Below, in pieces: positions 1 to 64,000 of a stretch of DNA of 64,000 bases. The DNA is from a virus, in the IMG/VR virus record IMGVR_UViG_3300044613_003178, one strand, 5' to 3'. The position numbers and the translations under genes were made by a program. The notes under the pieces were generated by a model. That model had not been told where the DNA came from. It did not search any database and saw only the letters and a list, made by a program, of their open reading frames with translations. Within the stretch, counting starts at the first letter, position 1; each line of letters opens with the position of its first letter.

Positions 1-1367
1 TCATAATATTCATAATGACCAACTTGAATCAGTTCTCCTGGACATGAAGTTTTTAATGAGCCACTATTGCATGGTATGGTTCCGATGCCATTTGCACTTT
101 CACCTGATTGTGGACCGTCGCAACTACTACTCCAAGAACATGTCGATGGAATTGTTGGATCACCACAGTTATTGTCATTTCTAAAACCACCATCCGGAAT
201 ACTATCGTCCCAAAAATTATTCCATGTAAATCCACCAGAACCCCATGAAGATCCATCCCAAATTGGCGAATCTCTTACTACAATTTTTCCATATGAAACC
301 TGGCAACAACTTGGTCCATCATTTTGTTCTACAAGTTTTGAAAGACATGCACCGCAATTCTCAATAACTTGGTCTATGAATAAAGGTGGATCATCAAATC
401 TTCCAACATCAATGTTGCCTCCAAGAGAACCTGCAAGTGAATAACTGTTTTGTATAACGCTTGTAGTTGGTGCTAGGTAACATTCTCCTTGAGATAAAAT
501 ACTTTTTCCACCAAAATCACCCTCTATTGCTTTCTTTTCCCAATTTGAATTTGCACCTTCTTTTGGTTGATATTCTTCATCCTCACATACTTCTGGTTTT
601 GGTTGACTTACTAAACAACTTCTAGCATCTTCTAATATGGTAAATGGTCTACCACAACCAACATAATCGCTATCTGAAGGATTACCGGCATTGGCTGTTA
701 ATCCACTCAAAGGATTACCCGATAGTAAAGGAAAACTTCCACCATTTGGAGTTAACCCTGCTAATAAAATTTGAACAGGATCATATACTTGGTAATTAGA
801 ACCATTTATATTATAAACTAAACCAAAACCAGCGGAACCATGAGAATCAGTATCCCAACATCCACCAACTTCACCACCAGCACAATCAACCAAACATTGC
901 CAACTTCCTTTTCCACATGGAGGTAAACCTAACCAATAACCAGATTTTGCCAAAAATTGTTTTAATTGTGATTGACCAGGATCTCCAGTTAACCAAGTAA
1001 TGTATTGGTTATAAGTTGTGACATCACTTACTCTTGTTGGTTTTGTGAATGTAGAATCAAAAAGATATCTACTTAAAAAATTCCACTGTGGACAACCGAA
1101 TGGTTTTGTATATGTGGTTTTTGTTCTTCTTGGTAAGCAGTCACCACATTGTGATACTTTTCCAGAAGTAAATGAAGATGTATAAAATTCAGAACAATCT
1201 AGATCTTGACATTTAGGAGTTTTTAAATTATAAACTCTATCTTTATGTTCTGATTGCAAGACACTATCAGTTATGATTTTTGGAGAAATTATAACTTCAT
1301 CTATACCAGAAACTCTGACAGAAAATCTTGGTGTTGTTAATTCTACTTGTAATAAATAGTCAAGCAT
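1..1367 (-). CDS. Cys-rich putative virion/appendage protein, partial (runs off the window start; >455 aa; not in the ORF track)
   Basis: Hand translation from ATG at 1367 gives MLDYLLQVELTTPRFSVRVSG... and stays open to position 1. It has many Cys/Gly/Trp motifs (CQDLDC, CGDC, CLVDC, CGAC, SCCQ). Confidence 0.8.
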   Translation of the reverse strand, partial: MLDYLLQVELTTPRFSVRVSGIDEVIISPKIITDSVLQSEHKDRVYNLKTPKCQDLDCSEFYTSSFTSGKVSQCGDCLPRRTKTTYTKPFGCPQWNFLSRYLFDSTFTKPTRVSDVTTYNQYITWLTGDPGQSQLKQFLAKSGYWLGLPPCGKGSWQCLVDCAGGEVGGCWDTDSHGSAGFGLVYNINGSNYQVYDPVQILLAGLTPNGGSFPLLSGNPLSGLTANAGNPSDSDYVGCGRPFTILEDARSCLVSQPKPEVCEDEEYQPKEGANSNWEKKAIEGDFGGKSILSQGECYLAPTTSVIQNSYSLAGSLGGNIDVGRFDDPPLFIDQVIENCGACLSKLVEQNDGPSCCQVSYGKIVVRDSPIWDGSSWGSGGFTWNNFWDDSIPDGGFRNDNNCGDPTIPSTCSWSSSCDGPQSGESANGIGTIPCNSGSLKTSCPGELIQVGHYEYY

Positions 1368-1413
1368 TTATATTATTATCCTGAAAAAACAATCACTAGA
1401 ATTACATCGTATG

Positions 1414-1941
1414 TTATCTTGTTATATTTGGTGTTACTACAAATCTTCCTTGCATTATTCGATAAACAATAGCATTTGGATGGTCAATAATGTCTTGAGA
1501 GAATAATATTTCAATATCATATAAAAAATTACCATAGGGTATTTTTCCCATAACATCTGCGCTTATTGTTATTATTATATTTGGTTGATCTTGTTTATTT
1601 GTTGATGAATTCTTACCATCTTTAAGATCTATCTTAATATGTGAATAGTCAAGATCACTTTGCCCCCATAATGTTTCATCATCACCTTGTGTTGCTAAAC
1701 TGTTTTCTTCAACAAGGATTAAATCACCATCTACAGAATCTCTAACTTGCATACGAACATATGTTTTTATTGGTAATAAATTTCCATTTGAATCTTTTGG
1801 AAATTGGTCTTCATATCCTTCTATAATACTTGTTGGAGGATCTAATAAGTTTATGGAATTTTTATTGATATCCGTAAACTTTAATTTTAAACGAAAAGTA
1901 GATCCTTCGTCTGTTATGATATCATAATAGGCTGCTGACAT
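1414..1941 (-). CDS. Putative Ig-like (BppU-like) phage structural protein; likely start MSAAYYD at 1941
   Basis: The pattern YDIxxxEGSTFRL...RMQVR...YDIEI...RIMQGRFVVTPNITR is typical of small phage Ig-like adaptor proteins. The start overlaps the portal gene end. Confidence 0.55.
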   Translation of the reverse strand: MSAAYYDIITDEGSTFRLKLKFTDINKNSINLLDPPTSIIEGYEDQFPKDSNGNLLPIKTYVRMQVRDSVDGDLILVEENSLATQGDDETLWGQSDLDYSHIKIDLKDGKNSSTNKQDQPNIIITISADVMGKIPYGNFLYDIEILFSQDIIDHPNAIVYRIMQGRFVVTPNITR

Positions 1942-3550
1942 CGAATGTTTTACCTCCTGTTGTATCACCTGTTTGTGATGCTGCAGTATTTATAGCACCA
2001 CCAGAGGTATCAACATTTTGATCTTGTTGTGCAACTTCTTGACCAGCACTTTGTGACTGTGAAGCCATAACAGCTTCTTGTTGTTTTTCTAATTGTTGTA
2101 CTTGTTCTTCTTGTATTTCAGAATCTATTTGTTGAATTTCGAGATCAGTTTGACGGAGAAGATTCTTTCTTAGCCATCTATCCGAATAAAACTTACCAGA
2201 GTAATCTGCAGCATCACGGAGAATAGCAATTCTATCTCTTAAGATTTCTGCTTGCTTCGATTCTGCAAAATATGAATCAGTAGCATATTTAAAATTTATC
2301 TTTTGATAAATTTGATCCCAGTCTTGTTGACTCATTACTTGTCGAGATAATAATTGTACTCTTAAGAAATTTAAGAACATTTCACTGAATTTCATTCTTA
2401 GTTTGTTTATAAATTTAGCAAACTTTAATTCATCTCTTGAAATTTCTGAAGCACGACCCATATTGAATCCGGTATTTGCTTCAATGCGAGACTCTGGAAT
2501 ATTGAGTGCTTTCAATAATTTCTTTTGGAAGTACATTACATCTGCCATCTCTCCTAAGTTTTGTCCACCAGGAAGAGTGGAAATTTCTGTGCCACGACCA
2601 CCTTCTCTACGAGGTAGCCAATAATCTTCCAACATGCTCATGTGTTTACGATCATCACGGAGTTCTCCGGTATTTGCATCGTAAACAAGTTTATTGCGGA
2701 AACGATTCATTTGATCACGCATGTATTGCTCTGCTTTGTTCTTGGGTAAAGAACCGACATCGATATAGAATACACGACGCTCTGGAGCACGCGACCAACG
2801 ATAAATGACTGTAGCATCTTCAACCATTCTCAACTGATTGAGTGGTTTAATTGCTTTGTGTAGATAACCAATGATTCTCTTACTTGAATAATCATACAAA
2901 CCAGAATTCACATAATTGATTGAATCTGTTGATATTTTCAATCCCTTTGTATCATATGGATTTAATTTTTCATAGTTTGAGAAAACATAATATTCTCTAA
3001 CATCTTCAATGATAGGAACATTTCCAAGTTTTGTATTTCTTTTTACTTCACGAATCTTCTTAATCAAAAGAGGATCAATAACACGAACTTCTTTCAAACC
3101 TTCAGTTGGATCATCGTTCAATATGTGATGGAAGTACAATCTACCATCAATATACCATTTACGGAAAAGTTCATGTGCTTTCTTATTGAAGTTTAATAAT
3201 TGAAGAATTGTTCCAAACTCTTCATTTATAATTTGTTTAATTTCTTCTGGTACTTGAACTTTATCAAGATCAAGTTCGACAATTGATCCTTTAGCATCTT
3301 CAGTTATTGCTTCATTGACAATATCATCAATTGCTTGATCGAGTTCAGCATGAAGGCTCATTTCACGGTATTTTCTAACTAGATCAACATCTGCCTTTAA
3401 AGTACCATCCAAGTCAATGTAAAATCCTTGAAACCCACCTGCTTCAACAACGGATGCACCGTCGTCAAAATTCTTGGGTACAAAGGATTCTACCTTTTCT
3501 GGTTCCTTATCTTTTTTGCCAAATGTAAATCCAAATAGTTCAAATGCCAT
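1922..3550 (-). CDS. gp20: T4-like portal protein gp20
   Basis: Motifs FRKWYIDGRLYFH, LHKAIKPLNQLRMVEDA, RAPERRVFYIDVG, MLEDYWLPRREGGRGTEI, EISRDELKF. Confidence 0.98.
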   Translation of the reverse strand: MAFELFGFTFGKKDKEPEKVESFVPKNFDDGASVVEAGGFQGFYIDLDGTLKADVDLVRKYREMSLHAELDQAIDDIVNEAITEDAKGSIVELDLDKVQVPEEIKQIINEEFGTILQLLNFNKKAHELFRKWYIDGRLYFHHILNDDPTEGLKEVRVIDPLLIKKIREVKRNTKLGNVPIIEDVREYYVFSNYEKLNPYDTKGLKISTDSINYVNSGLYDYSSKRIIGYLHKAIKPLNQLRMVEDATVIYRWSRAPERRVFYIDVGSLPKNKAEQYMRDQMNRFRNKLVYDANTGELRDDRKHMSMLEDYWLPRREGGRGTEISTLPGGQNLGEMADVMYFQKKLLKALNIPESRIEANTGFNMGRASEISRDELKFAKFINKLRMKFSEMFLNFLRVQLLSRQVMSQQDWDQIYQKINFKYATDSYFAESKQAEILRDRIAILRDAADYSGKFYSDRWLRKNLLRQTDLEIQQIDSEIQEEQVQQLEKQQEAVMASQSQSAGQEVAQQDQNVDTSGGAINTAASQTGDTTGGKTFDVSSLL

Positions 3551-3585
3551 AATAAAGATCCTTTTTTATAAAGTACTGATTAATT

Positions 3586-4356
3586 TCAGCTACGGCTTGT
3601 ACCGATACCAAAGCTGAAGTTTCCAGTATTTATACCGAATGCTGTGGAGTTCTTGCCACCACCTGCACCCACTGCTACACCTGCGCCACCTGAGCCAACT
3701 GCTACACCTGCTCCTGTGCCGTAACCACCACCAAATCCACCGCCAGCAAATCCTGGGATACCGAATCCTGCTGCACCAGCACCTGCTATTGCACCTGGTC
3801 CGATTGCGCCTGGTAAGCCAACTCCATTTACTTGGAATGGTGATGAACTTGTGATGAAATATGAATATTTGAAAGTTACTTGGAAATCAGATACTGTATC
3901 GTTTTGATCATATCCTAATTGGACAGATGCAATGTTTTCTGGCCAAACATCGAAGAATTGATACCACTTAACTACTTGGTAATTTCTTGATAATTGTGCT
4001 ACTGTAGCAGAACCAAATGCTGCTCTTGGATTTGGATATGCTGTAGCATTACCTGCATATGAATTAAATAATTCGTTCCAATATTCAAATGCATTTCTTA
4101 GTGACATTCCTTGATCGTTGATAACATCGATTGTCCAATCTTCGAATTGACGATCTCCTGGATACTTTGCCATACGACCTAAGTATGGAACATTTACTTC
4201 ACCAAGAATTGATGAAGGTAATGTTGCTGCTTTGCAGAAGAATTGTAATTGTGGTAAAGCACCAATCTGTGGACTTGTCATAGTTACAGAGTACAAATTT
4301 GGTCTTGAACCGCCGTCGAAGGCTGACATGAATGAATTAATTGATGAGTCTGCCAT
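3586..4356 (-). CDS. gp19: Tail tube protein gp19 with a Gly-rich C-terminal extension
   Basis: Motifs GGSRPNLY, CKAATLP, GDRQFEDWTIDVIND, LRNAFEYW, FQVTFKY. Lies between the sheath and portal genes. Confidence 0.95.
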   Translation of the reverse strand: MADSSINSFMSAFDGGSRPNLYSVTMTSPQIGALPQLQFFCKAATLPSSILGEVNVPYLGRMAKYPGDRQFEDWTIDVINDQGMSLRNAFEYWNELFNSYAGNATAYPNPRAAFGSATVAQLSRNYQVVKWYQFFDVWPENIASVQLGYDQNDTVSDFQVTFKYSYFITSSSPFQVNGVGLPGAIGPGAIAGAGAAGFGIPGFAGGGFGGGYGTGAGVAVGSGGAGVAVGAGGGKNSTAFGINTGNFSFGIGTSRS

Positions 4357-4381
4357 TTATTTGCTCCTTGATTTTCCTCTT

Positions 4382-4389
4382 TATTTATA
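4382..4389 (-). promoter_or_regulatory. T4-type late promoter TATAAATA upstream of gp19
   Basis: Exact TATAAATA in the gp18-gp19 intergenic gap, followed by an AAGGAG Shine-Dalgarno. Confidence 0.8.
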
Positions 4390-4402
4390 CTCTTTTTTTA
4401 AA

Positions 4403-6151
4403 TTATCCACCGAATTCTGCGAAGGTTACACCTGTTGGGGTAGCAACAAAGTTTAGACGGATGAAGTTGATACTTCTTGCTGGTGCAACAAAGATATCAG
4501 CAACGAATTGATTTTGATCGATTACACTTGCTGGATTATTAGATTCATCACACACTACTGCATATGAACTTACACCACGCTTACCTTGAACTTCACGAAG
4601 GAAAGGCTCAACTAATTGTCTAAATTGTGCTCTTGTGAATGCATCGTTGAATTCAAAGAGTTGGAACTTAGCTGCTGTAGCAATTGTCTTCTCTAGAACA
4701 TTGAAGAGTCTACGAACATTGATTCTATCAAATGCACTTGGTTTGGTTTGTAGAGTCTTATCACCGAAGAGAATTGCACCAGATCCTTGGAAAGATACTA
4801 TTGGGTTAATGTTGTTCTTATATAACTTATCTCTGTAAGTTTTTGATGGGTTCCATACCAACTTTACTATGTTATTGATACGACCACGATCATATCCTGC
4901 TGGTGAGAACCAAGGCTCTCTTGTGTTATCTGTTCTTACACAGCAACCTGCAGTGTCACCACAGAGAGGAATATATAAGTACTTATCGTTATAACGATCA
5001 TATTGATACTTAGCATTACCATCCATTACACCGTAGGATGACGAACCTAATGTTGTTCTATAATTGTTCAGTACAGTGAATGTTGCGTCATCTGATGTTA
5101 ATGTTGCATTTAGAACATCCAAAGCCTTTGGTGATACGAATGCGATGCAATCTTGACGATTTGCTGCAATATTGATTACCGACTTAGCATTTGATGCAGT
5201 CATATTACCTGCAATCAAGAGTGATACATCAACATCTTCTGAATTTGAAAATTGTTGCTCGAATGCTGCAACTTTATCAGCCTCATCTAAAGTTGAGCTT
5301 GGTGTTAAAGAACCACCATTTAATGAATATGACTTGACTGTTGAAAGAGTTTTAAATGCTAGTGATGATGAAACGGCATTATCCCAATCTTGTGTGTTTG
5401 CTTGAGTTCTGTAAGATGCTGGCTCGTTACCTACCCAAACATACTTAGAACGATTATTAATTACATTTCTCCAGAAGATTGTATTACCGTCACCTGAGCG
5501 AGCGTCGGTTGCTTTAGATATTTTGACGAATTGTTCTAGAACTGTACCTTTTGTACCAGTCCACTTACCGTCTTCATCAATGACCAAAACAGTAATTTCA
5601 TCTTTTGCATTAGCGTTGATATTTGAAGCGTAATCTGATGTGCCTGGGATACCATAAACATCTGTGTATGTTTCCCATTCACCTGTACCATTTGTATCAG
5701 GATCAATACCATCGATTACTACTACCTTTAGACTATTTCCCAATTCGCCAGGATACTTTGCTGCCCAGTAGAATCCATAACCACTATATGTGGTATTTGC
5801 GTTTGCAAATTGTTTTTCAAAATCTTCTCTGCTCTTTATTTGAATACCATCTGTATCTGAACTGTCAGTTGCATTGTCATCACCAGTACCAACAGCTCTT
5901 ACAACTTGGAGAGCACCACCATATGATAAGAAGTTTGAAGCAACATACCAATCAACTGCATATGTTGCATCTGAATTTGGTTTGCCAAAAACATCTGTTA
6001 ATTGTTTTTCTGTTTCAATTAATACTCTAGAATCTGCTGGACCCCATTGAAAAAAGCCAGCATAACCTGCAGGGGTGGTTGCAATGGCAGGAATTACTGA
6101 AGTAAGATCAAATTCTCTAATTTCTACACCGGGACTTAATTGGAATGCCAT
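4403..6151 (-). CDS. gp18: Tail sheath protein gp18
   Basis: Motifs MAFQLSPGVEIREFDLT, FQWGP, AAKYPGELGN, PWFSPAGYDRG, FDRINVRRLF, FEFNDAFTR, RSINFIRLNF. Confidence 0.98.
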   Translation of the reverse strand: MAFQLSPGVEIREFDLTSVIPAIATTPAGYAGFFQWGPADSRVLIETEKQLTDVFGKPNSDATYAVDWYVASNFLSYGGALQVVRAVGTGDDNATDSSDTDGIQIKSREDFEKQFANANTTYSGYGFYWAAKYPGELGNSLKVVVIDGIDPDTNGTGEWETYTDVYGIPGTSDYASNINANAKDEITVLVIDEDGKWTGTKGTVLEQFVKISKATDARSGDGNTIFWRNVINNRSKYVWVGNEPASYRTQANTQDWDNAVSSSLAFKTLSTVKSYSLNGGSLTPSSTLDEADKVAAFEQQFSNSEDVDVSLLIAGNMTASNAKSVINIAANRQDCIAFVSPKALDVLNATLTSDDATFTVLNNYRTTLGSSSYGVMDGNAKYQYDRYNDKYLYIPLCGDTAGCCVRTDNTREPWFSPAGYDRGRINNIVKLVWNPSKTYRDKLYKNNINPIVSFQGSGAILFGDKTLQTKPSAFDRINVRRLFNVLEKTIATAAKFQLFEFNDAFTRAQFRQLVEPFLREVQGKRGVSSYAVVCDESNNPASVIDQNQFVADIFVAPARSINFIRLNFVATPTGVTFAEFGG

Positions 6152-6185
6152 TTTTCTCTCCTTATTCGCCTATTTTGGTCTAAGG

Positions 6186-7859
6186 TTATGTATAAAAATC
6201 ATTATTTCTATTTTCGGCATCACTCCAGACGGTTCCAGATGAGTCTATTTCATCACCATTCATTTGAATACCATCATCAATTACACCGAACGGTGTCATT
6301 TCTTCTTCTAATTGTTTTAATTTTTCATCAAACACGGTTTTTCTGATATCCATATTTGTCATATCTTTAAAATAACTTTGAGTCGTCAACCAACCAAAGA
6401 GAACCATACACATAACCAAGTCGTCATTATGACCAGTATCGGCTTCAAAGGAATTATTTTTTGAAATAAAGGAAACAAGTTCCTGTATGATGTCGTAATC
6501 GGCAATGAGTAGTTTATTGGATTCGATCAGAGACTTCAACACGGAGCATCCTAGACGCTTTACCGCCTTCGTAGTGCGGAGTCCTAATTGGGTTTGACTA
6601 CTTCCTCCGAACCCACCATCAAGAGTCTGACCCTTTCTACCACGAATACTAGACATTAACAAATTATCATATTCCAGTTCATTATGTAATAAATCAGCCA
6701 CCTGACCACCAATGTCATTTATTTCAACTAATATGTAAGCATCATTATATTGTTTGGCAATTGGGTATATTGCATTTGGGTATACCAAAGGAGACATCTC
6801 GTTATTTTTAAAAGTGGCTGCTATCTTATAAGGTGTCTTGGTTATATCAACAACTGTGAATGCATGGTAATCGTTTCCAGTACCTCTAGCAGTATCAACT
6901 GTTAAAATGTAGGTGTGATTATTTGCAGGATTTTTAGAATCTACTACTGGTTTTTCATAAACCTTCAATCCGTCTGGGGTAGTGTGGATTGGAGTCTTAT
7001 AAACCATTGTTCTGAGTTTATCTGCAGAGATAAGAGTGTTGGTACTACCAATGAAATCACATTCGTGCTCTGTGCGGAATCGTTCTTCACCTAAGTTTTT
7101 GATTTCTCTTTGATACCATTCCTCATCACGACCGGGAACATCTGACCAGTGAACATCTATATGCTTGAAACTGTTTCTTCCTTCTATTGCTTCAATCCAT
7201 AGTTTATAATATAAATTCAATCCATTAGGTGTAGAAATTACAACCATTTTGGAAGTTTTACCGGATGTGATTGTTGGATATACTGAACTATAGAAATCGT
7301 TTGCTATATTTTCAGGGACATGGGCGAACTCATCCAACAGAATATAATTAAAAGATCCACCACGGATAGCAGATGCAGATGTTGCGGACGAAATGACTTT
7401 TGATCCATTTTCCAATTCGATAGAATGCTTATTCCATTCTTTAACACCCTGCTGCAGCCATTTTGGTAGGTTTTCATAAGCAGTCTTTAAACGATCCATA
7501 TGACCCTTTGCAAGTTTTTCTTTATTTGCAAGAATTGCTATGGTTTGATTTGGATTAAACAGTGCATGGTGTAGAATATCTGCAATGATGGTAGTTGACT
7601 TACCACACTGACGAGGCATCTTTGCAATAACGAATCTATTGTCACGAATAAGATTTACTAGTTTTTCTTGAAATGGATACATCGAGAAGGTCATCAATCC
7701 CTTATCAAGATTGACAATCTTAATATAATTTTTCATGAAATAAACAGGATCTTCAGAACACTTTAAATATTCCTCAACTTGATCTTGAGTAAAGTTGACA
7801 GGAACATTTGTCTTCTTGAGATTTGGATTACCGAGATATGAGTTCTTATCACCAATCAT
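6186..7859 (-). CDS. gp17: Terminase large subunit gp17
   Basis: Motifs YLGNPNLK, Walker A PRQCGKST, Walker B ILLDEFAH, ISTPNG, and nuclease motif HNDDLVM. Confidence 0.98.
   Translation of the reverse strand: MIGDKNSYLGNPNLKKTNVPVNFTQDQVEEYLKCSEDPVYFMKNYIKIVNLDKGLMTFSMYPFQEKLVNLIRDNRFVIAKMPRQCGKSTTIIADILHHALFNPNQTIAILANKEKLAKGHMDRLKTAYENLPKWLQQGVKEWNKHSIELENGSKVISSATSASAIRGGSFNYILLDEFAHVPENIANDFYSSVYPTITSGKTSKMVVISTPNGLNLYYKLWIEAIEGRNSFKHIDVHWSDVPGRDEEWYQREIKNLGEERFRTEHECDFIGSTNTLISADKLRTMVYKTPIHTTPDGLKVYEKPVVDSKNPANNHTYILTVDTARGTGNDYHAFTVVDITKTPYKIAATFKNNEMSPLVYPNAIYPIAKQYNDAYILVEINDIGGQVADLLHNELEYDNLLMSSIRGRKGQTLDGGFGGSSQTQLGLRTTKAVKRLGCSVLKSLIESNKLLIADYDIIQELVSFISKNNSFEADTGHNDDLVMCMVLFGWLTTQSYFKDMTNMDIRKTVFDEKLKQLEEEMTPFGVIDDGIQMNGDEIDSSGTVWSDAENRNNDFYT
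6187..6194 (-). promoter_or_regulatory. Possible late promoter variant TATACATA upstream of gp18
   Basis: One mismatch to TATAAATA, overlapping the gp17 stop, ~35 nt before an AAGGAG-preceded ATG. The same variant precedes gp25. Confidence 0.5.
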
Positions 7860-8311
7860 GGATTAGATTCTATTTGCTTTATCTCCTGCATCTTACCTCT
7901 TAGCAGTTTCTGCAATTCATTTGTGCTTCCTACAAATATAGATTGATTTGTAATGTTTTGTGCAGATTGTGTAGAAGCAGGAGTATCTTGTCTAATTTCT
8001 TTTAATTGTTTGTGTAATTGAAGAAGATCTTTGTTTGCATCTGCTACACTTTTGATAAGTTGAGATACAACTTCATATGCTCTTGGGGAATCTCCCTCGG
8101 AAGCAACATGAAGAATTCCTTCAATTGCTTTATTTCCCTTTTCAATAATATCATAAAGATTTGACCGAACTGCTTGAAAATCTTCAGATGCTACATCGTT
8201 TTTATTTATTGATGTAAGAATAACTGGTTCTTGCTCTACTATTTCACCAACAGATTTGGGCAAATTAAAAGCATCTTCTAATTTATTGTCAATACTTTTT
8301 TTATCTTCCAT
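7856..8311 (-). CDS. gp16: Terminase small subunit gp16
   Basis: Motifs PRAYEVVSQLIK and IFVGSTNELQKLL. ATGA overlap with gp17. Confidence 0.93.
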   Translation of the reverse strand: MEDKKSIDNKLEDAFNLPKSVGEIVEQEPVILTSINKNDVASEDFQAVRSNLYDIIEKGNKAIEGILHVASEGDSPRAYEVVSQLIKSVADANKDLLQLHKQLKEIRQDTPASTQSAQNITNQSIFVGSTNELQKLLRGKMQEIKQIESNP

Positions 8312-8343
8312 AATATACCTTTAAATTATTTATTATAGTAAAT

Positions 8344-9933
8344 TTATTTTCCGAGTTTAACAGATCCACTTGATTCAAAATAATTCATTGCAAAAAGATT
8401 AAGACTTGCAGAAGATTCAATATTGATAACATCACCAATTGAACGGGAAATATAATTTAATATTACTACATTACCAGTAAATACTCCAATAGTGCCAGCA
8501 GTATTGCCTATTACTTTAATAAATGAACATTTATTTGAAATATTGATACTATTGTAGCAATAAACTTTATAAATCAAATTATTAATATTGTTTTTACTAT
8601 TTGAATTATCAAAATAAAATGGTTGGGTTATATTTTTCATTCTACAATCTATAAACACATTTCCATCAGACCCATTAAAGAAAAATAAACCAGAAAGATC
8701 TCCGTGATTATTAAAATAACAATTATTAAATATAATATTTTGTGGTCTAATATAAAATTTACAATTTATAAACTCGCAATTAAAAAATCTACTCCCATCC
8801 AGCATTAATTGTTTAAAATTTTTTGTGCCAAATGTTATACCCCTAAATTTACAATTTATAAAAGTAGAATTACGCATATCAACAGTAGTGGTAACTCCAG
8901 CAATAACCTCCACTTTAACAAAATCACCAGAACCATTAAATATTGTATTGTTAAAAATTTTATTTCTTAATATTTTATAAGCAGATCCGGAACTTATTGT
9001 TATATTTTTATCATCAGTTCCCATTGTTTGTGATGACAAAGAATTTGTTTCTATAAAATATTTATTGGTGGAACCTGTATAATTTGTTCCTTGAATTGTT
9101 AAACCTACTCGATTAATAGTTCTTGAAGTATTTGGTGTATAAGCACTTTCTAATAATGAAGATGTTATATTATCTGTATTTACAGGTATAATTGTTGAAT
9201 TCAATACATCAAAATTTTCAACACATCTGATAACAATTCTTCTTTTAAACAATGAACCATTTGGATATATCGAATGATCTACAGGTGTCCAAGGTCCTCT
9301 AGTTGTTGTTTTGTATAGATTATAATCAGATTGATTATCTGGATTTGTTAAAATTGAATTTGTATTTGTAATTTTATATAAAGCAGATTGTGCTTCATCT
9401 AGTGTAATTTCAAAATAACCAGTTTCTCTAAATGTAATAGATCTAGAGAAATTATAATTGTTAATACCAATTGGGTCTTGAGATGCATAAGTATTTCTTA
9501 ATAGATTTGATCCATTGATTCCTTGTTGCGTATCAAATTCTTGTGCAACGGTTGTTGTACCATTTTTATATGTAAAATAACTGGTTTCATAATCATATCT
9601 GTTTCTTGGCATAGTTGGTGATCCAACTATTTTTGTATATAGTATATCCCCACCATCTGTAGTATCTGTGACTGTATATGATGTTTGTGGATAATAATTT
9701 TTAACAGTGTTATATGAACCCAGAGCATTTGATTTATATTGTATCTTAATACAATCTGCTTCCAATGGTGTCATTTCACAACCCGATAAATGTATTTGTT
9801 TGTTTTTTTCAACTACATATACTTCTTCGCCTATAGAAGAATCAAACCACCTAATGGCTGGCGCGACACCTCGCAAGCCAGCCATTTTTCTTAATCCCAA
9901 TTGAAAACTTAAATCTACATAACTGTTTGGCAT
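8344..9933 (-). CDS. Beta-helix/pentapeptide-like repeat protein, paralog 3 (529 aa)
   Basis: N-terminal GLRGVAP motif shared with the two neighbouring genes. Repeats such as NSTFINCKF, FFNCEFINCKF and IFNNCYF. Confidence 0.55.
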   Translation of the reverse strand: MPNSYVDLSFQLGLRKMAGLRGVAPAIRWFDSSIGEEVYVVEKNKQIHLSGCEMTPLEADCIKIQYKSNALGSYNTVKNYYPQTSYTVTDTTDGGDILYTKIVGSPTMPRNRYDYETSYFTYKNGTTTVAQEFDTQQGINGSNLLRNTYASQDPIGINNYNFSRSITFRETGYFEITLDEAQSALYKITNTNSILTNPDNQSDYNLYKTTTRGPWTPVDHSIYPNGSLFKRRIVIRCVENFDVLNSTIIPVNTDNITSSLLESAYTPNTSRTINRVGLTIQGTNYTGSTNKYFIETNSLSSQTMGTDDKNITISSGSAYKILRNKIFNNTIFNGSGDFVKVEVIAGVTTTVDMRNSTFINCKFRGITFGTKNFKQLMLDGSRFFNCEFINCKFYIRPQNIIFNNCYFNNHGDLSGLFFFNGSDGNVFIDCRMKNITQPFYFDNSNSKNNINNLIYKVYCYNSINISNKCSFIKVIGNTAGTIGVFTGNVVILNYISRSIGDVINIESSASLNLFAMNYFESSGSVKLGK

Positions 9934-9934
9934 T

Positions 9935-12457
9935 TTATATGTGTCTCAATCCTATTTTAGTTAAATTATTAATTATATTTTCATTATTATCTAGTTTTTG
10001 TTGTATTTGACTGTCTGAAAGATTTTTATGCATTTCTCCTGTGGTTGAATTTGCATATATAAACCCATTATTTGTAGGTGTTTGGTCACCATAAATACCA
10101 GAATTACCAGAATCATTTAATGGATACCACGAAGGTCTTGGATATTGTATTTTATCCAAATAATCGACTATAGAACAATTGTTTACTAAATTACTTTTGG
10201 CGTTAGATGTAACTTTAAACAATGGCGGATTGCCATAAATTGTATTTGCTACATGCATAAAACTTCCGAAACTATTTGCTCCACCGGGAGCTCCTTGATA
10301 AACACAATTTAAAAATCTATTATGTATTGATGTATTCTCCAAATCAGTAATTTTTAAGACAGTCCCATATGAATAATTATGCATGTATACATTATAGGAA
10401 TTTCCATTTGAACTTGGAGGAGGTTTTAAATAACACCCAGGATCATTAAAATGTGTTGTAAATGCACTTAAGTTTAATTTTGCTATAGCATTATAAGAAC
10501 TTAGAAGAAGATTTGCACCAGATGAATATGAACTTTCATTAAATATAAAAATATTTCCAGTTACTAAATGTTTATCTACTCGGTCAGTATTGTTAAACCC
10601 ATTTGCGCCAGCCCATTGAAAACCACCTTCATTTGGAGCATCTATTGTTGCTCCTTCTCCTGCTGTGTGTTGGCTTGATTTTCTTGAATCGGTACATCTA
10701 ATGTAGATATTATTTGAAATAGGTCCATATGGTTCTATCCAGAATGTTCTACCAAGATCTTCAAAATTACAACCCATTATGCACATAGAGTCTGCTTGAA
10801 ATACACCAAAAGTACTATCACTAATACTGCCATTTTTTTGAGCTTTTTCAAATTTACAATTTTTAATTAATATACCAGTACCATTACAACTCCCTAAAAA
10901 ATTACATCTTCTAAATGTACAATTTTCAAATGTGCACCCATCAAATATATACCTTGTATAAATTCCATATTGATCGCTTCTAAAAGACATAGTAGTAAAA
11001 CTATCTCCTTCAAAAACACAATTTCTTATTATAGAACCCGAAAAATCCAGTGCAGCATATTTTACTTGATATCTATCATTGTATTCTGTTAAGTTGTGTG
11101 TTGCAATCCACCAAGGATTTGGACCACGAAATCTAGGTTCACTTGCAGTCAGATTACCATCTGCTCCAAAAAAATTTAAATTTTCTATAATACTATTTCT
11201 AGCATTTATAATTTTTAATTTTCTTAATCCAGAATCATTATTATTATTTGATGGATTGTATGGATTAGTAACACCATTTACAGTTGAAGTTCCACTCAAT
11301 GTACCATTATTTACTTGGCTACCAACATACAATTCTTTTTGTATTGGAGCAAATTCCATATCGTTATCAAAATATAAATCTTCTAAATCTGTATTTTTAA
11401 TAATTGGAATTCCCTGATTCGTATGACCAATATCAAAACCAACGGTTAAAAATGGTAATGGATAAATAAGTCTAATGGTATTAATTCCTGCCCCATTTGT
11501 ATATTGGGTTCTGTTGTCATTATTGAATAATTCTTTGCCACCAATAAATGTATTATTTCCTTTTATATGAAAAGAACCTAGTTTAGTTCCGCTACCTTCA
11601 GAAACTGGTGTTAAATTATATTTTAATTTATCCGATAATCCGGGATTAAGAGCAATAACTCTTCTTGAAATTGAAGTAGTACCATCAACTATATCTTTTG
11701 TTTCATCTATTACTCTGATAATTATTTCTCTTTTAAATTCATATTCTGTTCTAACTGCTTGAATTGGTGGTGAGAAGTGTCCTATAGTTTTTTCTTGAGA
11801 ACTTAAATTGGAAAATTTTGATGTTACAACAAATTTATTTGCTGTAGAAAGATCATCAGAGTATACCCAAGGAAAGTATGATTTAGAAACAACATCTGTA
11901 ACTGGTGCATATTGTGATTCACTATAATTTGCAACAAATCCCGTTGAACCAGTAAGTGGATTTAACCTTTCATCTAAAGTTATTTTATAATAACCTTCAT
12001 TTGGAAACACAAAACATCTATGAAAATTGCTTTTAACTATTTTTTTAATTTCATCATCTGAAGTATTTGTTGTATCACCACCAGCAATATAATTTACAAG
12101 ATAAGGATCAGACCAAAAATCATCAAATGATGGATATTCAGTTAAATTAAAATTATATACTTTTTTATCTTGATTTATAAAATTTTCGATACTACCACCA
12201 CTATCTTTGTAAAGAGTTAATGTTCCATCGGAATTTATTCTGTTTATTGTAACACAATCATAACCACCCTGAAACATTTCTACACCCCAAAGATATATTG
12301 GTGTATTTGTTTTAACATGATATATTTTTTCTTTAGTAGAACTTTGTGGTCTTTTTTCTAAAAATCTAACAGATGGTGCAACACCACGAAGTCCTGCTAG
12401 TTCTTTTAGTGCCTGTGTATCTGTATATGCTTTCCAAGCCATTAAATTATCCCTCAA
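9935..12457 (-). CDS. Beta-helix/pentapeptide-like repeat protein, paralog 2 (likely true start ATG 12442, after GAGG)
   Basis: GLRGVAP motif. Repeats IIRNCVF, FDGCTFENCTFRRCNF, IKNCKF. Confidence 0.55.
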   Translation of the reverse strand: MRDNLMAWKAYTDTQALKELAGLRGVAPSVRFLEKRPQSSTKEKIYHVKTNTPIYLWGVEMFQGGYDCVTINRINSDGTLTLYKDSGGSIENFINQDKKVYNFNLTEYPSFDDFWSDPYLVNYIAGGDTTNTSDDEIKKIVKSNFHRCFVFPNEGYYKITLDERLNPLTGSTGFVANYSESQYAPVTDVVSKSYFPWVYSDDLSTANKFVVTSKFSNLSSQEKTIGHFSPPIQAVRTEYEFKREIIIRVIDETKDIVDGTTSISRRVIALNPGLSDKLKYNLTPVSEGSGTKLGSFHIKGNNTFIGGKELFNNDNRTQYTNGAGINTIRLIYPLPFLTVGFDIGHTNQGIPIIKNTDLEDLYFDNDMEFAPIQKELYVGSQVNNGTLSGTSTVNGVTNPYNPSNNNNDSGLRKLKIINARNSIIENLNFFGADGNLTASEPRFRGPNPWWIATHNLTEYNDRYQVKYAALDFSGSIIRNCVFEGDSFTTMSFRSDQYGIYTRYIFDGCTFENCTFRRCNFLGSCNGTGILIKNCKFEKAQKNGSISDSTFGVFQADSMCIMGCNFEDLGRTFWIEPYGPISNNIYIRCTDSRKSSQHTAGEGATIDAPNEGGFQWAGANGFNNTDRVDKHLVTGNIFIFNESSYSSGANLLLSSYNAIAKLNLSAFTTHFNDPGCYLKPPPSSNGNSYNVYMHNYSYGTVLKITDLENTSIHNRFLNCVYQGAPGGANSFGSFMHVANTIYGNPPLFKVTSNAKSNLVNNCSIVDYLDKIQYPRPSWYPLNDSGNSGIYGDQTPTNNGFIYANSTTGEMHKNLSDSQIQQKLDNNENIINNLTKIGLRHI

Positions 12458-15234
12458 CTAAAACTATTTATTGCGGTGAATATATCACCAGTAAATATAG
12501 TAGATGCCGATATAGTAACTGGAGTTGAAGAATTTGTGTAAGTTGGTACACTTATTCTTCTATAGTCATTATTGCCTTGTTTTCCATGTGTTCCAAATGT
12601 ATCACTATATGGATCGGGGTATGATGTACCTGAACCAATATAAATTGAATTACAATTAAAATAATTAGCATTTTCTTTGCAAGTAGTACCACCTGGAAAT
12701 GTTATATGATCAAATGTACCAATTGAAATACTGCTATCATTAAAACCAGAACAGGGTGATCCAGAATAACCTTGATTGTTTATAGTTCTTCGACTATATG
12801 CAGTTGGTGTAAGAAACACATTCTTATAAGCAACATTTATATATTTTCCATACTTAGTAGAATCGCCACTAATAAATGGATAATCATCCAAAAAATCTAA
12901 CATTTTATTTTGTAAGTATTTTTGAGTAAAATTACCAGTACCATCATTAGTATCTGAATTGTAAGTTGTATCATTGCATGTCTGGCAGTGTTCTAAATTA
13001 TAAAAATTTAAATAAACTGAACATGGTGATGTTGGAGTTTTTGAAAACCGACCACCCCAATTAATTATTTTATTTCCTATTAATTTATTACCTGTAGCTC
13101 TTGATGTATGTCTACAATCCCAAAAACCATTTGCAGGATTTTCATATAAACTATGTATTGAGAAAAATGGATATGAAAATTGACTGAGAACATTCCATGA
13201 ACCATTTTCTGAACTCCACCTATTTCCGGATAAATGTGGTTCAGTGATTAGATTTTCTATAAATCTAGTATGATGGGTATTTTCACCGAGTGTCATTGAA
13301 AATCTGCTATAATGATTCCAAAAATGAACATCATAATATGAACCACCACTAATACCAGTTGTTGATGTGTTATTAGTAGAATTTATAGTAGTAGTATCTA
13401 CTACAGTTGGACAAAATGTTTCATTTAAAGTGTATAAATTTGCTCTAGAAAATGCATTATATGTTGTTATAGTAAATATACTAGAATCGTATATTCTGTT
13501 ATATACAAACATATTTCTTGCAAATTCTCTAAATTTTTGTTTTGCAAGTATCGGTATTTCGCTTGTTGAATCGGTGGGTGTTGAAACAAGTCGAGATTCT
13601 ACTTGTTCTGCTATAAATTGTTCAGATCCGCCACTATTAAATAAAGTTGTATCAAATATACATTTAAACCATAAATTATCTGTGCAAGGTGAACTGTCTG
13701 TAGCAAAAAAGAAAGTTCTAAAATTGTTTTCAAAATTACAACAAATATTAGCATTTGATATACCAGAAACATTAAATGAATCTATGTAATCTGTTCTTCC
13801 TTCAAAATCACAATACATAAAAAGAACAGAGTCTGCGTGCATATTTATTGCACATCGTTTAAATTTACAATTAATAAATTTACACCCACTAAAACAAATC
13901 CAATCTGCCTGACCATTAAAATCCATATCTTCAAATGTACAATTTTTAAATATACTACCTCTTAAATCTACGATAGTATTTGCTGTCGATATAAATGGAA
14001 ATAAATTTCTATCTTGATTTACATTTCTATTTGCAGATGGTCTTAATGTTAATCCTTCCACAACTAAATGTCTTCTATTTATTAATGTTTTTGCAGTTCC
14101 ATTCCATCTTTGATTAATTTTACCAAATCTTTGTTCTGGTGTTGTTGTATCTGTATGTACTGTAGAGTAACCAACAAAATTACCTGATGGTATATATTCA
14201 TATACTGCACCATAACCAATAACTCTTTGATATGGTTGAGTTATTACACTACCAGTAGTTATTGTTCCTGGTTGTAAAGTTATATCTGCTGGAAAAGATA
14301 TATCATTACCAGTTACTAAATCTTTATTTTTAGTATAAATTTTTAAAATTAATGTTTTTGTGAATCGTGAACGATATGTTTGTGGTAAATTTGTATACGA
14401 TGATAATTGTTCTGGTAATGTACCATATAAACCTAAATTTGAGGAATAATTTATTGGATTAAATTTTATAAGTTTGTCTATTTCGGTTGGTGTTAATGTG
14501 CTATTAGTATAAAGTATCTGATTTGATTCAATAGATTTTGCCGGTAAACTTTTACCATTTAGTGAAGCAGATGCATCCCATGTTCCGGTTTCACTTATTT
14601 CTATTTTATATTCTCCTTCTCTCAAAAAAGTCATACATCTTACATGTGTATAAGATCTGGTTGATGTTATAGCATTACCTCTATCATTGCTAGTACTTCC
14701 AAATCCATAGGATTCGCCTCTATTAGAATTAGATGTAAATCCGGTTACATAATCTTCTCGGATATAAGGATATCCTACAGGATCAGATGTTGTTAACGAA
14801 TTGGGGTTTGCCGCGCCAGCATGTGGATTATTTGATGTATCAAAACTTCTAAGATTTAAATTTGGATAAAATACATATTCTGCTGCATTAAACCCATAAA
14901 TGCCAGTTCCTTTTATCAATACCCATTTGGTATCATCTTCACCAAAATTTCTCCAATATATATTTAAATTATCATGATTGTGGTTATTTTTATTCACAGA
15001 AGACCACATTTCTTGTCCCCAAAAATACATTTGTTCACCAACATACCATTTGAAAATTCTGTCATCTGGTGCTAATAAATCAGTACTATTATCATGAGTT
15101 GTATCGTGAAAATGAACAGCAGGAGCACATCCTCTTATGCCAGTTAATTCTCTTGATATTTGTCTCCACGAATGTGCTTTCCACGGTGGAAATTTTTGTA
15201 ATTCAGGATCTGATATGTTTATAAATTGTGCCAT
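12454..15234 (-). CDS. Beta-helix/pentapeptide-like repeat protein, paralog 1 (926 aa)
   Basis: GIRGCAP motif. Repeats IFKNCTF and FSGCKFINCKFKRC. Confidence 0.55.
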   Translation of the reverse strand: MAQFINISDPELQKFPPWKAHSWRQISRELTGIRGCAPAVHFHDTTHDNSTDLLAPDDRIFKWYVGEQMYFWGQEMWSSVNKNNHNHDNLNIYWRNFGEDDTKWVLIKGTGIYGFNAAEYVFYPNLNLRSFDTSNNPHAGAANPNSLTTSDPVGYPYIREDYVTGFTSNSNRGESYGFGSTSNDRGNAITSTRSYTHVRCMTFLREGEYKIEISETGTWDASASLNGKSLPAKSIESNQILYTNSTLTPTEIDKLIKFNPINYSSNLGLYGTLPEQLSSYTNLPQTYRSRFTKTLILKIYTKNKDLVTGNDISFPADITLQPGTITTGSVITQPYQRVIGYGAVYEYIPSGNFVGYSTVHTDTTTPEQRFGKINQRWNGTAKTLINRRHLVVEGLTLRPSANRNVNQDRNLFPFISTANTIVDLRGSIFKNCTFEDMDFNGQADWICFSGCKFINCKFKRCAINMHADSVLFMYCDFEGRTDYIDSFNVSGISNANICCNFENNFRTFFFATDSSPCTDNLWFKCIFDTTLFNSGGSEQFIAEQVESRLVSTPTDSTSEIPILAKQKFREFARNMFVYNRIYDSSIFTITTYNAFSRANLYTLNETFCPTVVDTTTINSTNNTSTTGISGGSYYDVHFWNHYSRFSMTLGENTHHTRFIENLITEPHLSGNRWSSENGSWNVLSQFSYPFFSIHSLYENPANGFWDCRHTSRATGNKLIGNKIINWGGRFSKTPTSPCSVYLNFYNLEHCQTCNDTTYNSDTNDGTGNFTQKYLQNKMLDFLDDYPFISGDSTKYGKYINVAYKNVFLTPTAYSRRTINNQGYSGSPCSGFNDSSISIGTFDHITFPGGTTCKENANYFNCNSIYIGSGTSYPDPYSDTFGTHGKQGNNDYRRISVPTYTNSSTPVTISASTIFTGDIFTAINSFS

Positions 15235-15239
15235 ATTGA

Positions 15240-18200
15240 TTATTTAGGTTGTAAAATTGGTTCAACTGTTTTAATTAATAATTCCGTATAATTTGGAAAA
15301 GTACAAATAATGTCGTCTTCATATTGCGAGTCTCCTTCTCCTCTATATACATCAAAATTTTTATATAATTTAGTACCACTAAATCCATTTGCGGTATTGC
15401 TAAAATTGTTAACTATTATTCTTTCAAGATAATTTACTTCATTATTTGTACTTGATAACTTATTTGAATAAAATATTTGTTTTGAATATCTATTATCTCT
15501 GTCTCTCTGTAAAGAATTCCAATTTATTGCTGCCATTGGATTATAAAAAGATTCATGTGTAAAATGATTGAATGTAACATTGTTATTACTCGAATCTGTT
15601 AATGTTACATTTGTATAATCATATTTATTATGGCTAAAATAATTTTCAAAAATATCTCCAGGTTGTACTGCCTGTAATACTTTACTACCAGAAACCACAT
15701 TACCAAAATCACTATCAGTACCAAATGATGTTGTGGCTTTTATTGAATAGTAATAAGTAGTTCCAGCAGTAGCAGTTGTATCATCATATGAAGTAGTGGA
15801 AATACCACTAGATAAAAGAGACATAGAAGAAGTATCATTAGTTGTTCCTCTATAAACTTTATATGTAGATGCACCAGAAATAGAACTCCAATTTAAAGTT
15901 ACTTTTGTTGTTAAATTATTTGTTACAGAAGTTAAAGTTGGTGCTAATAATTTTAGAGATCCATTTACAGAATTACTACTGTTTGTTGATGTTATATTAT
16001 TCAAAGCAGTTACACTATATGAATGGTTGGTTCCATATGTTGCTGTTGTATCTGTATATGTCGTTGATGTGACTGGTGCTGTTGTTGTTGAAATTAATGT
16101 AGTTGCAACAGAACCCTTTTCTAATTGAGCACCCCATATTACAATACTACCATCTTCCCAAAATGTAGTTCCACCAGATGTAGTAAAATTATTTCCAATT
16201 GCAATATTTGATGTTATATTATTTGTAGTAGTTGTAAATGTAAAAGTAAATCTCGTTGGTGTTGTGTTGGCTATAAATTCATTTGAAAAACTACTTACAC
16301 CACCATTAAAATAACTCATTCTAAATTTTGCTGTGTCAGTAATAGATCTAACATAGCAAGAAAGCGTGTATATTGTTGAATTTGCTACATTTTTTATTAC
16401 TTGGTATATACCGTTATTTTGGGTTTTTGATGAAGATAATAATAATATTTTACCATATTCACCATTTGTATCATCATTTGGCATAGGAATTTGTGGACTA
16501 GAATTAATTGTTGAATTATTATACAAAATCCAATCCGTTTGTCCTAGTTGAAATGTATTACTATGTGTTAAAAAATTAGATGAAGAATATCCGTTTGTTA
16601 ATGGTATTCCATCTCTATTTACAGAATAGCCACCATATGCATATTGCGATGAATTCCAAGTTATAATTACTTTATCTGTGTAAATTGAACTTATAGAATT
16701 TAAATTAAAATTAGTTGGAGGGGGAGATTTTAAAATTCCAGTAGAAGAACTGTTTATATTACTAAGTGAACTTGCTGCACTTGCAAAAGATGAATTTGCT
16801 TTTATTCGATAGTAATAAATTGTATTATATGATAAATCTGTATTTGTATCAAAATATTCCGTAGTATAACTTGTATCTATTTGTGATAGTGTGCTCGAAC
16901 TTATTCCTCTAAAAATTGTGTAACTTGTTGCACCGGGAACAGCAGACCATGTTAATTTAATATAAGATTCTGTGGAATTTTCATTTTTTGTTGCTACAAA
17001 ACTAGTTGGTGTTGTTAATATAATATAACCAGTAGCAGATGGTGATGAAGAACTTTCACCATCACTATTCTGTGCCTTTACAGTGTAAGTGTACTGAATA
17101 CCTGGTGTTGGTGTATCTGTATATGTGGTTGTTCCTGCAAGAGTTATTCCTACTTGTATTCCATCTCTATAAATTTTATAAAGAGTTGCAGCAGTAACTG
17201 GTGACCAAGTTAATAATATAGAAGTAGTATTTGGTGATGCAATTGTGAGTGTGGTTGGTGCACTTGGAGGAGTAAATTGTGTTGACATGTTTTTTAACAC
17301 ACCAGAATCGATATTACTAAATGCTGTAGTTTCACCATTTGTAGAGCAAAGAGCACAAATACAATTTGCTTTTACTGCATAATAATATGTGGTTTCATAA
17401 ACTAAATCGGTGTTTGTATCATCATAAAATGGTGTTGAAGTTGTTACGAGAGGAACCATGCTTGCTTCGGTATTAAATAGTGATCTATATAAAGTATAAT
17501 TTAAAGCATCTGGAACAGAATTCCATGACACATAAATTTTTCCGGTAAATTGTGAATCGCTCGCAACTAAGCCAGATGGTGTTTGTAATTTTTTAATACC
17601 AATATCTGAATTTGAAAAAGAACTCTCAAACCCGAACATATTTTTTGCTTTTACTCTATAAGTATAATTTGTACAAGAAGATACTGATGGATCAATATCA
17701 TCATAAAAAGTATCAGTTACTACTGCAATTTGATTTGAATCTCTATAAACAATATAGACAGAAGCATTTGGAACTGGATTCCAAGATATAGAAATTTTAT
17801 TATCATAATCACCATTTGATGCAACAATAACAGGTGCATTTGGTATTGGGTTTTTTAAGATACCAGTGTCTTCATTACTATCGGCGCTTTCTTTTTCTAT
17901 ACCGTTTATATGACACGCAGCACGAATTTTATAAACATAAGTAGTTCCATAGACTAAATCAGTATTTGTATCTTGGTAATTAAAAGTTTGAACAGAATCG
18001 ATTAATGAATATGGTACACCAATAATTGCAGGTCTTCTATAAATATTATAATGTGTTGCATTTTGAACAGAAGACCAACTCAGAGTAATATTTTTTTCAT
18101 CTTGTCCATCAGCAGCAGTTAGTGATTGTGGTGGGGATAATTTTGCCCAACCTATTTCATAATTATCATTTGTATCTGTACATAGTCCTGCTTGATTTTC

Positions 18201-19040
18201 TGATATTACTAGATATTGATATTCTATTCCTTGTTGTATAGATGTATCTGTGTATGTTAGTTCTGTGGTATTGTGTATTTGTATACCATTTTTATACACT
18301 CTATAATTTGTTGCAGTTGGAACAGAATTCCATGATAATATTATTTTATCTGTATATGTTCCATAACTTACATTTATTGATGGACAGGTTGGTTTATTAA
18401 CGAATAAAAACCCAGAAGTGTGTGAACTTTCTATACCATTACCATCCCCCGATACCGGTATTATTCTATAGTAATAAATATTACCATATATAAGATCTGA
18501 TGAATCTATAAAAGAATTTGATGAAGTTATTCCCAAAATTATCATATTTTCTAAATTTGTAGTATTTCCTCTATAAACAATATAATTTACTGCATTAGGA
18601 TTAGAATCCCATGACAAATTTATAGTACTTTGTAATGTTTGTGATGCTGTTAAATTTTGAACACCATTAATTTTTATAGAACCAGTATCCGTGTTACTTT
18701 GTTGACTTTCTCCAGAATTATTAATTCCACTAACTGAATAAGTATAAATTTTTCCTTCTTCTACATTTGTGTCCTTGTATGTAAATGTATTATTTGTATT
18801 TAATGTTAAATTATTTAATTCTATTAAAAAATTAAAATCTCTATAAATTTTATAAAAAACTGCCTTTTCACTTGGTTGCCATTGTAATTCAATACCGTCT
18901 GTATATAAATTACTAGAGGCGATTAAATTTGTAGGAGGAGATGGAATATCACTAAATTGAAAAACTATATTACCGACAGGTTCTCCTGAACCATAAATTC
19001 CAGAACCAACACCGGGTGCAAATTGATCTCTTTGTGACAT
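15240..19040 (-). CDS. Fibronectin type III repeat protein (~10 FN3 domains) with an inserted CBM-like domain
   Basis: Ten repeats of P..L.AS....D.I.LSW..V..A..Y.IYR...Y.D......YYY.V.A. The insert carries an IWGAQLEKG motif. Confidence 0.85.
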   Translation of the reverse strand: MSQRDQFAPGVGSGIYGSGEPVGNIVFQFSDIPSPPTNLIASSNLYTDGIELQWQPSEKAVFYKIYRDFNFLIELNNLTLNTNNTFTYKDTNVEEGKIYTYSVSGINNSGESQQSNTDTGSIKINGVQNLTASQTLQSTINLSWDSNPNAVNYIVYRGNTTNLENMIILGITSSNSFIDSSDLIYGNIYYYRIIPVSGDGNGIESSHTSGFLFVNKPTCPSINVSYGTYTDKIILSWNSVPTATNYRVYKNGIQIHNTTELTYTDTSIQQGIEYQYLVISENQAGLCTDTNDNYEIGWAKLSPPQSLTAADGQDEKNITLSWSSVQNATHYNIYRRPAIIGVPYSLIDSVQTFNYQDTNTDLVYGTTYVYKIRAACHINGIEKESADSNEDTGILKNPIPNAPVIVASNGDYDNKISISWNPVPNASVYIVYRDSNQIAVVTDTFYDDIDPSVSSCTNYTYRVKAKNMFGFESSFSNSDIGIKKLQTPSGLVASDSQFTGKIYVSWNSVPDALNYTLYRSLFNTEASMVPLVTTSTPFYDDTNTDLVYETTYYYAVKANCICALCSTNGETTAFSNIDSGVLKNMSTQFTPPSAPTTLTIASPNTTSILLTWSPVTAATLYKIYRDGIQVGITLAGTTTYTDTPTPGIQYTYTVKAQNSDGESSSSPSATGYIILTTPTSFVATKNENSTESYIKLTWSAVPGATSYTIFRGISSSTLSQIDTSYTTEYFDTNTDLSYNTIYYYRIKANSSFASAASSLSNINSSSTGILKSPPPTNFNLNSISSIYTDKVIITWNSSQYAYGGYSVNRDGIPLTNGYSSSNFLTHSNTFQLGQTDWILYNNSTINSSPQIPMPNDDTNGEYGKILLLSSSKTQNNGIYQVIKNVANSTIYTLSCYVRSITDTAKFRMSYFNGGVSSFSNEFIANTTPTRFTFTFTTTTNNITSNIAIGNNFTTSGGTTFWEDGSIVIWGAQLEKGSVATTLISTTTAPVTSTTYTDTTATYGTNHSYSVTALNNITSTNSSNSVNGSLKLLAPTLTSVTNNLTTKVTLNWSSISGASTYKVYRGTTNDTSSMSLLSSGISTTSYDDTTATAGTTYYYSIKATTSFGTDSDFGNVVSGSKVLQAVQPGDIFENYFSHNKYDYTNVTLTDSSNNNVTFNHFTHESFYNPMAAINWNSLQRDRDNRYSKQIFYSNKLSSTNNEVNYLERIIVNNFSNTANGFSGTKLYKNFDVYRGEGDSQYEDDIICTFPNYTELLIKTVEPILQPK

Positions 19041-19213
19041 TATTCAAATTCCTCTATTTCTACTAAGTAGTCGTATGGTTCTGTTGAATTTACATTATTA
19101 GGTTGAACTAAAATTATCTTATCGTTATTTGTATCTAGTATAAAATCACCATTCGTATCTTTTTCAAAAATAACAGGTCTAACTCTTATTGAAGCGTATT
19201 TCTTATATGCCAT
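19040..19213 (-). CDS. Small ORF (57 aa, MAYKKYASIRVRPV...YLVEIEEFE), possibly a detached gp15 C-terminal segment; not in the ORF track
   Basis: Fills the gap exactly. Its ATG is 2 nt after the gp15 stop and it has a TAATG overlap with the FN3 gene. Confidence 0.7.
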   Translation of the reverse strand: MAYKKYASIRVRPVIFEKDTNGDFILDTNNDKIILVQPNNVNSTEPYDYLVEIEEFE

Positions 19214-19215
19214 AT

Positions 19216-19881
19216 TTAGACCTCATCGAAATCAAAAAGATTAACCTTAACATCTTTAATTATACTAGAAGAATTTCTAACCGGACCATATAGATTTGCT
19301 TTAGCGGTAAATTGCAAATCCCAAGTTAACATTCTTGTTTCTTCAGAAAAACTCTGATCATATACTTCGTTTGGTGTAATTTGATTTAATATTATTGGAA
19401 TATCTACTTTTTCTAAAGTGTTGTCCAATACTTTTGGTTTTATTGTTATTGTAAAATCTGGAGTAAAGAATGGTAATATTTGTTCTACAACTTGTAGACC
19501 GTCATCGATGTTTCTTGCATAAATGTATAATTCAAAATCTATATTATATGGAACATCTTCATAGCGATATTGAAAGGTTATATCATCATTAGTGCCGACT
19601 TCTTGTTTCCATCTTTTATTTAATGAATTTTTCTTTCTGTCAGCATCATATGACATACTTGTTATCGAAAATCCCATTCTAGGAAGAATAGTTTGAACCA
19701 TTGTCTTATCTACATCTAAATTTAAACGATGAACAAACTTTTCTTTTGGAGAATAAATCAGTGGGACTTTTATTTTCTTTGTGGTAGTTCCATCGTTTCT
19801 TACGATATAAATGTTATTAAATAAGGTGCCGAAGGCAGTCACCATTTTTCTTATAGTGCCATGATAGAAATTTGTAAACAT
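19216..19881 (-). CDS. gp15: Tail sheath stabiliser/terminator gp15
   Basis: Motifs FYHGTIRKMVTAFGTLFNNI, KVPLIYSPKEKF, LPRMGF, VPYNIDFEL, QVVEQILPFF. Confidence 0.95.
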   Translation of the reverse strand: MFTNFYHGTIRKMVTAFGTLFNNIYIVRNDGTTTKKIKVPLIYSPKEKFVHRLNLDVDKTMVQTILPRMGFSITSMSYDADRKKNSLNKRWKQEVGTNDDITFQYRYEDVPYNIDFELYIYARNIDDGLQVVEQILPFFTPDFTITIKPKVLDNTLEKVDIPIILNQITPNEVYDQSFSEETRMLTWDLQFTAKANLYGPVRNSSSIIKDVKVNLFDFDEV

Positions 19882-20582
19882 CAGTAATTACCCTCAGAGA
19901 ATGGATCTTTCTCGGTAAAATCTATAATATCATTTGCTTCATTTTGAATCTGGGTATTGTCATTTATCTTTTTCTTATCCATAATATAATCTGCTATACC
20001 GTCACCATCAACATCGACTTCTTGTACCAATTCAGATTTGATATCATCAATCTTACTGAATCCTGTATTAATATCTTCCATAGAGTACTTATATAGTTCA
20101 CAATCTAGTCTAAATGTGTAGTAATCGCCTTGTTGATAAAGAACATCTTCATTTTCAACAAACTTAATTTCATATAAGTTGTCAGATGTTTGTGCAAGTG
20201 GCAAGTAAATCAAATCACCTTCAATTGGTCTATTCATTGGGTATAAACGACCAGTTAATTGTGGTAGTTTGAAAGATTCTTCTCTAAATCTTTTCTTAGA
20301 TACAATCAAAGTAACATTATCTTTAACTTCCATACCAAATTTATTTACTATATCTCTTTCTCCCTCAAATCCCTTTGCATTCTTTAAATACATTTCAATT
20401 CCAAAAGAATTTTTGAGTTTGCCATGTTGATTATCACCAAATAACTGGTCAACTTTATCTGTTGTTTTTATAATATAAACAACATCAATACCATTTACTT
20501 TGATAGCCTCTTCTGATAAATCCTCTATCAGATTTTGAGTAGGTTTATAACCTTGATTTTTAAAATATGGATTTGTTGCCAT
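19881..20582 (-). CDS. gp14: Neck protein gp14
   Basis: Motifs MATNPYF, EAIKVNGIDVVY, KFGMEVKD, RPIEGDLIYLP, YEIKFVE, DFTEKDPF. Confidence 0.95.
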   Translation of the reverse strand: MATNPYFKNQGYKPTQNLIEDLSEEAIKVNGIDVVYIIKTTDKVDQLFGDNQHGKLKNSFGIEMYLKNAKGFEGERDIVNKFGMEVKDNVTLIVSKKRFREESFKLPQLTGRLYPMNRPIEGDLIYLPLAQTSDNLYEIKFVENEDVLYQQGDYYTFRLDCELYKYSMEDINTGFSKIDDIKSELVQEVDVDGDGIADYIMDKKKINDNTQIQNEANDIIDFTEKDPFSEGNY

Positions 20583-20583
20583 T

Positions 20584-21408
20584 TTATCCTACAAAGAATT
20601 GAGGAGGAAGTTCCCACTTAGATTGCATTTCGTTTTCTAATTTTTGTACTTCTGATGTTGCTTCTTGGAATATTTCAGCACCATTCAGAACAATTCCACC
20701 CGGTAACTCCATACCACCAAACTTCATCATATTTGCTCCCCATTGTTGTTTAATAAGAGCGGTAGTATAAAGTTTTAATGTTCTATCGTTGTATATTTCA
20801 GTATATGCTTCTGGATTCAATATCTTGTATGCTTCGAATAACATATATTGACCAAGATATGTTTGACCCTTCCAATCCATGTTTACATATATTCTGTTTG
20901 TCACACGACTAAATTCCAAAGTCTTCTCCGGAGTTAACATATCTTGTAACATCTGCATGTGGCTTCTTGTTATTGCATATGTTATCAAAGACTGACTATA
21001 GGTGTTTGTGCGAAGACCGTATAAGTCGTTTAAAGCGATCTGGTAGCGTGCATCAAACATACCAGTGCCACCAAGGGTATCATACAACTGGAATACCTTT
21101 GTTACTGATATGATAGAATTGCCATCTGGATCTAATGCGGGAGCATCCACGATAGGCACAGTTGCTCCTGGGTCTGCTGTAGTTGCTTCTGTTAGATCAA
21201 TATATCCTCTGTCTATGTCTTTTTGTTCAATCTGCTTACGCATGTATACCTTTTCGACACCATCAAAATGATATTCTGCAAAAAATTGCAAAGCATCGTC
21301 TAGACGATCCTCTATTTGGGCATCATCGACATTTATTTGAATAACTGGATAACCCAGTTTTCTAAGACAAAAATCTTTTAATTGTTCTCTGCTGGCTGGT
21401 TTAGCCAT
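20584..21408 (-). CDS. gp13: Neck protein gp13
   Basis: Motifs CLRKLGYPVIQINV, EYHFDG, TALIKQQWGANMMKF, LPGGIVLNG. Confidence 0.96.
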   Translation of the reverse strand: MAKPASREQLKDFCLRKLGYPVIQINVDDAQIEDRLDDALQFFAEYHFDGVEKVYMRKQIEQKDIDRGYIDLTEATTADPGATVPIVDAPALDPDGNSIISVTKVFQLYDTLGGTGMFDARYQIALNDLYGLRTNTYSQSLITYAITRSHMQMLQDMLTPEKTLEFSRVTNRIYVNMDWKGQTYLGQYMLFEAYKILNPEAYTEIYNDRTLKLYTTALIKQQWGANMMKFGGMELPGGIVLNGAEIFQEATSEVQKLENEMQSKWELPPQFFVG

Positions 21409-21448
21409 AAAAAAATCTCCTCTTTATCTGTTATTTATAAAGAGGAGA
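21409..21448 (-). terminator. 12-bp hairpin followed by a T-tract; contains a TATAAATA late promoter (21432-21439) and the gp13 RBS
   Basis: TCTCCTCTTTAT (21416-21427) pairs perfectly with ATAAAGAGGAGA (21437-21448). On the - strand it is followed by TTTTTTT and then the gp13 ATG. Confidence 0.8.
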
Positions 21449-21472
21449 CTTCTTAGTTTTTAAGAAAAATGC

Positions 21473-21829
21473 TTATTCTGAGAATAAGAATCCGACTTTT
21501 AACAAATCATTTGCAGATAAGTTGAGTCCATCGAATTTTTCAACAGAAACTGGTTCCCATTGAATTTCGATCTCCGTAGATAGTAATTCTCCAAATTCCT
21601 TCATAAATTCTTCTTTATTTGCCTCTGATACCGAAACAGAGCCATTTTCATCCTTTTGACCATGCTTTGATACCAATTTAACTCTTTGGTCTTCTATTGA
21701 CTTAATCTCATCATTTAAAGACTTTAGTAACTTTGTTAACTTAAATGCCACTGATGCTGGTAATTCAGCATCTAGTATCTTGTTCATGACAGAAACAGAA
21801 TTATAAACTTCAACTAACTTAACCTTCAT
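21473..21829 (-). CDS. Small helical phage protein (DUF1617-like), possible fibre assembly chaperone
   Basis: Pattern LPASVAFKLTKLLK...RVKLVSKHG.KDENG...ELLSTEIEI. Located at the end of the fibre gene block. Confidence 0.5.
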   Translation of the reverse strand: MKVKLVEVYNSVSVMNKILDAELPASVAFKLTKLLKSLNDEIKSIEDQRVKLVSKHGQKDENGSVSVSEANKEEFMKEFGELLSTEIEIQWEPVSVEKFDGLNLSANDLLKVGFLFSE

Positions 21830-21843
21830 TTTTAAATCTCCTT

Positions 21844-22611
21844 TTATGCTATAGATGCAAAAAACTCAACAGTACCAAACCACTCAATGTTTTCACTAGA
21901 TCTTATACTTCTTCCTTGAATTGTCAAGTTCAAAGTATCATCTGTAGTGCTATTTGTGTTACCAGTATTTATACTGTGTATTATCTTTGGATAATTTGCA
22001 ATTATTGTAGAATCTAGTGGAGTTGTTATTGTAGAGAATTTTGGTTGTAACATCAATTCTGATACTGTTGGTATAGATGCAAAATTTTGAAATTGTTTAT
22101 CTGGTCCAACTGCAGCAATAGTAGAATTATTTGCACCACTGCCTTTATTAAAAATATAAGAAAAATGACCTGGTATATGTCTAAAAATAAAGTTACTAGC
22201 ACCAGTTCTATCTGATACTATATTATATCCTGTTGTAAAATGATAATATTGAAAAACAGATCCAATAGTCCCTTGTGCCATAAGATCCATTTTTACAGTA
22301 AGATATAATTTAGTTTTTGATGTACCTATATTAAAATTATAACTTTTTAGTGTACCGAATGTAGTAGTGTTTGTCATTGAATTAGAAAATACTTCTTTTT
22401 TATAATAAGAACTACCACTAGTTGGTGTTATAGTTATTGAATCCGCTGAACCAACTGAGTTTAATGCTTGTGGTTCTAATCTAAATTTTCCAGTAGCATC
22501 TGATTTTAACACTAAAACTTGATCTGCTGTGGAACTAGCACCGGAAATTAATATATTACTTATATTTCCTAAATCGAATCCATAATTTGAATTAAATGAA
22601 GTGTTTCCCAT
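21844..22611 (-). CDS. Putative fibre-associated structural protein (255 aa)
   Basis: Ser/Thr/Gly-rich, with a C-terminal LNLTIQG...IEWFGTVEF strand pattern. Located in the fibre gene block. Confidence 0.45.
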   Translation of the reverse strand: MGNTSFNSNYGFDLGNISNILISGASSTADQVLVLKSDATGKFRLEPQALNSVGSADSITITPTSGSSYYKKEVFSNSMTNTTTFGTLKSYNFNIGTSKTKLYLTVKMDLMAQGTIGSVFQYYHFTTGYNIVSDRTGASNFIFRHIPGHFSYIFNKGSGANNSTIAAVGPDKQFQNFASIPTVSELMLQPKFSTITTPLDSTIIANYPKIIHSINTGNTNSTTDDTLNLTIQGRSIRSSENIEWFGTVEFFASIA

Positions 22612-22624
22612 GTGGTTTCCTTTG

Positions 22625-27733
<5,109 letters not shown>

Positions 27734-27734
27734 A

Positions 27735-30700
27735 TTAGACTTCGTACTTCAATAGTTTGATATCTAAACTTCCTGGTGTATTACTATGTGTGAGTGTAAC
27801 AGTTGTTTCACTACCACCTGCTGTAGCGGAAATTGAAAAATTCACTGATAATGATGTCGATGTACTGGATGATGCATATTGAACTATATTTGTTGTGGTT
27901 CCTTTAACTTGAATCAATAATTCTGTTGTATAGAAATCACCTGATGCATTTTCTACATGTATGAAATATTTATAGGATTTCTTTGAATTATTTGGAATAA
28001 GGAATTGATCAACGGTAGTTGCACTTGTTGCTCTTGGTATGAATGTATGTGTTAAATATGCAGTATTCTTAGAATTTGCATATGCAGTAGTACCAGTATC
28101 AACATCCAATACTTCTAAACCTAAACGACAACTTCTATCTTTTTGTATTGTTTTACCAGTATTTGTTGATAAATTATAGTTAGTAAAGATTAAACCATTA
28201 TTTGTTGTATCATTTCTTAGATAGACACCATTACCAAGAGTATCTGAATTTGAATCTGGACCAGTCCCGATTAAGAAATTGGGCATACAAATTCTTGGAG
28301 AACTTGCAGCAGATAGATTTGCCCAAGCAGAACTACCAAAGAATCTTGTCTTTATAGTAGAACTTGGAGGTGCTGTTACTCCAGATGCAACCGTAAATCC
28401 AGAACCACCAAGACCTAATTGTGTGATAAAATCACCACCAGACCATGTTGAAACAAGAACAGTGTCTCTTCCTAGATGTAGTGAAGAACTACCAGTTGGC
28501 ATACTAATACCAATATTTGCATTTCCGTTTGTATACACTCCACCGTTACTTGCAATTATTGGGAAAGTTGTTGCTGCTGCAGTGCTTGCAGTAATCGTAG
28601 TACCAGAGAATGACAAATTACTTATATTTGTAAATGATAGAGTACTGATGAAATTGCTTGTAGCAACTAAAGTTCCACCACCTGTAAGTCCTACTACATG
28701 TGTAATTGCAGTTGATCCTGCTCCAAAAGAATTTACATAAGTTAAGTTACCAGTTGCAGCGTCTATTACTGGTAATTGTGAACCGGATGAAGCATTTACT
28801 GGCACAAATTTACTGACTATTGCATCTTTATTTACAGTTGCTGTACCAAAACCATATAAGAATCCTGCCCCACCATTGATAGTAGAAGTTAATCCAGACC
28901 ATCTTATTGATGAAGAAATTAATGCTGTAAAATTGTCAAGTGAGGAAATAGTATATTCTAAATCACCATCCGAAAACAATAATTTTTCTTTTGAGGATGC
29001 AGAACTGTTTGTCCTAGTGCCATCCCAATCACCAACGAGAGATATACTTCCAGTCCCACCAGTACCACCAGTATTTGTAATAATAATTTGATGATCTGTA
29101 CTTTCTGTTACAGTAATACCACTTCCACCTTTTAGTTTAATAATATTAGTTTCACTTGGTGTTACTGTTCCGGCATCAGTTTCTATACTTGTAAAATAAT
29201 TTGCACCAATCATTGTTGCCAATTCAGATGCAGATACAGATTTTAGATCACCATTACCAACTCTTCCTAGAACACTATTAGTACCTATTGACAGATCCTG
29301 TGGTGTATTATCAGAATTTGTTGAACCTGTGCCAACCTTTACTGTATTATCTGCCATTGTAGCAAGATAATTATTTGTTATTCCATTCGTTGCTATCTTA
29401 AAGTAAATTGTATCTGAATTTGTATCAGAATCCAAAAGTATTGGTGAAGAGGTAGTATCAAATCTTAAAGTTCCATGACTTTGTGTTTCAATTCTGGTTA
29501 CGGAAAGAGCAGTTGAAGTTGTTGAAATTAGAGAATTTGCTGTTCTTCCTTCTTCTACTTGAGCACCCCAAACTACAACACTACCACCATTTATTGTACC
29601 AAATGGTTGAGAAATATTAATATTTGGTGGTATTTCTGTTGTACTTGCACTGACAGTAGTGGATGGTTGTGCTTTAACTGTAAAAGTAAATCTTTGTGGA
29701 GTTGTTGTTGCTGTAAAATCCGGTGAATATGTTGGTGCTGCAGTGTTGACAAATCCTGCTTTTTTTCCGTGATAGTAACCAATTTTAAATGATTGAGTAC
29801 CAGATAAAGTAGCAACATATACAGAAATTGTAAGATATTTACCTTCAGTTTCTGTTGCGTTCCAATTTGTGCTTGTACCGGGTTTACAAAAATTTGCAAA
29901 AATACCATTATTTAAATTTGAAGTTAATGATGAATTATTTACGAAAGTTACTTTTGTTCCTGTGGTTGAAGTTATTATACCATCAGTAAATGTAATCGAA
30001 CTTTCTGTTTCTTTTCCTGCAATATTTGTTGTAGCAGCACCAATTGAAGAATCTGCTGCTTGTCCATCTCTATATCTAAGCCAAGTTATTGAAGTCATTA
30101 CATTACTATTCAAGAAATAGTTGCTATATGTGACTGTTGATGTACCATTTGATTCTATTGTTTCACCAGTATCAGCAATATAAACTTTACTAAATGCTGA
30201 ACCATATTTATTTGTTATCTTGATTGATGGAATACCAGAAATAATATCTGCTACAGTATTATTTACTGCAAGTTCAATGCCATCTCCCTCTTGAAGACCA
30301 ATCAGAGCACCATTTATAGAATTTGTAGTTGTAAATCTAAACGCTGGTATTTCATAATCTTGTGTTGTTCCTATAGTTGTAGCGTTTCTTGGTATTCGTA
30401 CTATACCAAAATTTCTTGTAGGTGTTATACCAAAGTTATTTTGTTTTGCTGTCGGATAACCAGTATCAAAACCTGTTTTAGCAAATTTGTCTTGTAATAA
30501 TGTTGTTGGTGTATCCCACGAAATTACACCAGAAGAATTTGCACTTAAAATTGAATTATTAGTTGTAACTTGTAAAGTTGGTGTTCCGCTAGAATTACCA
30601 ATCAAAACAGAATTTGGATTAAATGTTGCAAGCTTTGTTATTGTTATGCTACCGTTTGAAACACTTGCTACAGATTGACCTGTTGCCTCTATTAATAAAC

Positions 30701-32516
30701 CACCACCGACTCCAAGATATTCTCTAATTCCTATACCGGTTCCTGCATAAATTTGAAGATTGTCATCATAAGTTGCAGTTTTACTACCAGGAATGTCATT
30801 TGTACTACTATCACCAATCCAAGAAACTGTTCTAAAATACTTACCTTTAATTGTGATCTTGTCGCCGTTTGTATCTACTTTATTATCTGCAACTACCTCT
30901 ATACCACCACCATTACCTGTTAATAGAAGAGTTTCACTTGGATAAAACGCTGAAACACTTCCTCCGCTATCTGTAGAAATAGTTGAATATGTTGGTTGAT
31001 TACCAAGTGTAGAGGCACTTATCACTATTTTATTTGATCCAGGAACTGTTTGTAATGTAATACCTGAACCTGCATCTATTGTAAATACATCATTTGGTGC
31101 GTCTGCTGTCACTTCAGCACCACTTACTAAAGTACCACCGCTTGAAGCAACTGCATTGAATCTTCCAAAAGAAAGTCCTTGAGCACTAACTGGGAAGAAT
31201 ATACCACCAGTTGTACTTGTTGCAACAAATACTGGCTTTACTATGCCACTTGCTGGTTTTGTTAGAGTATAATTTGGTGAACCACTTGTTAAATAATAAA
31301 CTGCACCAACATCAAGATTTGAATAAGATCCTGGGATATTACTTAGTACGAACTCACCATGAGTTACTACCCAAATTTTACCACCACTTATTCTTTCAAC
31401 AATACCAATAGAATATGCTTCTGATTCTTCTGATGAAGAAGTTAATGAACATTTAACTACTGTTGCTTGATTGTTTGTATCGTTGTATATTTTTACAACA
31501 TTACCAACTTCCAATCCTGCAGAATAATTAGAAGTTATATAACGGTTTGTCCACTTAGAATCTAGAATACCATTTGAGTTACTAATTGGAATTATACTTG
31601 TTGAGTAATCTGTAACTGTCTTGAAATTGGTTGTTGAACCTAAAACATTACCAATTTGGATTTTATCTGTTACAACGAATGTACTTGTAACTGGATTTGT
31701 AGTTTCTACTGTTGCATAGAATACTCTAGTTTCGGTATCAGTATTTGTATAATCTTTGTATATAAAATTAAGAGCTCTATCAACATTTCTTGCTTCAATT
31801 ATCCAAGATTTATCATCATTATTTGTGCTATCAACACCCATGAACATTTCAAGTGCAACATCATATTGTGTTGATCCACTTGTTGTATACTTGAATTCTG
31901 CTCTTCTTCCTGTACCATTTGTCAAGAAAGCATAGCCATCTTGTAAACCTATATTTCTATTTGAGAACCAAGCAGACTTGGTTGTATTATATGTGAATTT
32001 TACTTTTGAACTTGATGTTGTATCAAGAATCAAACCAGAATCATTATCTGTTGTGGCATCATCATATTGTAATCTAAGAGCATTGTCTTTAACATTTAGT
32101 GCATTTACAGTTATAGTTCCAGTAAATTCATGATTACCGGATAGGGTTGGTGGTAGAATATTGGAAGCGAGAACCTTAAAAAGATCATTACTTGGTTCTG
32201 TTCCTGGCTTTTCTATTACAAAATAATCTAAATTTGAAACAGAGGATTCTGATGTAAGATTTTCAATATCTAATGTTAGAGCACCAATAGCATCATTGGG
32301 ATATGCTTTAAGACCTTTACCAGTTTCAACATCGAGTATTACATTTCCACCGGAACGAGTCTCATTAAGACCTTTTCTTGGAGTAATATCGTAAATATTT
32401 AATGGATTGATAGCATCAATTATTTGGTTAGTTGTTGTAAACCAAGTATAAAAATTATCACTTAATGCTAATTTTGTTATGTCTTGTACTAGATCGCTTC
32501 CGTCTGTATTACTCAT
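27735..32516 (-). CDS. Tail fibre-like structural protein (1593 aa) with a CBM-like insert
   Basis: N-terminal LSDNFYTWFTTTNQII anchor-type motif, repeated F..I.TD.G.V....L.L.GG.GI.V fibre units, a VWGAQVEEG insert and a C-terminal KYFIHV...YTTELL domain. Confidence 0.7.
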   Translation of the reverse strand: MSNTDGSDLVQDITKLALSDNFYTWFTTTNQIIDAINPLNIYDITPRKGLNETRSGGNVILDVETGKGLKAYPNDAIGALTLDIENLTSESSVSNLDYFVIEKPGTEPSNDLFKVLASNILPPTLSGNHEFTGTITVNALNVKDNALRLQYDDATTDNDSGLILDTTSSSKVKFTYNTTKSAWFSNRNIGLQDGYAFLTNGTGRRAEFKYTTSGSTQYDVALEMFMGVDSTNNDDKSWIIEARNVDRALNFIYKDYTNTDTETRVFYATVETTNPVTSTFVVTDKIQIGNVLGSTTNFKTVTDYSTSIIPISNSNGILDSKWTNRYITSNYSAGLEVGNVVKIYNDTNNQATVVKCSLTSSSEESEAYSIGIVERISGGKIWVVTHGEFVLSNIPGSYSNLDVGAVYYLTSGSPNYTLTKPASGIVKPVFVATSTTGGIFFPVSAQGLSFGRFNAVASSGGTLVSGAEVTADAPNDVFTIDAGSGITLQTVPGSNKIVISASTLGNQPTYSTISTDSGGSVSAFYPSETLLLTGNGGGIEVVADNKVDTNGDKITIKGKYFRTVSWIGDSSTNDIPGSKTATYDDNLQIYAGTGIGIREYLGVGGGLLIEATGQSVASVSNGSITITKLATFNPNSVLIGNSSGTPTLQVTTNNSILSANSSGVISWDTPTTLLQDKFAKTGFDTGYPTAKQNNFGITPTRNFGIVRIPRNATTIGTTQDYEIPAFRFTTTNSINGALIGLQEGDGIELAVNNTVADIISGIPSIKITNKYGSAFSKVYIADTGETIESNGTSTVTYSNYFLNSNVMTSITWLRYRDGQAADSSIGAATTNIAGKETESSITFTDGIITSTTGTKVTFVNNSSLTSNLNNGIFANFCKPGTSTNWNATETEGKYLTISVYVATLSGTQSFKIGYYHGKKAGFVNTAAPTYSPDFTATTTPQRFTFTVKAQPSTTVSASTTEIPPNINISQPFGTINGGSVVVWGAQVEEGRTANSLISTTSTALSVTRIETQSHGTLRFDTTSSPILLDSDTNSDTIYFKIATNGITNNYLATMADNTVKVGTGSTNSDNTPQDLSIGTNSVLGRVGNGDLKSVSASELATMIGANYFTSIETDAGTVTPSETNIIKLKGGSGITVTESTDHQIIITNTGGTGGTGSISLVGDWDGTRTNSSASSKEKLLFSDGDLEYTISSLDNFTALISSSIRWSGLTSTINGGAGFLYGFGTATVNKDAIVSKFVPVNASSGSQLPVIDAATGNLTYVNSFGAGSTAITHVVGLTGGGTLVATSNFISTLSFTNISNLSFSGTTITASTAAATTFPIIASNGGVYTNGNANIGISMPTGSSSLHLGRDTVLVSTWSGGDFITQLGLGGSGFTVASGVTAPPSSTIKTRFFGSSAWANLSAASSPRICMPNFLIGTGPDSNSDTLGNGVYLRNDTTNNGLIFTNYNLSTNTGKTIQKDRSCRLGLEVLDVDTGTTAYANSKNTAYLTHTFIPRATSATTVDQFLIPNNSKKSYKYFIHVENASGDFYTTELLIQVKGTTTNIVQYASSSTSTSLSVNFSISATAGGSETTVTLTHSNTPGSLDIKLLKYEV

Positions 32517-32734
32517 TTCTTAATTTCCCGTATTAGATTGTTTAACAAATCTTTCAATTCGGTTATATCCTGCTTTAGTGATCCTACTGTTTCTTCTAAA
32601 CCGCTTAATCTTTCTCTTTCTTTTCTTCTATTTTTAGCCGTAATAACTTCATTGACATTAGTATTCAAAAGTGCTCTTGAATATTTATCACGGCATAAAT
32701 TGGGTTGTCCTTCAACTCTTATTTTTTGGTTCAT
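32513..32734 (-). CDS. Small conserved T4-like coiled-coil protein downstream of the VrlC-like gene
   Basis: RVEGQPNLCRD..SRALLN followed by a heptad coiled coil. ATGA overlaps on both sides. Confidence 0.75.
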   Translation of the reverse strand: MNQKIRVEGQPNLCRDKYSRALLNTNVNEVITAKNRRKERERLSGLEETVGSLKQDITELKDLLNNLIREIKK

Positions 32735-35700
32735 GTTGTAGAAATAATCCTCAATTCCTTAGCAATTGGAACTATTGACTCATCTGTGCTATATAGGACA
32801 ATTTTTATATTAAATTTAGAGAATTCTTCACCAACTTGGTCAGCATTTATTGTATATTTTACTTCTCTAAAGTCATTTTCATCTGCAGAAACAAAGTTTT
32901 CAAATTCTGGTGTCATTGATTCATAATATTCTTCTATAAACGCAGAATCAGTTCCTTGCTTTTGTCTCTTTATGTAAACATCCACTGCTGTTCCCTGTGG
33001 TTTGCATAATTTCATGAACACTGAACAATTAGTAGATTCTAAACCAGGCTCCAATGTTATTGTCTTAGTAATATAACGAGCCTTAGCAGTAGTTGCTATT
33101 GGTAATAATTCTTCACTTGTTCTAGATTGTGTCGTTATCATATTTCTAACACAGATCATACTGATCTTGTCTGTATCGATTACAGGTGTTATGATACCAT
33201 CGGATGATAAATCTAGAGACAATCTTACAGAACTGCTATTATATAGAATCTTCTTATTTACACCAAAATCAATATTTGTATTTGGTTTGATTGAAGCAGA
33301 TACTCTAGTTGCTGCATTTTCATTTAATGTTTCTAATGTTATTCCATCTATGGTATTGTTTAAATCGACATAAGATATGTTAACATTTGCTACAGAGTAA
33401 TTGTCCTTTGACTTTCTCGTGTTTGGTTCACTTAGAACTAAAAGACCATCTGTTTCAAAGTCACATCTATTAATGACAAACATTAAATCTGTTCCTTGGA
33501 TTTCTGTCCAAATAGTGTTATTATTTGTCTTATACATCTTACCGGAATATGGTTGTTCTGAGATTGGTATTCCAGTGTTAATTTGAACTTCACCAATTTC
33601 TGCTGAATATACAGAGTATTCAGAACTATTACTATTCAATACCAATGCATGTTCTCCTGGCAACAAATGTATTGGAGCATCAAATGTAAATTTAGTTCCA
33701 TTAGATGCAACTGAACCATCTTTTGATCCTGGGGTTGGTGTTACACCATCTTGTATAATCGAACTTGTTGATGGGACTATAGTTTTTGATGCATATGGAT
33801 ATGCATATGAGCCTTCACCTATTAGTGGATAACCAGATACAACTGGTCTTACTTCTAAGGTTACTGGTATATTTTGAGTGTCAATTGAACGGAAGAACAA
33901 CTCAACACTCTTAATATAAACACCTTGTGGATAGTTATTACCATCTACGAAGAATGTTTGTGCTAATAGTGTTTTTGGTTTGTTAAGAGTATCGACAATT
34001 GCTGGTCTTGTATTTACAAAATAATCGTTTGTATTTGTATTTGCACCTGCTGCAACATATTTCGATTCTGCTATTGTTTGTGCTGCCTCTCTGTTACCAG
34101 ATTGATTATCCATTACAGTTAGTAACTTCTCACCAACTTTAAATTTACCAGATGGTAAGTTGAATGTGAATGAAATTGAACCACTGGAATCTGTCTTATT
34201 ATTAGAACCATTTACAAAATCATTACTACCAATCTTACAATATGAATCGATTCTTATTCCATCAAAATATGGATATACTAATGTTTTTGGTTTCAATCCA
34301 GTAATACTTACTGAGATTGTTTTTTCTCTCATGAAAGGAATAATATCCTTGTCAACTACCTTTTCACCAACATTTACTTTGGTTGGTTTTGGTGTTTCTG
34401 AAACTGGTAGAGGAGCGGGGAAAATTAATTTTTCACCATTAATATTCTTATATCCTGCACCGAATCGATAACCACCACTTCCTCTTGTTGAACCAAATTT
34501 TCTTCTTGGAATTCCTTGCCAGAATGTTCTCCAAGAGTCATAATTTGTACCAAATGCTCCGGTATTATTATTCTTTACGCTTGGTTTTACATTTATAAAT
34601 GAATCATTTTCACCTTCTTGATTTGAGAGAACTTGTGGAGTCTTTGTATCATCAAACCAAGAATCACTAGATGGTGAGAGATTCATTCTACCTGTCCATA
34701 CAGTATCAGCAAATGCATTTATTGTAGTTAATGTGCTTGATAATGGCTGAATAATTAGTGGTGTCTCTGTGTAATCAAGAGTTACTAATCCTGTAGTATT
34801 ATTGATATTGATATTTGTGCTAGTTGCTGTATTTACATCAAAACCAATAACAGTTGTTTTGAATGGTGGTCTTAACAAGTTGTTTCCAACATCTATAGAA
34901 CAGTTATAATCAGAACTTAATGTATCACCTGTTCCATGACCAGAGAATCCATCAACAAGAATTGAAGTTTTGATTAATTCTTCACCAGTTGTTGAATCTG
35001 GAATACTTTGCTCTTTAGCGGTCTTTTCCAAAAGATTCATTCTGGTTGTGTGCTCTAATTCACTAATTCTTCTTTCAAGATCTCTAATGTCACTCATTGT
35101 ATATCTTTGATGATTATATGGAGTGATCTTCAAATCACCAATATTTGAAAGATATGCAGGTGACTCTATAGTATAGAGAGTCATTGAATTTGGTTCATCT
35201 GGTGGTATAACCGGGGTTAGTGATGAAGGACTTGAAATTACTTTAAATTTTCTATCTCTAGTTAGAACCAATTTATAGTTCTTAGCCTGATAGTATGAAT
35301 AATCAACAGTAAATGATTCTGTTATAACAGGTATACCATAGATACCATCCAATGTGCCAGATGAGTTTCTATATGGTCTAAAATCAATCACTGTATCAAG
35401 TTTATATTTTTCATTAGTAGAGGGACTTATATATTCCGGAATATCATTGTGTGATTCATAAGAGTTAACAACAATTGGTCCATTACCTTGATGTTCGAAA
35501 TATGTGTATGTTATCAATACCTGTTCATTTGACAGAATAAATACACCATTATTTTCTGGTTTCAATTTGAATGTTGCATAATCATAGATATTATCTGTTT
35601 GACCATTATTTAGTGTAAAATATGTTAAATCATAAATTGCACCAGTTGTTGTTGTCATATAATCAACAGAAATTATATCTGATTGTGGTATTGTTAGAAC

Positions 35701-38700
35701 ACCACTTGAATTGAATGTTAGTACCTTTGTTGCTCTCTTCTTTACTTTGCTTCTAATACCAACACCTGTTTGTGTTGAACCACCAACAGACATGGTTGCG
35801 ATTAATTTATAATCACCATCTGGCAAAATTCTATTACCACCAGATTGCTTCATATAAAGTGTTAAGGTTGAAGAAGCTCCTTCACTTGTATTGTTTGTAA
35901 TAATCTTATCAAAATATCTTGTATCTGATAGGTTATAAACTTTACCATTATCGGTATTTAAGAAGATATAGTGCTCTAGAAGATCTGCCATATCAACTTT
36001 ACCAGTTTCTTCACCTGTTCCAGAAGCACCACCTATAAATCTTATATTTGCTGGTAAACCTGGCTCTATTAGTTTTGTTGTACTTGTAGTGTTTATTGTT
36101 ACATTAATGTCTCTTTGAATTCTATATTTAAAATCACTAACATTTTGAACAATGTCACCAACTGGTAAATCAAACAATAGTGTGTTTTGTTGTGGTGAAT
36201 ATATTGTTGAAACACCATTTGCAGTTTCTATAGCAAATAAATCATTTTCATTTGTATCTGCAATGTGTGTTGTAGAATTTAATGGATATTTTGATGTTGT
36301 AGAACCAATATTCAACATTGCAATGTCGAATAAGTGTACACTATATCTTTCCTCTGAAATTCTATGTAATTGTCTTAATTTTGCATTTCCTGTTACAGTT
36401 GTGGATACCAAACCACCTGTTGGAACCTTTGTACTATCAACAGCATATGTTACTGATGGAGATCTTCCTTTAATTGATAATGGACTAGATGATGGTGCTC
36501 CGATATTGAACGAGAATGGCAATGAAACACCATTTAGTGTGTTTGGTGTTAAGACAAATGTTGTTGTGCTTTCATCTTCGGTTGCTGCAGGATTATCAAC
36601 ATCACCAGCCTTAAAGAATACAACCTTTCCTTCACTAGTGATACCGCTATTTCTTTGTGTTATAATATCACCAATTCTGGCTTCCTTGCCTTTCTTAAAG
36701 TTTTGTTCTGCTGAAATTATAATTTGTTTAGCAGAACCAAATGCATTATCTTCATCGAAATCTTTTCCACTAACATATGAATCAGAAACATGAACAAATA
36801 CACCAGATGCTTTTTCTATTTCTTCGAATGATGATACTGTGTTTTCATTGTGTTTTGCCAAATCCCAACCTCTACCACCATAATGAATACCTGTTCCTAT
36901 TTCAAAAACCCAACCAGATTCTTTATTAAATTTATTTTTCTCTTGTAGAATAATTAGTGTTCTTGTATTTGCATCCCATGATACAACAGTTCCTTTTGCT
37001 ACACACTTCGATGAAACAAAATTTGTTGGTGGTGTTAAACTATCAATTGGTAAACTGTTTACATCAAATTGGAATACTCTGTTACCAGCAGTATATTCAC
37101 CATAAATTGCAGATTCGGTAAATTTAATTGTTGTAAATTCACCACAAGTTGAGTTGTCTAAAACTACTACTCCCTTGATAGCATAGCAAGCACATGGTGC
37201 ATATAACAAGCCAACATTAGAATAGAGTGCTGGATTTGGATTTACATTTGTAACAAAATCATCACTACCTTTCATTTCAACATAAATTTTATAATTACCA
37301 GCATCTGGACTTTCACTAACTGCTAAAACTATACCTGTTGCTTCTCTTGTGCTTCCACCAACCGTATCATAAACTTGAGTTATGAGATCACCAATACGAT
37401 ATTTACCAAAACCATCAGTTGCAGTTGGTGGATTTGTTTGTGAACAATCCTCAACTCCTGTTGCCTTTGTTAGTGTTATTTGAACAATATTATTTTGTAT
37501 TTGAACAGTTTCAATACTACTTCCATAGGAAATATCACTACCAACTTCTGGATTAAATACTACACCAGATTCTTCTCCTACACCATCTGTAATATTTGAT
37601 CCTGGTAATGAGAATCCTCTTGTTGCACCTGAACCGAATACTATATTTCCTGTTCCTTGTTTGATATATAATGCACTTCCACTAGTTACGCCTGAAGAAC
37701 CAGCAGGAACCCATCTTCTAGTTTCTGCTTTCTTTACAGTAATATAATTTAAAATTTCTGCAGATGTTGGTTCATCTGGAATTGCATTTTTTATATTCTT
37801 ATAGTCAACTTGATAGACATAATTTTTTGTAGTATCTCTATATTCATCAGTGCCAAATTGATCATCAAGATCAGCATTACCATCTTGACCATATGCTGTT
37901 CTAAAATTACCGTGATATGGCTCAGTGAATACCAATCTGCTTATATTATTTTCAGTTGCAAATGATGATTTGTTTATATTGTAGTAAATACTATTTGTTG
38001 CAGATACTTTTTGTCCTATAGTTTTCTTTCTAGTATCTGTTGTTTCTTCTGGTCTAATAAGACCATATGTAGTTGAACCTGTTGGCAATTCCTTTAATAA
38101 TGCAAGACCACCTGCTTCGGAATTTGGTTCCAAGAACAATATACTTGAGTAATTTGTATGTTCTGAAGCAAACAAAGGTGACCAATATTTTACAGGTAAT
38201 GATGCTTCTTGTTCTTCTACCTTTGGTAAATTGATTTCAACAAATTGACCCTTCAACTTTACTGGTGGGAATTCATTTATGTTCAATGAAGAAGAATAAT
38301 CATTAAATTTATACAAACCATCTGCACCAAGAGTTGTTGTTGCGACGAAATAATTTCCAACATTTGCGTTTACTTCATAATTATTTAAAAATACAGTATC
38401 TCTTGGTTTATCTATTGATATATTTGTATTGTTAATATTTTCAAACTCATAACCATAAACATATGCTTTGCCTGGTTGTACTGATAAAACAAACTTATCT
38501 TCTGATCCTTTTGGTGTATCTGTTAATGTATATGTTCCTGTTTCATCTTGATCAATTGTTACTATTGGAGTATCTTGTACATTGACTACTGCATAGAAAA
38601 CGCCACCTTCAGGAACTGCATTACCTTTTCTAAAAAGATAAAACTTTGTGTTCAATCCTATCGTCAATACATCATTTATGTCTGTTTCTTGATATTTTGC

Positions 38701-39912
38701 TGTAATTGTTGCGTATGGACTATCTGAACTTGCGCTAACATTTACAATATCCAAAAGAGATGTTTTTGCAGTAGTTTCATCATAAACCTTTAATATATCA
38801 TTTGGAAATGGTGGTAAATTGCCAGTTTCTGAGGAATAACTAAATGTATCTTGAACTGATGATGATATTGGTTTTGTGATATCACCAAGATATCGTGAAA
38901 CTACAAACTTAAATTTATCAGAACGAATATGATTTTTGAGTTCTAGACCAAATGGTTTAACTGTATAAGAACCAGATTCATCATAAGTTCTTCTAGCAAA
39001 TATTTCAAGCAAATCGGAATATGTTGGAGTTCTTCTTACGAAATCCAATTTACCATTTACTGTTCTTGCAAGTTCAATAAAATCTTCTGTTGAATATTCT
39101 TCTGGTTTTGTTTCTTTATCATCAAAAACATATGATGTCAAATTCAACTCTATAACATATCTATCTGCTCCGGGTGCATTAAAATTATATGAACCATTTG
39201 CAGGATCTTTTAATGTTTCGTCTTCGGTTGCGTCTACAGTTATTCTATTTAATGAGAATCCAACTCTGTTTGTTGGTGTTGAAAAATCTCTAAATCCAGA
39301 TGTTGAATCTAATTTATAAAGTGAAGTTGTTTGTTTTGTATTGTTTACGAAGAAACCATCAACATAAAATATACCTTCTTCAACAGAAACAAGACTTGCT
39401 GAACCAGAAACAGGAATTGAAGTATCAACTGTTGTTGATTTTACTGTTATGGATTGGACAGTAGAACCTATGAACAATCTTTGTGCATTGTTCAATTCAT
39501 TTCCAGTTAGATACTGTAAGAATAAAATTGTATATTCGTCTGTTCCTATAACTTCTGGTAGAGTATAAACAATTTTTGCTTTACTTGCTGTTGTGGATCC
39601 AAGAACATCTGTGCTGCTGGTGTCTGATATGACCTTACCTCTTAGATCCTCATGATTTATATCAGTTTGTTTTACTCTGAGGAACTTACACTCAGTAAGT
39701 GTAGAAACACCACCATATACAAGACTACCATTTTTAAATACATGGCTACCAAGTTTTGATACTTGATTTTGTAATAGTGTTTGTAATTGAGTTAGTTCTC
39801 TTGCTTGAACAGAATAGCCCGGTTTAAAAAGAATTCTTAAAAAATTCTTTGTATCGGCAAAATCGTCGTAATAAGGCGAACCGGAAAGTATATCTGTGTG
39901 TTTATATGCCAT
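32731..39912 (-). CDS. VrlC-like / DUF4815-type large baseplate structural protein (2393 aa)
   Basis: Motifs PYYDDF...RILFKPGYSVQARELTQLQT, YNFNAPGADRY, ARRTYDESGSYTV, PGKAYVYGYE, RYTMSDIRDLERRI, LAQTFFV. Confidence 0.9.
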   Translation of the reverse strand: MAYKHTDILSGSPYYDDFADTKNFLRILFKPGYSVQARELTQLQTLLQNQVSKLGSHVFKNGSLVYGGVSTLTECKFLRVKQTDINHEDLRGKVISDTSSTDVLGSTTASKAKIVYTLPEVIGTDEYTILFLQYLTGNELNNAQRLFIGSTVQSITVKSTTVDTSIPVSGSASLVSVEEGIFYVDGFFVNNTKQTTSLYKLDSTSGFRDFSTPTNRVGFSLNRITVDATEDETLKDPANGSYNFNAPGADRYVIELNLTSYVFDDKETKPEEYSTEDFIELARTVNGKLDFVRRTPTYSDLLEIFARRTYDESGSYTVKPFGLELKNHIRSDKFKFVVSRYLGDITKPISSSVQDTFSYSSETGNLPPFPNDILKVYDETTAKTSLLDIVNVSASSDSPYATITAKYQETDINDVLTIGLNTKFYLFRKGNAVPEGGVFYAVVNVQDTPIVTIDQDETGTYTLTDTPKGSEDKFVLSVQPGKAYVYGYEFENINNTNISIDKPRDTVFLNNYEVNANVGNYFVATTTLGADGLYKFNDYSSSLNINEFPPVKLKGQFVEINLPKVEEQEASLPVKYWSPLFASEHTNYSSILFLEPNSEAGGLALLKELPTGSTTYGLIRPEETTDTRKKTIGQKVSATNSIYYNINKSSFATENNISRLVFTEPYHGNFRTAYGQDGNADLDDQFGTDEYRDTTKNYVYQVDYKNIKNAIPDEPTSAEILNYITVKKAETRRWVPAGSSGVTSGSALYIKQGTGNIVFGSGATRGFSLPGSNITDGVGEESGVVFNPEVGSDISYGSSIETVQIQNNIVQITLTKATGVEDCSQTNPPTATDGFGKYRIGDLITQVYDTVGGSTREATGIVLAVSESPDAGNYKIYVEMKGSDDFVTNVNPNPALYSNVGLLYAPCACYAIKGVVVLDNSTCGEFTTIKFTESAIYGEYTAGNRVFQFDVNSLPIDSLTPPTNFVSSKCVAKGTVVSWDANTRTLIILQEKNKFNKESGWVFEIGTGIHYGGRGWDLAKHNENTVSSFEEIEKASGVFVHVSDSYVSGKDFDEDNAFGSAKQIIISAEQNFKKGKEARIGDIITQRNSGITSEGKVVFFKAGDVDNPAATEDESTTTFVLTPNTLNGVSLPFSFNIGAPSSSPLSIKGRSPSVTYAVDSTKVPTGGLVSTTVTGNAKLRQLHRISEERYSVHLFDIAMLNIGSTTSKYPLNSTTHIADTNENDLFAIETANGVSTIYSPQQNTLLFDLPVGDIVQNVSDFKYRIQRDINVTINTTSTTKLIEPGLPANIRFIGGASGTGEETGKVDMADLLEHYIFLNTDNGKVYNLSDTRYFDKIITNNTSEGASSTLTLYMKQSGGNRILPDGDYKLIATMSVGGSTQTGVGIRSKVKKRATKVLTFNSSGVLTIPQSDIISVDYMTTTTGAIYDLTYFTLNNGQTDNIYDYATFKLKPENNGVFILSNEQVLITYTYFEHQGNGPIVVNSYESHNDIPEYISPSTNEKYKLDTVIDFRPYRNSSGTLDGIYGIPVITESFTVDYSYYQAKNYKLVLTRDRKFKVISSPSSLTPVIPPDEPNSMTLYTIESPAYLSNIGDLKITPYNHQRYTMSDIRDLERRISELEHTTRMNLLEKTAKEQSIPDSTTGEELIKTSILVDGFSGHGTGDTLSSDYNCSIDVGNNLLRPPFKTTVIGFDVNTATSTNININNTTGLVTLDYTETPLIIQPLSSTLTTINAFADTVWTGRMNLSPSSDSWFDDTKTPQVLSNQEGENDSFINVKPSVKNNNTGAFGTNYDSWRTFWQGIPRRKFGSTRGSGGYRFGAGYKNINGEKLIFPAPLPVSETPKPTKVNVGEKVVDKDIIPFMREKTISVSITGLKPKTLVYPYFDGIRIDSYCKIGSNDFVNGSNNKTDSSGSISFTFNLPSGKFKVGEKLLTVMDNQSGNREAAQTIAESKYVAAGANTNTNDYFVNTRPAIVDTLNKPKTLLAQTFFVDGNNYPQGVYIKSVELFFRSIDTQNIPVTLEVRPVVSGYPLIGEGSYAYPYASKTIVPSTSSIIQDGVTPTPGSKDGSVASNGTKFTFDAPIHLLPGEHALVLNSNSSEYSVYSAEIGEVQINTGIPISEQPYSGKMYKTNNNTIWTEIQGTDLMFVINRCDFETDGLLVLSEPNTRKSKDNYSVANVNISYVDLNNTIDGITLETLNENAATRVSASIKPNTNIDFGVNKKILYNSSSVRLSLDLSSDGIITPVIDTDKISMICVRNMITTQSRTSEELLPIATTAKARYITKTITLEPGLESTNCSVFMKLCKPQGTAVDVYIKRQKQGTDSAFIEEYYESMTPEFENFVSADENDFREVKYTINADQVGEEFSKFNIKIVLYSTDESIVPIAKELRIISTT

Positions 39913-39921
39913 TTAATTACC

Positions 39922-42207
39922 TCAGAGTCCTATTATTATTTTAAATTCTTCCATTTGATCATCACCACGAACAACTGGTCTTATATTTTCTATGTATAAC
40001 ATTTTACCAGAATACCTAGAAACTTCTGGTAACTTGATATCGTAAATTCCAACATTAAAATCTTTATAAGTTGATGTATATGAACCACCTACCAATTTCA
40101 ATATTCTTTGTCCTGATGTTGGGGTTGGATCAAAAGCACCATCAACTCCAGTCAGTAACAAAGTACCAGTGGTTTTATCATCTGAAAGTTTCCATGAAAC
40201 TACAATACCAGTAGCACCAGATGTCTCTTGTTTTATAATATCATCTTCTGAAAAATCTGTTTCTGAAAAAGTATCTGTTATTGGATTGTTTACAGATCTT
40301 AATGTTAAAGCAGTTGTGGTTCTATAACTGGTTTTACCCTCTGTTAATCCTGCTTTTGAAATATTCTTAATAATACCAACTTTATTCTCATTAAATCCTG
40401 AAATACCAGATGTCATATTCACAGCAGAGAATGCTATTATTCTTTCTCCATTTATTAAATCTCCAGAATCATTATAATATGATTCATCAAAAGAACCATT
40501 TACATCTGTTACAACTAATTTACCGTCAGTGCCAAAGAAAGTAGGTTTCCAATCAACTACAGTACCTGTTGTTTTTGAATCTTCTCCTAAAATAGTATCA
40601 TCCAATTTGAATGTTAAATCACTATAATAATTTAAAGGAGCACAATTTAAAACATTCACTGATGTATAATATGTGTCGGTTCCTGTTGTTGGATAATCCT
40701 CTATTACTAGTGGATATACTGTAGATGATGGATAATTCATAAATTTACCATTTACAGTTTTTAGTATTAATGTTTCGGTTGTAGAATCAAAACTTAAATA
40801 AGTTCCTTGTGCTTGACTGATGTTGTCATCGGATCCTTGTTTTACTATTAAGTTGGGATTGCTCTGTAAAACACTTACAAATGTTGAATAATTTCCACCC
40901 AATGTCAATGCTGTTGTTGCATTTAAATTTTCAATATCAAGAGTATATTTTTGTTTTGGGGTGATTTCATTTAATAATTCTATATCTTGTATCAAACCAA
41001 CTTGTCTATAATCATTGTAAAAATTATTGTCTTGAATTTCTTCTTTATCAAAATATGATTTTATCATTAAATCTTTACAACCTAATTCAATAATAGAAGA
41101 ATAACCATGACCATTAACTGGTGCTAATATTGCTCTTGCTTTTGTTAAATCAATATCATTAGTTCGTTTTGATTTTATTTCTACAATTGCTTTTCGATAA
41201 TTTTCACCACCATTTAAGATGGTTACACTTTCTATCATTTTTGTCAAAGGATTTAAAATTGGAATTGCAACTGCATTTCTACCGTCACCTATTATTTCTA
41301 TTCTTGGTAAAATTTTATAATATGAATCAGTTGTTATTTGTTCAGTAAATGCTTCACTAACAGTTGCAATACAAGATTCACCATTATATGCTGTTATTTT
41401 TCTAACTTGACCTGAACCAGTTCCAGAATAAATATAAACAACATAATCATTTTTATAAATATCATTAATTCTACTTATATCGGACAATGGGTTTAGTTTT
41501 ATAGTAAAACTACCAACATTAACAGTTTCTTGTACAACATGAAAAATTTGAGCTTCGGGATTTGTTACATAGTCAATAGCGAATGGATATGATGCACCAG
41601 TTTGAGTTACTTGTATCGAAGTGATTGCACCATTTTTATTTTGTTTTGCATCTTGTTGAACTGTTAATTGCAGAGATCGTTGATCGGTGTAAAATAGTTC
41701 GTCTAGCAATTCTACAGGAATATATTCCTCCGTTATAAAATCTTCTAATTCTGGTCTAACAGAATACATATATTTCCAAATATAACCATCTTGGGTTATT
41801 ATGTCATCAGTACTAGTTCCTGATGGTTCATATTGAGAGAACGAACCATTATTATTTGAAATACATTTATAAACATTTTTACCAGAAGTATAAACATAAA
41901 AATCATAATTATTTGTTTCGGAATACAATTCAATCACATCATCATATTGTGAAAAAACTTTATTATATTCCCAATTAATTCTTCTTATTACAAATGCAAC
42001 ATCATCAGAATTCAATGACTTGCAAAGTAGCATGTTTCTCCATGCCTCTAGTTCTTCATTGAGAGAATCGTCTGCTGTTGGGGGAAGAGTTTCGTTATCC
42101 CATTCAGTAACTTTACCAATAAAGAGATAATTTTTTATATTTGAAAATGCGGAAAATTTGTCATAAAAAGACTGTATTAATGAATTTTTTAAGTTGGTTT
42201 TTAGCAT
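39922..42207 (-). CDS. gp8: Baseplate wedge protein gp8 (expanded, 761 aa)
   Basis: Motifs YLFIGK, VIRRINW, VYKCISNNNG, DGYIWKYMY, NDYRQVGLI, and C-terminal YSGKMLYIENIRPVVR...EEFKIII. Confidence 0.9.
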   Translation of the reverse strand: MLKTNLKNSLIQSFYDKFSAFSNIKNYLFIGKVTEWDNETLPPTADDSLNEELEAWRNMLLCKSLNSDDVAFVIRRINWEYNKVFSQYDDVIELYSETNNYDFYVYTSGKNVYKCISNNNGSFSQYEPSGTSTDDIITQDGYIWKYMYSVRPELEDFITEEYIPVELLDELFYTDQRSLQLTVQQDAKQNKNGAITSIQVTQTGASYPFAIDYVTNPEAQIFHVVQETVNVGSFTIKLNPLSDISRINDIYKNDYVVYIYSGTGSGQVRKITAYNGESCIATVSEAFTEQITTDSYYKILPRIEIIGDGRNAVAIPILNPLTKMIESVTILNGGENYRKAIVEIKSKRTNDIDLTKARAILAPVNGHGYSSIIELGCKDLMIKSYFDKEEIQDNNFYNDYRQVGLIQDIELLNEITPKQKYTLDIENLNATTALTLGGNYSTFVSVLQSNPNLIVKQGSDDNISQAQGTYLSFDSTTETLILKTVNGKFMNYPSSTVYPLVIEDYPTTGTDTYYTSVNVLNCAPLNYYSDLTFKLDDTILGEDSKTTGTVVDWKPTFFGTDGKLVVTDVNGSFDESYYNDSGDLINGERIIAFSAVNMTSGISGFNENKVGIIKNISKAGLTEGKTSYRTTTALTLRSVNNPITDTFSETDFSEDDIIKQETSGATGIVVSWKLSDDKTTGTLLLTGVDGAFDPTPTSGQRILKLVGGSYTSTYKDFNVGIYDIKLPEVSRYSGKMLYIENIRPVVRGDDQMEEFKIIIGL

Positions 42208-42208
42208 T

Positions 42209-44053
42209 TTAGTTAGTACTTTGTGTTAAATCTGTTATTGGTATTTTTAAGAAATCTCTTATTACTATTTCTCCAACTGCGTTATCAGAATTATTTAGTA
42301 GTGTATTTGGATTTGGAAAAACAATCCAATACTCATTTATTTGATTTTTATCTGATACATCTGGTTTATAAATAAAAACCAAATCATTAACACCGGAATT
42401 TTTTCTTTCAATCCCTGCTAAATGTTCTTGTGTTGCTTCATCCTCATCAGGAATGGTTTGATTTGGATTAAATCCAGAAGGATACAAATCTGTCATACCC
42501 GATGGATAAAGAATAGGATCGGCATTCGGATAAGAATCATTTCTTAAATTTTTTATAGTATTGAATGTATATGGTAGGTAATTACCTATAAATCCTTGAT
42601 AATATAAATTTGTAGTTGTTGAACTACTTACATCGATCTGTTCATCTCTTTTAACAAGGTAACTACCAAATAACCCAACACCTGCTGGATGTACCAACCT
42701 CTTGACTATATCGGCATAATTTATTATATTTTCTTCAACCTTTAACACATAAGAAAGTTCTTGGTACTTTCTATTATCGTGTAATTTGCCTCTAGAGGAG
42801 GGAGAAGATGATATTGTCTTATAATATCCAGGATATCTTGTCATGACTCCTATTTCATAAGTTCCTGATATTGGTGTGTAAGAGCCATTTTGATTTTTTT
42901 TGTGAAGTAAATGTGTACCTGAATAATTATAACCAGAATCAATTATTTGTAATCTTTTTACTTTACCTTTAAAATCTACTTCTTGTATTACTGCATAAAA
43001 ACCAGTTCCACTTATAGAATCTGTGGAGTCGAGCAAATAAACAGGATCACCAACTCGTAAAGCTTTACTTGTTATATCAACACTAGTAACAACTGGTAAA
43101 AGATCCATTGATACTTGTTTTCTCTTACCATCAATTAGCATATCACTATAAACTTGTTTATCTCCATCAAATTCACCAACAACATTTGCTACAAAAAGTT
43201 CAATTAAATCCATATTTGTTACTCTTTGTACACTAACTTCTACAACTCTTGCGGAAGCAGTTATATTTCCGCTGGCATCTAATTGATATATTAAAGAGTT
43301 TTTTAGTAAAAATGCAGTCTTTAATTCTATATTTTTTACTTTCATACCAACATTCTCTACCCACAAATTACCCGAACCCTTTATCAAATCGGTTCGTGGA
43401 TAATAAAAATCAACATAAGTGTTATACAGTAATCTAAATAAAAATCTAAAGGACTTTTCAGAACCTTTAGATCTGTAAAATTGTTTTATATTTTTAATTA
43501 TTGTTTTTATATTTTTATCACCAGATGTCAATATATTATCTGGAAAATCGTTTAAATATTGTATTCTAAAATTTGATAAGAAAACTTCTGGAGTGGTATC
43601 TACATCAGCAAATTGTTCAGATGTGAATGGTGCAAAAATTGGATTATTAGATTTGTGTAGCCATTCGTAATATGCTTCTATAAATCTTGAAAATGTTTTA
43701 TAATCTTCTTGTATAAATTGTGGTAGTTTTGTTTTAGCAAATGACCATGTTGGATTTTTTGATTCAAATTTTTCAGTAACTACATTAAATTTTACAGAGA
43801 AATCCGTTTCATCTATTTTTATGTTATTTTTATTTAATAGATATCCTTTTATTTCATATGTACCAGATTTGAGAGAATCAAAAGTGTATTCATTGCTTAC
43901 AGTAGTTGTTATTTCTTCGGTATCATTTACTATGAAAACAATTTTACTGAGTTTATATTTTTCTAAATTGTTTAAAACTTTATAACGAAATTTTAATTCG
44001 TCACTATAAACAGTTGAATCTTGTTGAGGATATATGATTTCTACTTGTAACAT
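42209..44053 (-). CDS. gp7: Baseplate wedge initiator, gp7-like, with an N-terminal Ig-like domain
   Basis: Motifs LPQFIQEDY..F.RFIEAYYEW, IKNIKQFYRSKGSEKSF.FLFRLLY, LHDNRKYQELSYVLK, VKRLVHPAG. Confidence 0.85.
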   Translation of the reverse strand: MLQVEIIYPQQDSTVYSDELKFRYKVLNNLEKYKLSKIVFIVNDTEEITTTVSNEYTFDSLKSGTYEIKGYLLNKNNIKIDETDFSVKFNVVTEKFESKNPTWSFAKTKLPQFIQEDYKTFSRFIEAYYEWLHKSNNPIFAPFTSEQFADVDTTPEVFLSNFRIQYLNDFPDNILTSGDKNIKTIIKNIKQFYRSKGSEKSFRFLFRLLYNTYVDFYYPRTDLIKGSGNLWVENVGMKVKNIELKTAFLLKNSLIYQLDASGNITASARVVEVSVQRVTNMDLIELFVANVVGEFDGDKQVYSDMLIDGKRKQVSMDLLPVVTSVDITSKALRVGDPVYLLDSTDSISGTGFYAVIQEVDFKGKVKRLQIIDSGYNYSGTHLLHKKNQNGSYTPISGTYEIGVMTRYPGYYKTISSSPSSRGKLHDNRKYQELSYVLKVEENIINYADIVKRLVHPAGVGLFGSYLVKRDEQIDVSSSTTTNLYYQGFIGNYLPYTFNTIKNLRNDSYPNADPILYPSGMTDLYPSGFNPNQTIPDEDEATQEHLAGIERKNSGVNDLVFIYKPDVSDKNQINEYWIVFPNPNTLLNNSDNAVGEIVIRDFLKIPITDLTQSTN

Positions 44054-44055
44054 GT

Positions 44056-45957
44056 TTAACCAGATGTGTAATTAGAACTATTTCTAGTAGAATAAGATGC
44101 GTTGTTTAATGAGTTTTTGTAAACTGGCAGTAAGGTTATTGAAACATTTCTATTAATGGATGTATCAAAAGATAATATCGTGTCATAATCGGTAAATACA
44201 TCTGCATCATTTGGTGTTGCAATGAAGTAAATATAGTTTTGTGCGTTAACGAATGATGAAACTGTTAAATCTGTTAGTGTTATTATTCCAGTTTTGTAAT
44301 CAACTTTTCCTGCTTTATTGTTTATGTAAATTTTGTTGTTTTTATTATCTGTTGTATAAATTCTCATGTTTCCATCACCATCATCATCAAAATAACATAT
44401 TTTTTCCACTAATGCTGAATTTTGTATTACATACATCTTAAAGTATGAACTTTCGACAACTGGAACATCATAACATGCTCTTGGGTGATATAATTCATTT
44501 CCAAAATCAATTGTATGTGTAATTTTCTTTGTTAATTCTGGGTATATTCTTTTTTCCATAGTTACGCTTGTAGAAGCACCAACTATGCTTGGATGAAATT
44601 TTAATAGTTCTGGAATTAAATCAGATGAATAATAATCATCATCAAATCCTTTAAAATTCTGTACAGCGTATTCTCTTATCTTAGTATTAATAACTTCTTT
44701 GATTTTTGTTTCAGAATCTCTTGTTGATGTTGGATCATATTTTGCATTAACTAAAAGATTTAAGTACAGGATATCTGGATCTAAAATTTCTAAAGTAATA
44801 CCAGCCATAGATCTATTTCTTAGGATAGAATCTACTATTTGCTTCTTTTCTTGTATTGATAGTACGGAACTATTATATGGTTTTATTGAGGCAAAAACTT
44901 TTCCATATTGTGGTGGATTATTTTGTTCACCACCCCAACATCGAATAGATTCAATATTGTTGTAATTTTTAAGAATCAAACTCTCGTAATCACTTGCAGT
45001 AACTGCTCTTTCTTCATTTGAATAGTTTTTTAGAGCATTTCTTCTTATGCTTTCAATATCTTCTTTATCAGAACCGCCACTGGATGGTTGAACTGTTTCT
45101 ATTTCATATCCAGATAAACTAAACGATGAAAAACTCACTGAATCTGAAGAACCTATATTATTTCCAGCACTTCCGGAAGAAACTAAAAATTCAAAGATTA
45201 CTAAATTTCCTTGTTCTAACTTCTTACCAAATACACCATCACCAAATGTTGCTTCATATGTTCCAGATGGAGATTCTTCAATAAAGAAAACTCTAGAATC
45301 TTTATTCACCATTGTTATATCTGTAGCCAATTTCCATTCTTGTTCGATACCTTCTTGATTTGTAAATGATTGCAAAACAAATGCTCTTATTGTGGAGAGA
45401 TCTACACCATCATATGGTATCGAAATTTTTTGATTTGGATCTGCTATTATGGATGTGAATGTTGTATATGTACCTTGAATTAATGGAACATCGACTATTC
45501 CGTATTTGGTTGTTTCGCCTGTTGTGTCATCAAATTCTATTGGATCAAATGAATATGATTTTGTTGTTACGAATGTAAAGGTATTATTGTTGGAGTCTGT
45601 TGCGGTTAGTTGAGTATTTCTCGTAATTATATCATTTGTATAATTTTCTGGACTCAATTTTATGTTGATTACTGCTGTTGCTGCCTTTGTTGATTTTGGA
45701 ACATAACCTAAATTTTTTGCTAGTGAAACAACAGATGATCTTTTTCCTGCTGTATCAATAAATGTTTCATTTACAACCATATTATTATAAAATGCATTAT
45801 AATATGTGTTATATGCTAGTAAATCCATGAGAACATTAAAGGCAGAACCTTCAAACGAATAACCAGAAAATTCTGATTGTTTGTTTAAAAAGTCAATCAA
45901 ATTTGATTTGATTGATACGAAATCTAAATTAGAAATATCGCCTCTTTTTTGTTCCAT
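44056..45957 (-). CDS. gp6: Baseplate wedge protein gp6
   Basis: Motifs LDFVSIKSNL, FEGSAFNVLMDLLAYNT, VVSLAKNLGYVP, FGDGVFGKK, RAVTASDY, PPQYGKVF. Confidence 0.96.
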   Translation of the reverse strand: MEQKRGDISNLDFVSIKSNLIDFLNKQSEFSGYSFEGSAFNVLMDLLAYNTYYNAFYNNMVVNETFIDTAGKRSSVVSLAKNLGYVPKSTKAATAVINIKLSPENYTNDIITRNTQLTATDSNNNTFTFVTTKSYSFDPIEFDDTTGETTKYGIVDVPLIQGTYTTFTSIIADPNQKISIPYDGVDLSTIRAFVLQSFTNQEGIEQEWKLATDITMVNKDSRVFFIEESPSGTYEATFGDGVFGKKLEQGNLVIFEFLVSSGSAGNNIGSSDSVSFSSFSLSGYEIETVQPSSGGSDKEDIESIRRNALKNYSNEERAVTASDYESLILKNYNNIESIRCWGGEQNNPPQYGKVFASIKPYNSSVLSIQEKKQIVDSILRNRSMAGITLEILDPDILYLNLLVNAKYDPTSTRDSETKIKEVINTKIREYAVQNFKGFDDDYYSSDLIPELLKFHPSIVGASTSVTMEKRIYPELTKKITHTIDFGNELYHPRACYDVPVVESSYFKMYVIQNSALVEKICYFDDDGDGNMRIYTTDNKNNKIYINNKAGKVDYKTGIITLTDLTVSSFVNAQNYIYFIATPNDADVFTDYDTILSFDTSINRNVSITLLPVYKNSLNNASYSTRNSSNYTSG

Positions 45958-45958
45958 T

Positions 45959-46333
45959 TTATCTTGTTCTCTCTATTGAGAAACTTAAAGTTTCTTCTTT
46001 ATTTCCCGTAAAATAATATTCTACTGTAATATCTATTGAATTTTGATCAGGAGTAGCAGCAACTAATACACTTTTTAAAGATACTCTTGGTTCATATTTT
46101 TTTATAATTCTCATGATATTATTTTTTAATTCAATGTCTCCATCTATTAGGTAATTTTCAAATAAAAATCCTCTAATATTTGCATTTAAATCCGTATTAA
46201 ATGGTTTTTCATATAAACTTAACAAAAGAAGAGTTCTTAGAGATTGCTTAAGAGCATCTCCATCGGTTTTTTTATTTAAATCCCCAGTTATTGGATTTAT
46301 ATTAAAGTTTAAATCTATGTCTTTTGCTATCAT
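45959..46333 (-). CDS. gp25: Baseplate wedge protein gp25
   Basis: Motifs KDIDLNF..NPITGDL, ALKQSLRTLL, EKPF, YEPRV. Confidence 0.93.
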   Translation of the reverse strand: MIAKDIDLNFNINPITGDLNKKTDGDALKQSLRTLLLLSLYEKPFNTDLNANIRGFLFENYLIDGDIELKNNIMRIIKKYEPRVSLKSVLVAATPDQNSIDITVEYYFTGNKEETLSFSIERTR

Positions 46334-46339
46334 TTTAAA

Positions 46340-46347
46340 TATGTATA
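46340..46347 (-). promoter_or_regulatory. Possible late promoter variant TATACATA upstream of gp25
   Basis: Intergenic; the same variant occurs upstream of gp18. Confidence 0.45.
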
Positions 46348-46357
46348 TTTCTTTTTA

Positions 46358-46645
46358 TTAATTTATAAAAACATTTGATGAACCGGATATTGGGTGTAAG
46401 CAAGTTGCTGGATCTCCTTGTCTTACTGCATTTTTATTATTTGCAAAAACATTTGGAGAAGCCACTATTAAACTAGCACTACAGTGCTCTTGACAGCCAC
46501 AACCAACACCACAACAGCAGGGGGGATGTGGTGTAACCCTATCGCCTCTTTGTGCTATCATAATATTATTAACAAAAACATTACTAGAACCCAATGCTAT
46601 CCCACCACCAACTCTATCTACGAATTTTCTAGCAGCACCCGGCAT
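46358..46645 (-). CDS. PAAR spike-tip protein (gp5.4-like) with a Cys-rich loop
   Basis: Three PAAR-like units (GAAR..D, IAQRGD, AVRQGD) and SSNVF.N / SPNVF.N repeats. Lies downstream of gp5. Confidence 0.9.
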   Translation of the reverse strand: MPGAARKFVDRVGGGIALGSSNVFVNNIMIAQRGDRVTPHPPCCCGVGCGCQEHCSASLIVASPNVFANNKNAVRQGDPATCLHPISGSSNVFIN

Positions 46646-48666
46646 TAACCACCTCCTGGTGCGTTAGCAACACCTATAGAGAAGTCTTCCGTACACAGTG
46701 CAAGAGATATACCACAGTTGCTTGGTCTACCACCAAGACCATTGAATATACTTGCTATTGCGTCTATTACGCTACCGATACCATCAACTATTCCACCTAT
46801 GAAGTTACCAGCAGCGTCAAATACTTGACCAATTACATCTGCTATTGTCGATAATACTTCTGTTATTGCTTTTGTTGCAGCGTCTATAATCGTTCCTATA
46901 GCGTCCATAACCGATCCTATAGCGTCCATTACTGCACCAATAGCATCTGACACTATTTTCCCAACAAAGTCTAAAGCACCGCCAATAGCGTCAATGATAC
47001 CACATGCAATATCTGTTATGGTGCTAAAAATATCACCAACAAATCCTACAACACCACCAAGACCCTCTTTTAGTCCTGTCAAGAAATCACCACCACTTCC
47101 AAATTTACTTAAACTATCAGCAGATCCCGGAACTAATGAACCTGAAACATTAGAAACATCATCAACAACTCCACCCATTCCACCAAGAACACCGTTTACA
47201 TTTCCCGCAGTTCCTGATACATTATTTGTTAATGATGCAGTGGAACTAGCAACAGAACTTAATTTACTAGGATCTGTTCCTGCGGTATTTAATTGCTCTC
47301 TAAGTCCACTGAGTTGATTTGTAGATTGACCTAATTGTTCTTTTGATATATTCAGCGTGTTTAATTGGTTATTCAATTTTGAAGTAGATTCATTTAAAAT
47401 TGACGCTGGCGATTTTCCATTTTCTGTTTTATTCCATTTACCCATTTCACCCGGTTTATAAAGAAATTGGTTTGTTGGTAAAGTTGCAGATTGTGCACTT
47501 CTTGCTCTTGTTGCTGCAGTTGCTTTTGGTGCTTTTGGACCGTTTAAATGTATTACACTGCCTGTTTGTAGTAAAGCACCAGAAGCATTAAGCCCCATTA
47601 CAGCACCAGATGATAACTTCATAACACCGCTACTTAATATATCTACTGTTGAATTGCTGTTAATCTTTAATTGAGATGCAGAAAATATATCCATACCCGC
47701 ACTAGTTGTAATTTTTCCAGATGTACCTACAACCACATCCATAGATGAATCAGTTGTTAATCTTAATGCGTTTCCGAAAGAACCATCAAATGTACCACTA
47801 GTTGAAACTGATATATTACCATCTGTAAAAATATCAAAGTTACCAGGTGCTACTTTTATTTTTTTATCACCATCTACGGATAGTTCATCATGTTCTGTTA
47901 TAAATTCTCTTCTGCCCTTTTCAACCTTTAGATGTGATTCTCCATGAACTAATTTATGATCATTCAGACCAACTTCTACTCTTCTATCTCCATTTTCTAT
48001 TAGAGTTTCTGAATAACCATCAGTAACATGTAAATTATCAAATTTACCATCTATTCTGGTGTCTCGACTGCCTCCTATTTCATTCACTAAATCTTTTCCA
48101 ACAACCACATGCATATGACCTGTTACTTCTAAATTATAATCACCATTTACATTGTGATTGAAGTTGCCATCCTTTTGGGTTAGATTGATATCACCATCTT
48201 GTAAAAGAATATTTGCATCGCCACTTTCTAGTTTTAGGTTGCAATTTCCCTTTTTTAGAATTAAATTGACATTTGAATTTTCACCAACTTCAATATCAAA
48301 ATTTACATTCTTTGAGGGGGTACTCTCTGTGTTTTCGGCATTAACTACAATTTTTAAAGCTTTATCTATAGTAACATTACAGAAGCCATCAATATGAACA
48401 TAATCATCTCTTAAAATACTTGTATATCTGTCTCGAACTACCTTAACATTTTTGTCACCATTTGGATGGAATTCTTCAAAAGTACCGGAACGGTGAAATA
48501 TGTTCAGTCTTTCAGAACCAGGAGTATCATCAACTTCTATAACATGCCCAGATTCAGATTCATACACCTTATTATAAGGATACATCTCCTCTACGGGTTC
48601 TCCCTTTACCTTACCGTATGGTGTCTCTGGTTCGTTCCAATTACCTTGTGTTTCTGTTACTGACAT
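46645..48666 (-). CDS. gp5: gp5 C-terminal part (beta-helix needle) with a long C-terminal extension
   Basis: WNEPETPY...YPYNKVYESESGHVIEVDDTPGSERL..HRSGTFEE, then V.G... 8-mer repeats ending GSVIHLNG, then ~300 additional residues. Confidence 0.9.
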   Translation of the reverse strand: MSVTETQGNWNEPETPYGKVKGEPVEEMYPYNKVYESESGHVIEVDDTPGSERLNIFHRSGTFEEFHPNGDKNVKVVRDRYTSILRDDYVHIDGFCNVTIDKALKIVVNAENTESTPSKNVNFDIEVGENSNVNLILKKGNCNLKLESGDANILLQDGDINLTQKDGNFNHNVNGDYNLEVTGHMHVVVGKDLVNEIGGSRDTRIDGKFDNLHVTDGYSETLIENGDRRVEVGLNDHKLVHGESHLKVEKGRREFITEHDELSVDGDKKIKVAPGNFDIFTDGNISVSTSGTFDGSFGNALRLTTDSSMDVVVGTSGKITTSAGMDIFSASQLKINSNSTVDILSSGVMKLSSGAVMGLNASGALLQTGSVIHLNGPKAPKATAATRARSAQSATLPTNQFLYKPGEMGKWNKTENGKSPASILNESTSKLNNQLNTLNISKEQLGQSTNQLSGLREQLNTAGTDPSKLSSVASSTASLTNNVSGTAGNVNGVLGGMGGVVDDVSNVSGSLVPGSADSLSKFGSGGDFLTGLKEGLGGVVGFVGDIFSTITDIACGIIDAIGGALDFVGKIVSDAIGAVMDAIGSVMDAIGTIIDAATKAITEVLSTIADVIGQVFDAAGNFIGGIVDGIGSVIDAIASIFNGLGGRPSNCGISLALCTEDFSIGVANAPGGG

Positions 48667-48682
48667 TGTTTATTTCTCTAAT

Positions 48683-50068
48683 TTATTTATTAAGTTTATC
48701 ACAATCATTACAACCACAATCACCACATTCATTATCTCTATCTGGATTATTTGCATCTGATTGATTTGTTATCTTCTTGGTAGCATCTACTACTGGAACT
48801 TTAACACCATTTAAGAGAATATTTCCAAAATTATCTCTGGTTATAGCCATTCCGTTTATGCTTGTTTGATTTCCAAATCCACCACTAAGATCATTAGAAC
48901 CAACTTGTTCTACTGGTGTCGTAGTGGTTTGCTTTTGATCTCCAAGTTTGTTATTATTTGCATCTTGTACATCATTTGGTGAAGTACTTGAACCTGTTGT
49001 TGTTGGTACATATGAACCAAAATCTCTAGATCTATTAACAAATCCGGTTGATGTTGTTTGTCTACCACCAGATGCTGTTGTGCTCAATGTTGTTCTTGCT
49101 TTTTGCTCTACATCATTTTTAATCTGTTGAGTTCCATTTCTGATATTATCCATGTTACTCTTATAGCAACCTGCAGCAGCAGAAATTGATACTGGTAAGA
49201 AATTATCAACTCCTACCCCACCAGCACCGGAAGAATATACAGTTTTACCATTTGCATTTGTTGGTTGATCTTTGAATTGTTTATAATTTTGTTTTAATGA
49301 CGGTTTTGATGAAGATTTCAATCCATTATAACCAGTTGCTAATGATTTATTTGTTCCTTTATTTGCTCCACTATTGTTTATAACTCCAGTTTCAAATGGT
49401 TCAAAATTTACATCTGCAACGGGAACTGCTGTATCTCTAGTTCCTCCAGAATTTCTATCTGAATTTTTTACACCAACAGATGTTTGATCTAATCTATCAT
49501 TATCATTAATACCTAATATATTTGTGTCTGGTGTTCCATCTGGATTATTGGTTGCAGTTGGTGAATAATTTGATTTTGGGTATGATGAATTTTTACTTGA
49601 AGTTTCTAATTGAGCACCATGTTTATCACCATCTTTACCCTTGCCATTTGGATATTCTCTTTTTTCAAATCTATCATTTGGTGCTTTGCTTCTTTCTGAT
49701 TCAGTTCTTAGATCAGCAAATGCATTTCCAAAATATTCACCAAGTGTATTGATACTCTTGGAATTTAATCCTGCAATTGATCCGAGAATCATTGGTATTT
49801 GATATGAACCGGGATCTGCAAAAAACCCAAATACCCAAGTTCCTTCCACAAGACCAAGAGGAGTCCAACCCTTACCACTAACTGCTGCAGAAGTTACTCC
49901 TTGTATTGGTGTTGCCCAAGGTAATTTTGTTGTAGGTAGAACATTTTTATCATCATCATGATAACCCAGTATTCGTACTTTAACTCTTCCAATTTTTAAT
50001 GGATCTTTTCTATCTTCAACTACGCCGAAGAACCATGCAAAGCCATCTTTACCTAAAAATCCACTCAT
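48683..50068 (-). CDS. gp5: gp5 N-terminal part (OB-fold hub domain) with a low-complexity tail; no lysozyme domain recognised
   Basis: Motifs FAWFFGVVEDRKDPLKIGRVKVRILGYH, LPWA, GLVEGTWVFGFFAD...Q.PMILGSI. Confidence 0.92.
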   Translation of the reverse strand: MSGFLGKDGFAWFFGVVEDRKDPLKIGRVKVRILGYHDDDKNVLPTTKLPWATPIQGVTSAAVSGKGWTPLGLVEGTWVFGFFADPGSYQIPMILGSIAGLNSKSINTLGEYFGNAFADLRTESERSKAPNDRFEKREYPNGKGKDGDKHGAQLETSSKNSSYPKSNYSPTATNNPDGTPDTNILGINDNDRLDQTSVGVKNSDRNSGGTRDTAVPVADVNFEPFETGVINNSGANKGTNKSLATGYNGLKSSSKPSLKQNYKQFKDQPTNANGKTVYSSGAGGVGVDNFLPVSISAAAGCYKSNMDNIRNGTQQIKNDVEQKARTTLSTTASGGRQTTSTGFVNRSRDFGSYVPTTTGSSTSPNDVQDANNNKLGDQKQTTTTPVEQVGSNDLSGGFGNQTSINGMAITRDNFGNILLNGVKVPVVDATKKITNQSDANNPDRDNECGDCGCNDCDKLNK

Positions 50069-51585
50069 CGTCCTACACTCCTAGGCAAATTAAAAGTATT
50101 TCTTACACTCGTAGTTAAATTTGGATAGCACTGTGCGTCCGTACAAAGTTGTTCAACTTTACCCAAACCACCCAATTCTTCAACTGTAGTTGTTCCTTTT
50201 AATAGATTATCTAATTGATCTGCTGCTGTATCTGCTGAATCAGAATATTCAGAATCTCTTCTTAGTGATAATGTTGTTTTCAAATCAAATCCTAGTGTAT
50301 CTCCTCTATTGACTAGAGAATGTTTAATTTTTGTTATTAGGAACTTACCAACAAAAAATGGATCTCTTCTATCTTTTGAACCAGTACTATCAACTTGTGG
50401 TCTACCAAAAAATACAACATCTCCAAGATTCAAACCAACATTTCCTTTTATTTCAACATCAACGCCAAACTGATCCATTGCTTCCATAGAAGCAATTCTT
50501 TGTAACAACCACTTCTCTACATTGTTTGCTGGATTATCTGGATTTCCTGGCTTTTCATTTTTATCGTATAATTTTGTAGCCTTTGGATAGTATTTTATTA
50601 CTGTTTCAGGATTTTTATACGCCTGATTAATTATACTTGCATCATCTGAAAAGTTTTTATCCACAAGTTGTCTGTCGTATAAGTGATCCTGTTTCTTAAA
50701 TAATTCATCATAACGCATGGTTGTTTTTGCAAACTTTTTTCTGGTTATATCAAATGTTAAACATGTTGATGCATACATTCCGTCCTTTACATTGTTTAAA
50801 GGAGAAAAATCTTTAGCAACATGCTGTAATGCCTCAAATGAAGTTCTTTTTGTTATTTCACCAGAAACAACATTATTATCTGGCATGATTCGTATTGTTA
50901 TACCATCATCTTCTTTTGTGCCAATTACTGGTTCATTTTTCATCAATCTACCAATACTAGTAAAATGGTGGATATGATCTATATCTTCATAAAAAATAAA
51001 GTTATGATTTTGTTTATCTGTTGATCCACTGTATGCTCTACTAGTAAGCCACATTATTGCTTTCATTGGAGAGAAATTTGGAATTACAACTTTTTGTTTT
51101 GAATTTGTTTCTTCTTCAACCGATACATCTATAGAAAGATAATTTTTTGCTATACTAGAAACAATACTGCTAATTTTATTATTATATGCTTTTCTTACTT
51201 TTTTAAATTCATTAGTAAACATTCCTTTTGAACAAAAATGAAATGTTGTTGCCTGTTTAAATATTGCTTGTTCACCAGCAGATTCTAATGGTATCATTGA
51301 TACCTTATAGATGTAATATTTTTCTGCTTTTAATTTTTTATCTCTTGATACTGGTTTTGTTTTTGTTGAAAATGAAAACAAAACCTCTTCTCCCTTACCA
51401 ACAATACCGCCTCTAAATTCTTTAGTTACTCTGCTACTAGGAACATCAACAATTGTTATATCTCCAGTTACAAATGGATCATATAGACTTTGATATAAGT
51501 TTATAGAAGTGACTACTGTTGTAACATCAACAGAAACATCTTCAGATTTTATTATTATACTTCCTAGTGTTTCTAAATTAATCAT
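50065..51585 (-). CDS. Baseplate hub protein, gp27-like
   Basis: Motifs INLYQSLYDPFVTGDITIVD, VIPNFSPMKAIMWL, FIFYED, GKFLITKIKH. Directly upstream of gp5. Confidence 0.75.
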   Translation of the reverse strand: MINLETLGSIIIKSEDVSVDVTTVVTSINLYQSLYDPFVTGDITIVDVPSSRVTKEFRGGIVGKGEEVLFSFSTKTKPVSRDKKLKAEKYYIYKVSMIPLESAGEQAIFKQATTFHFCSKGMFTNEFKKVRKAYNNKISSIVSSIAKNYLSIDVSVEEETNSKQKVVIPNFSPMKAIMWLTSRAYSGSTDKQNHNFIFYEDIDHIHHFTSIGRLMKNEPVIGTKEDDGITIRIMPDNNVVSGEITKRTSFEALQHVAKDFSPLNNVKDGMYASTCLTFDITRKKFAKTTMRYDELFKKQDHLYDRQLVDKNFSDDASIINQAYKNPETVIKYYPKATKLYDKNEKPGNPDNPANNVEKWLLQRIASMEAMDQFGVDVEIKGNVGLNLGDVVFFGRPQVDSTGSKDRRDPFFVGKFLITKIKHSLVNRGDTLGFDLKTTLSLRRDSEYSDSADTAADQLDNLLKGTTTVEELGGLGKVEQLCTDAQCYPNLTTSVRNTFNLPRSVGR

Positions 51586-51586
51586 A

Positions 51587-52327
51587 TTAAACAGCCATAG
51601 AATTTGAATATTCTTGTTCTATTCTTGTTGCTACCTCTGGTAGTGGAATGTAAATATAACGCTTTTTATCGTTTTCTGTCATCTCATATTGATAGTTGGT
51701 TATCACTTCATTACTTACACCATTTATGTATCCTTGTAAATAACCAAGTAATGGATCTAGATAAATTCCATTTGCCTCAAAATGATGCAAAGAATCTTGT
51801 TCATACAGGTTTACTCTACCAATTTTTGCAATTGTTGGAGTTGTGTCTAAAAATCTGACAAATTCATTTTTTGTAAAAGTGCCATTCAATTGTCTTATAG
51901 TTAATTTACTCAACGATGGATTCCAATCAACCACTTCTGCTGTTTTACTGGAACTAGTTGTTGATCTAATTACATCACCTTTTTTAATATTGTAATTATT
52001 GATACTATCAAGGTAAAAGAAAATTGAAGAAAGACCACCGTACTTATTTTTTACATAAGCATCAAATGCTGTAGATGAAAGTGGCCAATCAGTATAAATC
52101 CCTTTCATATTGTTTACTAATAAAATTATCCAAGAATATGATTGTTTATTGTATATTTGTTTAGCAATTGATTCTGCAGTGTCACCTTCTCTTACATAAT
52201 ATGGAATTGAATATTGTGTATTACGAAAAACTTCATATGTCTTTATGGTTGAAGTTATATCTGTTACGGTGATTTGGTTGCCGTTTTTATCTAATTGTGT
52301 TGTATATGGGTGCTTTGTAAAAAACAT
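51587..52327 (-). CDS. gp53: Baseplate wedge protein gp53
   Basis: LysM-like motif YVREGDTAESIAKQIY...WIILLVN...DWPLS, plus HHFE and TNYQYE..ENDKKR.I. Confidence 0.92.
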   Translation of the reverse strand: MFFTKHPYTTQLDKNGNQITVTDITSTIKTYEVFRNTQYSIPYYVREGDTAESIAKQIYNKQSYSWIILLVNNMKGIYTDWPLSSTAFDAYVKNKYGGLSSIFFYLDSINNYNIKKGDVIRSTTSSSKTAEVVDWNPSLSKLTIRQLNGTFTKNEFVRFLDTTPTIAKIGRVNLYEQDSLHHFEANGIYLDPLLGYLQGYINGVSNEVITNYQYEMTENDKKRYIYIPLPEVATRIEQEYSNSMAV

Positions 52328-52328
52328 T

Positions 52329-53138
52329 TTACATCTCTACAAAATTGTCTGGTGGTTTGGAAACAGTTGGTTGTTCTAAGTAATAAGGTACATCTGGTGG
52401 TGTACTGTTTAATAATGGAGGTGGATCTGGATCATAACGAACTGTTGGTTTAGCATAAACCACACCTTCAGAAACCATTCTATAATATGAGAATGATACA
52501 GATTGTTTTACATAGTTTGAATCTGGTTCCCACGAATATTCTATAGAACCTATATTTGTTGGATATGCACCAATAAATTGTGTATTGTACACTTTATTAT
52601 TTTGTGTATCCAGTTGAGTTAAAACAATTAATGACGAATCTGTATAATTGTTATAATATTCCACTCCATTAACCGTATCGAAGATATATTCTTGCCAATT
52701 TAAAAAGAACTTTCTTTCTTTATAATTGTCTGTCATTCTAAAACTTAAAGTCAATTCATTACCGTAATCTATGGTGTATGGTAATCTCAATACTGGCAAA
52801 TTGTTCAACTTATAATCTGATGTAAACAATGATTGATTTGGTATACTGGCATTTTCACAAACAAATCTTAATCCATTCCTATCAGATAATGCTGAAAGTG
52901 TGTTATTTGTTAGTCTTGGTGGGAATACTGTTGCAAAAAACCTATTGGTTCTGTATAAGATTCCAGAAGTAAACAAAAAGTTAGCAAGTTCTGTTGCTGA
53001 ATCACCAGTAACTGGGGAAAAAGAACCAACAGAGTCATATGGTTTAAATGACCCTGCGGAGATTCTATCCGTTAGTCCCTGAAATGATTTTATGCTGTTT
53101 GCGCCGTTTAATGGTCCAAATGGTCCAAATGTGCTCAT
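52329..53138 (-). CDS. Tail tube initiator, gp54-like (tube fold)
   Basis: Motifs CENASIP, LTLSFR, ERKFFLNWQEYI, YYNNY, QLD, AYPTNIG, VSFSY. Confidence 0.8.
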   Translation of the reverse strand: MSTFGPFGPLNGANSIKSFQGLTDRISAGSFKPYDSVGSFSPVTGDSATELANFLFTSGILYRTNRFFATVFPPRLTNNTLSALSDRNGLRFVCENASIPNQSLFTSDYKLNNLPVLRLPYTIDYGNELTLSFRMTDNYKERKFFLNWQEYIFDTVNGVEYYNNYTDSSLIVLTQLDTQNNKVYNTQFIGAYPTNIGSIEYSWEPDSNYVKQSVSFSYYRMVSEGVVYAKPTVRYDPDPPPLLNSTPPDVPYYLEQPTVSKPPDNFVEM

Positions 53139-53579
53139 TTAGTTTGTTCCTAGTGTTTTTTCTGTTATTATTTTAAATTCCCAATTTTGTTTTTTAGCAA
53201 ATTCCGAAGCAGCATTCCACTTAGAATTATTTATTAACCAAGTTTTACTTTCTTTTATAAATGTTCTTTGCTTCTTGTTATCTGACTGTTTAGGTTGAAT
53301 ACATTGTCTAGATGGCTTGATTTCTACAAGGTAAACCTTCTTTTCCCCTGTTTTTTCTTGCACTTCTATGACAAAATCAACAAAATACCTATGAACTCTG
53401 TTATCTATGGGCGAAATATATGGTATAGCAAGTTCTTCTGATGACCATTTCAAAACATTATCGTTTCTATCACAAAAAACCATAAATCTTCTCTCTAATA
53501 GAGAGCGATAAATGATGTTGTTTGAGTTACCAACATACTTTTCTGGGTTTTCTGGGTGATATTTACCTTTGTATGGCAT
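53139..53579 (-). CDS. gp4: Head completion nuclease gp4 (TnsA-N-like PD-(D/E)xK fold)
   Basis: Motifs YKGKYHPENPEKYVG, IIYRSLLERRFM, WSSEE, HRYFVDF, VEIKP, KWNAA, FKIITEK. Confidence 0.95.
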   Translation of the reverse strand: MPYKGKYHPENPEKYVGNSNNIIYRSLLERRFMVFCDRNDNVLKWSSEELAIPYISPIDNRVHRYFVDFVIEVQEKTGEKKVYLVEIKPSRQCIQPKQSDNKKQRTFIKESKTWLINNSKWNAASEFAKKQNWEFKIITEKTLGTN

Positions 53580-53615
53580 ATAAATAAAAATGAACAGAAT
53601 TCTTTCCTATTTATC
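53579..53615. promoter_or_regulatory. Overlapping divergent late promoters: TATAAATA (+, 53579-53586) and GATAAATA (-, 53608-53615)
   Basis: Both motifs sit at the strand switch between gp4 (-) and gp48 (+). Confidence 0.6.
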
Positions 53616-54885
53616 TAAAAAAATGTTAATTAAAAAAGAAAACATAGCAAACTACTCAAAACTAGGTTCTTGGACTCCTGAAGAAGTTTCAGATCCTAAT
53701 CCACCAGTTTCAATACCAGATTTGAACTCAGTACCAGCAAATTATGAATCTCTGATAGGAGATACTTTGGATGCTGCCGGTAGAGAAAAAACTCTATCAA
53801 ATAAAGAAGCATTAAATTTTATTGAAAATAGAGCCAAAGCACTAGAACAAAAATTACCAACTGTAGATTCAGATATCATAAAACAATTATCATTTAGTGG
53901 TGATACTAGCAAATTAAGAGATTGCATGGTAATAGTTCTCTATTCACCATCAAGCAATGAAAATCCAAATTTAAGCAATTCGCCACAAGAATTAAACAGA
54001 AAGGGTGCGGAATTTGCAACAGTTGGAATAGAAAAAATTGGTGGTTATATTGATGCAATACCAGAACAAAAAATAACAAATGAATCTACTGCACTTGATA
54101 AATTAGGAGTATTAACAACAGGTCTTTTAAAGGGTGGTAAACAAGCTGTTGAAAATTTTAATAAAACAAAAGAATTTACAAGTAATAATATTGAATCATT
54201 AAATAAAAATTTTTATACTGAAGGTGATACCGATTCACCAAATAAAAAGAAAACAATATTTTTACCATTGCCAAAACAAATAAACGATATACACAGTCAC
54301 AATGTTGATGGGTTTTCAAACAATCCGATAATACCAATAGGAGGTGTAGTATCCGGTCTTTTAAATTTAATTACTGGACCACTATCAGGAACACCTAATT
54401 CCAGAGCAGGTATTGGTAAAGCTTCTACTAATGTTGCTGAATTTCTTGCTAATAATGCTCAATTAGCAACAAGGAAAACAATTAATCCCGCTACAGAAAC
54501 TCTTTATAGAAGTCCAAATTTAAGAAATTGGCAATGGAATATCGAATTCCAGCCAACAAGCAAAGAAGAAGCAGATCAGTTCTTAAAAATAGTAGAAATG
54601 TTAAAACAACACTCATACCCAACACAAGATCTAGGTGGTATTTTATATACTTTCCCAGGTACTGTAGACTTTTATTTTAGAATAAATGGAGAAGAATCTA
54701 AAGTTCTACCAAAAAGTCTCCAAAAATGTTTCTTAAAAAGTGTACAATTAGATTATACACAACAAGGATTTTATGCACACTTTAAAGACGGTAATCCAGT
54801 TGTAATTACATTGACTCTAGATATAGCAGAAACAAGACTACTTGATAGAAACGATTTGGAAAATGCATTTGGTAAACCCGATTAA
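53590..54885 (+). CDS. gp48: Baseplate tail-tube cap, gp48-like (likely start ATG 53623)
   Basis: Motifs IFLPLP, INPATETLYRSPNLR.W.W..EFQPTSKEEA, FPG, CFLKSVQLDYT, DGNPV.ITLTL...ET. Confidence 0.85.
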   Translation: MNRILSYLSKKMLIKKENIANYSKLGSWTPEEVSDPNPPVSIPDLNSVPANYESLIGDTLDAAGREKTLSNKEALNFIENRAKALEQKLPTVDSDIIKQLSFSGDTSKLRDCMVIVLYSPSSNENPNLSNSPQELNRKGAEFATVGIEKIGGYIDAIPEQKITNESTALDKLGVLTTGLLKGGKQAVENFNKTKEFTSNNIESLNKNFYTEGDTDSPNKKKTIFLPLPKQINDIHSHNVDGFSNNPIIPIGGVVSGLLNLITGPLSGTPNSRAGIGKASTNVAEFLANNAQLATRKTINPATETLYRSPNLRNWQWNIEFQPTSKEEADQFLKIVEMLKQHSYPTQDLGGILYTFPGTVDFYFRINGEESKVLPKSLQKCFLKSVQLDYTQQGFYAHFKDGNPVVITLTLDIAETRLLDRNDLENAFGKPD

Positions 54886-54895
54886 GGAGTAGATT

Positions 54896-55612
54896 ATGAT
54901 TGATTTGAAAAATTTAGTATCACTTCCAACATACACAACAACAGTACCATCAACTGGTAAAAAGGTTTCATTTAGACCCTTTGTTGTAAAGGAAGAAAAA
55001 ATATTATTGATTGCTTTGGAATCAAAGGATGATGAACAAATTATGGGAGCAATGAAAAGTATATTCAATACATGCTTTTCTGAAAAATTAAATATTGAAG
55101 AAATGCCATATTTTGATGTTGAATATCTCTTTATCCAATTAAGAATGAAATCGATGGGCGAAGTTGTAGAAATAATTGTTAAAGATTCAGAAACTAATGA
55201 AAAATTTGAAACAGAAATGAAACTTGAAAATGTAATAGTTAAAAATCTTCCAGAAAAAACATCAACTACTATAAAGTTGAATGATAATATGGGTGTTATT
55301 ATGAAATATCCATCTATAAGTGAATTTATAGAGATAGAAAAAAATGAAAAATCAAGAACAGAAACCATGTTTAATTTGATAGTGTCTTGTATAGATAAAA
55401 TTTTTACAAAAGATCAAGTAATAAGTACAAAAGAAAAAAGTAAACAAGAAGTTATAGATTTTTTAGAAAATCTACCAAAAGAAATGTTTTTAAAAATTAC
55501 ACATTTTTTTGATAAATTACCAAGAGTGACATATGAAGAAGAATTTGTAACTCCAACAAAAGGAAATAAAATACCCATAATTATAAATGATTTTAAATCT
55601 TTTTTCGAATAA
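54896..55612 (+). CDS. gp26: Baseplate hub assembly protein gp26
   Basis: Motifs LPTY...PSTGKKVSFRPFVVKEEKILLIA, FDVEYLFIQLRMKSMGE, MKYPS; ends SFFE. Confidence 0.93.
   Translation: MIDLKNLVSLPTYTTTVPSTGKKVSFRPFVVKEEKILLIALESKDDEQIMGAMKSIFNTCFSEKLNIEEMPYFDVEYLFIQLRMKSMGEVVEIIVKDSETNEKFETEMKLENVIVKNLPEKTSTTIKLNDNMGVIMKYPSISEFIEIEKNEKSRTETMFNLIVSCIDKIFTKDQVISTKEKSKQEVIDFLENLPKEMFLKITHFFDKLPRVTYEEEFVTPTKGNKIPIIINDFKSFFE
55600..55606 (+). other. Candidate -1 ribosomal slippery site T TTT TTC
   Basis: An X XXY YYZ heptamer in the gp26 frame, one codon before its stop. The -1 frame is open into gp51. Confidence 0.7.
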
Positions 55613-55638
55613 CGCTCTCGGTTGAAAGTTTGAAAATA

Positions 55639-55809
55639 ATGTACGAAACAAATTATGCATTAATCGAGAGCGAAAAGTTTAATTTAGAAGAAATAGAAAA
55701 TATGTTGCCTTGGGAAAGAAGAGTATACATTGGATTGCATATAAAGAATATACAAGAACAAAAAGAAAGAATGGAACAAGTTAGAAGAAAAAATAAAATC
55801 AAAGGATAA
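55639..55809 (+). CDS. gp51: gp51-like hub assembly chaperone (56 aa from ATG; frame open from 55597); not in the ORF track
   Basis: MYETNYALIESEKFNLEEIENMLPWERRVYIGL matches the gp51-type motif Y.TNF.L.....SL.EIENM.PWER.IY. Confidence 0.88.
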   Translation: MYETNYALIESEKFNLEEIENMLPWERRVYIGLHIKNIQEQKERMEQVRRKNKIKG

Positions 55810-55813
55810 CTAG

Positions 55814-57835
55814 ATGCCATTAAAAGAAGATAGAGATAAAATTTTAGAAAGTGTAAGTAAAAAAGTTGACGGGATTTCTAAAGTTATGGAATCTCTATAT
55901 GATATTACTAAAAAACAAAATGAAGTAACATCAGATCAAGTTGCAAAACAAGAAGAAACTGAGTCAGAATCAAAAGTATTATTAAATGAAGATAAAAAAT
56001 ATAGAATTAAAACAACTAAGTTATTAGAGGAAATAAGAGATAAAGAAATAAATGTTTCAACGGAGTCTGGTTTGGGTTCTTTGATTAGTGGAATTACTGA
56101 TTTATTGGGTGGATTGGGTATTGCCGGATTGGCAGGATCATTAATTGGGTTAACTGCTGCAATAAATGAATTAAAAAATTGGTTTGATGGTAAAGAAACA
56201 CCAGTAATTAATAAGCCAGGAATGGCTGCAGGAACATCATCAGCAGCAGATATTGGTGCATCTGGTGCTGCAACTAGAGCAACTGCAAAAACGGTTTCAA
56301 CAAAAACTTTAAAAAATTTAATACAAGGAAAACCTTTATTTTCACCTTTACCTGAAAGAGAATTTTCTAGAATTGCAGGAGAAAAGGCAAAAACTGCTAT
56401 TACAGGTAAAAAACCAATAAGTGGAATTGGACCACAACAAAAAGCAACTCCATTTGAGAGAGTAAAAGCAGGAACAAGTGCAGTAGGCAGAGCGACAGGT
56501 GCTGCAACTATGAGTGCAGTTTCTGCTGGTAGATCTGCATTTTTAGGAGGAACTGCTCTTGGTGTTTCCACTCTTTTTGATCCAAATTTACAAAATGTAC
56601 CATTTGCAGATAGATTAAAACAAGCAGGTGTTGCTTTTGGTAAAGGCTCGTTATCTGCTGGTTTAGTAGATCTTGGTATCTCAACCACAGCAAATGCTTT
56701 TTCTGCAGCTGGTTTACCATCTTTAGCAAGAGCTGTTCCTATTGTTGGATTAATGTATGGTGCTAGTGAGGCATTATATAGAGCATACACAGCAAGTGAT
56801 TGGTCTAGAGGCATTGCGGAAAGTGAAATGTTAGATCAGGGAAGAATGGATTTAGAAAATACTAATAAGCAAGTAGAAATTATGGGTCAAGAAGCATTGA
56901 AATTGGCAAATGAAGGAAAAATAAATGAAGCAAAGATCGTAGAAGAACGAGCAGTAAAGATGGTAGAAAATGCTCAAAAGAATTTTTTTGCTTTACATAA
57001 TATTGTAAAAACACATGAAAAATTAAATAATGTAGTAGATATGGATCTCGCTTGGGGTAAAGGAGAAAAATATTCAATACAAGATGTTAATACAATTTTA
57101 GAAACATTTAAAGATGCAAGAAATATTAATAATTCCGATGATCTCTATAAATATTACCTCAAAAAAGGTGCGGATAAAAAAATAAATTCTGTTTTGAATA
57201 GAATTGGTTTTGATAATGTTTTTATGCTATTAAAAGAAGCACCAGAAATACTAAAAGATTATAATACAAATCTTTGGGCAAGACCAAAGGAATATTTTAA
57301 CAAATATGGTTCAGAATTAATTAGTGCTGCACAAAGAGAAGAACAAGAAAGAAAACACAGAGAAGCTGTTAACGAAGCATATGGTCAGTATGCTGGTATG
57401 ATGGCAAATGAAGGAATCATTGAAGGAAGTAGATTTGGTTCATTTATAGTTGCTGGTGAAAATAGAACATCAGAAGCAGTTGTATCAACTAAACCAAATG
57501 CAGTAACAGAAAGTATTGGTAATAACATCTACAAGATAATAAAAGAAAATGCGTTAAATGATATAACAGCAACCCAAAGACAAACTATGGTTTTGGGTAC
57601 AGTGTTAGCAAATACTGTTCAAGAATATAATGATGCATATAAGATAGCACCTTTATTATCTGGTTCATCCAGTTCATCAAATCCAATCATAGTCAATAAC
57701 ATGATTGGTGGTATGAATAGTGGTAGACTATTAGAAACAAATGGACACTTCAATTCTGCTGGAACTATACCAGATAAACATGAAAGTGTACTTGAAAAAG
57801 TTTATATGGACTATTATAAAGCAGCTATGTTATAA
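55814..57835 (+). CDS. Putative tape measure protein (gp29-like, 673 aa)
   Basis: Helical and Ala/Gly-rich with hydrophobic segments and a VAGE...EAVV motif. Follows gp26/gp51. Confidence 0.65.
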   Translation: MPLKEDRDKILESVSKKVDGISKVMESLYDITKKQNEVTSDQVAKQEETESESKVLLNEDKKYRIKTTKLLEEIRDKEINVSTESGLGSLISGITDLLGGLGIAGLAGSLIGLTAAINELKNWFDGKETPVINKPGMAAGTSSAADIGASGAATRATAKTVSTKTLKNLIQGKPLFSPLPEREFSRIAGEKAKTAITGKKPISGIGPQQKATPFERVKAGTSAVGRATGAATMSAVSAGRSAFLGGTALGVSTLFDPNLQNVPFADRLKQAGVAFGKGSLSAGLVDLGISTTANAFSAAGLPSLARAVPIVGLMYGASEALYRAYTASDWSRGIAESEMLDQGRMDLENTNKQVEIMGQEALKLANEGKINEAKIVEERAVKMVENAQKNFFALHNIVKTHEKLNNVVDMDLAWGKGEKYSIQDVNTILETFKDARNINNSDDLYKYYLKKGADKKINSVLNRIGFDNVFMLLKEAPEILKDYNTNLWARPKEYFNKYGSELISAAQREEQERKHREAVNEAYGQYAGMMANEGIIEGSRFGSFIVAGENRTSEAVVSTKPNAVTESIGNNIYKIIKENALNDITATQRQTMVLGTVLANTVQEYNDAYKIAPLLSGSSSSSNPIIVNNMIGGMNSGRLLETNGHFNSAGTIPDKHESVLEKVYMDYYKAAML

Positions 57836-57867
57836 AAAGAAAAGAGCCAGATTTCTCTGGCTCTCTT
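57832..57867. terminator. Rho-independent terminator between the convergent tape-measure-like gene and gp32
   Basis: Stem AGAGCCAGA (57843-57851) / TCTGGCTCT (57856-57864) with a 4-nt loop. A long T-rich tract follows on the - strand. Confidence 0.85.
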
Positions 57868-57888
57868 CCACACCATCTTCACATTAAC

Positions 57889-58809
57889 TCACTCGTCATC
57901 ACTAGTAAGCTTCTCGAAGTAGGACATTGCATCCTCTTCCTCGACATCCTCTTCAATCTTCTTCTCAGCCATCTTTGCTGGCTTTGCAGTCTTGGGAGTC
58001 GAATACTTCAGTTCAGTCTCTGGTTCGAAGTCATCATCTGACATCTCCTCAGCCTTACGCTTACCCTCTGGAGCAGACTTGAGGACACTATCCAACTTCT
58101 TGGACAGTTCATCATAAGACTTGAAGTTCTCTGGCTTGAGGAACTCCTGCAACTTGTGCTGCTTAGCCCAGACACCTTCCAGTTGCTTATCATCACCACC
58201 AAGAAGCGGAGTAGAATCATCGAACTCGCTCTTGTCGTAGTTAACATAACCAGCAACCTTACGAATCTTCAACTTGAAGTCTGCACCCTTCCAGAAGTCA
58301 AAGACATTGGTTGGAGTCTCATCAGCAAACTCAGGCTGCAACTTCTCCATGATCTTGTCAAAGATCTTCTTACCAAACTTGAAAAGGAACACCTTTCCAT
58401 CATTTGAAGGATTCTTTGGATCTGAAACGACCATGATGTTGGCAATGTAAGACAACTTACGCTTGCGATCACGGGCTACGGTCTTGTCGTCCTCAATACC
58501 GGAATTCCAAAGTTCACTGTTTGCTTCACAAACAGGGCACTTACCACCGATAGTGGTCGGGCAGTTCTCAATGAACCAACCACCCTTGCCTTGGAAACCG
58601 TGTGAGAACACACGAACCCAAGGAACATCCTCACCCTCAACAGGGGGAAGGAAACGGATGACAGCGAAACCATTGCTTGCTTGATCAAGCGTAGGCTTCC
58701 AGAAACGATCATCCTTGTAAGACTCTGCGCCCTTATTCATCTTCTCTAGTTCTTCAGTCAGACGCGAAATGTTTTCCTGAGAACGCTTCTTTAGATCCTT
58801 GAACGACAT
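57889..58809 (-). CDS. gp32: Single-stranded DNA-binding protein gp32
   Basis: Motifs DDRFWKP, NGFAVIRFLP, the Zn site SHGFQ...ENCPTT.G.KCPVCE, FKFGKKIFDKI, FKLKI, NYDKSEF, and an acidic tail. Confidence 0.98.
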   Translation of the reverse strand: MSFKDLKKRSQENISRLTEELEKMNKGAESYKDDRFWKPTLDQASNGFAVIRFLPPVEGEDVPWVRVFSHGFQGKGGWFIENCPTTIGGKCPVCEANSELWNSGIEDDKTVARDRKRKLSYIANIMVVSDPKNPSNDGKVFLFKFGKKIFDKIMEKLQPEFADETPTNVFDFWKGADFKLKIRKVAGYVNYDKSEFDDSTPLLGGDDKQLEGVWAKQHKLQEFLKPENFKSYDELSKKLDSVLKSAPEGKRKAEEMSDDDFEPETELKYSTPKTAKPAKMAEKKIEEDVEEEDAMSYFEKLTSDDE

Positions 58810-58865
58810 ATACGATATCTCCTTTTGTATGTTTTAAGTGTACGACATGTACGACTTACACCAGT

Positions 58866-58904
58866 AGTATACTACAGATACTGGAGTAGTCAAGGGTATT
58901 TATA
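58866..58904 (-). promoter_or_regulatory. Tandem gp32 promoters: late TATAAATA (58897-58904) and sigma70-like TTGACT-N16-TATACT (58893-58866)
   Basis: Both motifs read directly from the gp33-gp32 intergenic region. Confidence 0.65.
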
Positions 58905-59121
58905 TGGGTAGACGAGAAGATTTTGGGAGTAGATTTAATGATTCACCCTCTTCTCTTAATTTTTCTACAATTGGTTTTGGTAGATGTTTTGCAATATATT
59001 CTGGATCTAAAGAATAATTTTCACATACAAAAAGAATTGCATCAATATAAGAATCTCCAGTCCTAAGAACTCTTTTTTCAATTTCTTGCTGAAGATTTAA
59101 TTCACTATTTTCAATTATCAT
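58900..59121 (-). CDS. gp33: Late-promoter transcription co-activator gp33
   Basis: Motif IEKRV......YIDAILFVCE...LDPE.IAK.L.K.IVEKLREE...LNLLPKSSRLPI. Confidence 0.9.
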   Translation of the reverse strand: MIIENSELNLQQEIEKRVLRTGDSYIDAILFVCENYSLDPEYIAKHLPKPIVEKLREEGESLNLLPKSSRLPI

Positions 59122-60037
59122 ATTCTTTATTCTCCATGTATTTTTCTAAACTATATTTTGGTTCCCAATTTAATAGTTCTTTTGCTTTTGTTATGTCTGC
59201 AAGAGTATGTCGTGCTTCTCCGTTTCTTGCAGGTACATGAATATACTCTCCATTCATCATCTTTGCAATATCTAAAACTGAAAAAGATTTACCAGTTCCA
59301 ATGTTTATTATATTTCCATTTAATTTATGTTCACAATTCATTGCTGCTATATTTGCAGAAACAATATCAGAAACATGGATATAATCTCTTGTTTGTAAAC
59401 CATCCCCAACAATAGTCATTTTTTCATTGTTTTTCTTTTGTCTAGAAAATACACCAATTACTGGTGCATATGATCCACGAATAGGTTGTCTTGGTCCATA
59501 AACATTGAAATAACGGAAACATATGCTATCAATACCATACATTTCAGAATATAATTTAAATAATCCTTCAGAAAACAATTTTGAATATGAATACATGTTC
59601 AGACAACTAGGACTTAATACTTCTGTTTGTGGTAGTGTATCATTTAATCCATAAATTGCAGATGTGCTTGAAAACATTACTTTTTTTACATTAAACAATC
59701 TACATGCTTCTAGTATGTTTTGAGTTCCAACAGTATTTGTATTAAATGCTTTTGTTGGTTCATTTATACAATTTTGTATTCTTGCTTCTGCTGCTAAATG
59801 AAAAACATAGTCTGGTCTATGTCTTTCAAATATACCATTTACTATATGTTTATTATTAATATCATCTTTATAATAAACAACATTTTTATTATAATAAAAT
59901 TTATCATGGGCATCAGATGAAAGATTGTCAATAACTGTTACATTATAATTTTCTGATATGCAAAGTCTATCAACAATATTAGAACCAATAAATCCACAAC
60001 CACCTGTAACTAACATGTTCATGAACTTAACCACCAA
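59111..60037 (-). CDS. NAD-dependent NDP-sugar epimerase/dehydratase (extended SDR); likely start 60022
   Basis: Motifs LVTGGCGFIG, FHLAA, SSTSAIYG, YxxxK (YSYSK), RYFNVYGP, GDGLQTRDYIHV. Confidence 0.95.
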   Translation of the reverse strand: MVVKFMNMLVTGGCGFIGSNIVDRLCISENYNVTVIDNLSSDAHDKFYYNKNVVYYKDDINNKHIVNGIFERHRPDYVFHLAAEARIQNCINEPTKAFNTNTVGTQNILEACRLFNVKKVMFSSTSAIYGLNDTLPQTEVLSPSCLNMYSYSKLFSEGLFKLYSEMYGIDSICFRYFNVYGPRQPIRGSYAPVIGVFSRQKKNNEKMTIVGDGLQTRDYIHVSDIVSANIAAMNCEHKLNGNIINIGTGKSFSVLDIAKMMNGEYIHVPARNGEARHTLADITKAKELLNWEPKYSLEKYMENKEYDN

Positions 60038-60522
60038 TCTTCATATATATGACCATCATTTTTAACATCTGGTTTATCTAATTTATAACCATAAGAAAAT
60101 AAAATTTCTCTCATAGCATTCTTTTTTGCAGAACCTTGTGAATATTCATCATGCTCAAGTGTAATAACTTTAAATTTATATTCTTTTAATGGTAATATTT
60201 TTAAACATCCTAATGTTGCTTCATCTATATCTAATGATAAATAATCTATTTCCGATGGAACATTTTTTTCCTCAAAACACTTTTTAAAATTAAAATTTAA
60301 AGCATCAGCCCATATAAATTCATTTTTTCTAAAAGATGTCCATATGGAAGAAATATTATTGGCATCAAAGCTTAATCCACACCAACCCAATTCTTCCAAT
60401 AATTTTGTGTTACTTATATCTGTAGGGTGATATGCACCTATCTCAATATAATAGCCATCTTTTTTATTATTTAATTTTTCTAAAACATATAAATCTTGTT
60501 TGCATTGAGAATATGATTTCAT
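60019..60522 (-). CDS. FkbM-family (Methyltransf_21-like) methyltransferase
   Basis: Motifs YSQCKQD, GYYIEIGA, SNTKLLE..GW.G, IDYLSLDID, FKVITLEH. Confidence 0.85.
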   Translation of the reverse strand: MKSYSQCKQDLYVLEKLNNKKDGYYIEIGAYHPTDISNTKLLEELGWCGLSFDANNISSIWTSFRKNEFIWADALNFNFKKCFEEKNVPSEIDYLSLDIDEATLGCLKILPLKEYKFKVITLEHDEYSQGSAKKNAMREILFSYGYKLDKPDVKNDGHIYEDWWLSS

Positions 60523-60525
60523 TTG

Positions 60526-61287
60526 TTAATCCTTTTTATAAAATAAAAGATTTGTATCTGTTGTTATTGGTTCTTCTTTTGTTACTACTATATTTCCATT
60601 TAACATTTGTAATAATTCTTCTTTATTATAAACATCATTTGATATAAAATTAACAACCATATAAAAATTTTTACTGTTATTGATTAAATTTTTAATATAA
60701 ATGTCTTGTACACTCTTATAACATTCAGAAAAAGCATAATTTGATATTAAAAAATCTGTTTTAATAGTTGGTATATTTGGATATGAATAAAATTCATATT
60801 TTTCTATATCCATATTATTTACTGTTAAAAACTTTTTTATAAGTTCTATAACTTCTGGTAAATCTATTATGATATATTTTTTTATATTATATAATAAATT
60901 TATTAACATAGATTGACCACCATATCCTGCTCCTATTTCAACAACCGTTTTGCCATCTAAAGGTCCATATAATCTATGAATATCAGATGCAACAGAAATA
61001 TATCTTAAAATTGTTGGTGATAACTCATCTATTTTTTCAAATTTATATCTGTTAGGAAGCCCGTAATAATCTGTTTTTTTTAATTTTTTTATTAAATCAT
61101 TTGTAAATTCTACTTTATTTTTTTCTACACAATGTTTATAATATTCCAATCCAGATTCATATGAAACATGTTCCAATATTCCCATATATTCATTATTTGA
61201 ACGAAATGATTTAAAAAATAAATCATCTTCAACTGCTTTGATACAAACATTTTTATATTTTTCGTAATCAGAAATACTACTTTTCAT
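60526..61287 (-). CDS. Putative sugar O-methyltransferase (SAM-dependent)
   Basis: Motifs ILEHVS, SPTILRY, VVEIGAGYGG, YIIIDLPEV, LISNYAFSEC. Confidence 0.8.
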   Translation of the reverse strand: MKSSISDYEKYKNVCIKAVEDDLFFKSFRSNNEYMGILEHVSYESGLEYYKHCVEKNKVEFTNDLIKKLKKTDYYGLPNRYKFEKIDELSPTILRYISVASDIHRLYGPLDGKTVVEIGAGYGGQSMLINLLYNIKKYIIIDLPEVIELIKKFLTVNNMDIEKYEFYSYPNIPTIKTDFLISNYAFSECYKSVQDIYIKNLINNSKNFYMVVNFISNDVYNKEELLQMLNGNIVVTKEEPITTDTNLLFYKKD

Positions 61288-61296
61288 TTTAATCCT

Positions 61297-62049
61297 TTAA
61301 CAATAAATTTTATTTTCAATTAAATTATGTAATTTTTTCATACCAAGGGAATTGTGTCTCATATGAAAATGATAGTGTGATAAATCTTCTTTTGTTATAC
61401 AATTTAGATCAATAAGATGGTGTCTATTTTCCGGTAAATCTCCTATATCTTTTCTTTTTGCCCCTGGATGAATATTTATTCCAAGTTTTTTAAAATGATA
61501 TCCTATAGTAACATCATCTAATTTTATTTCTTCATCTATCATTTTATTTAAATTTTTAGATATAATTTTTAATACATCTTTACTGAAAAAGAATCCAGAG
61601 CCAGATGCAAAATTAAAATGTTCACCTTTATGGTTATAGGATGTTGGTACACCACAATAAAAATTTTGTTTTGGTTTATTGGATAAAAAATTAACTAAAT
61701 TTTCAACATTAATATAACTACCACAACAACATCTAAAAATAAAATCATAATCGGTTTCTTTTTCAAAATAGGATAATGAATTTAAAACTTTTTTATTCAT
61801 ATTTTCATATGATTCTTCTATACCATGTAATAACATGTCTTTATAAATTTTTGTTTCACCTAATTTTGGATTATTATCATAATTTGGTATAAACCCGTAA
61901 TTAAAAAAAATATTGACATTATCTGGTAATCTTTTTGCCCATGTTTCCTTTATAGTATCAACCAATTCATCATATGTTTTACCATTTGAATGAGCAATAT
62001 CTTTACCACCACTTAGAACTATTATTGCAATTTTCATCTTACATTCCAC
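61297..62049 (-). CDS. GT31/fringe-like glycosyltransferase (likely start 62037)
   Basis: Motifs IKETW, ESYENMNKK, YDFIFR....YIN..NL..FL, FASGSGFFFSKD, DDVTIG. Confidence 0.65.
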   Translation of the reverse strand: MECKMKIAIIVLSGGKDIAHSNGKTYDELVDTIKETWAKRLPDNVNIFFNYGFIPNYDNNPKLGETKIYKDMLLHGIEESYENMNKKVLNSLSYFEKETDYDFIFRCCCGSYINVENLVNFLSNKPKQNFYCGVPTSYNHKGEHFNFASGSGFFFSKDVLKIISKNLNKMIDEEIKLDDVTIGYHFKKLGINIHPGAKRKDIGDLPENRHHLIDLNCITKEDLSHYHFHMRHNSLGMKKLHNLIENKIYC

Positions 62050-62813
62050 CCTTCACAATAAAGATCCTTCAAACAATTAGTCAGATTAATATCAGCAGAT
62101 CTATATGGCAAAGTGTCCCCAAACCACTGTTTTGGAGCATATACCTTTTTGTCTTGTCTATTATTTAGCCATGCACCCCACCAACTAAATGAACTATTTG
62201 CTATTACTATGTTTTTAACTTTAGTCATCATGTATAAGCAACAATGATGATCTAAATTTACATGAACATATTGATCTCCTATAAAATTTTCTTTACACCA
62301 ATTTAAATCATCAGAAAAAATTAAAATTTTTCCGGATGGTGAAATTTCATTTAAACAATTTATATAATATTCTCTTGAACAAATTGGGTGAGCATGTTGT
62401 ATTGTTAGATAATCTGTTCTTCTTATATGAATTGCTGTATATTGATTTGTTATATTTTCAATATCAGAATAACCATTAGTCTTTACATTTTGTTTTACAT
62501 ATTCTTTAAATGAAAAATTTTTTAGTATTAAATCTTTACAATTTTTAAAATATTTTTCCGATTGAAAGTAACCATGTAAATGTGTATTATCTGTTAAATT
62601 TTCAAATTCTTCATTGTAATTAAATTTTTTTTCTGAAAATACATTTGGAGCATTTGAAGAAGTGTATTGAATATCCGGTAATTCTAATACATTTATATTT
62701 GATTCATTTTTACAATAGTAAGCTTTTGTATTATTTTTATTTGCTAGTGATAAACATGTTGCTAATTGAAATAAATTATTACCAAGTCTTCCCATTAAAT
62801 TTACTGTTATCAT
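62034..62813 (-). CDS. GT11 family alpha-1,2-fucosyltransferase-like protein
   Basis: Motifs GRLGNNLFQ, GYFQSEKYF, HIRRTDY, IFSDDLNWC, IANSSFSWWGAWL. Confidence 0.93.
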   Translation of the reverse strand: MITVNLMGRLGNNLFQLATCLSLANKNNTKAYYCKNESNINVLELPDIQYTSSNAPNVFSEKKFNYNEEFENLTDNTHLHGYFQSEKYFKNCKDLILKNFSFKEYVKQNVKTNGYSDIENITNQYTAIHIRRTDYLTIQHAHPICSREYYINCLNEISPSGKILIFSDDLNWCKENFIGDQYVHVNLDHHCCLYMMTKVKNIVIANSSFSWWGAWLNNRQDKKVYAPKQWFGDTLPYRSADINLTNCLKDLYCEGWNVR

Positions 62814-62820
62814 AATTTTT

Positions 62821-63561
62821 TCATTCCTGTTCTATTAAATTTTTCCAATAACTAAATTTTAATTTATTATAATTAAATGATTTATTTTTTAATTCATTTT
62901 TTTTATTTAATAAAAAATCTTCTGTGATTTCTTCGTATTTATCAATAAAAATAACAGGAAGATTGCTGTATAATTTTTTAAGAGAACCAATATTTTTTAA
63001 AATAGGAATTCTTCCAAGATATAATATTTCCCATGTTCTATGACAATCTAACCCGTTTCCGGGTGGACTTAGAATAAATTCATGTTCTTTAATATTTGTA
63101 TAATATGAATTTTGACCACCAAATCCATCACAACTGTGTATAGTAATAAAATTATTAGTTTGAAACAAATTATAAGGAATTATTCTTTCGGCATGATTAG
63201 TACCAATATTGTGATTAATATATAACAATTTTTTAATAATTATGTTTTTATTACTATAGTCATGTAGCATATGTTTTTTTTGTATTGAATTTGGAACATA
63301 ATCATTTTCCAGTCCTATTGGTATAGGTATAATTTTTTCATCATCAATAATTATATTTTGTCCAAACCAAAAATTAAATTTATCTTTAAGGGAGAGATAT
63401 GATGCATCTACTGGTAAATCTCCATTGTGTGTTACAATTTTATTTATTTTTGATGTTCTATTTAAAAAACTCCTAGCATCATCAATTTTTACAAAATTAC
63501 AAGAAGATAAATTTTTAAATTTGTCTCCCCAAATATATTCGTCGTAATTTATCATGTTCAT
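62821..63561 (-). CDS. Exostosin-like (GT47-related) glycosyltransferase
   Basis: Motifs PIPIGLEN, FILSPPGNGLDCHRTWEILYLGRIPI, LPV. Confidence 0.8.
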   Translation of the reverse strand: MNMINYDEYIWGDKFKNLSSCNFVKIDDARSFLNRTSKINKIVTHNGDLPVDASYLSLKDKFNFWFGQNIIIDDEKIIPIPIGLENDYVPNSIQKKHMLHDYSNKNIIIKKLLYINHNIGTNHAERIIPYNLFQTNNFITIHSCDGFGGQNSYYTNIKEHEFILSPPGNGLDCHRTWEILYLGRIPILKNIGSLKKLYSNLPVIFIDKYEEITEDFLLNKKNELKNKSFNYNKLKFSYWKNLIEQE

Positions 63562-64000
63562 TTATTTATTATTAAATTTACTAATTTATCAATAGATTCT
63601 TTATGTATTTTATATGGTCTTATACTATGACAATCATAATAATATTCATTTTTAACTTTATCATCAGACCAGTTCCATTCTAATCTATCTATTCTATGGC
63701 ATCTGTGTCTACCACAATCTCTATGTAATCGAATTATTCTATTTTGATCATGATATTGGTTTATTTTTTTACTAGACCACATTTCATCTGCCCCCCAATG
63801 AGGTAAAGCATCAGATAGACCATCAGGTTTATAATTATGTGTATTTTCTTTCCAAAATCCAGATGACATAAAATCTTTCCATGATGGTAAAATGCCTAAT
63901 AGATCTGTAAATGTTTTCCCTTGTGCAACATTATAACAACAAGAATATAACAAATTTGGATATTTTTCTCTTGGATCTGAATTTAACGCAACAAATTTAT
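63558..64000 (-). CDS. Partial ORF, probable glycosyltransferase-associated protein (start lies beyond the window)
   Basis: The frame is open to the window end (KFVALNSDPREKYPNLLYSCCYNVA...). Motifs WGADE, RIDR, DCHSIRPY. ATGA overlap with the next glycosyltransferase gene. Confidence 0.55.
   Translation of the reverse strand, partial: KFVALNSDPREKYPNLLYSCCYNVAQGKTFTDLLGILPSWKDFMSSGFWKENTHNYKPDGLSDALPHWGADEMWSSKKINQYHDQNRIIRLHRDCGRHRCHRIDRLEWNWSDDKVKNEYYYDCHSIRPYKIHKESIDKLVNLIINK

Follow-up and report, generated by a model that had tools for sequence, protein, structure and literature searches.

A single tail-assembly gene of an uncultured marine T4-like phage very probably gives rise to two protein products, and sequence comparison across its relatives argues that the means is most likely a programmed -1 ribosomal frameshift on the heptamer T_TTT_TTC, stimulated by an RNA stem, which would yield proteins of 238 and 304 aa. 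The gene lies in a window of 64,000 nucleotides (the whole stretch of DNA that we analysed) from IMG/VR virus record IMGVR_UViG_3300044613_003178. We propose that most ribosomes would reach the stop codon of the gp26-like gene and release the 238-aa short form of a chaperone, while a minority would pause on the heptamer (55600-55606), held there by a 13-bp stem that starts 6 nucleotides downstream. The two tRNA-Phe would then re-pair one base back, from UUU UUC to UUU UUU, reading would resume with CGA ATA ACG..., and a 67-residue helical tail would be added to complete the 304-aa long form. By analogy with G/GT of phage lambda and E/E+E' of phage P2, the short and long proteins may act in a fixed ratio as tail or hub assembly chaperones. 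T4 carries this pair as two paralogous genes, whereas the phage studied here and most other T4-like lineages would carry it as one recoded gene. The occurrence of the shift, its efficiency and the binding partners of both proteins are what we infer from this locus.

The anatomy of the junction is plain in the nucleotide sequence (Table 1). The gp26-like ORF encodes 238 aa and ends AAA TCT TTT TTC GAA TAA. An initial annotation of this DNA had pointed to an in-phase T TTT TTC at this end, and we find it where it was placed: in the gp26 frame the pattern X_XXY_YYZ is made up of T55600, TTT at 55601-55603 and TTC at 55604-55606. The -1 frame behaves as had been described as well, in that it is shut by TAA at 55594-55596, opens just 5' of the heptamer and leads into the gp51-like ORF; it stays open from 55597 to TAA at 55807-55809. 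Its translation from the heptamer on is FFRITLSVESLKIMYETNY..., so that the predicted long form (TAC-NC, the equivalent of T4 gp51) consists of gp26 residues 1-237 followed by the 67-codon tail, 304 aa in all. The predicted trans-frame junction reads ...KSFF-RITLSVESLK..., and the corresponding junction peptide would be SFFRITLSVESLK. The 0-frame stop stands exactly one sense codon past the heptamer, both in the window (55607-55612) and in 44 of the 55 distinct junctions compared below, and the six bases that follow the heptamer conform almost everywhere to (C)GN ATA R, which the -1 frame translates as R-I or R-L.

Table 1. Features of the gp26/gp51 junction and the gene that follows it, in window coordinates.
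Feature	Position	Strand	Basis
gp26-like gene, short chaperone form (TAC-N)	54896-55612	+	PF12322 and phrog_150 matches; stop TAA at 55610-55612
Slippery heptamer T_TTT_TTC	55600-55606	+	In the gp26 frame, covering its terminal Phe-Phe pair
Spacer GAATAA, 6 nt, including the 0-frame stop	55607-55612	+	Window sequence; stop placement compared over 55 junctions
13-bp stem, 5' arm (CGCUCUCGGUUGA)	55613-55625	+	RNAfold; RNAalifold on 9 relatives
13-bp stem, 3' arm (UUAAUCGAGAGCG)	55660-55672	+	RNAfold; RNAalifold; rare codons
Predicted -1 extension, C55606 read twice, 67 codons RITLSV...IKG plus TAA	55606-55809	+	phrog_634; hhalign to T4 gp51
ATG, gene callers' likely gp51 start; internal, non-conserved Met	55639-55641	+	Alignment of 55 tails
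673-aa gene with Gly/Ala-rich hydrophobic stretch, tape-measure candidate	55814-57835	+	Position and size only

Conservation of this arrangement is the strongest evidence that it matters to the phage. Scanning IMG/VR gave 80 loci with relatives of gp26 at 30-90% identity, 76 of which also carry a gp51-like frame; these 76 contain 55 distinct junctions. The gp51-like frame is offset from gp26 by -1 in every locus that holds both genes (76 of 76). An in-phase heptamer of the T_TTT_TTY type is present in all 55 junctions, as TTTTTTC in 29, TTTTTTT in 25 and TTTTTTA in one. A codon with T in third position (AAT, GAT, AGT, TCT, ACT, GCT, CAT or TTT) always precedes it, and the first Phe codon is TTT without exception. 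This NNT plus TTT combination is kept even in GC-rich lineages (for example, L067 and L032), where TTT makes up 13-24% of Phe codons. Given the codon usage of each locus, meeting it in every lineage has a chance of about 1e-10.6 when 27 clusters at 70% identity are counted, and of about 1e-5.8 with 14 clusters at 50% identity, probabilities that assume independent clusters and are hence upper bounds on significance. Since the protein itself also constrains the terminal FF codons, the nucleotide-level signal comes from only two synonymous sites; at these, the heptamer is conserved in phase beyond the need of the protein, which is a mark of frameshifted chaperone genes.

Amino-acid conservation extends across both frames. 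From FF on, the -1 peptides of the 55 junctions align without a gap to the consensus FF.I.L.H..L..YY.TNFALMQ.HKYSL.ELE.M.PWER.VY. An alignment of this kind had been proposed in the initial annotation as a check, and it bears the proposal out: the heptamer, the -1 offset and the residues upstream of the gp51 Met are all conserved among the 55 junctions, while the start codon is not. Random frame offsets and synonymous disruption of the heptamer had been named there as outcomes that would speak against frameshifting, and neither occurs in the 76 loci or their 55 junctions.

The fate of the start codon bears directly on the simplest alternative, in which there is no recoding: gp51 would be a separate 56-aa protein made from the ATG at 55639, or by re-initiation after the gp26 stop, and the T run would merely encode Phe-Phe. 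This ATG is present in the window and, at the same position, in nine of the ten closest relative loci, and database records do list gp51 as a separate gene. An AGGA-like motif accompanies about half of the window's long ORFs, against a background of 5%, and our motif scan agrees with the initial annotation that no such Shine-Dalgarno-like motif lies upstream of ATG 55639, although half of the window's genes have no obvious one anyway. Among the 55 junctions, however, only 20 have an ATG within codons 3-16 of the -1 frame, at varying positions, and the other 35 have none there; one locus, L071, lacks any ATG, GTG or TTG in the first 22 codons past the heptamer. The equivalent of ATG 55639 is absent from L005, L006 and all cyanophage-like loci. 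Peptide conservation instead sets in at the heptamer, 13 codons before ATG 55639, and thus begins at the shift site and not at a start codon. As is characteristic of frameshifted chaperones, the 3' end of the first ORF is overlapped by the second, which lies in the -1 frame and has no conserved start of its own. Independent expression would also leave unexplained why the offset is always -1 and why the synonymous sites of the heptamer are fixed here, yet free in T4 gp26, and it would cut the tail to 31 aa in phage P-SSM7 and to 26 aa in Aeromonas phage 65, with conserved residues missing from both. We regard separate translation of gp51 as highly improbable.

A second line of evidence for the programmed shift comes from the RNA downstream. 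RNAfold predicts a 13-bp stem 6 nucleotides past the heptamer, formed by 55613-55625 and 55660-55672. RNAalifold on nine relatives from the window's clade keeps all 13 pairs in nine of nine, two of them with compensatory changes; the one change to these rare codons, from TCG to TCA in L010, is matched by a change from ATC to ATT in the other arm. The stem exceeds other stretches of its own loci in stability by 2-3 standard deviations (clade z of about -2 to -3, with z = -2.3 for the window). Both arms are written in rare codons for a genome of 31.7% GC: the 5' arm uses CTC (4% of Leu codons) and TCG (4% of Ser codons), and the 3' arm uses ATC (10%), GAG (12%) and AGC (5%). The stem is thus under selection at synonymous sites in the window's clade. 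Outside this clade, hairpins are short, lie in a shifted register and do not clearly exceed local controls in stability; for the cyanophage-like clade, we found no single conserved hairpin, the registers differing between loci and the stability being unremarkable against local controls.

The stem also helps to separate a ribosomal event from transcriptional slippage, in which the polymerase would add one U at the T run so that in some mRNAs the tail is already in frame for a ribosome that reads normally. Slippage would have an identical protein outcome, and the site is a pure homopolymer of six, seven or nine T. Efficient polymerase slippage, however, usually needs about 8-9 identical bases, and the run is just six T in the window and in 29 of the 55 lineages. 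It begins at the exact position of the heptamer in 54 of the 55 junctions, with no upstream extension, and always lies in X_XXY_YYZ phase. A slipping polymerase would call for a long homopolymer and for neither phase nor downstream structure, and this is not the pattern that we see. Moreover, the RNA 3' of the run has not yet been made when the polymerase copies the run, so that a stem held by synonymous-site selection 6 nucleotides downstream could act on the ribosome alone, which favours a ribosomal event. The PRFect authors, as far as their summary goes, take the title of Vladimirov et al. (2022) to refer to two separate T4 genes, which also counts against slippage. We consider transcriptional slippage unlikely.

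The reading of the broken frame as an artefact, either a homopolymer assembly error or a decaying gene, is refuted by the comparative data, and we accord it a negligible probability. Homopolymers are error-prone in some sequencing chemistries, but the same frame arrangement recurs in 76 independent metagenome loci and in six cultured, finished phage genomes, with amino-acid conservation in both frames.

If the -1 shift does occur, the two products correspond closely to two known proteins of T4. The gp26-like protein matches Pfam family PF12322 (T4_baseplate) over its full length (E 3.2e-51, profile positions 2-219 of 219) as well as phrog_150 (E 3e-55), and it is the one PF12322 copy in the 118-kb record. 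The ORF from ATG 55639 matches phrog_634, 'baseplate hub assembly catalyst' (E 3e-16), and also the last 35, C-terminal positions of phrog_150, an early sign that some members of that family hold both parts in one chain. In T4 gp51 (249 aa), residues 1-201 form a full PF12322 domain (E 4e-52) and phrog_150 spans residues 3-248; in hhalign, a profile built from the -1 tails aligns to gp51 residues 200-243 (E 1.3e-5), and the match begins at the shift-site Phe. T4 gp51 is therefore collinear with the predicted 304-aa product, as T4 gp26 is with the 0-frame product. Within the window, a gp51-type tail becomes contiguous with the PF12322 domain only by way of the -1 shift. These sequence relationships support the view that T4 gp51 has its true orthologue in the long form, and T4 gp26 in the short form.

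The likeness to T4 thus takes in PF12322, phrog_150 and phrog_634, together with a long form built of a gp26-like domain plus a tail of about 45 aa. The difference is one of genetic layout: T4 has two separate genes, on opposite strands and with no heptamer in gene 26, whereas here there is one recoded gene. Because T4 gp51 has a gene of its own and T4 gp26 lacks the heptamer, T4 offers a natural control in which the synonymous sites are free. The T4 gp26 protein (L084:3803-3850) also ends in ...EFFELL, coded GAG TTC TTT. In our tree, T4 gp26 pairs with the N-terminal domain of gp51 (support 91/72), but both are on long branches; a duplication within the T4 lineage would fit this pairing, which is suggestive at most. 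Both T4 proteins are classed as hub assembly chaperones by Leiman et al. (2010), who note that gp51 is needed for assembly yet absent from the T4 particle.

The predicted fold of gp26 adds a further link to tail assembly. An AlphaFold2 model of the protein (pLDDT 86.8, pTM 0.82), compared with 48,161 PDB chains, gave 3FGX, 3KLU and 2OB9 as its top three matches, at Z 7.7, 7.7 and 7.1, values of 7-8 that fall below a caution line of 8 and can reflect a common arrangement; the next unrelated chain scored Z 4.0. These three entries are the three solved phage tail assembly chaperones (PMC9603447), from HK97 (2OB9), Bacillus subtilis YqbN (3KLU) and Rbstp2171 (3FGX). The matches involve gp26 residues 1-96, with 86-88 aligned residues that take in nearly the whole of each target chain at 3-18% identity. 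The likeness is limited to this part of gp26, and the solved chaperones have no counterpart of residues 97-238. A Foldseek search of the same model against the PDB returned nothing at E <= 0.001 and placed the HK97 chaperone at rank 28, and a profile search with gp26 against PDB sequences found no match. With moderate confidence, and on the strength of the model, we suggest that the N-terminal domain of gp26 has a tail-assembly-chaperone fold. The tail added by the -1 extension is modelled as helical (AlphaFold2, pLDDT 82), and a fold search with the 69-aa tail model gave generic helical matches only, all at Z < 5.

The system most readily compared with this one is that of phage lambda, in which gpG and gpGT arise by a -1 frameshift at G_GGA_AAG (PMC5009743, summarizing Levin 1993 and Xu 2004, 2013 and 2014). 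In both, one gene would supply a short and a C-terminally extended form through a -1 shift near its 3' end, both forms are expected to be missing from the virion, and a large gene comes next, here the tape-measure candidate. The two differ in that they share no sequence similarity, gp26 is about twice as long and has an extra C-terminal domain, the heptamer is another one and T4 genetics assigns the gp26/gp51 pair to assembly of the baseplate hub. The initial annotation had held that gp26 (238 aa) and a gp26-51 fusion of about 304 aa form such a G/GT pair; the conservation of the junction, the collinearity with T4 gp51 and the predicted fold all support this. Given the junction anatomy and the fold match of the N-terminal domain, the analogy is well founded in architecture and fold, and it would extend to binding partners by inference.

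The proteins E and E+E' of phage P2 are made on a T6G run, and P2-like prophages have T7G or T7C at this place (PMC3931495, citing Christie 2002). P2 resembles the present phage in having a contractile tail, a -1 shift on six or seven T near the end of the short gene and an E' without a ribosome-binding site of its own. It differs in that its proteins belong to another, much smaller family, and the parts of PMC3931495 available to us describe no comparable downstream stem.

Cultured phages carry the same site. We find NNT TTT TTC, one further codon, a stop and then FFR[IL].L in the -1 frame in six of them, namely S-PM2, P-SSM7, Vibrio phage nt-1, Aeromonas phage 65, Cronobacter phage LPCS28 and Stenotrophomonas phage Moby. 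No joined CDS for gp26/gp51 appears in any of their six records; the tail is annotated as a separate gene of 55-57 aa, as a stump of 31 or 26 aa, or as nothing at all. In the P-SSM7 record (L082:3194-3381), the tail stands as a 31-aa gp51, in that of Aeromonas phage 65 (L088:3206-3372) as a 26-aa hypothetical protein and in that of Cronobacter phage LPCS28 (L086:3239-3401) as an empty gap, and in all three the -1 frame is open right from the heptamer. A variant of the site occurs in Serratia phage phiMAM1 (Ackermannviridae, L087:3215-3440), whose gp26 homologue ends CAG GTT TTC ATC TGA. The site, G_GTT_TTC, departs from the canonical X_XXY_YYZ, and the -1 frame continues into a gp51-like tail (...MMPWHLDLM...). 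For Vandenendeviridae and Andersonviridae, a 2025 paper describes GTTTTT as invariant at the corresponding place.

Several earlier observations fall into place if the shift occurs. Sullivan et al. (2010) found that gp51 of cyanophages and marine vibriophages is without its first ~200 residues, and left this unexplained; the missing residues would come from gp26 through the shift. Atkins et al. (2016) described G-T frameshifting as conserved in long-tailed phages 'except T4'. T4-like phages would now follow the pattern general among long-tailed phages, in which one locus supplies both a short and a long tail chaperone. The practical value lies mainly in correcting annotation at this locus, since many records of T4-like phages show the tail as an orphan of 26-57 aa or leave it unannotated.

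The central idea appears to have been published already. A direct literature search for gp26/gp51 frameshifting returned no report, but Vladimirov et al. (2022), a study of tail chaperones of T4-like phages that we know through papers citing it, is credited in the 2025 paper with poly-T signals for a -1 frameshift in TAC-N genes of T4-like phages. The summary given with PRFect has T4-like phages carry a short gene and a longer, fused one. The initial annotation had presented the site as newly extending this mechanism to T4-like phages, a claim to novelty that Vladimirov et al. (2022) undercuts to the extent that these citations portray it. A broader proposal, which we hold to be possible but rather doubtful, is that the one-gene T_TTT_TTY frameshift, with clade-specific stems, is the ancestral and prevailing state in Kyanoviridae, many Straboviridae and related marine phages, that T4 genes 26 and 51 derive from it through duplication and a hard-wired fusion, and that hundreds of deposited 'gp51' genes are mis-annotated fragments. 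This would be new if Vladimirov et al. (2022) covered only the two genes of T4 and poly-T tracts.

The next gene starts 4 nucleotides past the gp51 stop, as the initial annotation had it, and encodes a 673-aa protein that we consider a candidate tape measure, the arguments being its position and its size. Neither Pfam nor PHROG has a family that matches the protein. BLASTP and local hhalign, the latter run with clade alignments against proteins of T4, nt-1 and Aeromonas phage 65, revealed no similarity to T4 gp29; a comparison with nt-1 ORF206 gave nothing usable, and neither did an all-against-all phmmer search. A lead from the ESM Atlas towards Tape_meas_lam_C scored only 0.89, and a search for phrog_1283, the family of T4 gp29, came up empty both in the record that contains the window and in five complete relatives. 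A large gene nevertheless occupies the same position in 46 of the 55 distinct junctions, at lengths from 334 to more than 900 aa, some cut by the end of the locus. These genes fall into at least nine clusters that have no sequence or profile similarity detectable to one another or to T4 gp29. The large gene that follows the chaperone locus is thus syntenic, roughly comparable in size among the loci, and an unusually fast-evolving tail gene.

On the other side of gp26, a 431-aa protein encoded at 53590-54885 (+) matches the baseplate tail tube cap (phrog_230, and weakly Pfam T4_tail_cap) only from residue 196 on, and its first ~195 residues have no family match. Further upstream, the gene at 53139-53579 (-) encodes a head completion protein of the gp4 type (phrog_218), which also matches PF08722, a TnsA-like endonuclease N-terminal domain, at E 9e-22.
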